Source: Octopus vulgaris
Lineage: Eukaryota
Direction of reading: 5' to 3'
DNA length: 64,000 nucleotides
Assembly: GCA_951406725.2 (NCBI GenBank)
Contig: OX597818.1
Location: 52,452,001 to 52,516,000 of the forward strand
In this document: positions 1 to 64,000 of the stretch, piece after piece
Layout of the letters: each line of letters begins with the position of its first letter
How positions within the stretch are numbered: position 1 is the stretch's first letter
Made by a program: the position numbers and the translations under genes
The notes under the pieces: model-generated
The model's input: only the letters and a program-made list of their open reading frames with translations
Told to the model about the DNA's origin: nothing
The model's database searches: none

Positions 1-963
1 TTTTATAATTGAAAACAACCGCGAATGTGCATCCCTACGCGCTCGCACACACATATGTAAAAAGAGGAGAAAGAGAGAGAGAGAGAGAGAGGGGGGGAAG
101 GATCGGAGAGTTAGGGATGACAGCATCATTTATAATATAATATAGGAAGGAAGCGAAAAAAGTGGAAAAGTGTGAGAGACGTGAATGACAGATAATTACA
201 ACCTTTACATAAAAAGTAAATAAGCGGGAAGTCGTTTCAGCAATTACTAAATATAATTAATTACTACAAACTGATATTTATATTAATTTATTGTTGTATT
301 TTAAATAGCGGGAGTGTCTCTTGGGTAAGTAGTTCGCTTCCCATCAAAATGGTTCCGGGTTCAGTCTCATGAGTCTCTTCCACCACTGTCTCACATATTC
401 CAATTTTCCTTTTTTTTTTGTAGATGAAAGAATAATTAATCCACTGATAAAATGGGCGCTAATATACATAATACCGGAATTAAGAAATCCTATTCAATTA
501 ATTAAAACGACATCATTATATTAATGATGAGTACAATTGTTATCTGAATAAGTAAGTCAGGTCAAACGAGTAAAGAATGACAACGCCGAAATTTTAATGA
601 GTTAAAATTGATTACATATGGAATGTAGCGAAGAATGAGAGTTTGGTTTCGGCCTTATTAGGCTTTCTCAGCGAAGCTTAATAAAGCAGTCACTGAATTG
701 TATTTCTGTAGATTACAAGAGAAATACTGTACGTAGGATTTTTGTAAATGAACCCACAGTGGCGTAATGAATAAAAAAGAATGACTGGGGAATAGACTCA
801 GAGTGCTTGCTGCACGAAAACTTAAGAGTAAAGTGTGTGCTAACGTACTTAACTCTTGCCTGTCCTGTGTATCAAATGTAATATACGGGACTTATTTCCC
901 CGGCGTCCAGGCGTCATTTATGATGCACATTCGTGGTTATTTTCAATTATAAGAGTAACCTAT

Positions 964-1383
964 TTTTTTCTTTACTGCCCACAAGGGGCTAAACACAGAG
1001 GGGACAAACAAGAACAGACAAACGGATTGAGTCGATTATATCGACCCCAGTGCGTAAATGGTACTTAATTTATCGACCCCGAAAGGATGAAAGACAAAGT
1101 CGACCTCGGTGGAATTTGAACTCAGAACGTAGCGGCAGACGAAATACCTATTTCTTTACTACGGACAAGGGGCTAAACACAGAGGGGACAAACAAGAACA
1201 GACAAACGGATTGAGTCGATTATATCGACCCCAGTGCGTAACTGGTACTTATTTAATCGACCTGGAAAGGATGAAAGTCAAAGTCGACCTCGGCGGAATT
1301 TGAACTCAGAACGTAACGGCAGACGAAATACCTATTTCTTTAATACCGACAAGGGGCTAAATACAGAGGGGACAAACAAGAAC
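964..1383 (-). mobile_element. SINE group A (tRNA-derived), 5'-truncated multimer of ~2.3 body units
   Basis: ~180-bp units (...GAGTTCAAATTCCGCCGAGGTCGAC...TAGCCCCTTGTGGG..AAAGAAATA) in tandem; near-perfect TSD tataa(g/a)agtaacctat at 948-963 and 1384-1399. Confidence 0.9.
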
Positions 1384-1576
1384 TATAAAAGTAACCTATG
1401 ACTTCTGAAAGGAAGGCTTTATACTCAGAACGTATGAAAAAAGGACCAACTAAAAGTCTGGAAACAAGCATGGAAATTTAGAAGAATCTGATAAAAATGC
1501 TTTGGACAGGCAAAGGGTTAACTTTGTAAGTCAATAAATGCTAATTAATTACGTCTTTAATGATGAAAACGGTTGA

Positions 1577-1810
1577 TACTCTTTTACTCTTTTACTTGTT
1601 TCAGGCATTTGACTGCGGCCATGCTGGAGCACAGCCTTTAGTCGAGCTAATCGACCCCAGGACTTATTCCTTGGAAGCCTAGTACTTATTCTATTGGTCA
1701 CTTTTGCCGAACCGCTAAGTTACAGGGACGTAAACACACCAACATCGGTTGTCAAGCGATGTTGCGGGGACAGACACAGACATACAAACACACACACACA
1801 CACACGCGCG

Positions 1811-1867
<57 letters not shown>

Positions 1868-1870
1868 GGA
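1577..1870 (-). mobile_element. SINE group B, 3' half with internal (CA)n
   Basis: Tail TACTCTTTTACTTGTTTCAG..GCCATGCTGGAGCAC matches the full-length copies elsewhere in the window. Confidence 0.85.
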
Positions 1871-2101
1871 AATAAGTATATGTATTGATGAAAACCTCTA
1901 TGAATGGCTGAAGATTGCTGAACATTTTAAAACTGCTGTAATACTTACAATGTTTAATAAAATGATGTAGCATGAAACGATCGAACCAAATTACCGAAGA
2001 TATTCTTGTTGCTTATTTTGATCATAATCACCCCATGGATTTATATGGATAATACCGTACAAAATTCTGGTGCAACTGACTTAAGTACCATATTCATTTG
2101 A

Positions 2102-2166
<65 letters not shown>

Positions 2167-2170
<4 letters not shown>

Positions 2171-3316
2171 TAGAATAACTTAGAAAGGTTTTTGGCCAGT
2201 ATTGGCCCAGGCCATGTCTAACTTAATAGCACCACCTGGCGAAGTCTTTCAGTTCAGGATTTGGGCACCAAGGCCCATTCGAGCAGAGAGTTATTGTTTG
2301 CGGAGACATATCCGGGTGTGGATGGTTTGTCCGGTACTGTTTGAAGGAATTTGTCCAAAGACTTCTTGAATTTTGTGTGGTCAGTTTCTTTTTTGACGTG
2401 TCCTGGTGTAATGTTGAAGAGAGCGGGTCCAATTGAGGTGAAATAGTTGTGCCGTATTGTCGTTATGTGATGCGATTTAGATTTTTGTTGTGGACGGATG
2501 GCACGTGGTCCAAGCCTTGGATGCATTTTGAAGGTGATGCCAACATCATTCGGACAGTGCTGATGGAATATTTTCCACATCATACAGATAATGTAGCGTT
2601 CACGGCGTCGTTGGAGTGAATACAATTTCAGCTTCTCTAGTCTACCCCAGTAGTCAAGGTCTGACATGCCATCTATCTTTTTTGTGATTGACCTTTGGGG
2701 AGCTTCAATTCTCATAATATTTTGTTTTGTGTAGGGAGACCACAGTGGACAGCAGTATTCAAGGTGGGGTCGGGCAAAAGTGGAGAAGAGAAGGATAATA
2801 GCGTGGGAATCTCTCGACTGGAAGGTTCTGAGAATCCAGGAACACATTCTGCGGGCCATGTCAACTTTGCTGCTTATATGTGTAGCCCAGCTTATGTTGT
2901 TGTCCACTGTTACTCCCAGGTCTCTGATGTTGTTGGATGCCATGAGAATTTCTCCAGAAGGAAGAGAGTATGGGAGTTTCAGAGCGTCCTCCCTTCCAAA
3001 GTGGATCAGTTCGAATTTGTCTTCATTTAGCAACATGTTATTCTTTTCCGCCCATTGGACAACAGCCAGTAGGTCTGACTGAAGGTTTATTCGGTCATCC
3101 ACGCCATTGATGACCTTCTGGAGCTTGGAATCATCAGCGAAGGTTCTGATGTTGCTGTGTTTGATGGTGTCAGTAATATCATTTATGTAGATGATGAAGA
3201 GAAGTGGGCCCAACACAGTGCCTTGTGGGACACCACTGCTGACTTTGGCTGGGCTGGATTTGACTCCTTCGACTACAACATGTTGGGTTCTGTTAGAGAG
3301 GAAGCACTTGATCCAT

Positions 3317-3319
<3 letters not shown>
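2167..3319 (-). mobile_element. 5'-truncated CR1-group LINE (RT C-terminal half plus 3' UTR) inserted in (TA)n
   Basis: Open frame 3318-2254 with [41 protein letters not shown]; (TA)n on both sides. Confidence 0.95.
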
Positions 3320-3395
<76 letters not shown>

Positions 3396-3420
3396 CAACA
3401 ATATATATATATATATCAAC

Positions 3421-3451
<31 letters not shown>

Positions 3452-3470
3452 TATATACATATATATATAC

Positions 3471-3574
<104 letters not shown>

Positions 3575-3584
3575 TATATATATA

Positions 3585-4855
3585 CTAGCAGAGATACCCG
3601 GCGTTGCCCGGTTACATTCAATTGAAGAATTAAACTTTTCTGTTATATTTTCTGTAATGAACTGGAATATCTGTTTCGAATTTCATCAAAATTGCAGATA
3701 AGGTTTATTTCCATCTTTTCACACCCTAAAAAAATTGTAATCGTGCCACATGTATCCCATAATACTATTGATTTTTATGCGCATATTCCAAAATTCCAGT
3801 CTTATTGAAGCTGTTAAAAAGATTTTGCTCCTGAAAAATGAAGGTCATGGAGCTCTAAAATGTTTGGGGTGGGCATCTTAATGTCAACCAGAGAAGTTGA
3901 ATTGTTGAAAATCTTTTTAACTTGGGTCTTATATCTATTGTTTGAATTTCTTTGAAATAGGAAATATATGTTCACTGGGTTTGCAAAAGACAGCAAAGCT
4001 ACAAGAAACCAAAAGACGAATGATCGCAATAAGCAGTCAGTTATCCTACCCTAGTCGTTACCACTCCCAATGTAGGATTCCTCACCATCCAGGTGACAGG
4101 CACAGCCGTAAGATGCATTACGAATCTATAGCAATTAAAAGGGCGTGACCCAATCGAAATAAACATTAACAACTGTGTGACGTGAGGGCTAAGGAGAAAT
4201 GAAAGTTGGAGTTTGCAAATGACCACTGTTCTGATACGTAACTGGACAGAATAAATTAAAAATCTATAAATCCTTTGAATAACCAGTCACTCATCTGGGA
4301 AGGCCTTGAAATCAATGTTACCATGTGGGGACTATGTGTGACCCAGTGATAATAAAAAGACTGAAAGGAGATCTGCAATCAAATAACTTTACTCAACACA
4401 TTGCAACTGAATCAGTGGAGGCAAAGATGCCTCTCATTTACTTGACAATTTATGCAGCACTTTGCAGAAATCACAACGTAAGTGTATGTTAAAGTCAACT
4501 GTTACACTGTTGCATCATTGAATTAGAAATAATGCCCAACATTTATGGTCGGGTAACCCTACAGCTTCCAAGAACACAACTGTATTCGTTTTTGCTTAGA
4601 TAAAATGACAAAATTGTGGGTCATTCTAACTTTGTAAGAAGATGAAATTTTATAAATATTACTTCATTTGTGTCTAATATCTATGGTTAAAATTTCATCA
4701 ACAGCAAAAATATATGAATTGTCATGGGGGTTATGGCCCTTATGCATAGAATATAATTTCCAAATTTCATAAAGATCCATTCAGTACTTTTGACCTAGTT
4801 TTTGGATCATAAAAGAAGTGACTAAAATTTGGGAGTTAAGACTCCCATTAGGGTG

Positions 4856-4929
<74 letters not shown>
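3585..4929 (-). mobile_element. Non-autonomous Helitron-like element
   Basis: Minus-strand end CCGGGCAACGCCGGGTATCTCTGCTAG/T (hairpin plus CTAG); internal 3985-4420 is shared with 10505-10915; 5' boundary uncertain. Confidence 0.65.
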
Positions 4930-4930
<1 letters not shown>

Positions 4931-5214
4931 CACACACACATACAAAGATAAATTGATAGATACAACTGAGTGGACAAACAAAAATATGAGACACAGCCTT
5001 GTGCTTTTTTATGTTGATAAGCCTAGTACTTATTCTATTAATTTGTTCTTGTGAAACCATGAAACTAGTAAGTTATGTGGATGTAAATAAATGAACACCA
5101 GTTGTGAAGCAATGATGAGGGCGAAACACAGAGACAAAGACACACACATATACACTTACATATATACATACATATATATACGATTGATTTGTTTCAGTTC
5201 CTGTCTACGAAATC

Positions 5215-7935
5215 CATATGTATTGTTGTTGGCATTCTTTTTGTCTCGGGAGACAATGGAGTTGCGCATAAAATAATCTAGTCCGGCTTTTACATTTCAT
5301 GTCCTAATACATCTCCTGCTGTGTAGTCCTACCCTGGACAAACCCACCCTCTGGAAGGTGCCGCAAATGTAGCGAAGACTTTGCCTGGCTGGTTGTAATG
5401 TCATAGGTTCTTGTTGACGTCTTTTCTTGTCTTTCCATTTCTCTTCTCTGTCTATGTCACTCCTCTGTGTTCCCTCTTTTACGGTACGTCGCCAATCTCC
5501 ACGGTTGCTGGCAACGGCTTCCCAGTTGGTAATATTGATGTTGCAGGCATTCATGTCCCTTTTGCAAACATCCTTGTATCGTAAGAACGGTCTTCCCACG
5601 GACCTAGTGCCCCTAGCAAGCTCTTCGTTGAGTATGTCCTTGGGGATTCTGTCATCTTCCATACGGCTAACATGCCCAAGCCATCTCATACGTCTTTGTG
5701 TGAGGAGTGCAAACATGCTTGGTATTCCTGCTTGCTTGAGGACATCTTTGTTGGGGACATGATTCTGCCATTTGATGCGAAGGATTTTCCGAAGGCAACG
5801 CAGGTGAAAGATGTTTAGGCGACGTATGGCGTCGTATGGCGTGTGTATGGCGTCCAAGTCTCACTTCCATACGGTAGAGTGTTAAGTACACATGCCTGGT
5901 AAATCTTCATTTTTGTGGTCTTGGTCAGCTTATTGTTGTCCCATGCCCGTTTGGAGAGTTGGGCCATCACAGCAGCTGCATTACCAATGCGTATATTGAG
6001 TTCAGCATCAAGGGATAGGTTGTAGGTGACGGTAGAGCCAAGATAGGTAAACTTCTCAACCTCCTGTAGTCTGTGGTCTCCAATATGTATGTTTGGGATG
6101 TCCGATGTAGCCTGACCCATGATGTTGGTCTTCTTGAGGCTGATAACTAAGCCAAAGTTGCTACATGCTTGCTCAAAACAGTTGATGAGCCTTTGTAGGG
6201 CTTCTTCTGTGTGTGATACCAGAGCGGCATCATCAGCAAATAGCATCTTGATCAGGACGCTTCTGATTTTGGTCTTGGCACTCAGACGCGAGAGATTGAA
6301 CAGTTTCCGATCACTTCTACTGTGCAGAAACACTCCATCATCTGATGTTTCAAAGGCATGTGACAGCGGCATCGAGAAGAAGATGCCAAATAATGTTGGA
6401 GAAAAGACACAACCTTGCTTTACCCCTTTTTTTATTTGGAAGGCGGCTGATGTTGAACCATTATGCTGTATGGTGCCTTGCATATTATTATGGAAAGATT
6501 TGATGATCCTCAGCAGCTTTGGTGGACATCCGATTTTTTGGAGCAGGATGAAGAGGCCTTTTCTACTTACCAAGTCAAAAGCCTTTGTCAGATCAATGAA
6601 GGCCATATATAATGGCATTTTCTGCTCTCTGGATTTCTCCTGAAGTTGGCGTATGGAGAATGTCATGTCAGTAGTTGATCTGCTTCTTCTAAAGCCACAC
6701 TGCGATTCCGGATAAATTCGAGAAGCAAGCAGTTGCAGCCTGGACAGGATAATGCGAGCAGAGGCCTTTCCAACAGTGCTTAGAAGAGATATTCCACGGT
6801 AATTGTTACAATCACCACGGTCACCTTTATTTTTGTAAAGCGTAATGATGTTAGCATCCCGCATATTCTGAGGGACTGTACCCACTTCCCAGCACTGACA
6901 CAGAAGCTCATGAATGTGCCGAAGCAGGATGGTGTTTTTGCCTGTTTTGATGATCTCTTAGGGGATGCCGTCTTTTCATGGAGCCTTGTTACTTGCTAGG
7001 GAGTCAACAGCCTTGGTGAGCTCTACTATAGATGGCGGACTGTCAAGTTCGCACATGACTGGCAAGATCTTGACACCCTCGATTGCAGCCTCAGCTACCG
7101 TGGTCTTTCGTGAGTAGAGATCCTGATAGTACTCCATCCATCTATCCATTTGCTTGCTTTGGTCCTTGATGAGATCCCCAGTAGTTGATTTCAGAGGGGC
7201 TGACTTGGTTGCGGATGGACCGAAGGCCTTCTTCAAACCGGCATACATCCCACGGGTATCGCCTCTGTCAGCAGCTGACTGGATACTCTGACAGATTTCT
7301 TGCCAATACCTATTTGCACAGCGTCTGGCAGCCAGTTGGGTTTTATTTCTTGCCTTTCTGAGTTCTTCAAGTGACTTTGTAGAAGAATCACTCTTCTATT
7401 GCATCAGAGCTGCACGCTTTGCTTCGATAACTGTTTCCAGCTCTGAGAGACCAGCACTGAACCAATCTGGGTTTTGCCTTTCTCTCATACCGAAAGTATC
7501 TATTGATGTGGTATACAAAGCTTCCCTGATATAACTCCACCTACTTTCAGCAGAGGAGGTTGGGCAGCTACTGAGGGCAACCTTGATAGAAACAGCAAAA
7601 CATTGTCGCAGTGTAGGGTCCGAGGTTCTGGCAGTGTTTATGCGTGGTCGGCCCAATTTCTTGGAGTGATGGACTTTTTTAGGCAGAATCCTCACCCTGC
7701 TTCTTATAAGTGAATGATGTATGTCACAATCAGCACTGGGGTATCTACGGGTCAGTTGAACAGAATTCAGACAGGATCTTCGTGTAATGATGAGATCCAG
7801 CTGATGCCAGTGCTGAGATATTGGATGTCTCCAAGATGCCTTGTGGGATGTCTTGTTGGCAAAGAATGTGTTGGTTATGGTATGTGCAAAATTCAAGTAG
7901 TCTCTGACCATTGTCATTCATGTTGCCAATACCAA
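5215..7935 (-). mobile_element. 5'-truncated, frameshifted RTE-clade LINE (end of APE domain, RT, C-terminus)
   Basis: ORF pieces 7396-7917, 6976-7248, 5815-6885, 5297-5857 with NYRGISLLS, FIDLTKAFD, GVKQGC, LFADD, FTYLGS, WLGHV; (AAC)n-like tail. Confidence 0.95.
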
Positions 7936-7998
7936 AACACATACACTTACATATATACATACATATATATGATTGATTTGTTCCAGTTCCTGTCTACG

Positions 7999-8003
<5 letters not shown>

Positions 8004-8092
<89 letters not shown>

Positions 8093-8343
8093 ATGTGTGT
8101 GTGTGTGTGCGTGTGCATGTGTATGTGTGTATATATGTGTGTATGTGTGTGTATGCGCGTGTGTATATATGCATATATGTGTGTGTAATCGCATGTGCGT
8201 GTATATATATATATGTGTATGTGTGTGTGTGTATGTGTGTATATGTTTGTGTGTATGTCTGTGTATGCATGTGTATATATATGTATATATATGTGTGCGT
8301 GTGTATGTATATATATGTGTGCGTGCGTGTGTTCGTATGTGTG

Positions 8344-8376
<33 letters not shown>

Positions 8377-8925
8377 ATGTGTGTATATGTGTGTGTATGT
8401 GTGTGTATGCTCGTGTGCATATATGTATATATGTGTGTGTGTATGTGTATGCGTGTGTAATCGCATGTATGTGTGTATATATATGTGTATGTGTGTGTGT
8501 ATGTGTGTATATGTTTGTGTGTATGTCTGTGTATGCATGTGTATATATATGTATATATATGTGTGCGTGTGTATGTATATATGTGTGTGCGTGCGTGTGT
8601 TCGTATGTGTGTATATATATATGTGTGTGTGTGTGTGCATGTGTATGTGTGTATATGTGTGTGTATGTGTGTGTATGCTCGTGTGCATATATGTATATAT
8701 GTGTGTGTGTATGTGTATGCGTGTGTAATCGCATGTATGTGTGTATATATATATGTGTATGTGTGTGTGTGTATGTGTGTATATGTTTGTGTGTTTGTGT
8801 GTGTATGCATGTGTGTGTGTGTATATATATATGTGTATGTGTGTGTGTATGTGTGTATATGCTTGTGTGTATGTGTGTGTATGCATGTGTGTATATACGT
8901 ATATATGTGTGTGTGTGTGCGTGTG
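8004..8925. repeat. Compound (CT)n/(AT)n/(GT)n microsatellite with ~270-bp higher-order period
   Basis: Marker GTGTAATCGCATGT recurs at ~8183, ~8455 and ~8723. Confidence 0.85.
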
Positions 8926-9150
8926 TGAGTTTCTTTGAGCTTAAGTTTGCCCCCACCCCCACTTGACAACCAGTGTTAGTTTGATTACGTTCCCGTAACT
9001 TAGCAGTTCGACAATGGAGTGGGATAGAATAAGTACCAGACTTTCAAAAAAAAAATCAGTACAGAGGTCTATTTACTGTACTAAACCCCTTTCAAGACGT
9101 TGCTACAGCATGGCCACAGTTCAATGACTGAAACCAGAAAAACATAAAAT
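8925..9150 (+). mobile_element. SINE group B, 3' part (diverged)
   Basis: CCCGTAACTTAGCAGTTCG...CAGCATGGCCACAG..TGACTGAAAC. Confidence 0.75.
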
Positions 9151-9392
9151 GATAATGGACAAAAACCTTGATATTTCTCTGCCGATGCAAAAAGTAAAAA
9201 CAAAAAGAATAATAACGTAATAACCATTGTTTGTTGAATAATCCACTCGGGATTTGTGCAATTTATCTTTTATCACGCAGACATCTTTTGGTGTCATCGT
9301 TCTGTTCAGAGATTTTTTTCCTAGGTTTTTTAAACGTTTTCTGATATTTTCGTCTTAGAGTCATTGTTGAGCTTCGTATGAGAGAACATTGT

Positions 9393-9462
<70 letters not shown>

Positions 9463-9463
9463 G

Positions 9464-9494
<31 letters not shown>

Positions 9495-9535
9495 GTATAT
9501 ATATGTATATATATGTATATATATGTATATATATG

Positions 9536-9566
<31 letters not shown>

Positions 9567-9568
9567 GC

Positions 9569-9689
<121 letters not shown>

Positions 9690-9723
9690 TTTATATATAT
9701 ATGCACATATAATAGAAATATCA

Positions 9724-9985
9724 TCTCTATATATATATTATATAAACTGCAAAATGTCTGTCTGTCTGTCTGTCTCTGCGTGTGTGTATCCTTTATACAA
9801 ATCCACAATTTTTCAGTTAGAGGGCTCGCACTTTCTATGGTCATTCAAAACCGTCCAAGGGTGGTCGTGCACATCTTTACATTTTCCTAGTCACCCCGCA
9901 AAGCCATTAAAAAAATCAATAGAAGTGACTTTTTTGTGAATTTTCTATCCAAAACCCAATCAAAATGCCCGGGTCATAGTGCTAG
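9724..9985 (+). mobile_element. Short non-autonomous Helitron
   Basis: A/TCTCTATATA...AAACTGCAAAATGTCTGTCTG start and GCCCGGGTCATAGTGCTAG/T end (5'-TC, 3'-CTAG, A-T site). Confidence 0.75.
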
Positions 9986-10504
9986 TTATTTCTAAGTCTC
10001 TTTAAAGGAGACTACGGCAGCGGTACTGGATATTAATAACTATCGCCAAGCTAACATGGCAGTCCATAAATATAGAACGAAAGCTGCCGTTGATTAGCCC
10101 CAAGAGGCCATCGCCTCTAGCTAGCTATGTGTCACACAAACCTGTGTCCATTATAACCTTCGAGCAGGGGAGGTCAGCAGTTTCTCCTTGCTGGTCTGGC
10201 ATCTACAGACTAGTTTTGAGGTGTTTGCCGCTTATCAATGTAGATTAGCCGAATCCAGCAGGCGTCGCTGCTGACCGACTGTTCGAAGGATTATTTACCT
10301 AAAATTCAGTGGAATACATCCACTGGTTTTCAAAAACAGAAATATCATTATTTATAATTCTTTTTAAAGGAGACTACGGCAGCGCTACTGGATATTAATA
10401 GTTATCGCCAAACAGCTCGAAACTAGTCTGTCGATGCCAGACCAGCAAGGGGGAGCTGCTGACCTCCCCTGTTCGAAGGTTATAATGGTTTGTGTGTTAC
10501 ATAG

Positions 10505-10955
10505 CAAGCTAGGAGCTACAGGAAACCAAAAGACGAATGATCACAATAAGCAGTCAGCTGTAGTACCCTAGTCGTTACCACTCCCAATGTAGGATTCCTC
10601 GCCATGCAGGTGACAGGCACAGCCGTAAGATGCATTACGAATCTATAGCAATTGGAAGGGCGTGACCCAACTGACGTGACGGCTATGAAGAAATGAAAGT
10701 TGGAGTTTTCAAATGACCACTATACTGATACGTAACTGGACAGAATAAATATACAATCTATAAATGTCTTTGAATAACCAGTCACTCATCTGGGAAGGCC
10801 TTGAAATCAATGTTACCATCTGGGGACTATGTGTGACCGAATGATAATAAAAAGACTGAAAGGAGATCTGCAATCAAATAACTTTACTCAACACTTTGCA
10901 ACTGAATCAGTGAGGCACACACAGACAGACATTTTGCCGTTTATATATAGAGAGA
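10505..10955 (-). mobile_element. Helitron 5' portion
   Basis: Minus strand begins TCTCTCTATATATAAACGGCAAAATGTCTGTCTG like the 9724 copy; internal sequence shared with 3985-4420. Confidence 0.7.
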
Positions 10956-11332
10956 TTTTTTAATGGGAGTGCGATAACCAAAAAGCACCCCTGCTTGTTT
11001 AAAAATACGGAACGCTCTACGACTTTGTGTGTGGTCTTTTCAGAGAACTTGATTATGATTAAGTCACTACTAAGAAGTATTTCTTTATCATAAAGCGGGA
11101 ATTCTGAGATAACATTTTCCGTCGCTATGGACGGTATTTCAGAGACAGTAACTTAACCATCTTTATTGTATCTGGGCAGTTTATAAGTACACAGCCTATC
11201 CCTCCACTCATATGCCATGACAGAAAAACAAGTCAGTGCTTTCGCTGCACCCATGCAGTAGCAGAGGATGCCGGATATTGATTAAGAATAAATCGTACGT
11301 AACTGCGTGTAGGAATGTACTTCCTTAGCCAT

Positions 11333-11762
11333 TTTTTCTACTCTAGGCACAAGGCCCGAAATTTTTGGGGATGGGGCCAGTCGATTAGATCGACCCCAGT
11401 ACGCAAATGGTACTTAATTTATCGACCCCGAAGGAATGAAAGGAAAAATCGACCTCGGCAGAATTTGAACTCAGAACGTAAAGACAGACGAAACACCGCT
11501 AAGCATTTCGCCCGGCGTGCTAACGTTTCTTATTTCTTTACTGCCCACAAGGGGCTACACACAGAGGAGACAAACAAGGACAGACAAAGGGATTAAGTCG
11601 ATTACATCAATCCCAGTGCTTAACTGGTACTTAATTTATCGACCTGAAAGGATGAAAGGCAAAGTCGGCCTCGGCGGAATTTGAACTCAGAACGTAGCGG
11701 CAGACGAAATGCTGCTAAGCATTTCGACCGTTGTGCTAACACTTCTGCCAGCTCGTCGCCTT
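11333..11762 (-). mobile_element. SINE group A dimer with alternative 3' tail
   Basis: Head GGCGACGAGCTGGCAGAA at 11762; distal tail AAATTTCGGGCCTTGTGCCTAGAGTAGAAAA. Confidence 0.85.
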
Positions 11763-12011
11763 ATATAGAGTTACTTTCTCTTAGATGAACAGCTAAAGAG
11801 CTTTCATCCTTTCACGATCGATAAAATAAGTACCAGTTGAGTACTAGGGTCGATGTAATCGACTAAGTCTTGTGCCTATACTAAAAAAGATTATTATACC
11901 TGTGTTTGTTTCCATATTAAGGTTGAAAACCTTTTGAACCTGGTTTCGTACCCACTAAGTAAATTTTGATCCCACACTTATGTATAAGTAGTTCCTTAAA
12001 ATCCTTAAAAA

Positions 12012-12455
12012 TGTTTCATCCCGAAAGCTGCCGTCATGCTGGGGCACCACCGTTGACTGTGCTACTCTAGTATGTGAGTCCATCTCTGATACGTGGCACT
12101 TGGTCAACAAGGGAGTTCGACGCCGCTGCCCGCATCTGTTTCCTGCCGAGAGTAAGGTTCATCTGGAACCCCTGACAAGACGAGATCGAGTTTAGTTTTT
12201 AAAAAACCCACATCCACACCATGCAGATCTCTCAGGCATTTAGGAAGGATATTGAAGAGCTGTGGTCCCCTGAAATCCAAGCTGTTGCAGTATCTGGTCC
12301 TGTATTTTGATGGTGATGTTGGGATCTTTGGCACCATGCTGTGGCGCCCCATTCTGCTGTTGGGGTAACTTTCAATGCCAAAATTTGGGACAAGGCCCTC
12401 CAGGATCTTCCAGATGTATATCACTGCATAACTCTCCCGCCTTCGCTCCAGGGAG
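12012..12455 (-). mobile_element. Decayed CR1-group LINE 3' end
   Basis: IYIWKILEGLVPN...RGPQLFNILP...VPDEP is homologous to the C-terminus of the 2254 ORF; 3' motif GGTGGTGCCCCAGCATG..GAAAC. Confidence 0.8.
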
Positions 12456-12964
12456 AAGTGTTATTGAAATAATGATTGAAATTAATTTCTAAATACAAAT
12501 AAAAGTTCTTGAATATTCAGAAAATAGTAATGACGTAACAATCTGAAGATATATGCCGACGACCGCTCGGTTCAAAGTCTCTCTTGACCAGAAATGGCCT
12601 GAACTCTTTGCATGAACACCCTCCCTGTACATAACTCCATGTCCCCCTACATGGCCTTGCTTTTTGCTTTTTGAGCCCAAAAATTAACTTAACTTAACTT
12701 AAGTATTACAAAGACTATTACAAAAACAGATTTCCTACTTGGGAGGTAAAAAGGCAGAACATTTGTACAGGAAGAGACTAAAGTTACTTAACGTTCATGT
12801 TTTTCATTTGAGAATAGTTTTTGGTATAAGTTAAAGAAATAAATTTCTTGTGGACTTTTATTCTTTATGAAAACGTGCTTATGTAATCGGCTAACCGGGT
12901 TTTTTTTGCAATTTGCTTCAGTGTGTTTTTATCTGTACTAACAGTTAGGTAATAAATCTCATTT

Positions 12965-16150
<3,186 letters not shown>

Positions 16151-16627
16151 TATTTACATTTTTTTTCATAAATGTAAATAAACCCAATCTGTTTCTTAAA
16201 CGAAGGACATTTTCATACGGCACAAAATGTTTTCACCTCAATAAACGTCATTGATTAGTTGAAATTGCAGAAATTGAAGAAAATAAAACAACAAATATCT
16301 TATAAACTATAGAATTTTCTCAATAAAGCCAAGAGAAAAAGATGTTTTATAAACACATTCTACCAGTATACGAAGTTTAAAAGTGTTTAGTTACGTGGAA
16401 ATTATTTTTAAAAACTGCCGGTCAAACCGAAAAGATCCATTTTTTAACTCTTACCACGGTAGTTTCTTTCTATTTACTGGCATTTATTATTCCTTCTTAT
16501 TTTTCCATAGCCGTCAACATTTTTTCTACTTTCTGACTTATATTTACTGTGCTCGTCTAATACACAAGTCTTATTAAGTCTCCTCCACTATCACTCTGTT
16601 TCCTAAACATTCTTACATTATCACCTT

Positions 16628-17041
16628 TCTATTTCTTTACTATCCACAAGGGCTAAACGCAGAGGGGACAAACAAGGACAGACAAACGGATTAAGTCGAT
16701 TGAATCGACCCCAGTGCGTAATTGGTACTTAATTTATCGACCCCGAAAGGATGAAAAGCAAAGTCGACCTCGGTGGAATTTGAACTCAGAACGTAACGGC
16801 AGACGAAATACCTATTTCTTTAAAACCCACAAGGGGCTAAACAGAGAGGACAAACAAGGACAGATAAACGGATTAAGTCGATTATATCGACCCCAGTACG
16901 TAACTGGTACTTGTTTAATCGACCCCGAAAGGATGAAAGGCAAAGTCGACCTCGGTGGAATTTGAACTCAGAACGTAGCGGCAGACGAAATACGGCTACG
17001 CACTTCGCCTGGCGTGCTAACGTTTGTGCAAGCTCGCCGCC
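16628..17041 (-). mobile_element. SINE group A dimer with head
   Basis: Head at 17041 plus two body units. Confidence 0.9.
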
Positions 17042-17239
17042 ATCATCTTGGAACATAAATCGTGTGCAGATTCCTAGTTGTCTTGCCAATATCCTGTAGT
17101 GCTTGGGTGTTCCACCAGATGATCCCTCCTCCATTGATAGCTGTGATAACATCTTTACTCTTTAGGTGGGATTTTGATATTTCCTTACGTATTCATTTTA
17201 AGGTAGTCGATAACGTTTTTATCTTTTTCCTTTAAATTG

Positions 17240-17447
17240 TTTTAGTTACGGGGCAGCGACCATGCTGGAGCACTACTTTGAAGAGTTTTAATAGACAAAT
17301 GGATCACAGTACTTATTTAGAAGTCTGGTATCTATTCTGCCGGTCTTTTTTGCTGAACCGCTAGCTTACAGGGACCTAAATAAACCAACATCGGTTGTCA
17401 AACGATGAAGAGGACACACACACACATTCACACACACACACACACAG

Positions 17448-17530
<83 letters not shown>

Positions 17531-17702
17531 AGATGGAAGCCCGCTTTGTCATTTCGAGCGTCCATCTTCCAAATTCACACACAAGGAATTGGTTGGTACA
17601 CAGTTATAACAGAAGACACTTGACTAAAGTGCCATGCAGTGGAATTGAACCCAAAGCCACGCGGTTGCAATGCGAAGTTTTTAACTACACTGTCATGCCT
17701 AC
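17240..17702 (-). mobile_element. SINE group B, diverged full-length copy
   Basis: Tail, (CA)n, core and head collinear with 62406-62831. Confidence 0.8.
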
Positions 17703-17737
17703 GCTTTCTCCAAATTAATATAGCACTTTTACATAAA

Positions 17738-18153
17738 GGTGTCGAGCTGGCAGAAACGTTAGCACGTCGGACGAAATACTTAGCGATATTTCGTCTGCCG
17801 TTACATTCTGAGTTCAAATTCCGCCGAGGTCGACTTTGCCTTTCATCCTTTCGGGGTCGATTAATAAGTACCAGTTACGCACTGGGATCGATGTAATCGA
17901 CTTAATCCGTTTGTCTCTCCTTGTTTGTCCTCTCTGTGTTTAGCCCCTTGTGGGTAATAAAGAAATAGGTATTTCATCTGCCGTTACGTTCTGAGTTCAA
18001 ATTCCGCCTAGGTGGACTTTGCCTTTCATCCTTTCGGGGTCGATTAAATAAGTACCAGTTACGCACTGGGGTCGATGTAATCGACTTAATCCGTTTGTCC
18101 GTCCGTGTTTGTCCCCTCTATGTCTAGTCCTCTGTGGGCAATAAAGACATAAA
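17738..18153 (+). mobile_element. SINE group A dimer with head
   Basis: GGTGTCGAGCTGGCAGAAACGTTAGC head, B-box-like GAGTTCAAATTCC, two body units. Confidence 0.9.
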
Positions 18154-18304
18154 TATTCTACTTTTACCTTCTATAAGACGCGGCTCATAGAGATAAGAAT
18201 GGCTAAAAATAACGGTTTCAAGTTTTGACACAGGGCCAGCAGTCTTTTGAGGGGAGGGAGAAGTCGATTACATGGACTCCAATATTTGACTGGTACTTGT
18301 TTTA

Positions 18305-18620
18305 TCAGCCTCTCTTGATATATTCGTCTCTTTATCTTTACTTCTCCAAGCTTCTCGTTGATTAACATGAGCTCTGTGTCACAGTGGTCTATACTATTTC
18401 TCAGGAATGATTTGAAGTTAACGGCTATTTTGAATATACTCAAGTATCCAGGAATGCCGCACCATATCAAATGCTCTTTTATAATCAAGGTGATTCTGTC
18501 CCTTTTTCGTTCTCAATTTTGGGGTATTGTTTTGTCCAAGATGTGTTTTTCTTTGGCCCCTTTCCTTTTCTGCTTTGGTTTTTGGCAAAATTTCTTTCTT
18601 CCAACAAAAGTTTGTTGGTA
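18305..18620 (-). mobile_element. Decayed R4/Dong-type RT fragment next to (TAA)n
   Basis: LGEVKIKRRIYQ resembles the segment preceding RT motif QGDSLSP in Dong-type elements. Confidence 0.5.
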
Positions 18621-19045
18621 TGAATAATAATAATCAATAGTATTAATATGCCAATTTGTTTTTTTTTGTACGTATCTGACGTGTGTGTCACGCTTAAGAG
18701 AAAGAAATTGTTGAAAGAAATTTTGTTGCTTAAATAAAAAGTTCTAACTAGATCTTTTGTAATTTCTGGAAGAGATTTGAAACCACCACCTATATGTTGT
18801 ATTATTACTTCTCGATACCCATGCCTACTGGTCCACCGAAGTAGCACGAATATTAATTTTAAGATACTTAAATTTGACGCGTGTGTCGAGCAAGAGTGAG
18901 AGGAAGTGGGAAAGACAAGAAAGAGAGAGAGAGAGGTGGCTGAATTCTTTTGAATTTCTTTCTACGACTGAAATGAAACTGACCCCTGGCTATTAAAGGC
19001 CCAACCATAGATACACACATACACACACACAACACACACACACAC

Positions 19046-19096
<51 letters not shown>

Positions 19097-19390
19097 AATT
19101 TGTTTTAGGTCTTCTACCCATTTGAATTCGGCCATACACCAGATAACATGTTAAGTCATATGTTGCGAAATTTAAATTTTGAATTTGTTTTAATTATAAA
19201 ATTACACCTCAGCTAAAAAACATCTTTTGTCTGGTACTGCATCAGGGCATGGTATCTCATCAGGGCATGGTACCTCATCAGGGCATGGTACCTCATCAGG
19301 GCATTTATTATTATTATTATTATTAGGATATGGTACTGCATCAGGGCATTCATCATCATCATCATCATCATCATTATTATTATTATTATT

Positions 19391-19944
19391 GAGTGAGAGA
19401 GCAGTTCATGCCATCAAAGTGGCACTGGGGTAAAATATACGAAGCCCAATATACCCATCATGACTGCTCGTCTGATAAGGGTACACCAGGCACATGCATC
19501 ACAACCATATGTGCGCGACATGATGATCTCATATCAAGATAAACAGCACATGACCTTGCAGGTGGGGCCCAGTTAGAATTTTCTTCAGGTTGAGTAGCCC
19601 ATCCCGCTCAAAAAATCCCTGAATAAGAGTTGTTTAAGGATGTTGAAAGAACCACCCATGTTTCCAGAGGTGAATTATTCAAACCCCAAAGAATCCCTCT
19701 CAACACATGGCTATGATGCTCCCCTACTACTTCTGCTCGTGATCAGAGATGCAGATATCGTTAGCCACTAAGGGACATGGTCAACTGGTTAAGGTCAAAC
19801 AACTGACAAGCAAATCTGTGGTATTGAGCAGAATATTTGCTGTAGCCCATCTTTTATACCAAGACAAAACAATGTACATGATAACACTTCCAATCAGTTA
19901 AGATCAGAAGCCACGAGAGCCACTGCCTGGTACTGCATCAGGGC

Positions 19945-19946
<2 letters not shown>
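19391..19946. mobile_element. ~555-bp non-coding interspersed element embedded in (TTA)n
   Basis: Flanked by (TTA)n on both sides; terminal CTGGTACTGCATCAGGGCAT recurs as stubs at 19230-19349; orientation unresolved. Confidence 0.6.
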
Positions 19947-20020
<74 letters not shown>

Positions 20021-21225
20021 GTTATTATTATTGTTATTATTATTATTTCAAGAATATTTTTATTTGCTGATATCGTTGAGATGTGATAAAATTTTACTTC
20101 GTGTAACTGGAGAAATTATTTTGCATTTGGATATTCTTTCAAACAGGGGTCATTATTTAACACTTTAGAATGCCCACAGGGGTTGGACTACAGGGTCTGT
20201 TTTTGTAAATCATCCCCGTTTTATTTTACTAACCTTTAAGGTCAAAATATCTTCTTGTTTTTCGAGAACTGATTCAAAATACATTACACTGAACAAAGCA
20301 AAACAGCTACTAAACATAAAAAGGGAAGAAGAAATGGTAATGAATACACATAAAAACAAATGGTAGACAGTAAGGAAAAGAAATAATGACATTTCAACAA
20401 AAAAGGGATAGTATAACAGACAACACGTTTGACAAAAATGACAATAGCGATGGTAGTACACGTGCACGTACTTCGAGAAATGTAAGTCTAGAGGAAGAAT
20501 AATAAGAGCCATCGCTTGCAAGTGTTCCTTCCAAGAAGAAAAGTGCTCGATACGGAGCATTTTGCTGAAGAAATTAAAGCACGCAAACACTTTATTTACT
20601 TGGTGGGCGCTGGTCTTCCGCAGTCTATCAGTTGTGTGAGAGGAAGAAAGTATTTTTCGTGAGCCTTGCCAATGCCGCGTGGAATATCCTTGTCTATCCA
20701 AGGAAGATTGATAGACAACATCGGAAGACACTTTAAAGGAAATCTTTATTGAGAAAGGAAGAATGAATCGCACAATATACGAAATTTTCAAAAACAGAAG
20801 GTGCGGCAAAAGTACGAGTCAAAATTGTTCGAAAAACTCTGGTCCGGAATGAAACAAGAGATCATAGTAAGAGGTATTGGTGAGCATGTCTTCCCCTACA
20901 ACATGAAAATGAATAAGAATTTCAATGGTATCACTGTGCAGAGTGGTACAGTTTTAGGGGTACAGTCTCACCAAGCCGCAACAACTAATAAGAATATCGA
21001 ATAAGTCTTGCATGGGATATCTTAACGTTAATATGAGATATCTTAAGGTTAATATGGAGACAATTTAGAAGTCTCATACCAGCATTAGAATTAGTCCCAC
21101 CTTTAAAAACTAAGACATTGTTATTTGTAAGGCTATGGTTGGAAGCGGATGAACCCGAAAATATTGAACTTCTATTATACTGTAGATGTTTGTCTAATGC
21201 ACACATTAGATCATTCACTTTATAT

Positions 21226-21455
21226 ATTTCTTTACTACCCGCAAGGGGCTAAACACAGAGGGGACAAACAAGGACAGACAAACGGATTAAGTCGATTAGA
21301 TCGGCCCCAGTGCGTAACTGGTACTTAATTTATCGATCCCGAAAGGATGAAAGGCAAAGTCGACCTCGGCGGAATTTGAACTCACAACGTAACGGCAGAC
21401 GAAATACGGCTACGCATTTCTCCCGGCGTGCTAACGTTTCTGCCAGCTCGCCGCC
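21226..21455 (-). mobile_element. SINE group A monomer, full length
   Basis: Head plus one body unit; flanked by TTTATATATT repeats. Confidence 0.9.
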
Positions 21456-21909
21456 CTTTATATATTCACTTTATATTTCAAGGTTACTTCAACCGTTAAC
21501 TTATCTTGTCTTCTTTTACACATGTAATCGATGTAAATGAGTTGTATATTATAATAGTCTTGAAGGAGAGCAAAACTAAGTCAAATCGTTGTATATTATT
21601 GATAAATACATTTCTAAACTCTTCGTCGGAATGCATAGTTTTGGCTTCGTTCAACTATTAATTTCCTTCTTGACCATTTACTAAAAGATTTATCGTCTGC
21701 CTCACATGTTTAAATTTTCGCTGACAACATTGTTAACAACAAGCAAGTACATATCATTCATACATTTACCACCTGCTTTGCGCTGAGGCAATAACCTACG
21801 ATGAATCAGCTCTCCTTGTGCAGGTTTTACTGCATAGATACTGCCAATAGCAGAATCTTTGAAGTATTCATAACATTGTCTAACTATTCTCTGCAAAGAT
21901 TTGGATATA

Positions 21910-22190
21910 TTGGGTTGTCAGATAAATTCGTTCGTTCTTTTTCTTTCCGTTTATTTTAATCTTTTATTTTTCATCAGCGATATTAACAAATCAATCGATA
22001 ATATATTCTTTCATTGTTCGCAACTTCTTACCAATGTCATTGTTCGCAACTTCTTGCCAATGTAATGACAATAATCACCCGGTAATCAAAGAGCCTTGAT
22101 ACGAAGAATTCATCAAGCCATGTTTTCACCTCTGCGTTGTTGTTGAATGAAACATCACAGACTTGGAGAGCGTTGTCGTGTTGGAAAAGC
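21910..22190 (-). mobile_element. mariner-family transposon remnant (3' TIR plus transposase C-terminus)
   Basis: TA/TTGGGTTGTCAGATAA terminus; SFNNNAEVKTWLDEFFVS...HWQEVANNE mariner-like C-terminus. Confidence 0.7.
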
Positions 22191-22272
22191 ATGCCGTGTC
22201 GCTGGTCTGATCGTTTGGACCTTAACCACCAAGTGAAGGTGACTGGTGACGGTATCATGACAGCATGATTTA

Positions 22273-22764
22273 AGGCGGCAAGCTGGCAGAAGCGTTAGCA
22301 CGCCGGGCGAAATGCGTAGCCGTATTTCGTATGCCGTTACGTTCTGAGTTCAAATTCCGCCGAGGTCGACTTTACGTTTCAGTCATTTGACTGTGGCCAT
22401 GCTGGAGCACGGCATTTAGTCAAGCAAATCTACCCCAGGACTTCTTCTTTGTAAGCCTAGTACTTGTTCTATAGGTCTCTTTTGCCGAACCGCTAAGTTA
22501 CGGGGACGTAAACACACGAGCATCGGTTGTCAAGCGATGTTGGGGGGACAAACACAAACACACAAGCACACACACACACATATATACATATACATATATA
22601 CGATGGGCTTCTTTCAGTTTCCATCTACCAAATCCACTCACAAGGCTTTGGTCGGCCCGAGGCTATAGCAGAAGACACTTGCCCAAAGTGCCACGCAGTG
22701 GGACTGAACCCGGAGCCATGTGGCTGGTAAGCAAGCTACTTACCACACAGCCACTCCTACGCCT
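22273..22764. mobile_element. SINE A head (+, 22273-22375) abutting SINE B (-, 22376-22764)
   Basis: Abrupt switch at GTCGACTTTAC/GTTTCAGTCATTTG. Confidence 0.85.
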
Positions 22765-23123
22765 GTGTATAATAATTTTCAGTGTAGACATCAGATAAAT
22801 AATAAAGTGATTGTGGTCTATGCATCAGAAATTGAGGCCCTTATGAAAATTTCTAAGATTTTTCTTCAGAATCACCTACTGAGATGTTAGAAGGAAGCAC
22901 TACTCATTGCACACGATGAAACGTAGCTCACACTGAAAAGTATCCGTGTGGATGATGAAAATAAGGGCTGCCAAAAGAACTCAATATGTCACACATCGTA
23001 GAAGAATTTGTCCCTTAAAAAGTTTCATGCTGAACAAGTTTGAATTCGCTGTACTTGAGCTTCTCCACAGATATTTTGATGATGTTCTGCAAAATAGCAG
23101 TAACAGATAGGAACGTAAATATT

Positions 23124-23712
23124 TATTTCTTTATTGCTCACAGGGTGCTTAACATAGAGGGGACAAACAAAAGGATTACGTCGATTACATCGACCCCGGG
23201 GCGTAACTGATACTTATTTAATCGACCCCGAAAGGATGAAAGGTAAAGTCAACCTCGGCGGAATTTGAACTTAGAACGTAAGGACAGACGAATTACCTAT
23301 TTCTTTACTGCCCACAGGGGGCTACACATAGAGGGGACAAACAAGGACAGACAAACGGATTAAGTCGATTAGATCAATCCCAGTGCGTAACTGGTATTTA
23401 TTTAATCGACCCCGAAAGGATGAAAGGCAAAGTCGACCTCGGCGGAATTTGAACTCAGAACGTAGCGGCGGACGAAATACCTATTTCTTTACTGCCTACA
23501 GGGGGCTAAACACAGACAGGACAAACAAGGACAGACAAACGGATTAAGTCGATTATATCGACCCCAGTACGTAACTGGTACTTATTTAATCGACCCCGAA
23601 AGGATGAAAGGCAAAGTCGACCTCGGCGGAATTTGAACTCAGAACGTAGCGGCAGACGAAATACCGCTAAGCACTTCGCCCGGCATGCTAACGTTTCTGC
23701 CAGCTCGCCGAC
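23124..23712 (-). mobile_element. SINE group A trimer with head
   Basis: Three ~182-bp body units; TSD GAACGTAAATATT at 23111-23123 and 23720-23732. Confidence 0.92.
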
Positions 23713-24104
23713 GAGATGAGAACGTAAATATTCTTCACGAAGGTGTTGGTCGGCTACAGATTTGGTACAATTTGCAGATTAATATTAAAAAAATATCAGG
23801 GTACTGAAAAGACAAGCAACCAAATTTTATAAATCATACATGGTTAGGATGAATTTTCTACAAGATCAAAAATCTTGAATAGAATTCGTGTACGTTAACC
23901 TGTACACTGGATTTCTTCTATAAAGAATGCTATAATTGTAAAACATTTGTGCAGACACAATCAATAAGCCAATTTCGAGCCAAGGCCTGCCAACTTATAC
24001 TGGCTGAAAAAGAAAAAGGCAAACTGAGTAAGCTAGAAAAAATTGCAAACAAAAACGTTTTTCAAACACATTTGAATGAGTTCGAAAGGATTTGACAGGA
24101 AAAA

Positions 24105-24521
24105 GGCGGCGAGCTGGCAGAATCGTTAGCGCGCCGGGCGAAATGCTTAGCGGTATTTCGTCTGCCGTTACGTTCTGAGTTCAAATTCCGCCGAGGTCTG
24201 CTTTGCCTTTCATCCTTTCAAGGTCGATTAAATAAGTACCAGTTACGCAATGGGGTCGATTTAATCGACTTAATCCGTTTGTCTGTCCTTCTTTGTCCTC
24301 TCTGTGTTTAGCCCCTTGTGGGTAGAAAAAGAAATAGGTATTTCGTCTGTGGTTACGTTCTGAGTTCAAATTCCGCCGAGGTCGACTTTGCCTTTCATCC
24401 TTTCGGGGTCGATAAATTAAGTACCAGTTAAGCACTGGGGTTGATGTAATCGACTTAATCCCTTTGTCTGTCCTTGTTTGTCCTCTCTGTGTTTAGCCCC
24501 TTGTGGGCAGTAAACAAATAG
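24105..24521 (+). mobile_element. SINE group A dimer with head
   Basis: Head plus two body units. Confidence 0.9.
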
Positions 24522-24838
24522 GAAAGGAAAAACTGTGTTGAAGTACAAGAGCCTTTCGGTTGTAAGATTTTTGTACTTTTCCTTCTAAGATTAATGACAT
24601 TTCATACAGGTAAATGTTTTCTTTAGTTGATTTTTATGTTTAAACTTTAACCAGAGATTACATTGCATAAATGTCTTGCATTACTTAGCTCTGTCCTTTT
24701 ACATTTTCCTTCAGATCAATTCATGTTAAAGTTAATATCCATAAACATTTATGTTAGAATACACATATTTATCTAGGATAGTGGTTACAGGGCCACTGCG
24801 GCCGCTCTATATAGGTGATTGCTAATGTATTCTGCAAA

Positions 24839-25223
24839 TCTCTCTCTATATAAAGTTGAAGTTGTCTGTGTATGGCAGGTTTGGTAGCCTTCAACTAACA
24901 CTTATCTCCTCCGAGACCCTGCGGCGCAAGTTGACCAAAATTGAGAGTATGATAGAAGAAGGCTTGCTCTTCCTTCCGTAGAAGAAAAAATTCAAATCGA
25001 ACCATGTTAACACCAAAAATTATTTACATAAAAAAGGTGCTTTTTTCCCATGAAAATCCCTATTTTTTACGATGTTTTTACTGCTGTGTCGCCATTTTTC
25101 GGTGTATTTCAACCAGAAAAATGTTCACTTAAAGAGAATAACAAGCTACATAATGCAAAATTTTTACTTTTCAAAAATTCCAATTCTAAAGGGTCGAAAC
25201 AAACCCGAGCAACGCTGGGCTAG
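24839..25223 (+). mobile_element. Non-autonomous Helitron
   Basis: A/TCTCTCTCTATATAAAG start; CCCGAGCAACGCTGGGCTAG/T end; related copies at 36808-37345. Confidence 0.8.
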
Positions 25224-25524
25224 TAATACTTAAAAGTCTGTATGCAAGACTTAGCAAACCTAATTCTTTTATTCATTTATTCTTCTATTTGTTTCAGTCA
25301 TTTGACTGCTACCATGCTGGAGCACCGCCTCTAAGTAAGCATTTTCTTTTGATTTTCTAAGCTTGTGACTATTCAACTTATCTTTTATTCCCATACTTAT
25401 TTCCTTTCTTTCAGAATATGTCTCCTTCTGCTACTTCTTATCATAAGTGCCTGAACACCACTGATTCCTCTTGCTGTATCCGTGGCTGGTTCATCATTCC
25501 CAAATAAAAAGCAAACATCGACGC

Positions 25525-25917
25525 ATATGTGAAGCCAAGCTATTTGTGAAGCCAAGCTATTTGTGAAGCCAAGCTATTTTTGAAGCCAAGCTATTTGTGA
25601 AGCCAAGCTATTTTTGAAGCCAAGCTATTTGTGAAGCCAAGCTATTTTTGAAGCCAAGCTATTTGTGAAGCCAAGCTATTTGTGAAGCCAAGCTATTTGT
25701 GAAGCCAAGCTATTTGTGAAGCCAAGCTATTTTTGAAGCCAAGCTATTTGTGAAGCCAAGCTATTTTTGAAGCCAAGCTATTTGTGAAGCCAAGCTATTT
25801 TTGAAGCCAAGCTATTTGTGAAGCCAAGCTATTTGTGAAGCCAAACTATTTGTGAAGCCAAGGTATTTGTGAAGCCAGGCTATTTGTGAAGCCAAGCTAT
25901 TTGCGAAGCCAAACTAC
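25525..25917. repeat. 17-bp minisatellite ATTT(G/T)TGAAGCCAAGCT, ~23 units
   Basis: Head-to-tail units with no spacers. Confidence 0.97.
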
Positions 25918-26094
25918 TTTCGAAGTAACCGTAGGTTTGTATATTGCCATAGCATGCAGGGTTTACAGGAAGAATTGGGAATTCTTATCAGCAACTCAAA
26001 TGAATAGCGTCTGCTTATCGATAACTCACAGCAGAGTTTAAAGCGGGACCTCTACAATGGCAATTTATATGGTGAAATCCCAATTGGGTATTTA

Positions 26095-26424
26095 GTTTGA
26101 GAGCTCAAAATCTCTCGTGGAAGCGTCATCCAACCAAAGTACAAACATATAGGAAATTACCACCTGTATCATCTCTTGTGAAAGGTAGAAGAGTCCAGTT
26201 TGTTCGACATTGTTGTAGAGATGAAAACGAGGTAATTTCTACTCTTCTCCTCTGGAAGACATCTGCTCGCGATACCAGAGGGTGCACACTCTCCAGCCCT
26301 GATGTAATCTCCAGGGATACAGGCATCCAGCAACAGGACCTCTGTGATGCTATGATGCACCGTGAAGTCTGGCGTAACATAGTAAATCCCATTGTCTCGA
26401 CCGCGGTCGAACAATGGTGATGAT
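26095..26424 (+). mobile_element. RTE-group LINE 3' fragment with (TGA)n tail
   Basis: RAQNLSWKRHPT...RRVQF..HC...REVWR; same family as 53989-54415. Confidence 0.8.
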
Positions 26425-26676
26425 TTAGTTTGTCTTTGTTGTGATATTGCAACAACCCAATGACTCTCTTTATGTCTCCATATATTTCATAAACACAATT
26501 AGGTCATCTGTGTTGACCTTAAAATGGTATGCTTCTTTCTTGGTCAGTAACAGGAATATACTAAATATCCATGCATTCTGTGGGACAGCAGAGCTCGAGA
26601 GAGGCATTGGGCGGAGAGGAATTAACGTCTTAGATCTAACCTCGAACCTGGTGATCCCAACATTCTAGATGAGCTA

Positions 26677-27093
26677 CTTACTCTTTTACTTGTTTCAGTC
26701 ATTTGACTGTAGCCATGCTGGAGCACCGCCTTTACTTGAGCAAATCGACCCCAGGACTTATTCTTTGTAAGCTTAGTACTTATGCTATCGGTCTCTTTTG
26801 CCGAACTGCTAAATTTCGGGGACGTAAACACACCAGCATCGGCCGTCAAGCGATGTTGAGGGAACAAACACAGACACACAAACATACATACACACATACA
26901 TACATATATATATACATATACATATATACGACGGGCTTCTTTCAGTTTCCGTCTACTAAATCTACTCACAAGGCTTTGGTCGGCCCGAGGCTATAGAAGA
27001 AGACACTTGCCCAAGGTACCACGCAGTGAGACTGAACCCGGAACCATGTGGTTCGTAAGCAAGCTACTTACCGCACAGCCACTCCCACTCCTG
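26677..27093 (-). mobile_element. SINE group B, full length
   Basis: tRNA-like head (TGGCTGTGCGGT..GGTTCAGTCTC), core, microsatellite and tail. Confidence 0.92.
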
Positions 27094-27226
27094 TTGACCT
27101 AAAGGAAATTATATTCCCATCTCTGCACATGAAGGCCATGGAGGAATAGTATCAGGGTAGACGAGATGTAAATATGATGGTTGATTATTGCCGGAGCATA
27201 AAGTGAAATTGTTCAGATTGAACACT

Positions 27227-27303
<77 letters not shown>

Positions 27304-27439
27304 TGCACGTAAATTTTTACCTTAATTACTTGCACACAATTTGATTCACAGTAACAATATCCTTTGTATGAACAAAATAGATTTGTACAAACATTACAGC
27401 CAAGCAATGATTGTTTTTATTTTCCATTGCATGCACATT

Positions 27440-27604
27440 AGGCGCTGGAGTGGCTGTGTGGTAAGTAGCTTGCTTACGAACCATATGGTTCCAGGTTCAG
27501 TCCCACTGTGTGGCACTTTGGGCCAGTTTTTTCTACTATAGCTTCCGGCCGACCAATGCCTTGTGAGTGGATTTGGTAGATCGAAACTGAAAGAAGCCCG
27601 TCTT

Positions 27605-27662
<58 letters not shown>

Positions 27663-27900
27663 ATATATATGTATGTGTGTGTGTATATGTTTGCGTGTCT
27701 GTGTTTGTCCCCCCAACATCGCTTGACAACCGATGCTGGTCTCTTTACGTCCCCGTAACTTAGCGGTTCGGCAAAAGAGACCGATAGAATAAGTACTAGG
27801 CTTACAAAGAATAAGTCCTGGGGTCGATTAGCTCGACTAAAGGCGGTGCTCCAGCATGGCCACAGTCACATGACTGAAACAAGTAAAAGAGAGTAAAGAG
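27440..27900 (+). mobile_element. SINE group B, full length
   Basis: AGGCGCTGGAGTGGCTGTGTGGTAAG head to GAAACAAGTAAAAGA tail. Confidence 0.92.
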
Positions 27901-28493
27901 TATTTGCAAAACGTTCAATAAAATAAACACAAATCTATTAGGTCCGATATTTTTATGGTTTGGGGGACAAAACGTGGGTATCCTGTAACTCGAAAAATTG
28001 AGTAGGGTCATTTTTGGATTCAGAGGCCAAAATTTAGTCAAAAAGGAGTGTTAGATCAACCTCAACAAAGATTGTGTTCCTGAGTGTGATATATTACTGT
28101 AAGAGCGGTAAATGGCGGTAAATGGAAGAATCAGACGATTGCGTTGTCGTGTTGAGTTACGTGCCTTGACATTCAAAGTTCGACTTAGCTTTCATTCACG
28201 TAGTATTGATAAAAGTAATAAAATGGAACACATAGAATTAAAATATTTTACTCCAGGCAATACTGGCGGAAAGTGGGTTGACGACAAACTTTCTTTATGA
28301 CATTGCACTGAGGTTACAAATCGTTGTCATAGTAAAACTGTATTATATATTTGTATTGTGGTTGTTATAATTGACCTTGATCCGGCAAGCCTATGAATAA
28401 AGATAGATAAATAGATAGAGATAGATAGATAGGCAGACAGATTGATAGATATATAGATTGATAGATAGATAGATAGATACATACATACACAAA

Positions 28494-28556
<63 letters not shown>

Positions 28557-28784
28557 GAATAAATAGACAGGCAGAAAGACATATAGACAAATAGATATAT
28601 ACATACGTACATATATAGACAGACAGACAGAGAGGCAGGTAGACAGACAGATAAATAGATAGATAGATACATACATATTTAAACAGACAAATAGACAGAA
28701 AGACAGACAGACAAATAGTTATATACTTACATACGTATATAAACAATCAGACAGAAAGGCAGGTAGACAGAGAGACAGACAGAC

Positions 28785-28854
<70 letters not shown>

Positions 28855-29121
28855 GTAGATAGACAGATACATACATAGATGTTAGAAATAAGCAAATATT
28901 TATCAATCTCAACTACAGCTACGTAGTTCTCTTTTCCTTTTGGTGTCTCAGAAATTTATAGCCAGAACCATCATAATTAGAAGGAATTCCACATTTATTT
29001 ATTTATTTATTTATATATTTATTTATGTTTGTTTATTTATTCTAATGTTTAGCTCGCACTTTTAGCTCAATTCTGATTGGATATTCTTTGCAAAGGGGAC
29101 AATATTTTTGCTGGATATATA

Positions 29122-29633
29122 CCGTAAGTCTTCGAGTATAGTCCGCCCTTGAGTATAATACGCAGGAGATTTTTACGGGGCTGTACCTCTGAAAAACCTA
29201 AACCTTCTGTATAATACGCACCCATTCTCTAACTTGAGTCAAGGAGGTCTATATAACGTCCTTGGTTTGTAAAACTGTATACGGTAACGTCCTTTATTAT
29301 TATTGTATATATAACATAATGCAAACGTGTAGCTTTTTTGTGCATTTTGTTTGCAGAAAATAAAGAAATAACAGTAATAACGTTTAATAAATGTTGCTTT
29401 CTGCAAGTTATGGATGATTCTTTTATGACTTCATTGCTTTCAGGCTTAGCTTAAGGTATTTTCGCGCCCGACATCACAAAATGCATCTGAATAAACATTG
29501 CCGGACAGCAAATAGAGACTCGGACATTGCTTAGAAAATAATTTTCATTTTTAACCTCGTGTATAATACGCACTAGGGATTTTGACCTTTAAATTTTGGG
29601 AAAAAATTGCAGATTATACTCGAGGATTTACGG
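29122..29633. mobile_element. pogo/Tigger-type MITE
   Basis: Imperfect TIRs CCGTAAGTCTTCGAGTATAGTC / GATTATACTCGAGGATTTACGG; TA on both sides. Confidence 0.85.
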
Positions 29634-30379
29634 TATGTTTCGTACAGACAATTCTTTTAGTTATGAAATAATTAAAAACAAGAACTATCCTTTATTTCCC
29701 ATCTATTTCTAATTTAACATTTGTGTTTCTTTAAAGACAAAGACAAGCCATTTCAGACATTCTCTTCGTTTTAATTTCGTTCTTCTCTTTTTAACCGTGG
29801 TCACCAGTGTGTTGCGCCCCAGAAGTCAATGAAACGTCGAAAGTGTATTTGAAGAGATTGACGAATTTTTTCCCCTTTCCTTTGTACAGAAAAGAAATAT
29901 TTGTAAGTATTTATTTTTATATTTTACTTTTTTTTTATCATTCATTGAACTGTGGCCAGTATTTTTAAAGTCTCGTGCAATAGTTATTCTATCAGTATTC
30001 TTTGACGAAACGTTAAGTTATGGGACGTAACGTGCACGAGGACGTCCTCGTGAACGACCACCACAACAAACACATATACAAAACAACACCAAGGGAGGAC
30101 AAACACATACACACTCATGTATACAACGGGATTCTGCACATTTTGTGTGTCCAAATGTATTTACAAGGCTTTGCTCGGTCTGGGGTCGTAGCAGAAGCCA
30201 CTTACCCAGTGTTCCACGCAGTGGGACTGAACCCCAAACTATGAAGTTTGGAAGGAGGCTTCTTACCACATAGCCATGCTACGCCCATTGAACGAATATT
30301 TTTCAAAAATTATTGAGAAAATTCTTGGTTAAACTTGGAAAAACTTAGGAATCAACAACCCCACCATATATACATATAT

Positions 30380-30563
30380 ATTTCTTTACTACCCACAAGG
30401 GGTTAAACATAGGCGGGACAAACAAGGACAGACAAAGGGATTAAGTTGATTACATCGACCCCAGTGCGAAATTGGTACTTTATTTATCGGCCCCGAAAGA
30501 ATGAAAGGCAAAGTGGACCTCGGCGGAATTTGAAATCAGAACGTAACGACAGACGAAATACCG

Positions 30564-30565
<2 letters not shown>
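30380..30565 (-). mobile_element. SINE group A body unit
   Basis: Matches the group A body. Confidence 0.85.
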
Positions 30566-30618
<53 letters not shown>

Positions 30619-31401
30619 CATGCATGTATGCGTACATACATCATACATACATATTGGGTTCAGACATTCTGTAGAAGAGATTAACTATATGAAAAAATTC
30701 ATCGATGTTTGCAAATATATTTGTTTAACCACAAAATTTATCTGCTTATACAAATATTCTTTACTTGTTTACATATAATTATTTTATCTACAGATCAAAA
30801 AAAAAGGAAAGAATTATTCTGTCTAATCAAATACTCCTTCGAATGTTCCATCTCTTTATTGAGCACATCAACTGATAAAAAAATGACAAAAAAAAAAAAA
30901 AAAAACGAAACGAAACATAAATCCCCAAACAAGCAGAATGGTTGAAAAGGGTCTGTCTATGGATATAGAAACGATAAATGCTATATTAAACGAAGATACA
31001 AAAGAAAGCATCGGTTTATGTATTTTTAATTATCGCATACAAATAAATAAATAAATAAAAGTATGGTGGAACACATCTCCGAAAAACATTCTCCCTCTCA
31101 AAAATTGCAGCTTCACTTCTGTCTTTCTTTTTTTTTTCTCTCTCTCTTTCTGTATGTATGTTTTATATTGGCAGAATCGTTAATGCTCTTAGCAGAATGT
31201 CATCTGTTTTACGTTCAAATTTCGCCGAGGTCGACTCTGCTTTTCTTTCACCTTAAAAACCTTTGGCGCTGTCCTAAAATTTGAACTCATTACATATATA
31301 TGTATATATATATATATATATATATACATATCCCGTCGAAGACAATGAATGAGCGTCAACTTTTGTCAAACGTCTTGAACAAATGAATTGTTTATAATGA
31401 T

Positions 31402-31439
<38 letters not shown>

Positions 31440-31624
31440 CATACATGCATGCATAAAACACACTAACACACGCACACGCACATATATATATCTTAGTAGC
31501 TTCTAAGCTGACGTGAATACAGCATGGACTTCTTTGTCTTCTTAACCTCTTAAGAGGATTTAGGTAAACTTATACAAATTTGTCCAACTGATTAAATAAA
31601 TTCTATTTATTTATTTATTTATTT

Positions 31625-31712
31625 ATGTAGCTGAGGATAGCTCTGCATTTAGATTGATGTAATGATTGCACTGTTCAATTAAATGGAGTCGCTTGAAACG
31701 ATCGTACTGCAT
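31625..31712 (+). ncRNA. Type I hammerhead ribozyme (extended stem II, palindromic stem III)
   Basis: ATGTAG-CTGAGGA-[AGC...GCT]-GAAAC-GATC-GTA-CTGCAT; stem I ATGTAG/CTGCAT; ACGATCGT palindrome. Confidence 0.8.
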
Positions 31713-31775
31713 CACCTCTAGATATCCTGTTGCTTATTTTGATTATGTTATGTATGTGTATGTATGTTATGTGTA

Positions 31776-31841
<66 letters not shown>

Positions 31842-32187
31842 ATATGTGCCTGTATGTATATACATTATTATATGTATGTATGGATATTCGCATGTGTATG
31901 TATGTGGGTTTGTATGTATATTTATTTTATATGTTCTTTTATGTATACTTATCTACTTCTTCCCTCCACTAATAACAACAACAACAAACTGGCTAAAAGC
32001 GATAGTCTTCTAATTTACCTAAAACTCTATTCAATTATTCTATTTATTCATTTATTTACTTTATCACTGATTCTTTTGACCACTCCCCAAGAAAGACAGT
32101 TTGTGCTCTGCTTACCCCAAAATTCCCCCACCATCACCCCATTAAATCTGCCTAAATGTATAAATGCTAGAACTTATTTTGACAGCA

Positions 32188-32238
32188 AGCTTCCTGATGA
32201 TTTCATTTGAATGAAACAGTTCTAGTCCTGTAGAAGCT
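32188..32238 (+). ncRNA. Type I hammerhead ribozyme
   Basis: AGCTTC-CTGATGA-TTTCATTTGAAT-GAA-ACAG-ttctagtc-CTGT-A-GAAGCT; perfect 6-bp stem I, 4-bp stem III, GUA cleavage triplet. Confidence 0.85.
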
Positions 32239-32320
32239 CCTTCTATAAAATAAATTAATTTACTCTGCTATGTATTGAGTACCTTGTTTACTGTGGTTAA
32301 CCCCGACTCAACCCGGGACC

Positions 32321-33155
<835 letters not shown>

Positions 33156-33156
33156 A

Positions 33157-33220
<64 letters not shown>

Positions 33221-33221
<1 letters not shown>

Positions 33222-33510
33222 CCAATTAAGGACTGAACACGAAAAGTGGACAGTCAACATGCTAGATATAGACGTCAAATCGCCATTCTCCACAAACTAT
33301 TATGTTCTCAGATCAAACTCAGCACTAAGTTTGATCTGAGAACATAATAGTTTGTGGAGAATGGCGATTTGACGTCTATATCTAGCATGTTGACTGTCCA
33401 CTTTTCGTGTTCAGTCCTTAATTGGTATATATAAATATTTTAAGCTTCGGATTCTTTTTTAATATGCTAGACCACTGGTCTTTATTGATAAATATCAATT
33501 TCTATCCTTA

Positions 33511-33520
<10 letters not shown>
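33221..33520. mobile_element. Fold-back element: perfect 99-bp inverted arms (33221-33319 / 33328-33426) plus ~95-bp extension; Penelope-like architecture
   Basis: Arms checked base by base; 8-nt spacer; (TA)n on both flanks. Confidence 0.75.
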
Positions 33521-33543
<23 letters not shown>

Positions 33544-33698
33544 GTAGTACAAAGTAAGATAGGAGTTATGAGGGTAACCCACTATGGGATATCAGTTATC
33601 CAATATACTGCTGGTGAAGTACCCAAATGCCAAATACATAAAAGCTTATAATTGCAATGCAATTAATTCATTTATTGTATCTCATCCATTTTCTTATT

Positions 33699-33753
<55 letters not shown>

Positions 33754-33823
33754 CAGGGTAGTAAACATTAAGGCAAGGCAAACATCTCAAGTCATATACG
33801 ATATTATTACAGGAAGAAATTCA

Positions 33824-33885
33824 AAATCTTACACCTGTTTCTGGGATATCCCCAACTATGGGATATTCCGTCATCAGAGAAAAAT
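33824..33885 (-). ncRNA. Type I hammerhead ribozyme
   Basis: Minus strand TTTCT-CTGATGA-C-GGAATATCCC-atagttg-GGGATATCCC-A-GAAAC-AGGT-GTA-AGA; strong stem II, short stem I. Confidence 0.7.
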
Positions 33886-34139
33886 GGGGGTAAAAATAGA
33901 GGAAATGAGAATGGTATGTATCAATAAGATGACGACATAGAAGAAAGAGTAAAAGAATAAGGAGATGGAAAGAAAGAAGAAAAAGAAACATAGAAGTTCG
34001 TGCCCCAGCATGGCCACAGCTCGCGAGCTGAAACTAGATGAAATAAAAATTCGTTATAACACTTATCTAGCGTACCAAATTGTTTTGATCACCTGTGAAC
34101 TAAATCCCCATACTTTGTATGTGTGTATATATGGCGCTA

Positions 34140-34330
34140 TTTGTATGTGTGTATATATAGCGCTATTTCGTCTGTCTTTACTTTCTGAGTTCCAATGCCA
34201 CCGAGGTCGACTTTGTCTTTCATCCATTCGGGGTCGATAAATTAAGTACCAGTTGTGTACTGGGATCGATTTAATCGACTGGCCCCTCCTCAAAAATGTC
34301 GGGCCTTGTGTCTAGAGTAGACAAGATTAT
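34140..34330 (+). mobile_element. SINE group A body with alternative tail
   Basis: Body plus GGGCCTTGTGTCTAGAGTAG tail. Confidence 0.8.
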
Positions 34331-34439
34331 TATTGTTGTCATTGCCTTTGGTTACGGAGCCTAAGTGCACCTACAACAACTGAGATTACTTTTGTAAAAA
34401 CCCCTCCTTAGTCATCGTGTTTCCTTAGCCAAACCTCTC

Positions 34440-34917
<478 letters not shown>

Positions 34918-34984
34918 ACCCTGGTATTTTTCTATTTTATTCTTGTTCTTCGACCGATAGATTCATGTCCGTAAATATAGTCAC

Positions 34985-35312
34985 ATTTATGATGGTGCAT
35001 TCTTCTCTTCCTTGTCCAGAACCTTAATATCTGGTCGTCTGGCATCAATCTGTACATTAAGATCCCATAAAATCTTGTACTGGCCGGTCTGTTACACTTT
35101 ATGGCTGGTGTTTGTACCACCATTTTCTTCCTCCTTTAAATCCTCTTTGCCGTAATATGTCCCAGTGTAATCCATCAGTCACAAAGTCGTATCTGCGTCT
35201 ATATTCCTTCTGTGTCAAAGGACTACTTGAACTTATTATGTACATAATGGATTCCTGTTTCTCATTCCATACTCTGCACTTTACACTTTCCGCGGATTTG
35301 TCTATTTTGGCC
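34985..35312 (-). mobile_element. Decayed R4/Dong-type fragment (zinc knuckle/RLE region), interrupted by a SINE
   Basis: CRVWNEKQESIMYIISS..L.QKEYRRRYD.V...LHW aligns by eye with CRICGDGQETINHIISSC..L.KKEYIHRHD.V...IHW of the 42618 ORF. Confidence 0.75.
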
Positions 35313-35313
35313 T

Positions 35314-35702
35314 TGTGGAGGCGCAATGGCCCAGTGGTTAGGGCAGCGGACTCGCGGTCATAGGATTGCGGTTTCGATTCCCAGACCGGGCGTTGTGAGT
35401 GTTTATTGAGCGAAAACACCTAAAAAAGCTCCACGAGGCTCCGGCAGGGGATGGTGGTGATCCCTGCTGTACTCTTTCACCACAACTTTCTCTCACTCTT
35501 ACTTCCTGTTTCTGTTGTACCTGTATTTCAAAGGGCCGGCCTTGTCACTCTCTGTGTCACGCTGAATATCCCCCGAGAACTACGTTAAGGGTGCACGTGT
35601 CTGTGGAGTGCTCAGCCACTTACACGTTAATTTCACGAGCAGGCTGTTCCGTTGATTCGGATCAACCGGAACCCTCGTCGTCGTAACCGACGGAGTGCTT
35701 CC
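35314..35702 (+). mobile_element. SINE group C (tRNA-Arg-like head), tail type 1
   Basis: GTGGAGGCGCAATGGCCCAGTGGTTAGGGCAGCGGACTCGCGG..GGTTTCGATTCCC; matches 39542-39928. Confidence 0.9.
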
Positions 35703-36203
35703 CCTCCCCTTATGATATTCGTCCGCAATGACTGGCTTCGAGCGACCATCACGAGTCCTTCTGTATCTTTCTAACGGTCTCCATTCTTCAGCCATAACTA
35801 AAACTCATTTACTGTGACCTCCTGCGTTTGTCTGCGATGTTAACCGTGTTGTTCTTTTCTCCAGATGTTTCTTTCTTGCTCCTGTTTTTTTTTCTTTTTT
35901 ATTGCAATTCTATTACCGTCTCTACAGCTTCTTCTCTTCTCCTCTGGCAGCTGAAATCAATTTTTCTGCATTATTTTTGAGTTGTCACGAAACCAATTTC
36001 AATCAATAACGTCAGAGGCTTTCACAGCTACAATTATTTAACTAAAATTATTTATGTCTGGATATATTTCGTGACTCGTTCAAGGAATAAAAACTCTTCA
36101 GATTTCTAAATCAGGCATTTATAGCTTATAACAGGTGTTGTATTTTCTTTTAATGCCCTTATAAAGGGTATAACTAAACGCTTAATCTTTAGATACTGTA
36201 TTT

Positions 36204-36507
36204 GTGGAGGTACATGGCCTAGTGGTTAGAGCAGCGGACTCGCGGTCGATGGATCGCGAGTTCGAATCTCAGACCGGACGATGTGTGTGTGTCTATGAGC
36301 GAAACACCTAAGCTCCACGCGGCTCCGGCAGAAGGTAATGGCGGACGTCTGCTGACTCTTTCGCCACAACTTTCTCTCACCCTTTCCTCCTGCATCTTGC
36401 AGCTCACCTACGACGGACCGGCATCCCGTCCAAGTGGGAAACCTATACGCCAAGGAAACCGGGAAACCGGCCCTTATGAGCCAGGCATGACTTGAGAAGG
36501 AACAGAC
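36204..36507 (+). mobile_element. SINE group C variant, tail type 3
   Basis: tRNA-like head; TSD ATACTGTATTT at 36193-36203 and 36508-36518. Confidence 0.9.
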
Positions 36508-36807
36508 ATACTGTATTTTCTGCCAAAGTCGAATTTTTCAAACCAAAATTTACAGCCCAAAACGATAGGTTGACTTATACGCTAAGCAGACTCGAGGACC
36601 TAAAAACTCCATGTGAAATGCATCAGGATTTGAAAAGATGGTAAGGATGTTCGAAAGTTTACACAGAGAGTACAGTGTAAAAGACTTGCCGAAGAAACAC
36701 ATTGTTATTGCCGTACTTCATGTTACATTCACTTACAGATAATTAAACGTGACTAACACCATCCTGAGTCTATAATGTCTTGATAGGATTTCGACATTTT
36801 ACATATA

Positions 36808-37345
36808 CTAGCAGTATCTCCCGGCTTTGCTCGGGTTTGTTTCGACCCTTTAGAATTGGAATTTTTGAACAGATAAGTTTTGAACATAATGTAGCTTGTA
36901 ATTCCCTTTAAGTGAACATTTTTCTGGTTGAAAAACCGAAAAAATGGCTTACTTAGAAGCGGTGCAGTCAAAGCAGTCAAATCGTGAAACAAATAAAAGA
37001 TTTTCATAATGAATAAAAGACCTTAGGTTTGATGTACAGATAATTTTGGTGTTACTATCAGTATCGCCCGTACGATTGCTCGAATTTTTTTCGATCCTTT
37101 AGAATTGAAATTTTGAGCAAGCCTTCTTCTATGTAGCTTGTTATTCTCAATTTTGGTCAACATTTTCCTGGTTGAAATACACCGAAAAATGGAGACACTA
37201 GTCAAAAAATCGTTAGTTGAATTTTCTACCAAACCTGCCACACACACAGACAACTTCAGCTTTGATGTAAATAATCGATTTACATTCCGATTTGCCGATT
37301 TGAACTTTGCACAGAAAGGAAGAGCAAGCCTTCTTCTATCATGTT
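36808..37345 (-). mobile_element. Two tandem decayed non-autonomous Helitron copies
   Basis: Reverse complement of the 24839-25223 family; CTAG/T end at 36807-36811. Confidence 0.75.
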
Positions 37346-37362
37346 CTCATTTACAGATTCTT

Positions 37363-37725
37363 TTACTCTTTTACTCTTTTACTTGATTCAGTCATTTGAC
37401 TGCGGCCATGCTGGAGCACCGCCTTTACTCGAGCAAATCGACCCCAGGACTTATTCTTTGTAAGCCTAGTATTTATTCTATCGGGTTCTCTTATGCCGAA
37501 CCGCTAAGTTACGGGGACGTAAACACACCAGCATCGGTTGTCAAGCGATGTTGGGGGGACAAACACAGACACATATGCACATACATACATACATATACAC
37601 ATATACGACGGGCTTCTTTCAGTTTGCGTCTACCAAATCCACTCACGAGGCTTTGGTCGGCCCGAGGATATAGTAGAAGACACTTGCCCAAAGTGCCACG
37701 CAGTGGGATTGAACCCAGAACCATA
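37363..37725 (-). mobile_element. SINE group B, slightly 5'-truncated
   Basis: Collinear with the other copies. Confidence 0.9.
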
Positions 37726-37819
37726 ATCATTTATTATTTTTTTTATTAGTTCATGCTTCTCACGTGGTTTACTGTTCCTATTTCATCGATTACAATTTAT
37801 AAATATGTATATATACATA

Positions 37820-38127
37820 ACATCACGTCACGTGACCGACCAGTCCATCAGATGTAGTTACACATCGCTGGTCACAATGCGTTCGGATTGTTTTAGCCTT
37901 CGAATGACGCCACCCCGCTGGCTAAGCGAGCAGGCCAACAGAAGAAAGAGTGGGAGAAAGAGTGGTGAAAGAGTACAGCAGGGATCACCACCATACCCTG
38001 CCGGAGCCTCATGGAGCTTTTAGGTGTTTTCGCTCGATAAACACCCACAACGCCCGGTCTGGGAATCGAAACCGCGATCCTACGACCGCGAGTCCGCTGC
38101 CCTAATCACTAGGCCATTGCGCCTCCA
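37820..38127 (-). mobile_element. SINE group C variant, tail type 2
   Basis: Same head and body as 35314, different 3' third. Confidence 0.85.
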
Positions 38128-38138
38128 TATATACACAC

Positions 38139-38284
<146 letters not shown>

Positions 38285-38779
38285 CACTTTTGGTCTTTGT
38301 TTCGCCAATGAATCAAATTACCCTGACGTACAAACGTTCAACCCACTAAACTTAGTTGTCATGTCAAAAAGCTGTGGTTTCTTGATTTTTACTTTCCTGT
38401 CGTCATCTTTGTCATCTGGAACAGATTCCCAACACATGTTTTGCCGATTCAGTTTTAAATATGACCTTCAGAATCGAAAGCCAAGCGAATGGTAAAAGCA
38501 AAGTATTCAAACAAACGATCTTGATGTCTTTTTTTTCTTTTATTTATTTCTCTCCAAAGTTCAAATGGCTAAGGGTTTGTCTTTGTTCTACCTAAATACA
38601 TTAAAGTACGTCACTATATTCATATCACATTTTCTGAATCGTACGATTGACAGATGCGACTATATTTTAGCGTATTTTAATAGTATTTTCGCAAAATTCT
38701 ATTCGTGTAAATTCGTTTTGACCAAACATTTTCTCAAATTTTTGTCTTTCCCACGGTGCTAATGAAGCCATTGTTTCCT

Positions 38780-39152
38780 TTATCTTTTATCATTTACTTG
38801 TTTCATACATTGGATTGGGCCATACTGGAGCACCGCCTTGGACAGTTTTCTTCGATCAAATTGACACCAATATTTTATTTTTAAGACTGGTGTTCATTCT
38901 GTCGGTTTGTTTTGCTGAACCGCTAAGCTATGGAGCCTTAAACAAGCCAACACCGATTGTCAAGCGGTGGTGAGGAACACGTACAGACACATATGCAACA
39001 GGTTTCTTTGAGTTTCCGACTACTAAATCCACTTACAAGGCTTTGGTCAACCCGAAGCTGTAGTAGAAGACATTTGTCCAAGGTTTCATGCAGTGGAACC
39101 GAACCTGTAATCATGTGGTTTCCAAGCAAACTTCTTACCACATAGCTACGCC
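38780..39152 (-). mobile_element. SINE group B, diverged
   Basis: Collinear with the other copies but with many substitutions. Confidence 0.75.
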
Positions 39153-39156
39153 TATA

Positions 39157-40125
39157 CAGTATCTCACAGAAGTATGTACACCCCTAAAATTCTTCAGTAA
39201 AATTGCCATTACTCTGATAATATGGAAGGAAACCAAACGAAAATTATACCGAATAATATATATTTCTTTACTACCCACAAGGGGCCAAACACAGAGGAGA
39301 CAAACAAGGACAGACAAAGGAGTTAAGTCAATTATATCGACCCCAGTGCGTAACTGGTACTTAATTTATCGACGCTGAAAGAATGAAAGGCAAAGTCGAC
39401 CTCGGCGGAATTTGAACTCAGAACGTAGCGGCAGACGAAATACTGCAAAGCATTTCGCAAATATTATATTCAAATTTAGAACACAAAATAAACATTTTCA
39501 AAGATATGAACGAAATATTTATTTTCAAACAATACAAAACTGTGTGGAAGCACTCCGTCGGTTACAACGACGAGGGTTCCGGTTGATCCGATCAACGGAA
39601 CAGCCTGCTCATGAAATTAACGTGTAAGTGGCTGAGCACTCCACAGACACGTGTACCCTTAACGTAGTTCTCGGGGATATTCAGCGTGACACAGAGAGTG
39701 ACAAGGCCGGCCCTTTGAAATACAGGTACAACAGAAACAGGAAGTAAGAGTGAGAGAAAGTTGTGGTGAAAGAGTACAGCAGGGATCACCACCATCCCCG
39801 CCGGAGCCTCGTGGAGCTTTTAGGTGTTTTCGCTCAATAAACACTCACAACGCCCGGTCTGGGAATCGAAACCGCGATCCTACGACCGTGAGTCCGCTGC
39901 CCTAACCACTGGGCCATTGCGCCTCCACTAATACAAAACTACGTACACTCTAAAGGCTTATTTGCTGTATTCAGTATTTGGTGTGGCCGTCTTTGCTTTC
40001 AATGAATGCATTAAGTCTTCTGGGCATTGAGTCAACTACATTTCCGCATATGACCAATGAAATCTACCTCCATTCATCCTGAATGATGTCTTTCAACTGT
40101 GTTACATTGCGGGGATTTTCTCTTC
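39157..40125 (-). mobile_element. Tc1-family remnant (3' TIR plus transposase C-terminus) carrying nested SINE A (39260-39458) and SINE C (39542-39928)
   Basis: TA/CAGTATCTCACAGAAGTATGTACACCCC terminus; minus strand QLKDIIQDEW...VVDSMPRRLNAFIESKDGHTKY*; SINE C TSD AATACAAAACT. Confidence 0.8.
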
Positions 40126-40129
40126 AGTT

Positions 40130-40530
40130 AAAATAAGATGTTAGCAAAAAGCTGAAGATCAGTGAAAAAGAGAATACCTACGATGAACTATTGAGAAATC
40201 TGCAGTTACTCTATCCAGATTACGAGTTCAGGTTTATACCTGTAATTGTTGGGACCCTGGGATATGTAACACTGTCTAAATACCACTCTTGAGAAATTAG
40301 GCTTCCCAAAACCAGAAAGGAGAAAGCTAATTCGAAGACTACAGATCCAATCCGTCACTGGAACTGTAAAAATCTGTAAAACATTTCAGAAGTTTATCAT
40401 TTAAATATATATGAACATGTCTAGGTAAAACATTTCAGAAGTTTATCATTTAAATATATATGAACATGTCTAGATATACAACTATATGCATGAGAATACA
40501 TACATAAAACAAAATATACAAATCTGCACA
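40130..40530 (+). mobile_element. 3' end of an RLE-type non-LTR element running into (TACA)n
   Basis: KISEKENTYDELLRNLQLLYPDYEFRFIPVIVGTLGYV resembles the K..KY..L...P.IVGALG RLE C-terminus. Confidence 0.7.
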
Positions 40531-40994
40531 TATACATACATGCATACATACATACATACATACATACATACATACATACATACATACATACATACATACA
40601 TACATACGTGCATATATACATACATATATACATAGATACACACACATACATACATGCATACATACATACATACATACACACACATACATACATACACACA
40701 CATACTTACATACATACATGCTTACATGCAGGCATACATACATACATACGTACATACATACATACATGCATACACGCAGGCATACATACATACATACATA
40801 TATATACACACACATACATACATACATACATATATACACGCATACATACACGCAGGCATACATACATACATATATACACATACATACATACATACATACA
40901 TACATACATACATACATACATACATACATACACATACATACATACATACACACATACATACATACAAACATACATACATACATACATACATACA

Positions 40995-41028
<34 letters not shown>

Positions 41029-41356
41029 CATACATACACACACATACATACATACATACATATATACACGCATACATACATACATATATACACATACATA
41101 CATGCATACATGTATACATACATACATACATACATACATACACACATACATACATACATACATACATACATACACACATACATACATACATACATACACA
41201 CAAACATGCATACATGCATACATACATACATACACACAAACATGCATACATACATACATACACATACATACACATACATACATACATACATACATATGTA
41301 CACACACATACATACATACATACATACATACATACATACATACATACATACATACA

Positions 41357-41387
<31 letters not shown>

Positions 41388-41390
41388 GCA
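40530..41390. repeat. ~860-bp degenerate (TACA)n microsatellite
   Basis: Direct inspection. Confidence 0.97.
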
Positions 41391-41436
41391 AAGCCAAAAA
41401 TGACAGAGAAATAATTTCATGAAATTTTATTTAGCA

Positions 41437-41865
41437 TTTCCCAGTCTTACCTGCCAAAGCACATCCAAGAACAGCATGACTGGGTAATTGCCTTTTCAGC
41501 GGGAGTGCCTTCTCGTTGTCGGTCAACAGAAAGAACAAGAGGCTACAGCCTCTGTGTGAAAACTGCAAGTAATAACAAGTGCAGTGGTTCCTCATTTGCA
41601 TAAACGTACATTGACCGGTAAACTTTATTTACTAGTAACGTTTAGTACTGAGACACTGGTGTATAGATAAATTGTGTAGTAATTTCATATACGTATGCCT
41701 CGCACACATCTGTTCATCCTTATAAACACAACATGGGCGTAGGGTTAAGAGTTTCGCTTCGTAAACACGATACTCTTGTTTCGATTTCACTCTTTAACCT
41801 CTTGGGTACGTCCGCCTGGGCGCACTGGTATAAATACATACGCACACACACACATATACACATGC

Positions 41866-41910
<45 letters not shown>

Positions 41911-42025
41911 CACACACTCACACATACAGCTATCTGCGTTGTCCAGTCTGTAGATATATTTATATGTTTATTTTATTTTACTTTACTGTATATATATCAT
42001 TACCTTAATAATAATAATAATAATA
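41437..42025. repeat. Copy 1 of ~600-bp inverted duplication (partner 55440-56060), containing octamer ATTTGCAT at 41594-41601
   Basis: Near-identical reverse-complement match, reflected in twin ORFs 41733-42008(+) and 55398-55763(-). Confidence 0.92.
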
Positions 42026-42045
42026 TGGTTTTATGATGATGATGG

Positions 42046-42137
<92 letters not shown>

Positions 42138-42141
<4 letters not shown>

Positions 42142-42460
42142 TGGAGAAACTTTCAAAATACAAAAACCTGGAAATAGAGGTAACTCGAATGTGGAATCTT
42201 AAAGCAGAAACAATTCCTATCATAGTAGGTGCATTAGGCATGATAAAAAAAATATTTAGACAAATACATAGCAAAAACACCAGGACTTACAAACCCATAT
42301 AACATACAGAAAATTGCATTACTAGGCACTGCACACATCCTACTTAAAACACTTTCAATACAGTAACCATTAGAGAACCACAACAAATCGCAACACATAC
42401 CCAAGGCACACAGAGCTGCGCTCAGTAGTGAGCTGAAAGCATGCTATAAAAATAAAACTA

Positions 42461-42463
<3 letters not shown>
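42138..42463 (+). mobile_element. Short 3' fragment of Dong/R4-type element in (TAA)n
   Basis: Near-copy of 43697-44019. Confidence 0.9.
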
Positions 42464-42514
<51 letters not shown>

Positions 42515-42517
<3 letters not shown>

Positions 42518-44016
42518 CATCACACTAGATAAAACCAATGAAATAAAAGAATTAGACCAAAGCCAAACTTACAAATACTTAGGAATCCATGAACTAGATA
42601 AGACACAACACACACAAATGAAAGAGAAAATAAAAAAAGAATATTATAGACGAGTTAGATCAATACTAAAAACAGAGCTCAATGCTAAAAACAAGATAAT
42701 AGGTATCAACACTTTAGCTGTCCCAGTTATAAGTTACAGCTACAATATCCTTAACTGGACACGAAATGAACTGTCCAAAATAGATAGGAAAACAAGAAAA
42801 ATACTGACAGGATCTAGGATGCATCACCCAAAATCTGACATAGAAAGACTATATATACAACGTATAGAAGGTGGTAGAGGCCTTATACAGCTGGAAAACT
42901 ACTATAAAATAACCACCATAGGACTGCAAAAATACCTACTTCAGAAGGAAGGAAAACTGATCCAGATAGCAGCAAAACACGAGCAAAACAAAAAACTGTT
43001 CTCAGTATTTAAGGAAGCTGACAAATACAAACAAGAAATCATACCACCTAATAAACACAAAGAAGAAGAAGAAGATGATGAAGAAACAACAAAAGCTATA
43101 AAACAAATGAAATCCAAACTAAAAATAGAACAGCAACGAGCCATGATAAAACGATGGCAAGAAAAGCCCCTTCATGGTAAATACTGCACTAAACTAAACG
43201 CAAAAGAAATAGACAAAGAAAAATCCCAGCAATGGTTGAGAATCTCAGGACTCAAAGCAGAAACAGAGGGATTTTTAATTGCAGCACAAGACCAAAGCCT
43301 CCCCACCAGAAATTACCAAAAACATGTAATGAAAAGAAATATTACAAGTAACTGTAGAATATGTGGAGATGGACAAGAAACAATAAATCATATTATCTCT
43401 AGCTGCCCAGTCCTGGCTAAGAAGGAATATATTCACAGACATGACAGAGTTGGAACCTACATACATTGGAAGCTATGCCAACATTATGGAATAACAACAG
43501 AAAAAAGATGGTATAGGCACACACCAGAAAAGGTCACAGAAAACGAGAAAGCAACCATACTCTGGGATATGCCGATACACACAGATAGAGAAATTAAGGC
43601 CAACAGACCAGATATAGTTGTCAGAGATCATGAAGAAAAAAAATGCTTTCTAATTGATGTATCAATACCGGCAGATGACAACGTGTCTCTAAAAGAAATG
43701 GAGAAACTCTCAAAATACAAAGACCTGGAAATAGAGGTAACTAGAATGTGGAACCTGAAAACAGAAACAATTCCTATCATAGTAGGTGCATTAGGCATGA
43801 TAAAAAAATATTCAGACAAATACATAACAAAAACACCAGGACTTACAAACACATATAACATACAGAAAATTGCACTACTAGGCACTGCACACATCCTACG
43901 CAGAACACTTTCCATACAATAACCATAAGAGCATCACAACAAATCACAGCACATACCCAAGGCACACAGAGCTGCGCTCGGTAGTGAAGTGAAAGCACGC
44001 TATAAAAATAAAACTA

Positions 44017-44019
<3 letters not shown>
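42515..44019 (+). mobile_element. 5'-truncated R4/Dong-clade non-LTR retrotransposon in (TAA)n
   Basis: YKYLG, GGRGL, CCHC knuckle CRIC..ETINHIISSC, RHD, RPDIV..IDV, KLSKYKDL; (TAA)n on both flanks. Confidence 0.95.
42618..43922 (+). CDS. Uninterrupted C-terminal 434 aa of Dong/R4-type protein (RT thumb, zinc knuckle, restriction-like endonuclease); truncated and probably not expressed
   Basis: ORF track plus the motifs above. Confidence 0.85.
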   Translation: MKEKIKKEYYRRVRSILKTELNAKNKIIGINTLAVPVISYSYNILNWTRNELSKIDRKTRKILTGSRMHHPKSDIERLYIQRIEGGRGLIQLENYYKITTIGLQKYLLQKEGKLIQIAAKHEQNKKLFSVFKEADKYKQEIIPPNKHKEEEEDDEETTKAIKQMKSKLKIEQQRAMIKRWQEKPLHGKYCTKLNAKEIDKEKSQQWLRISGLKAETEGFLIAAQDQSLPTRNYQKHVMKRNITSNCRICGDGQETINHIISSCPVLAKKEYIHRHDRVGTYIHWKLCQHYGITTEKRWYRHTPEKVTENEKATILWDMPIHTDREIKANRPDIVVRDHEEKKCFLIDVSIPADDNVSLKEMEKLSKYKDLEIEVTRMWNLKTETIPIIVGALGMIKKYSDKYITKTPGLTNTYNIQKIALLGTAHILRRTLSIQ

Positions 44020-44054
<35 letters not shown>

Positions 44055-44059
44055 TAATA

Positions 44060-44131
<72 letters not shown>

Positions 44132-44139
44132 TAATAATA

Positions 44140-44641
44140 AAGAAAGATAGATGCAAATAGGCCAAACATCATATTGAAAGACTTCAGACAAAGAACATGC
44201 CTCCTCATTGATATGACTGTCCCAATCGATATAAATGTATCTATCAAGACCTACCAAAAACTGAGCAAATATAAAGATCTGGAAATGGAAATCAGCAAAA
44301 TGTGGAACCTGAAGACTAAAACAATACCTGTTGTCATAGGTGCCCTGGGAATGATAGCAAAAGGAGCTGATTGTTACCTAACTCAGATACAAGGAACCCA
44401 AAAATGGCAGAAATTCAAAAGATAGTGCTCATGGGAACTGCTCATATCCTACGCAAAATACTTTCTATGTAATCTCAAGTTTAAAACAAACATAATTTTC
44501 TTATGGTTTTTTAGACATTCAGTAGTACAACACTAAGTACAAAACCAAATATATGGCACCCTAGGCATAACACCAACACGAACTTCCAACCCTGTTGTCT
44601 CTTGAGGTCTCCGGCAAATGTAAAGCAAAAGTCAAGCATAG
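44140..44641 (+). mobile_element. 3' fragment of a second Dong-type family in (TAA)n
   Basis: CLLIDMTVPID...KLSKYKDLEMEISKMWNLKTKTIPVVIGALGMI; different 3' UTR. Confidence 0.88.
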
Positions 44642-44672
<31 letters not shown>

Positions 44673-44829
44673 TGAATAAATTATCTTTGAATTCAATGCT
44701 CATAAGGTAACACCAATCAGGCAGGAGAGGCACAAATATCTCGTTTCATGACTGCATTCGTTCTATTACTCTTTTAATGGTTTCAGTCATTGGACTGCGG
44801 CGTTGTTGGAAATCCGCCTTCAAAATATA

Positions 44830-44880
<51 letters not shown>

Positions 44881-45050
44881 TAATAATAATAATAAATTGA
44901 ATAAATTATCTTTGAATTCAATGCTCATAAGGTAACGCCAGCCAGGCAAGAGAGGCACAAGTATGTTGTTTCATGACTGCATTCGTTCTATTACTCTTGT
45001 AATGGTTTCAGTCATTGGACTGCGGCGTTGTTGGAAATTCGCCTTCAAAA
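44638..45050. repeat. Tandem duplication of (TAA)n plus ~157-bp unique segment
   Basis: 44669-44825 matches 44893-45050. Confidence 0.9.
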
Positions 45051-45515
45051 CAGGTTTTATTATTATGTCGACCCGAGTATATATTTTTAGTTCAGTATTT
45101 ATTTTATCGACCTCTGCTTGACGAACCACCAAGTAGCAAAGCATAAAGGAACAGAACATAAACAACACCGATTTTCACATTGGTGTAAGCATAAATATCT
45201 CATCACATACACAGACGTACAGACACACATACACACAAACACATACACACACACATACACTCACACACACACACACCTTCATGCATATACACACACAAAA
45301 AGCTTCTGTACTGCTTCTGCCAAATAACTTCCATTCTCATTTTGTTAATAAACAAGAGATTATAATAAAATATACCTATCCGATAATGCTGTGCAGCTAA
45401 ATCGAACCCCAAAACCACAAGTCTGCAAAGCCATATTCTTAACCATCAATCTATGCCTTCAATTATTTCGTTCTAAATGTTACACCTTGTTTTATGCAAT
45501 ATGATCCCTTTCTTA

Positions 45516-46059
45516 AGGCGGCGAGCTGGCAGAAACGTTAGCACGCTGGGTGAAATGCGTAGCCGTATTTCGTCTGCCGTTACGTTCTGGGTTCAAATTC
45601 CGCCGAGGTCGACTTTGCTTTTCATCCTTTCGGGGTCGATAAATTAAGTACCAGTTACGCACTGGGGTCGATATAATCGACTTCATCCGTTTGTCTGTCC
45701 TTGTTTGTCCCCTCTATGTTTAGCCCCTTGTGGGTAATAAAGAAACAGATATTTCGTCTGTCTTTACGTTCTGAGTTCAAATTCCGCCGAAGTCGATTTT
45801 GCTTTTCATCCTTTCGGGGTCGCACTGGGGTCGATGTAATCGACTTAATCCCTTTGTCTGTCCTTGTTTGTCCCCTCTATGTTTAGCCCCTTGTGGGTAA
45901 TAAAGAAACAGATATTTCGTGTGTCTTTACGTTCTGAGTTCAAATTCCGCCGAAGTCGATTTTGCTTTTCATCCTTTCAGGGTCGTACTGCGGTCGATCT
46001 AACCGACTGGTGCCCTCCCCACCCGCAAATTTCGGGCCTTGTGCCTAGAATAGAAAAAA
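45516..46059 (+). mobile_element. SINE group A trimer with internally deleted units and alternative tail
   Basis: Head at 45516; units 2 and 3 lack the GATAAATTAAGTACCAGTTAC segment. Confidence 0.88.
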
Positions 46060-46967
46060 TGTAGCCTCCCTCCTTTGATTTATATAGCGGTGATGGAATG
46101 TTAGCACAGACGGCCATAAATCTATTCAAAAATATTATCAGTTTCGATAAAGATCTTCTAATAATAAGATGGTCAACAGATACGACTTAAAACTTAACCA
46201 GGGACTTGAGAAAGCAGTAAAGAGGAAACTTAATTGGATAGTCATAGAGTCATTATGTTCTTAATAAGTCAAATTTAAGTCGTTCTCTGACAATTTTACT
46301 GATGTGGAAATGTTATTATGTAGCATGACTTTCCAGAAAGGAAGCAGAAATAATTATTTTCGAATGTAAAAGTCCCTATGACTCTTATTTCCATTTTCTT
46401 TCTATTTACTCTATCTCTCTCTTTGACTCTCTCGCTCTCTCCTTTCCTCTTTCTCTTTCTGCCCATGAATTCCTTTTTGATATATTTGTATCATCTATAG
46501 AAGATGTATCCTGTTATTTGTACTAACGCCTACTACTTGGGTGCTTTTTTTGTAGATGTGGAATTCAGCGTTGAATCGCGTCACCGATTTCCGCCTTGCG
46601 CATATTTTCTTGCAGGCATTGACCTATAAATGTTTCCATTGCATCAGTAACATCATTCAGGGTGGCACTACGAAGATACATAGATTATGACCTCTGACTA
46701 ACTCATACCCTCCCTCCAACCACAAAATAAAAGCGCAAAAGAGTTTGAAATATTTTTATGCCTCTCCTTCTTGTCATAAATATATGATTTGTCGAACCTG
46801 ATACTGAAGAAAAGACTCAGTAACTTATAATACACAATATCAGAACTCCATCATTCATCTATAACAGTCTTGTACCTCGTTTACCAATCATGGACTACGC
46901 GTAATTAGAACCCATAAAGAAATTACATTTGCTTAACTTCACAGTTATCGATAAGCTGTCCTGATTT

Positions 46968-47228
46968 GCTGTGTGGTAAGTAGCTTGCTTACCAACCACA
47001 TTGTTCTACGTGGTACCTTGGGCAAGTGTCTTCTACTATAGCCTCGGGCCGACCAAAGCCTTGTGAGTGGATTTGGTAGGCGGAAACTGAAAGAATCCCG
47101 ACGTATATATGTATATATATGTATGTGTGTGTATATATTTGTGTATCTGTATTTGTCCCCCCAACATCGCTTGACAACCGATGCTGGTGAGTTTACGTTA
47201 CCCGTAACTTAGCGGTTCGGTAAAAGAA
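46968..47228 (+). mobile_element. SINE group B, partial
   Basis: Head, core and microsatellite match. Confidence 0.85.
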
Positions 47229-47743
47229 ATATGTTGTATATTATAGAAATATAATACACGGTTTATTGCGCATAAATTTTAACTATAATATTTTATATGG
47301 ACCGCTAAGGGTCATATTGTCGGTTTTCAATGAAAGTTAGAACCAATCTCGGTGTAATTTGAACTCATAATGTTGGTTGAGAAATGAAACTTACTGTGCT
47401 GTGGCGTTTATTCCGCTACTCTAACCACAGTGATTGTCAACCCTTTTCGATCCATTCGAACTGAATAAGATGCTAAAAGTGTTACAAGTTTTTCATGCTT
47501 TTACTATTTATAAAAAAGCGTGTATTAAAATTGATGATGGACGGACAAACGCATTGCAATTACTGCGAAGATACATATGCAGCGGTGTGTATCTCAAAGT
47601 TTTCTTCAATACCCAGGGATTTTCTGTCTCGCTTCCAAAACCTCACGGCACACTTAAAGACAATCATATGCAGCACAACAATGCACCGTAACACAGTAGA
47701 TGAAAATGTCAGCGCGTATAATTTCTGCCTTATTATATTGCAT

Positions 47744-48090
47744 GTGAAGGAATATGGCTCAGTGGTTAGAGCGTCGAGCTTAAAATCGTGAGGTTGTGAG
47801 TTCGATTCCCGGACCGGGCTACGTGTTGTGTTCTTGAGCAAGACACTTTATTTCACGTTACTCCAGTTAACTCAGCTGTAGAAATGAGTTGCGACATCAC
47901 TGGTGCCAAGCTGTATCGGCCCCTTTGCTTTTCCCTTGGATAACATCAGTGGTGTAGAGAGGGGAGGGAGGCCGGTATGCATAGGCGACTGCTGGCCTTC
48001 CATAAACAACCTTGCTCGGACTTGTACCTCGGAGGGTAACTTTCTAGGTGCAATTCCATGGTCATTCATATTAGCGAGCACAAAGCCCAA
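47744..48090 (+). mobile_element. tRNA-derived SINE with GTTCTTGAGCAAGACACTT body
   Basis: A box TGGCTCAGTGG, B box GTTCGATTCCC; body shared with 54479-54740. Confidence 0.85.
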
Positions 48091-48196
48091 CTTAATGGAA
48101 AGTACTGTTTATGCTTTTACCAATAGCATTAAAGGAGTATATGGTTTCGAATAAGAGTTGCACACTCTAGTGTCAGCTTAGATCATAATTAAAATA

Positions 48197-49328
48197 CCTA
48201 TTTCTTTACTGCCCACAAGGGGCTAAACATAGAGGGGACAAACAAGGACAGGCAAAGGGATTAAGTCGATTACATCGACCCCAGTGCGAAACTGGTACTT
48301 TATTTATCGACCCCGAAAAGATGAAAGGCAAAGTCGACCTTGGCGGAATTTGAACTCAGAACGTAACGACAGACGAAATACCTATTTCTATTTCTTTATT
48401 ATCCACAAGGGGCTAAACATAGAGGGGACAAACAAGGACAGACATAGGTATTAAGTGGATTACATCGACCCCAGTGCGAAACTTGTACTTTATTTATCGA
48501 CCCCGAAAGGATGAAAAGCAAAGTCGACCTCGGCGGAATTTGAACGCAGAACGTAACGACAGACGAAATACCGCTAAGCATTTCGCCCGGCGTGCTAACG
48601 ATTCTGCCAGCTCGCCGCGAGTAAGTAAATCCAGTACAGCAAGTTGCCACAACATTTATCAAGTATAATAGTGCCCCGCACCTATATTCAACATACAAAG
48701 ACTACATGTTGTTTGTCTTTGGTCAACCTCGATCGTGCTGACTAACATGGTCAAAAATGCTTTATTCATAATCATCCCACTTGTTTCCGGACAGTATATT
48801 TAGACAAAGATGCAGTTGTTGGATCTGCTTGAAAAAGCAGCCGATACTTCCTGAAATGACATTCTATCATTTTTTTCTTTGAAAGAGAGAAAGGATACGA
48901 CTATATTGTATAATGTAAGCGGCGAACTGGCAGAAACGTTAGCACGCCGGGCGAAATGCTTAGCGGTATTTCGTCTGCATTACGTTCTGAGTTCAAATTC
49001 CGCCGAGGTCGACTTTGCCTTTCATCCTTTTTGGAGTCGATTAAATAAGTACCAGTTACGCACTGGGGTCGATATAATCGACTTAATACCTATATCTGTC
49101 CTTGTTTGTCCCCTCTATGTTTAGCACCTTGTGGGTAGTAAAGAAATAGGTATTTCGTCTGTCGTTACGTGCTGAGTTCAAATTCCGCCGAGGTCGACTT
49201 TGCCTTTCATCCTTTCGGGGTCGATAAATTAAGTACCAGTTTCGCACTGGGGTCGATGTAATCAACTTAATCCCTTTGTCCCTGTTTGTCCCCTCTATGT
49301 TTAGCCCCTTGTGGGTAGTAAAGAAATA
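48197..49328. mobile_element. Two SINE group A dimers head-to-head (48197-48618 -, 48919-49328 +)
   Basis: The second has TSD TATATTGTATAATGTA. Confidence 0.9.
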
Positions 49329-50409
49329 TATATTGTATAATGTAGTCCTAAAATAAACTACTAAGACAATGGAGTAATGCTAAACTATGAGGCGATCTTT
49401 CGAACTTTGTATATATAAGATGACGGATAAAGTAAAACATTGAATCAAAGTGAAAGATAACGTCTTCACAGCATTCGTTTAAATGCTTTAGACATCCCTA
49501 TCTCGTACGAGTGTTATATTTTAGGTTAGCAAAAATTAAAGCAAGAAATAAAATATAATATATAAATGCATTTTACTCAAAATCGAGTTTTGCAGTTATG
49601 TCCGAATATTAAAGATAAACATGGCAGCAAGTTGGCAGAGCCATTTGGATGCCAAACAAAAGGCTTAGAGACATTTTGTTCGACTTTGCGTTCTGAGTTC
49701 ATTGATCTCGATTTTGACTTTTATCCTTTCGGGGTCGATGAAATAAATACCGGTTGAGCACTGGAGACAATGAAATCGACTGACTACCTCTCTTCTAGTT
49801 TCAGACCTTGTACCCATTACAGAAAGAATCATTATTTTTTATTTTTTTATTTTATCTAGTTTCAGCTCACGAGCTGTGGCCATGCTGGGGCACCGCCATT
49901 TTATTAAAGATAATTTGTATAACTTTGTTTATTCATTGGTTTCATTTCGTTATTTTACATATATAAATTACGAAAGACCACCAATTGTGAATATGTTCAT
50001 ATACATATGTTTAATAAATATACATTTAACATCGTTATGATTATTTACGACTGGAGGAGAATGCTATCTCATAGGAGTGACTATTCTTGCTTCTCTTACT
50101 GTGAGAGAGAAAGTGAAAGTAGTTCACACCTTACGGAAAATGTAACAAGTAACAAGTATTGATGTTACTCATTTGCATATCAGTACATTGACTGGCAAAT
50201 AAATGAAATAAGCTCTGTTACTCATTGCAGTTACCGCAAGCTATAAGCTGCTTACTCTCCTTCAGTAGGATGTATGTGAGTAGACACTCCCAGCAAATCT
50301 AGCCACCACTTTAATATGCTGCATAACTTGAGTAAAAATTGAAGCAAAACCACAATAACCAATCGAAATACACGCCACCTTTTTCAGGTTCGTCCTGCAA
50401 AACAAGCCA

Positions 50410-50870
50410 CTTCCTCTCCCTCTCTCCCTCCCCATCTCTCTCTCCCTCCCTCCCCATCTCTCTCTCTCTCCCTCCCCATCTCTCTCCCTCTCTCCCTCCC
50501 CATCTCTCTCTCTCTCTCCCTCCCCATCTCTCTCTCTTCCTCCCCATCTCTCTCTCTCCCTCCCCATCTCTCTCTTTCCCTCCCCATCTCTCTCTCTTCC
50601 TCCCCATCTCTCTTCCTCTCTCCCTCCCCATCTCTCTCTCTCCCTCCCCATCTCTCTCTTTTCCTCCCCATCTCTCTCTCTTCCTCCCCATCTCTCTCCC
50701 TCTCTCCCTCCCCATCTCTCTCTCTCTCCCTCCCCATCTCTCTCTCCCTCCCCATCTCTTTCTCCCTCCCCATCTCTCTCTCTCTCTCCCCCATCTCTCT
50801 CCCTGTCTCCCTCCCCATCTCTCTCTCTCCCTCCCCATCTCTCTCCTCTCTCTCTCTCTCTCCTTCCCCA

Positions 50871-50906
<36 letters not shown>

Positions 50907-50967
50907 CATCTCTCTCTCTCTCTCTCCCTCCCCATCTCTCTCTCTCTCCCCTCCTCATCTCTCTCTT

Positions 50968-51033
<66 letters not shown>
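50410..51033. repeat. Polypyrimidine minisatellite (CCCTCCCCATCTCTCTCT-type units) ending in (CT)n
   Basis: Direct inspection. Confidence 0.95.
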
Positions 51034-51036
<3 letters not shown>

Positions 51037-51167
51037 ACCAATGAGGACAGGAGAAACAGAACAGGTTTCTGATTCTCCGGAAATTCCAAATAATCATAGG
51101 ATCTGCAATTTTATCATCTCTCAACTGAGAACATTGATATCTAAAAATGTTACAGTATTACATTAAG

Positions 51168-51462
51168 AGTGGAGGCGCAACGGCCCAATGGTTAGGGCAG
51201 CGGACTCGCGGTTTCGATTCCCAGACTGGGCGTTGTGTGTATTTATTGAGCGAAAACACCTAAAGCTCCACGATGTACCGGCAGGAGGTGGTGGCGACCC
51301 CTGTTGTACTCTTTCGCCTCAACTTTCACTCTTTCTTTCTGTTTCTTGAGCAACGCTGCGATGGACTGGCGTTTCGTCCAGCTGGTTGGAGGGGGACACA
51401 TACGTCACAAAAACCGGGAGACCGGGCCCATGAGCCTGGCTAAGCTTGAAAAGGGCGCGCAA
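51168..51462 (+). mobile_element. SINE group C variant, tail type 4
   Basis: Head and body as 35314; tail CCGGGCCCATGAGCCT..AAAAGGGCGC as 54479 copy. Confidence 0.85.
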
Positions 51463-51557
51463 ATAAATTGGAATCTACAATTTCCTGGAAGCATGTGTCA
51501 CAGTATTCGCATCGCGGATGACGAGTCTACCGCCACAGAACGGGAAAACTGTCACAC

Positions 51558-51790
51558 CTATTTCTTTATTACCCACAAGGGGCTAAACACAGAGAGGACA
51601 AACAAGGACAGACATAGGTATTATGTCGATTGCATCGACCGCAGTGCGTAACTGGTACTTAATTTATCGACCCCGAAAGGATGAAAGGCAAAGTCGACCT
51701 CGGCGGAATTTGAACTCACAACGTAACGGCAGACGAAGTACCGCAAAGCATTTCGCCCGGTGTGCTAACGCTTCTGCTAGCTCGCCGCCT
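51558..51790 (-). mobile_element. SINE group A monomer
   Basis: Head plus body; TGTCACACC on both flanks. Confidence 0.9.
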
Positions 51791-51915
51791 TTTGTCACAC
51801 CGTCAGGCCTCTCATTGCCCCTGCTCCGGTCTGGTCCCGCTGGCTCAAGATGAGAAGGGAAGCCTGCAGCGTGTCCGTCTCTCTCCCTTTCTTTCCCCCT
51901 CAATTATATATATAT

Positions 51916-52252
51916 AATATTTTTTATAATTATGAATATAATTATAATTAGGGTTCAGCAAAAAAAAAAAATTGCTTCTCCACATACCGAACTTTAGAAA
52001 TAGCAGCCAAAGTACTTAGCTATTTCTTCTTATAGTAGAAGAAATAGCTAAGTTCTTTGGCTGCTATTTCTAAAGTTCGGTATGTGGAGAAGCAAATTTT
52101 TTTTGCTAAACCCTAATTATAATTATATTCATAACTATAAAAAATATTGTTTAAGTTTACCGAAAATGGTCCTTTTAACATGCCGAATACTACTTGATGG
52201 AAGTAGTAATTATTAATTAATTAATCAATTTTACCCTTTATTATTATTGATA
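51916..52252. mobile_element. Fold-back element (arms 51916-52030 / 52037-52148) plus extension; related to 53225-53415
   Basis: GAAGAAATAGC.AA.TT.TTTGGCTGCTATTTCT..AAGTTCGGT.TGTGG shared with the hammerhead-bearing element. Confidence 0.75.
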
Positions 52253-52368
52253 TATATAAGAATGTATGTATATATACGTACATATGTGTGTGTATGTGTG
52301 TATGCACATACATATATACACACACACATATATATGTATGTATATATATATATATATATCTATATCTA

Positions 52369-52415
<47 letters not shown>

Positions 52416-52432
52416 TTATCTATTTATATCTA

Positions 52433-53059
<627 letters not shown>

Positions 53060-53064
53060 AAAAT

Positions 53065-53133
53065 ATGCTCTGAGCTGATGAAGGAAAAGTGGCGTTTAAC
53101 CCACGAATCCAGAAACAGGCTGTCCTCGGGTAT
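53065..53133 (+). ncRNA. Type I hammerhead ribozyme at the 5' part of a ~360-bp element (53055-53415)
   Basis: TCTGAG-CTGATGA-A-GGA..GTGG..CCAC..TCC-A-GAAAC-AGGCT-GTC-CTCGGG; GUC cleavage triplet. Confidence 0.82.
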
Positions 53134-53415
53134 CTTATATGGATGTGATCTTTCATTGTTTTTCCCTTATACCTATGTGAGTTATTTTCTGAGTATACAT
53201 TGTCTGGAGACTTTTATTTGCAGTTGAAGAAATAGCCAAATTTTTGGCTGCTATTTCTGAAAAGTTCGGTGTGTGGTAAAGTGAATTTTTTACTTTACCA
53301 TATTTTTATAAATTAATACTTCAAATATACCGTAAACGGTCTTTTTACATAACGAATACTGCTTGGTCGAATTGATTAACAATTAATTAATTCTACCCCT
53401 TTTTTACTGACAATA

Positions 53416-53447
<32 letters not shown>

Positions 53448-53988
53448 CCCCCATATATATATATATATAGAGAGAGAGAGTATTTGAAGAGGTGTATAGA
53501 TATTGCATATCGAGACAAAGGAGGCAGTCAAAATTTTGAACAATTCTTTATTAGCGCTTTCGTTCATTTATCGAATTCGTCAAGACAAAATTAAAACCAA
53601 AATGATTTTTATTTTGTCATGACATGTTCGATAAGCGAACGAAAGCGCTAATAAAGAATTATCTAAAATTCTGACTGCCTTCTTTTTTTCAATACACACA
53701 TATACGGACACATGTATGTACATACGTATGTATGTATATATGCATATGCATATTTTGTTGATATCGTAATAATTTATAAACTTTCGAGAGTTTGAGTTGA
53801 ATCTCGAAGTATACATATTAGCACTGGTTGAGAAGCCATTTTGGTTAACTTTAAATTTAGTTTGAGATTCAATTCCAAAAAAATTATTGTTGTTGTTGTT
53901 GATCTTTACTTTTAACCTGCATGTTTGTTGCAATCACTTGCCAAGACACACCCAGCACCCTAAGGCAAGTGAAAGATTAGGGATGCTA

Positions 53989-54415
53989 CATCATCATCAT
54001 TGTTCGACCGTGGTCGAGACAATGGAATTTACTATGTTACGCCAGACCTCACGGTCCATCATAGCATTACGGAGGTCCTGTTGCTGGATGCCTGTATCCC
54101 TGGAGATTACATCAGGGTAGGAGAGTGTGCACCCTCTGGTATCGCGAGCAGATGTCTTCCAGAGGAGAAGAGTAGAAATTACCTTGTTTTCAGCTCCACA
54201 ACAATGTCCAGCAAACTGGACCCTTCTACCTTTCACAAGAGATGATACAGGTGGTAGTTTCCCATATATTTGTACTTTGGTTGGATGACGCTTCCACCAG
54301 AGATTTTGAGCTCTCATAAGGAGGTGAGTGTAAGTTCCATCCAACCGCCTCTCAAGCTTCTTTGATAACGTCCAGGTTTCTGAGCCATATAGTAGAATTG
54401 ATGTTACAGTATAAC
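53989..54415 (-). mobile_element. RTE-group LINE 3' fragment
   Basis: SILLYGSETWTL...QFAGHC...DREVWR; (TGA)n tail. Confidence 0.85.
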
Positions 54416-54478
54416 TGAAAGTTTGGGGAGAGTAAGTCTTGGGGTAGCAGCGAAATATCTTCATGTAATACTACACAT

Positions 54479-54740
54479 GTAGAGGCGCGTGGCTTAGTGG
54501 TTAGGGTGTCAGCATCATGATCATAAGATTGTGGTTTCGATTCCTGGACCGGGCGACGCGTTGTGTTCTTGACCAAAACACTTCATTTCACATTGCTCCT
54601 GTCCACTCAGCTGGCAAAAATGAGTAACGCGGCGATGGACTGGCGTCCCATCCAGCTGGGGAACACATATGCCATAGAAACCGGGAAACCGGGCCCGTGA
54701 GCCTCGCTAGGCTTTAAAAGGGCGCATTTATTTATTTTAT
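54479..54740 (+). mobile_element. tRNA-derived SINE
   Basis: A and B boxes; imperfect TSD TAATAC(T/A)ACACA. Confidence 0.85.
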
Positions 54741-54754
54741 TAATACAACACATA

Positions 54755-55190
54755 ATTTTAAATTGATAGGGTTTTTCTAAATATGTGGGAAGTACTTGTC
54801 AGCACAATCTTTTGGATTTCTCAGAGACATGGTTCTCCTGAGATGTTGTCTAAATGTTTCTGACATCTCTTTTTTTTATCATACCTAGGGCACCTACAAT
54901 AACAGGAACAGTTTTTGCTTTGAGATGCCATATCTGGTGTATTTCAATTTCCAGGTCCTTATATTTACTAAGTTTGTCAAATTCCTTCACATATATATTT
55001 TTACCAATGAAAACATTTACATCTATTAGTCTACAATTGTTTTCTTCCCTATCTTTAATAATTATGTCTGGTCGATTAGCCTAGATCATTCAGTCAGTGT
55101 TGACTGGAAAATCCCAGAGGTTAGTGACATTATATGGCTCGGAATGATGATCATACCAGTAAGCAGGAGTGCCGATTTTGTAAAACCACC
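54755..55190 (-). mobile_element. Decayed Dong/R4-type RLE fragment
   Basis: ANRPDIIIKD...LIDV...KLSKYKDLEIEI...PVIVGALGMIKK on the minus strand. Confidence 0.85.
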
Positions 55191-55432
55191 ACGTGGATTC
55201 TGTTAAGGCTAGCAAGAAACAACTATAAACTTTTTTCATTACACTTAACTTTTTAAAATAGTTTTGATAAGGTTCGTTTTTCCAAGAAGAATCGAAACAT
55301 GTAAAATTTCTAAGAAAATTAAAATTTATCTTTTATAGTGGCGTTTTCAAACTTCCTTTTTATAAATATATATCCACTCGTATACGACCTACACTTATTA
55401 TAAATATTTTCCAATGTAAATAATAATTATCA

Positions 55433-55439
<7 letters not shown>

Positions 55440-55493
<54 letters not shown>

Positions 55494-55603
55494 AGTAATG
55501 ATATATACAGTAAAGTAAAATAAAATAAACATATAAATATATGTACAGACTGGACAACGCAGATAGCTGTATGTATGAGTGTGTGAGTTTGTGTGTGTGT
55601 GTG

Positions 55604-55640
<37 letters not shown>

Positions 55641-56060
55641 ATGTGTGTGTGTGCGTATGTATTTATACCAGTGCACCCAGGCGGACATACCCAAGAGGTT
55701 AAAGAGTGAAATCGAAACAAGAGTATCGTGTTTACGAAGCGAAACTCTTAACCCTACGCCCATGTTGTGTTTATAAGGATGAACAGATGTGTGCGAGGCA
55801 TACGTATATGAAATGATTACACAATTTATCTGTACACCAGTGTCTCAGTACTAAACGTCACTAGTAAATAAAGTTTACCAGTCAATGAACGTTTATGCAA
55901 ATGAGGAACCACTGCACTTTTTATTACTTGCAGTTTTCACACAGAGGCTGTAGCCTCTTGTTCTTTCTGTTGACCGACAACGAGAAGGCACTCCCGCTGA
56001 AAAGGCAATTACCCAGTCATGCTGTTCTCGGATGAGTCTTGGAAGGTAAAACTGAGAAAT
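55440..56060. repeat. Copy 2 of inverted duplication; ATGCAAAT at 55895-55902
   Basis: Reverse complement of 41437-42025. Confidence 0.92.
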
Positions 56061-56561
56061 AGAGGGAGAGAGAGCGAGCGAGGAAACGATTGTGTGTATG
56101 AGAGAGAGGGGGCAGACAGACAGTCAGACAAATACTGAGGGAACGAGAGCGGTGGAGTTCTAGGTTACGAAATGGGGTTTAATATGTTTTCTTATAATTT
56201 ATCTTTAGTTGGTTTAGTCATACGAGTACGGTCATGCTGGGGCACCGCCTTGAAGAAATAGACCTCAGAACTTATGTTTTTCCTTTAAGTCTTGTACATA
56301 TTCTATCGGTCGTTTTGCCAAACCGCTATGTTACAGGGATGCAAAATAAACCAACACCAGTTGTCAAACACAAACGCAAAGACACATGCACACACACATG
56401 TACGATGGGCTTCCGCACAGTTTCCGTCTACGAAATTTATCCACAAGGCTTTGATCGTCCTGAAGCTATAGAATAAGACACTTGCCCGCGTGCTGCAAAG
56501 TGGAACTGAACTCCAAACCATGTCTTTGCAAAGTAAGCTTCGTAACCACAGAACCATACCA

Positions 56562-56642
<81 letters not shown>

Positions 56643-56655
56643 GCATATATGTACA

Positions 56656-56687
<32 letters not shown>

Positions 56688-56994
56688 CACACATATATAT
56701 ACATATATGTATGTATATAGATATATATACGGGTGTGTGTGATTGTGTATAGAAGAATATATTAATAAAAGGGATTCTAACCTTGTCTGATTTTCACGTT
56801 TTATTTACAATCTTATAATGATATAATATAATATAATATAATATAATATAATATAATAAAATAAAATAAAATAAAATAAAATAATAGAATGTTAAATGTT
56901 CATTCTGATTGAACTAGTACTTTCATGCATTAAATTCTGCAATCTTCAGGTTCATGTAGTAGTGGTGACAGTCATGCTTCACAATTTTTGACTG

Positions 56995-57056
<62 letters not shown>

Positions 57057-57175
57057 CAGGGCTTATTCTTTGTAAGCCCAGTACTATTCTATCGGTCTCT
57101 TTTGCCGAATCGCTAATTTACGGGGACGTAAGCACGCACCAACATCGGTTGTCAAGTGATGGTTGGGGGGACAAA

Positions 57176-57207
<32 letters not shown>

Positions 57208-57358
57208 CGACGGGTTTCTTTCAGTTTCCCTCTACCAAATCCACTCACAAGACTTGAGTCGACCTGAGGCTATAATAAAAGACACTTGTTCAAGGTGCCA
57301 CGCAGGAGGACTGAACTCGGAACCATCTGGTTGAGAAGCAAGCTTCTTATCACACAGC
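57057..57358 (-). mobile_element. SINE group B, partial (another diverged copy at 56205-56555)
   Basis: Collinear with the family. Confidence 0.8.
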
Positions 57359-57853
57359 TGTTCTCAATTTAAATGTACCCCTGGGTACTTTATGTCGGTA
57401 AGAAAGATGGGTAGATCAAGCATGAAATATTGTAGACCATCATGGCCGCATAACGAAAGATTTCCTGGAATATCCTTTAGTAGTGCGGCCTGCCTGGCGA
57501 TGAGTTATGTTTCATGTGACCCACTTCTTGGGAATAGTTGCTCATGTCTGACATAGACCATGTTTACTCTGTTAGAAAATTTGAGCGAGGGCAAAGTAAC
57601 AAAAATAAAGAAGAAAGATAATGGTAACTGTTTTATCTATTGTCTCATACCATTCCTACGACTGGTGGGATACGGTTTGAGGAAGATTCGACTGCTGTTT
57701 TTAGCAGACCAAGCAATTAAATAGAGGCTTCCTCGTTGGCTTTAGAAGTATATCCTCATCGTAGCTTTTTTCTAAGGACATGGTAGCTGATATTCACTCA
57801 TATCAAAATCGTCGCCTTTGGTTACTCATTCGAATCACACGGCCTCGTGCGCG

Positions 57854-57941
<88 letters not shown>

Positions 57942-57949
57942 TTATATAT

Positions 57950-58250
57950 ATTATTGTTTTTATATTTGTGTAACGTCCGTTTTTTCCGTCCTTGTTTTTG
58001 TATACATTTGCTGCTTTCTTCCAAAGAATCTAATGCTCTTAGCTTAGTTTTTCCTTGGGGCTGGCCAGATTGGAGCAATCTCAAGAATAATCAACCGAAA
58101 TTGCGAGGAAAATCTGGTGTCTGCCTGAGGAAAGAAAACTCCGAATCACCCGTCCTTGTTTCCTTTGTATCGTCTATCTGGATGTTTTGTTGTCCCTTTT
58201 TGTAACACCTAGTTGTCCGGATGCTTTTGCGTTCTTCTCCCATTTTGTAT
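57950..58250 (+). repeat. Dispersed ~300-bp repeat in microsatellite context (diverged relative at 61005-61295, -)
   Basis: Shared CTGA(G/T)GAA..GAAAAC..CGAAT..CCGTCCT.GTTT and TTTGTATCGTCTATCTG. Confidence 0.65.
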
Positions 58251-59521
58251 ATATATATATTACACATATTATTATTTAATTGAATGCCGCGCATCCGTTT
58301 CCAAGTTAGTTTATTTTAACATTTTTGATGCGACTCTACTCTATACTGTTTTCTCTCCCATCCTTCTCTAATTCCCCTTTCTCCCCTTCACCGTTTTCTC
58401 TCTCTTTCTTTCTCTCTCTCTGTCTCCTTTTCATTCTCTCGTTGCTCACTCATGACCATCGTCCACCTTTCTTTTCCTGCACGACGTTCTAAAGACTGGA
58501 ACTCCTCTCTTCTATCTTTTCTCTATTTCTTCCAGCTTTCACTATTTTACCCACCTTCTAGTCTAACGACCCTACATGTTTGCTTTCGTTCGGTTTCCGT
58601 TTATGTCTCCTGTTTTTGTTCCCAAGTTTGACCCTCCATAAAACCAAAATTTATTTTGGAAGTAATGGACCAAGTGTCTTCGAAGAATCATATTGTTGAA
58701 TGCTCGAAATGAGGAGTAGATAGACAGCCGGCAACTGATTAAAGGTCGTTCTTTGTGTTATTTGTCCTGTTTTCCATTTGCTTCTCTCGTTGTTTGCGCA
58801 TTGAACTCATTTGTTTTCATATTTCATGTTGTTTACTGTTGGTGACGTCCTGCACCCATACATGCTTATGTATGCATGCATAAATATATATATATGTATA
58901 TATATATATATATGTATATATATGTATGTATATATATATATATGTGTGTGTGTGTGTATGTGAATGATTAGAGGTGGCTTTTGGGGGGATAATTTTTTAT
59001 TCTAATGATAATGTTTCCGGTTATTCTAATGTGTTTTGACCCTTTCGATACCTGTTTTCAAATTGAAATTTTGTGTTTTAGAAGGTTTTTTGTGTAGCCA
59101 GAGATTTCCATGAAAATAAAAAGCAAAAATAGGAAATAAAAGACAGAAAAAAAAAAAATTTTTTTTAATAATAAAGAATATAAAAACTAATATAAAAAAT
59201 ATAAAAGTAATAAAAGAATACAAAAGGTAGATAAAACAGTATGTGTGAAAATAGTAGAAGAAAGGAAGAAAAAAAAGGTAAAAATGAAAAAAAATTAAGG
59301 AAAGAAAGGAAAGGAAAACGAGTGGAAGATAAAAAGATAAAACGTAGTTGAAAATGGTAGTGAGAAGAGATTAGAATCTCAAGAATAAAGAAATAGAATA
59401 TTTTGGGGGGGTGGTCATAACAATTTTGTTGAGTTCGTGTCAAAAGATTACCTTTGTGAATTTTGTGATTTGAGGTCATTTTATTTATGTTTCACAGTGT
59501 GTATCGTGTGCTCTTATTTGG

Positions 59522-59572
<51 letters not shown>

Positions 59573-59855
59573 AACACACACACACACACACACGAACACA
59601 CACATGCATATATACATACATACACGTACTCCTACATCTATACACACACAAATACACACACTCATCCATACACGCCTACACACCCACACACCTGCACACA
59701 TTTGCACACCTGCGTCTACGTACACAGATATACACGTATACATTAGCACATACACCCCACACAGGCACATATATATTCACATGCATACACGTCTCCATGT
59801 CTAAATATATACATAAATATCCATGGGAACACATACATATATATATTCACACACA

Positions 59856-59895
<40 letters not shown>

Positions 59896-60207
59896 CACAT
59901 GCATATATATACACACACATATATATACATAGACACATATATATACATATATGTACACACACACACACATATATATATACATACACTCACACATATACAC
60001 ACTTATATATACGCATGTACACATGCCTATGTGTTCACACATACACACATAAGAGTGTACATCCATACAAACATATATCCCTATATTTTTATGTAAATAT
60101 ACATACATACCTGGACACACTTTTATGCATATATACACACGGCCATAGATATTTCTAAACATATATGCACATGCATACATAAAATAGTACAAAAAGGAGT
60201 GTATACT

Positions 60208-60495
60208 GTTGTTGTTTGTTTGTTCCTTCTCCAGCCACGCCTGGTTCATAGGGCTGGTTTCCCGGTTTCCTTGGCGTATAGGTTCCCCACCTGGACGGGA
60301 CGCCGGTTCGTCGCAGGTGAGCTGCAAGATGCAGGAAGAAAGAGTGAGAGAAAGTTGTGGCGAAAGAGTCAGCAGAAGTTCACCATTACCTTCTGCCGGA
60401 GCCGCACACATCGCCCAATCTGAGATTCGAACACGCGAGCCCTCGACCTCGAGTCCACTGCTCTAACCACTAGGCCATGTGCCTCCACAACCGGG
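60208..60495 (-). mobile_element. SINE group C variant, tail type 3
   Basis: Matches 36204-36507; TSD GGAGTGTATACT at 60196-60207 and 60496-60507. Confidence 0.9.
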
Positions 60496-60925
60496 GGAGT
60501 GTATACTCATATCAGGTGGATATAAATGTCATCAAAAAACAGGATTAGATCTCTTACTCTCAAGGGTCTCAGATGAATTTAGCTTCACAGCAAGAAGTGA
60601 AAGAGAAAGCAGCGGTGTCAGATTCTCTCAAACATCGAATGTCAAGTTCTAAAAAACTTATTTGGCAAAGTAAAAAATGTGTATGTCGTAAAATGAAATG
60701 GTGTTGCCCCAGCATGGTCACAGTTTAGTGAGCTGAAACTAGTTCGATTCAATTCAATTCAAATATACTTTTCTTTATTCAGGCAGTGTTTGGTTGGTGT
60801 CTTTCTGTGGATTGCTGAGATGGTAGTTCTGGTGGTTGTGGTATTATTTTTTGGTCAGTTTTGGCTGATATTTTCGAATAAATTAGAATATTTTATTCGA
60901 AAATATCTTATTTTATTCGAACACA

Positions 60926-60992
<67 letters not shown>

Positions 60993-61430
60993 GTGTGTGT
61001 ATAAATCCCCAAAATGGAACAAGAACGTAACGGACAACAATAAAAACATACGGACAGATAGACGATACAAAGACAGACAGGAAAACCAGGACGGGCATTC
61101 GTGGTTTTCTATTCATCAGTCAAGTTTCCAACCATCATTACAGTTTCCGCCTGTTACACTTGAGACTGTTAAAATTGCTAGGCCTCAAAATTTTAAACTA
61201 AAGGCAGTAAATGTTTGGAAGAACGCGAGCAAATACGTGCAACAATACGGACAAAAGAACCCCCAGAAAACGGAGAAAATGCTACACGATTACAAATACA
61301 TAAATTTCAACAAGTGTGTGTATACACATACTTATATATACATGCATACGTACGTACATACATACGTACGTACATACATACATACGTACATACATACGTA
61401 CATACATACGTACATACGTATCAGCATGAA

Positions 61431-61491
<61 letters not shown>

Positions 61492-61808
61492 AGCTTCCGT
61501 GCAGTTTCCGTCTAACAAATTTAGTGACAAGGCAATGCTATAGTAGTAAGCACACACCCAAGGTGCCACCCAGTAGGAAGCGAAAACTGTGTGATTACAA
61601 AGCAAGCTTCTTTACCGTAAACACATACATACACACTTACATACATATAAACACGTATTTTGATATTAATATACGCACGTGTGTGGGTATGTATCCAGAT
61701 ATGTATATGTATGTATGCATGTATGTATGTGTATGTACGTGTATATATATATATATAGATATATATATATATATGTATATATGTATATATGTGTATATAT
61801 ACATATAT

Positions 61809-61935
<127 letters not shown>

Positions 61936-62405
61936 GATATATTTATATATATATATAATATATCATATATATATATATACGTTTCTATATGTGCGTCATT
62001 TGATCTCATCGTATCTAAAAACTGACATAAACTTGACATAAACTACATCGAGAACCAGTTGAGATAACCATTTAAATAACAAACAAAGTTTTATATTCTC
62101 TTTGTGTTTGATTTCATGATAGAATTGTATAATCTAAAATATCAAATATATCACAATACTTCTGGGCATTGACACAATTACATGACACAGTGTTATTGTG
62201 TCTGTCGATATCAGTATCGACGTATAAATCTTCTAAACGCTAGGCATGAATTCAGACAAACACGAGCTGGTAGAGTGCTAAACAGGGGTATAATAAGCGT
62301 ATATAAAACAGGGAGCCACACGGCCCATGAAGGTATATATATGATTTTTGAGGGCTCAGGCAACAAAATAGTAAATTGGGGGATCTATAAGAGTATTTTA
62401 AGGGC

Positions 62406-62601
62406 TTTACTCTTTTACTTGTTTCAGTCATTTGACTGCAGCCATGCTGGAGCACCGCCTTTAGTCGAGCAAATCGACTCCAGGACTTATTCTTTGTAAG
62501 CCTAGTGCTTATTCTATCGGTTCTCTTTTGCCGAACCGCTAAGTTACGGGGACGTAAACACATCAGCATCGGTTGTCAAGCGATGTTGGGGGACAAACGG
62601 A

Positions 62602-62673
<72 letters not shown>

Positions 62674-62831
62674 GCTTCTTTCAGTTTCCAGCTAAAAAAT
62701 CCACGTACAAGGCTTTAGTCGGCCCGAGGCTATAGTAGAAGACACTTGCTGAAAGTGCCACACAGTGGGACTGAACCCGGAGCAATGTGGTTGGTTAGCA
62801 AGCTACTTACCACACAGCCACTCCTGCGCCT
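62406..62831 (-). mobile_element. SINE group B, full length
   Basis: Head AGGCGCAGGAGTGGCTGTGTGG at 62831 to tail at 62406. Confidence 0.93.
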
Positions 62832-62881
62832 AGAAATATGGAACACTTCACGAATTTGCGTGTCATCCTTGCGCAGAGGCC

Positions 62882-62914
<33 letters not shown>

Positions 62915-62928
62915 AATATGTACCGCCG
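62832..62928 (-). pseudogene. U6: U6 snRNA copy, lacking ~10 nt at the 5' end, fused to a SINE
   Basis: Minus strand CGGCGGTACATATTCTAAAATTGGAACGATACAGAGAAGATTAGCATGGCCTCTGCGCAAGGATGACACGCAAATTCGTGAAGTGTTCCATATTT; ACAGAGA box and AGC triad present. Confidence 0.95.
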
Positions 62929-63168
62929 TTGCTGCTGAAAATTTTGCATTAAATGTATGTATTGATATGTATTGCAAGAAACATCTAGGTTTCTTTCTCT
63001 AGCATTTTACATAGTTGAACTTACACAAATCAATGCGTGAAAACATTAATGAATAACACTCTATAAAACTAGCTTTAAAACGTCGCCGACTTCTCGACCA
63101 CTCGACTTCCTACGTCACAGTATTTGTAATGACTAACACATACCACACATCACATTTTAGGGGTGTTC

Positions 63169-63233
<65 letters not shown>

Positions 63234-63280
63234 GTGTTGTTGTTGTTGTTGTTGTTGTTATTATTATTATCCCCATGACA

Positions 63281-63327
63281 GATAGTGACTTCGAAGTTTC
63301 GACCAGCTAAGCTATCGTCGGACTGCG
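63281..63327 (-). ncRNA. Degenerate type I hammerhead ribozyme
   Basis: GCAGT-CCGACGA-TAGC-tta-GCTG-gtc-GAAAC-TTCGAA-GTC-ACT; core CUGA changed to CCGA; palindromic stem III; next to (TAA)n. Confidence 0.5.
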
Positions 63328-64000
63328 ATACATTGACACTTCGAAGTCAGTGTCAACAATAGTCTTGTTTAAGAATAATAAAATTATACTCTACGAAACT
63401 ATCGAGTAAGCCATCAGATTAATGCAAAATTGTTTTTTATTATAACTGAACATAAAAAAAACAAACATTTATGTGTGTGTGTGTGTGTGTGTGTGTTGTG
63501 CTTTTGAATACAGCGCATTCGTAAAAGTTATTATCTCAAGTCGAATGCCGTATAAAATTTGCCTTTCGTGGTGCAAAGCCTTTATGTATGATACACAGAT
63601 AGCTATAGGATTGTTTTGTAGCACACGGAATGAAAGGAACGAACTCTGCTTATACATCAGTATAACAATCGGACTAGTTGCTATAGAAATGCGTCATATA
63701 TGCAAATCACTTTATCCGTTTTAATGAAGACCTTAAATAATAGTGTTGATAAATACAATACTACTGTGGACAGTTTATGATGTTATGCTTGATACTAATT
63801 CAGCTGAAATTTAAAATGCTCCACCTGATCCATGTATTACATCCACGGGGAGATTGTGCTAAAAGAAATCTAGTCTTTTACGACTGTCTAGCTTATTTAA
63901 TTCATTTTGATTAATTTACACTTGTTTTTTGGGCTTAAATCGATAGACTCATTTTGTAGATCATAACATCAAAAACAAGCACAGCGAATGCATCAGTAAA

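What the first reader, a model, noticed from the sequence alone, without database searches (positions are those of the whole stretch)
62406..62928. U6 snRNA-SINE chimera
Seen: on the minus strand a nearly complete U6 ending CCATATTTCT is joined with no spacer to nucleotide 1 of a full-length group B SINE. The U6 lacks the 5' strand of its 5' stem-loop and has three internal substitutions. Established: U6-LINE chimeric retrocopies are known in vertebrates, formed by template switching or RNA ligation at the U6 3' end. Inference: an analogous U6-SINE retro-chimera in an invertebrate, mobilised by a CR1-group LINE. Alternatively the SINE inserted at the 3' end of a U6 pseudogene. I see no clear TSD.
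Basis: partly seen in the sequence, partly recalled or inferred. Interest (0 to 1): 0.72.

Follow-up and report, generated by a model that had tools for sequence, protein, structure and literature searches.

The report
U6 copy fused to whole SINE
A shortened copy of the U6 splicing RNA is joined, with no gap, to the first base of a complete short jumping element (SINE), likely pasted in as one piece when a reverse transcriptase hopped from one RNA to the other; this kind of accident is already described in platypus and lizard and is likely new only for its host, probably an octopus.

Summary
U6 (Rfam, 101 bits), lacking its 5' stem strand and any TATA-like box at the expected place, abuts base 1 of a full-length tRNA-type SINE whose start is fixed by other copies. 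Random abutment would be about 1 in 4,600-32,000 per U6 copy. No target-site duplication exceeds chance under either model, but 4 of 6 other copies lack one too. The SINE tail resembles the 3' end of a LINE remnant in the window (1 of 2000 shuffles); the CR1 label is recalled. Best reading (0.58): one retrotransposition in which the LINE enzyme jumped from the SINE's 5' end to the U6 3' end. RtcB ligation is less likely, as it failed on 5'-triphosphate RNA (PMC6789731). Independent insertion stays open (0.2): orthologous sites, other U6 copies and junction reads were not examined. U6-SINE chimeras with 5'-truncated U6 and tiny or no duplications are published for platypus, Anolis and opossum (PMC4476161), and the scan noted a similar U6-retroelement chimera on other DNA (e1-7509689). 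New member of a known kind; only the invertebrate host is likely new.

The parts
62832..62928 (-). U6 snRNA retrocopy, 5'-truncated in the loop of the 5' stem-loop, 3' end complete, five-position U-tract with one non-U
   Evidence: Rfam RF00026, 101.3 bits, E 3.6e-25 (the model alignment extends to 62935 only through non-standard pairs and gaps)
62672..62831 (-). SINE 5' part: base 1 at 62831; tRNA-type head with A-box-like motif (SINE nt 12-22) and B-box-like motif (SINE nt 55-64)
   Evidence: alignment with window copies; motif scan and head BLAST
62604..62671 (-). Central (GT)n microsatellite of the SINE; other copies carry a mixed (TA)/(TG) tract here
   Evidence: sequence, alignment
62460..62603 (-). 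SINE 3' body
   Evidence: alignment with window copies
62406..62459 (-). LINE-like tail ending in an A-rich tandem repeat; no separate poly(A) or LINE remnant follows
   Evidence: the downstream flank has only one 25-base window hit besides itself
62929..63100 (-). Upstream flank: unique in the window, no TATA-like box at the expected distance (only one, 139 nt upstream)
11985..12460 (-). LINE 3' remnant (ORF2 C-terminus plus 3' UTR) whose tail resembles the SINE tail; a relative of the likely partner LINE, not shown to be the partner
   Evidence: tail score 34, 1 of 2000 shuffles, alignment; ORF 34% identical, E 1e-13, to the RVT_1-bearing ORF at 2257-3333
22371..22764 (-). Comparison copy of the same SINE with intact 5' end and no U6 upstream
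26678..27092 (-). Comparison copy of the same SINE with intact 5' end and no U6 upstream
27440..27900 (+). Comparison copy of the same SINE with intact 5' end and no U6 upstream

Best explanation
A 5'-truncated U6 copy directly abuts base 1 of a complete SINE, likely as one dead retro-insertion in which a LINE reverse transcriptase copied the whole SINE RNA and then likely jumped from its 5' end onto the 3' end of a U6 snRNA. Steps: (1) inferred: a tail-recognising LINE bound the SINE RNA by its LINE-like tail and primed at a genomic nick; (2) shown by the anatomy: the copy covers the SINE from tail to base 1; (3) inferred: at the end of the template the enzyme jumped end-to-end to the U-tract of U6; the non-U in the tract is either a later substitution or untemplated bases added at the jump; (4) shown: the U6 part stops in the loop of the 5' stem-loop; inferred: synthesis ended at that hairpin; (5) shown: no duplication above chance; inferred: this LINE type leaves tiny or no duplications. 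The U6 part has no upstream promoter and no 5' stem, so it is very likely not a working snRNA gene; the SINE's internal promoter would start at base 1 and leave U6 behind, so the fusion is likely a one-off.
For: Exact junction at SINE base 1, fixed by 3 other copies. Of 11 head hits in the window 5 start within the first 3 nt (4 besides this one); with 4 intact starts in 64 kb a same-strand abutment is 1 in 32,000 (exact) or 1 in 4,571 (within 3 nt either way) per U6 copy under random insertion. The U6 has a complete 3' end yet no tail of its own beyond the SINE (7 A in the first 20 downstream bases; no paralogue of that flank in the window), so the SINE supplies the only evident vehicle. Ages are compatible: SINE 23 of 344 sites (6.7%) from the majority of other window copies; an assumed 3-6 changes in 97 U6 bases do not differ from that (Fisher P 0.23-1.0). 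Precedent has the same anatomy: platypus U6 chimeras with L2 or the Mon-1 SINE, almost all U6-L2 cases 5'-truncated, duplications of only 1-9 bp in 72.5% of 40; six U6-AnolisSINE2 cases (PMC4476161). A jump is preferred to ligation because RtcB gave 0 of 26 full-length products with a 5'-triphosphate acceptor (PMC6789731) and a primary Pol III transcript starts with a triphosphate (established knowledge).
Against: No TSD encloses U6 plus SINE: the best match is 3 nt, reached or exceeded by 728 of 1000 random flanks, so the one direct hallmark of a single insertion is missing. One locus only; the chance figure is post hoc and ignores target preference and the unknown number of U6 copies in the genome. 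The U6 substitution count is assumed, not measured against this species' gene. The LINE remnant's tail differs from the SINE tail in its hairpin and terminal repeat, so the true partner was not found. End-to-end jumping by this enzyme is inferred from R2 work seen only as a reference title.
Confidence: 0.58

Rival explanations
1. Two independent events: a tail-less U6 retrocopy was there first and the SINE later inserted exactly at its 3' U-tract (or U6 cDNA landed at the 5' end of a resident SINE).
For: No TSD around the pair. The SINE is very dense (23 other matches in 64 kb), so coincidences occur somewhere in a large genome; T-rich tracts can be preferred nick sites (general knowledge).
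Against: No duplication of the U6 end after the SINE either (no match of 3 nt or more). Needs a 1 in 4,600-32,000 coincidence per U6 copy and a separate route for a promoter-less, 5'-truncated, 3'-complete U6 without a tail, a class that PMC4476161 did not detect in a genome with tail-recognising LINEs.
Confidence: 0.2
2. One insertion, but of an RNA joined beforehand: RtcB ligated the cyclic-phosphate end of U6 to a SINE RNA bearing a 5'-OH at base 1, and the LINE copied the joined RNA.
For: The U-tract has five positions, the length of mature human U6, and human chimeras carry about 4-6 T at the junction (PMC6789731). RtcB joins U6 to unrelated RNAs such as GFP in extracts.
Against: Ligation needed a 5'-OH; 0 of 26 full-length products with a triphosphate end, and the products found were on 5'-truncated partners. 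Here the partner is intact to base 1, so an extra dephosphorylation step has to be assumed.
Confidence: 0.14
3. The locus is one copy of a small U6-headed SINE subfamily that spread as a unit, like crocodilian SINEU.
For: The O. vulgaris annotation lists one SINE family labelled 'U' (369,490 bp; 19 recent insertions) and one 'U-L1' family without saying which snRNA or body (PMC13282606). The non-U in the tract shortens the T run, which would weaken a Pol III terminator (inference).
Against: None of the other 4 intact-start copies in the window has U6 upstream. snRNA genes have no internal promoter (PMC4494074) and the SINE's A and B boxes would start transcription downstream of U6. That the window is octopus, and that the 'U' family is related, are both untested.
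Confidence: 0.05
4. Assembly or DNA-repair artefact joining two repeats.
For: Both parts are repeated sequences in a microsatellite-rich region; the junction itself was not checked in reads.
Against: The join falls on both natural RNA ends to the base. 7 of 24 listed runs hold half or more of the sampled words of 62000-63200, more than the 44% taken up by U6 and SINE, so the flanks exist in DNA under three organism labels, in three studies besides the possible source; this does not test the junction.
Confidence: 0.03

Closest known systems
U6-SINE and U6-L2/RTE chimeric retrocopies of platypus (Mon-1, L2), Anolis (AnolisSINE2, L2, RTEX-2) and opossum (RTESINE1); Doucet et al. 2015, PMC4476161 (section 10 read whole, other passages, supplement search)
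   Same: U6 3' end joined in the same orientation to a SINE that depends on a tail-recognising LINE; U6 5'-truncated; duplication tiny or absent.
   Different: Host is an invertebrate, probably an octopus (that survey covered vertebrates only); the SINE partner is complete to base 1 (the text and supplement hits seen do not say whether the vertebrate SINE partners are); no duplication shown here.
Human U6/LINE-1 chimeric pseudogenes; Moldovan et al. 2019, PMC6789731 (passages); Law and Burns 2025, PMC11838501 (passages)
   Same: U6 ending in a T-tract of about five fused head to tail to a retroelement.
   Different: There U6 is full length, the partner is 5'-truncated L1, 6-19 bp duplications and an L1 cleavage motif are present, and RtcB ligation explains the join; here U6 is truncated, the partner is intact and no duplication is seen.
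SINEU (U1/U2-headed SINEs of crocodilians); Kojima 2015, PMC4494074 (passages)
   Same: snRNA sequence added to the 5' end of a SINE, attributed there to template switching.
   Different: SINEU are multi-copy families from master copies with U1/U2 heads; here one U6 copy and no evidence of spread.

Membership tests
U6-retroelement chimeric retrocopy (group IV of Doucet et al. 2015) | U6 sequence with complete 3' end joined directly, same orientation, to a LINE or SINE | tested here: met
U6-retroelement chimeric retrocopy (group IV of Doucet et al. 2015) | One target-site duplication enclosing both parts | tested here: inconclusive
   Best match 3 nt, chance level (728 of 1000 random); 4 of 6 other copies of the SINE also lack one; 27.5% of the 40 platypus chimeras had none. 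A 1-3 bp duplication cannot be told from chance.
U6-retroelement chimeric retrocopy (group IV of Doucet et al. 2015) | Both parts arrive together (orthologous empty site lacks both) | not tested
   No genome is held and no orthologous contig was examined; left open
U6-retroelement chimeric retrocopy (group IV of Doucet et al. 2015) | U6 part lacks its external promoter (retrocopy, not gene) | tested here: met
   5' stem strand absent; only TATA-like motif 139 nt upstream; the PSE was not tested, as no motif for this lineage was at hand
tRNA-derived SINE mobilised by a tail-recognising LINE | Internal A and B boxes in the head | tested here: met
   A-box-like at SINE nt 12, B-box-like at nt 55 by simple recalled motifs; ARAGORN finds no tRNA in the window, so the parent tRNA is not identified
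tRNA-derived SINE mobilised by a tail-recognising LINE | 3' tail shared with a LINE | tested here: met
   1 of 6 LINE 3' ends tested matches (score 34, 1 of 2000 shuffles; the other five 333-1210 of 2000); similar, not identical
CR1 clade (partner LINE) | Placement of the RT in the CR1 clade by phylogeny or named homologues | tested here: inconclusive
   RVT_1 confirmed for the related ORF 2257-3333; the best 120 of 1705 homologues carry no clade names; the CR1 label rests on recalled C-terminal motifs
RtcB-ligated U6/L1-type chimera | Partner RNA cut internally (5'-truncated, 5'-OH end) | tested here: not met
   Partner starts at base 1; requirement from PMC6789731
SINEU-type snRNA-headed SINE family | Several copies sharing the snRNA head and junction | not testable with these tools
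   Only 64 kb at hand; 0 of the 4 other intact-start copies has a U6 head; no genome

The most novel reading that the evidence does not exclude
The locus is a copy, or the founder, of a U6-headed SINE subfamily in an invertebrate: U6 captured on base 1 of a tRNA SINE, with its terminator tract broken, spreading as one unit, and possibly the unexplained 'U' SINE family listed for Octopus vulgaris. That would be a U6 counterpart of crocodilian SINEU outside vertebrates.
Probability: 0.05. Interest if true: 0.6.

Novelty: new member of a known kind. Interest (0 to 1): 0.24.

Why it matters
If the single-event reading holds, U6 capture by tail-recognising LINEs extends from amniotes to an invertebrate, which fits the published view that it is an ancient property of LINE enzymes. 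The join at base 1 of an intact Pol III transcript is a small useful data point in the debate on template jumping versus RtcB ligation, because ligation should not work on a triphosphate end; a genome-wide table of U6 junction positions in this lineage could test the two routes. It also shows the raw step by which SINEs gain new heads. As a single dead copy it has no evident function.

Tried and rejected
No whole genome is held, so other U6 copies and their neighbours could not be tabulated. The state of the orthologous site and junction-spanning reads remain unexamined. A 30-base SINE tail pattern found 0 matches in metagenome contigs. Flanks have no usable paralogue in the window, so no empty site could be rebuilt from a repeat. 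Rfam at E up to 0.1 on 1-62800 showed only microsatellite-driven miRNA matches among the best 150 of 189 (39 not shown). The homologue search of the RT ORF gave no clade or organism name. A real U6 gene with a SINE inserted behind it was rejected: the 5' stem strand is missing and no TATA-like box lies near -30. The LINE 3' ends at 2254, 33059, 5297, 43922 and 26420 were rejected as tail donors. Literature searches for an invertebrate U6-SINE case listed none by title or abstract start; the library lacks most subscription papers, so absence from print is not shown. A search for a mollusc U6 promoter motif gave nothing usable. The octopus SINE paper of Ohshima and Okada 1994 was seen only as a reference, so the SINE family name is not assigned. 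The Doucet supplements gave no per-locus table for platypus or lizard in a term search (1 of 3 files not searched). Earlier notes of the scan: nothing for this genome or for the SINE 3' half.

Full report
Observation. Rfam finds a single match above gathering score in the window, U6 at 62832-62935 on the minus strand (101.3 bits, gathering 44, E 3.6e-25). The 3' end is complete and closes with a five-position U-tract holding one non-U. The next base, 62831, is base 1 of a SINE: copies at 22764(-), 27092(-) and 27440(+) begin with the same first three bases and have unrelated sequence upstream. The SINE runs to 62406 with a head carrying A-box-like and B-box-like motifs at SINE nt 12 and 55 (motifs recalled), a central microsatellite, a body and an A-rich repeated tail.

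Host. Not shown by any search. I recall the SINE as an octopus repeat. The window's LINE remnants (RT domains by Pfam in 2 of 5 ORFs scanned, a zf-RVT hit below its curated cut-off in a third) look by recalled motifs like CR1, RTE and Dong/R4 types, which are the three largest LINE groups listed for Octopus vulgaris (PMC13282606 supplement); this is circumstantial. Of 24 listed runs, 7 hold half or more of the sampled words of 62000-63200, under three coded organism labels and four studies, one of which may be the source and two of which share a year. U6 and SINE take up 44% of that stretch, so the flanks exist in other samples; the junction was not tested by this.

More than chance? Eleven head hits lie in the window, 5 of them starting within the first 3 nt, 4 besides this one. 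With 4 intact starts per 64 kb, a same-strand abutment is 1 in 32,000 (exact) or 1 in 4,571 (within 3 nt either way) per U6 copy under random insertion. The figure is post hoc and ignores target preference and the unknown number of U6 copies.

One insertion or two? No duplication encloses U6 plus SINE (best 3 nt; 728 of 1000 random flanks do as well) and none encloses the SINE alone (no match of 3 nt or more). This is weak either way: of 6 other copies scanned, with boundaries set by eye, 2 gave candidates (7 nt perfect; 8 nt with one mismatch; such scores occur in 16 and 56 of 1000 random trials) and 4 gave nothing above chance. The U6 has no promoter-like context (the only TATA-like motif is 139 nt upstream) and no tail of its own after the SINE, so under the two-event model it needs a separate, tail-less route. 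The SINE differs from the majority of the other window copies at 23 of 344 sites (6.7%; six other copies 3.7-7.2%); 3 to 6 assumed changes in 97 U6 bases are compatible with the same age (Fisher P 0.23-1.0). If the host is an octopus, 6.7% is close to the SINE and LINE expansion at distance 0.065, about 18 million years, reported in PMC13282606 (passages); this is inference.

Which enzyme? Of 6 LINE 3' ends tested, only the remnant at 11985-12460(-) matches the SINE tail (score 34; 1 of 2000 shuffles of 2-base blocks; the others 333-1210 of 2000). The match covers the first 27 nt and a later hexamer, while hairpin and terminal repeat differ, so it is a relative of the partner. Its ORF has no Pfam hit but is 34% identical (E 1e-13) to the C-terminus of the RT ORF at 2257-3333 (RVT_1, E 2.4e-11). 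The CR1 label is recalled; the best 120 of 1705 homologues gave no clade name. The same tail motif occurs at 15 places in the window, some with a different hairpin and ending, as expected where a tail-recognising LINE group serves more than one short element.

Mechanism. Most likely the LINE enzyme primed on the SINE tail, copied the SINE to its first base, jumped to the 3' end of U6 and stopped at the U6 5' hairpin. Shown: order, orientation, both ends, missing 5' stem strand. Inferred: priming, jump and cause of truncation. RtcB ligation explains human U6/L1 chimeras but needed a 5'-OH: 0 of 26 full-length products with a triphosphate acceptor, and the joins found were to 5'-truncated RNA (PMC6789731, passages). 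An intact Pol III transcript carries a triphosphate (established knowledge), so ligation needs an extra step here; it is not excluded, and the five-position tract fits mature U6 under both routes. End-to-end jumping is known for the R2 enzyme (Bibillo and Eickbush 2004, seen only as a reference title; otherwise recalled).

Comparison with what is known. Doucet et al. 2015 (PMC4476161; section 10 read whole; passages; supplement term search) report U6 chimeras with L2 and the Mon-1 SINE in platypus (almost all U6-L2 cases 5'-truncated; duplications of 1-9 bp in 72.5% of 40), six with AnolisSINE2 in the lizard, one 5'-truncated U6 with RTESINE1 and no duplication in opossum, and one with a CR1-like element in turkey. 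This locus works like those and meets the features that could be tested, with the duplication inconclusive and the empty site untested. snRNA-Alu chimeras and U1/U2-headed SINE families are described in PMC4494074 (passages); non-coding RNA-SINE chimeras in a fungus in PMC2104539 (passages); a 7SL head added to a tRNA SINE in hagfish in PMC7245038 (passages); a human catalogue in PMC11838501 (passages). PMC4758252 and PMC3531059 (passages) did not identify the SINE. Searches listed no invertebrate U6-SINE paper; the library is incomplete. The scan noted a U6 fragment fused to a retroelement tail in another genome (e1-7509689) and similar snRNA-LINE fusions; these notes were not checked and came after my reading was set.

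Most novel reading. The O. vulgaris annotation lists one SINE family labelled 'U' (369,490 bp, 19 recent insertions) and one 'U-L1' family with no description. A U6-headed subfamily cannot be excluded from one window, and the broken T-tract would weaken a terminator; but none of the 4 other intact copies has the head, snRNA genes lack internal promoters, and the SINE's own promoter would drop U6. Probability 0.05.

Verdict. Real feature; most likely a one-off U6-SINE chimeric retrocopy made by a template jump (0.58; ligation 0.14; independent insertion 0.2; family 0.05; artefact 0.03). New member of a known kind; interest 0.24. The decisive tests (orthologous site, genome-wide U6 neighbours, junction reads) remain open.

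Noticed in passing
window 11985-12460 (-): LINE 3' remnant whose tail resembles the SINE tail; the same tail motif occurs at 15 places in the window, with at least two different hairpin and ending types (e.g. 33996+, 49897-, 60700+), suggesting several short elements served by one LINE group.
   Followed up: partly
window 2160-3642 (-) and 32301-33160 (+): Two related RT-type LINE 3' remnants with nearly the same 3' UTR, different from the SINE tail; each runs into a long (TA)n tract at its 5' side.
   Followed up: partly
window 5297-7917 (-): Frameshifted LINE with an RT domain (RVT_1, E 3.6e-34), RTE-like by recalled motifs.
   Followed up: no
window 42465-44060 (+): LINE 3' part with an open frame of 485 codons, a weak zf-RVT hit and an (AAT)n tail; Dong/R4-like by recall, looks young.
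   Followed up: no
window 34437-34916 (-): Slightly 5'-truncated SINE copy with a 7-nt match at both ends that overlaps the SINE's own start, a candidate duplication or microhomology.
   Followed up: partly
window 22310-22371 (-): The tail of one SINE copy is cut short and runs straight into a member of another repeat family.
   Followed up: no
window 25268-25333 (-) and 44766-45060 (-): Tail-only copies of the SINE/LINE tail, about 60 bases; the second region holds two diverged tails in tandem around an (ATT)n tract.
   Followed up: no
window 33277-33370: Long near-perfect palindrome within a larger inverted repeat, MITE-like.
   Followed up: no
window 63285-63352: Short inverted repeat upstream of the U6 copy, next to an (AAT)n tract; no paralogue in the window.
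   Followed up: no
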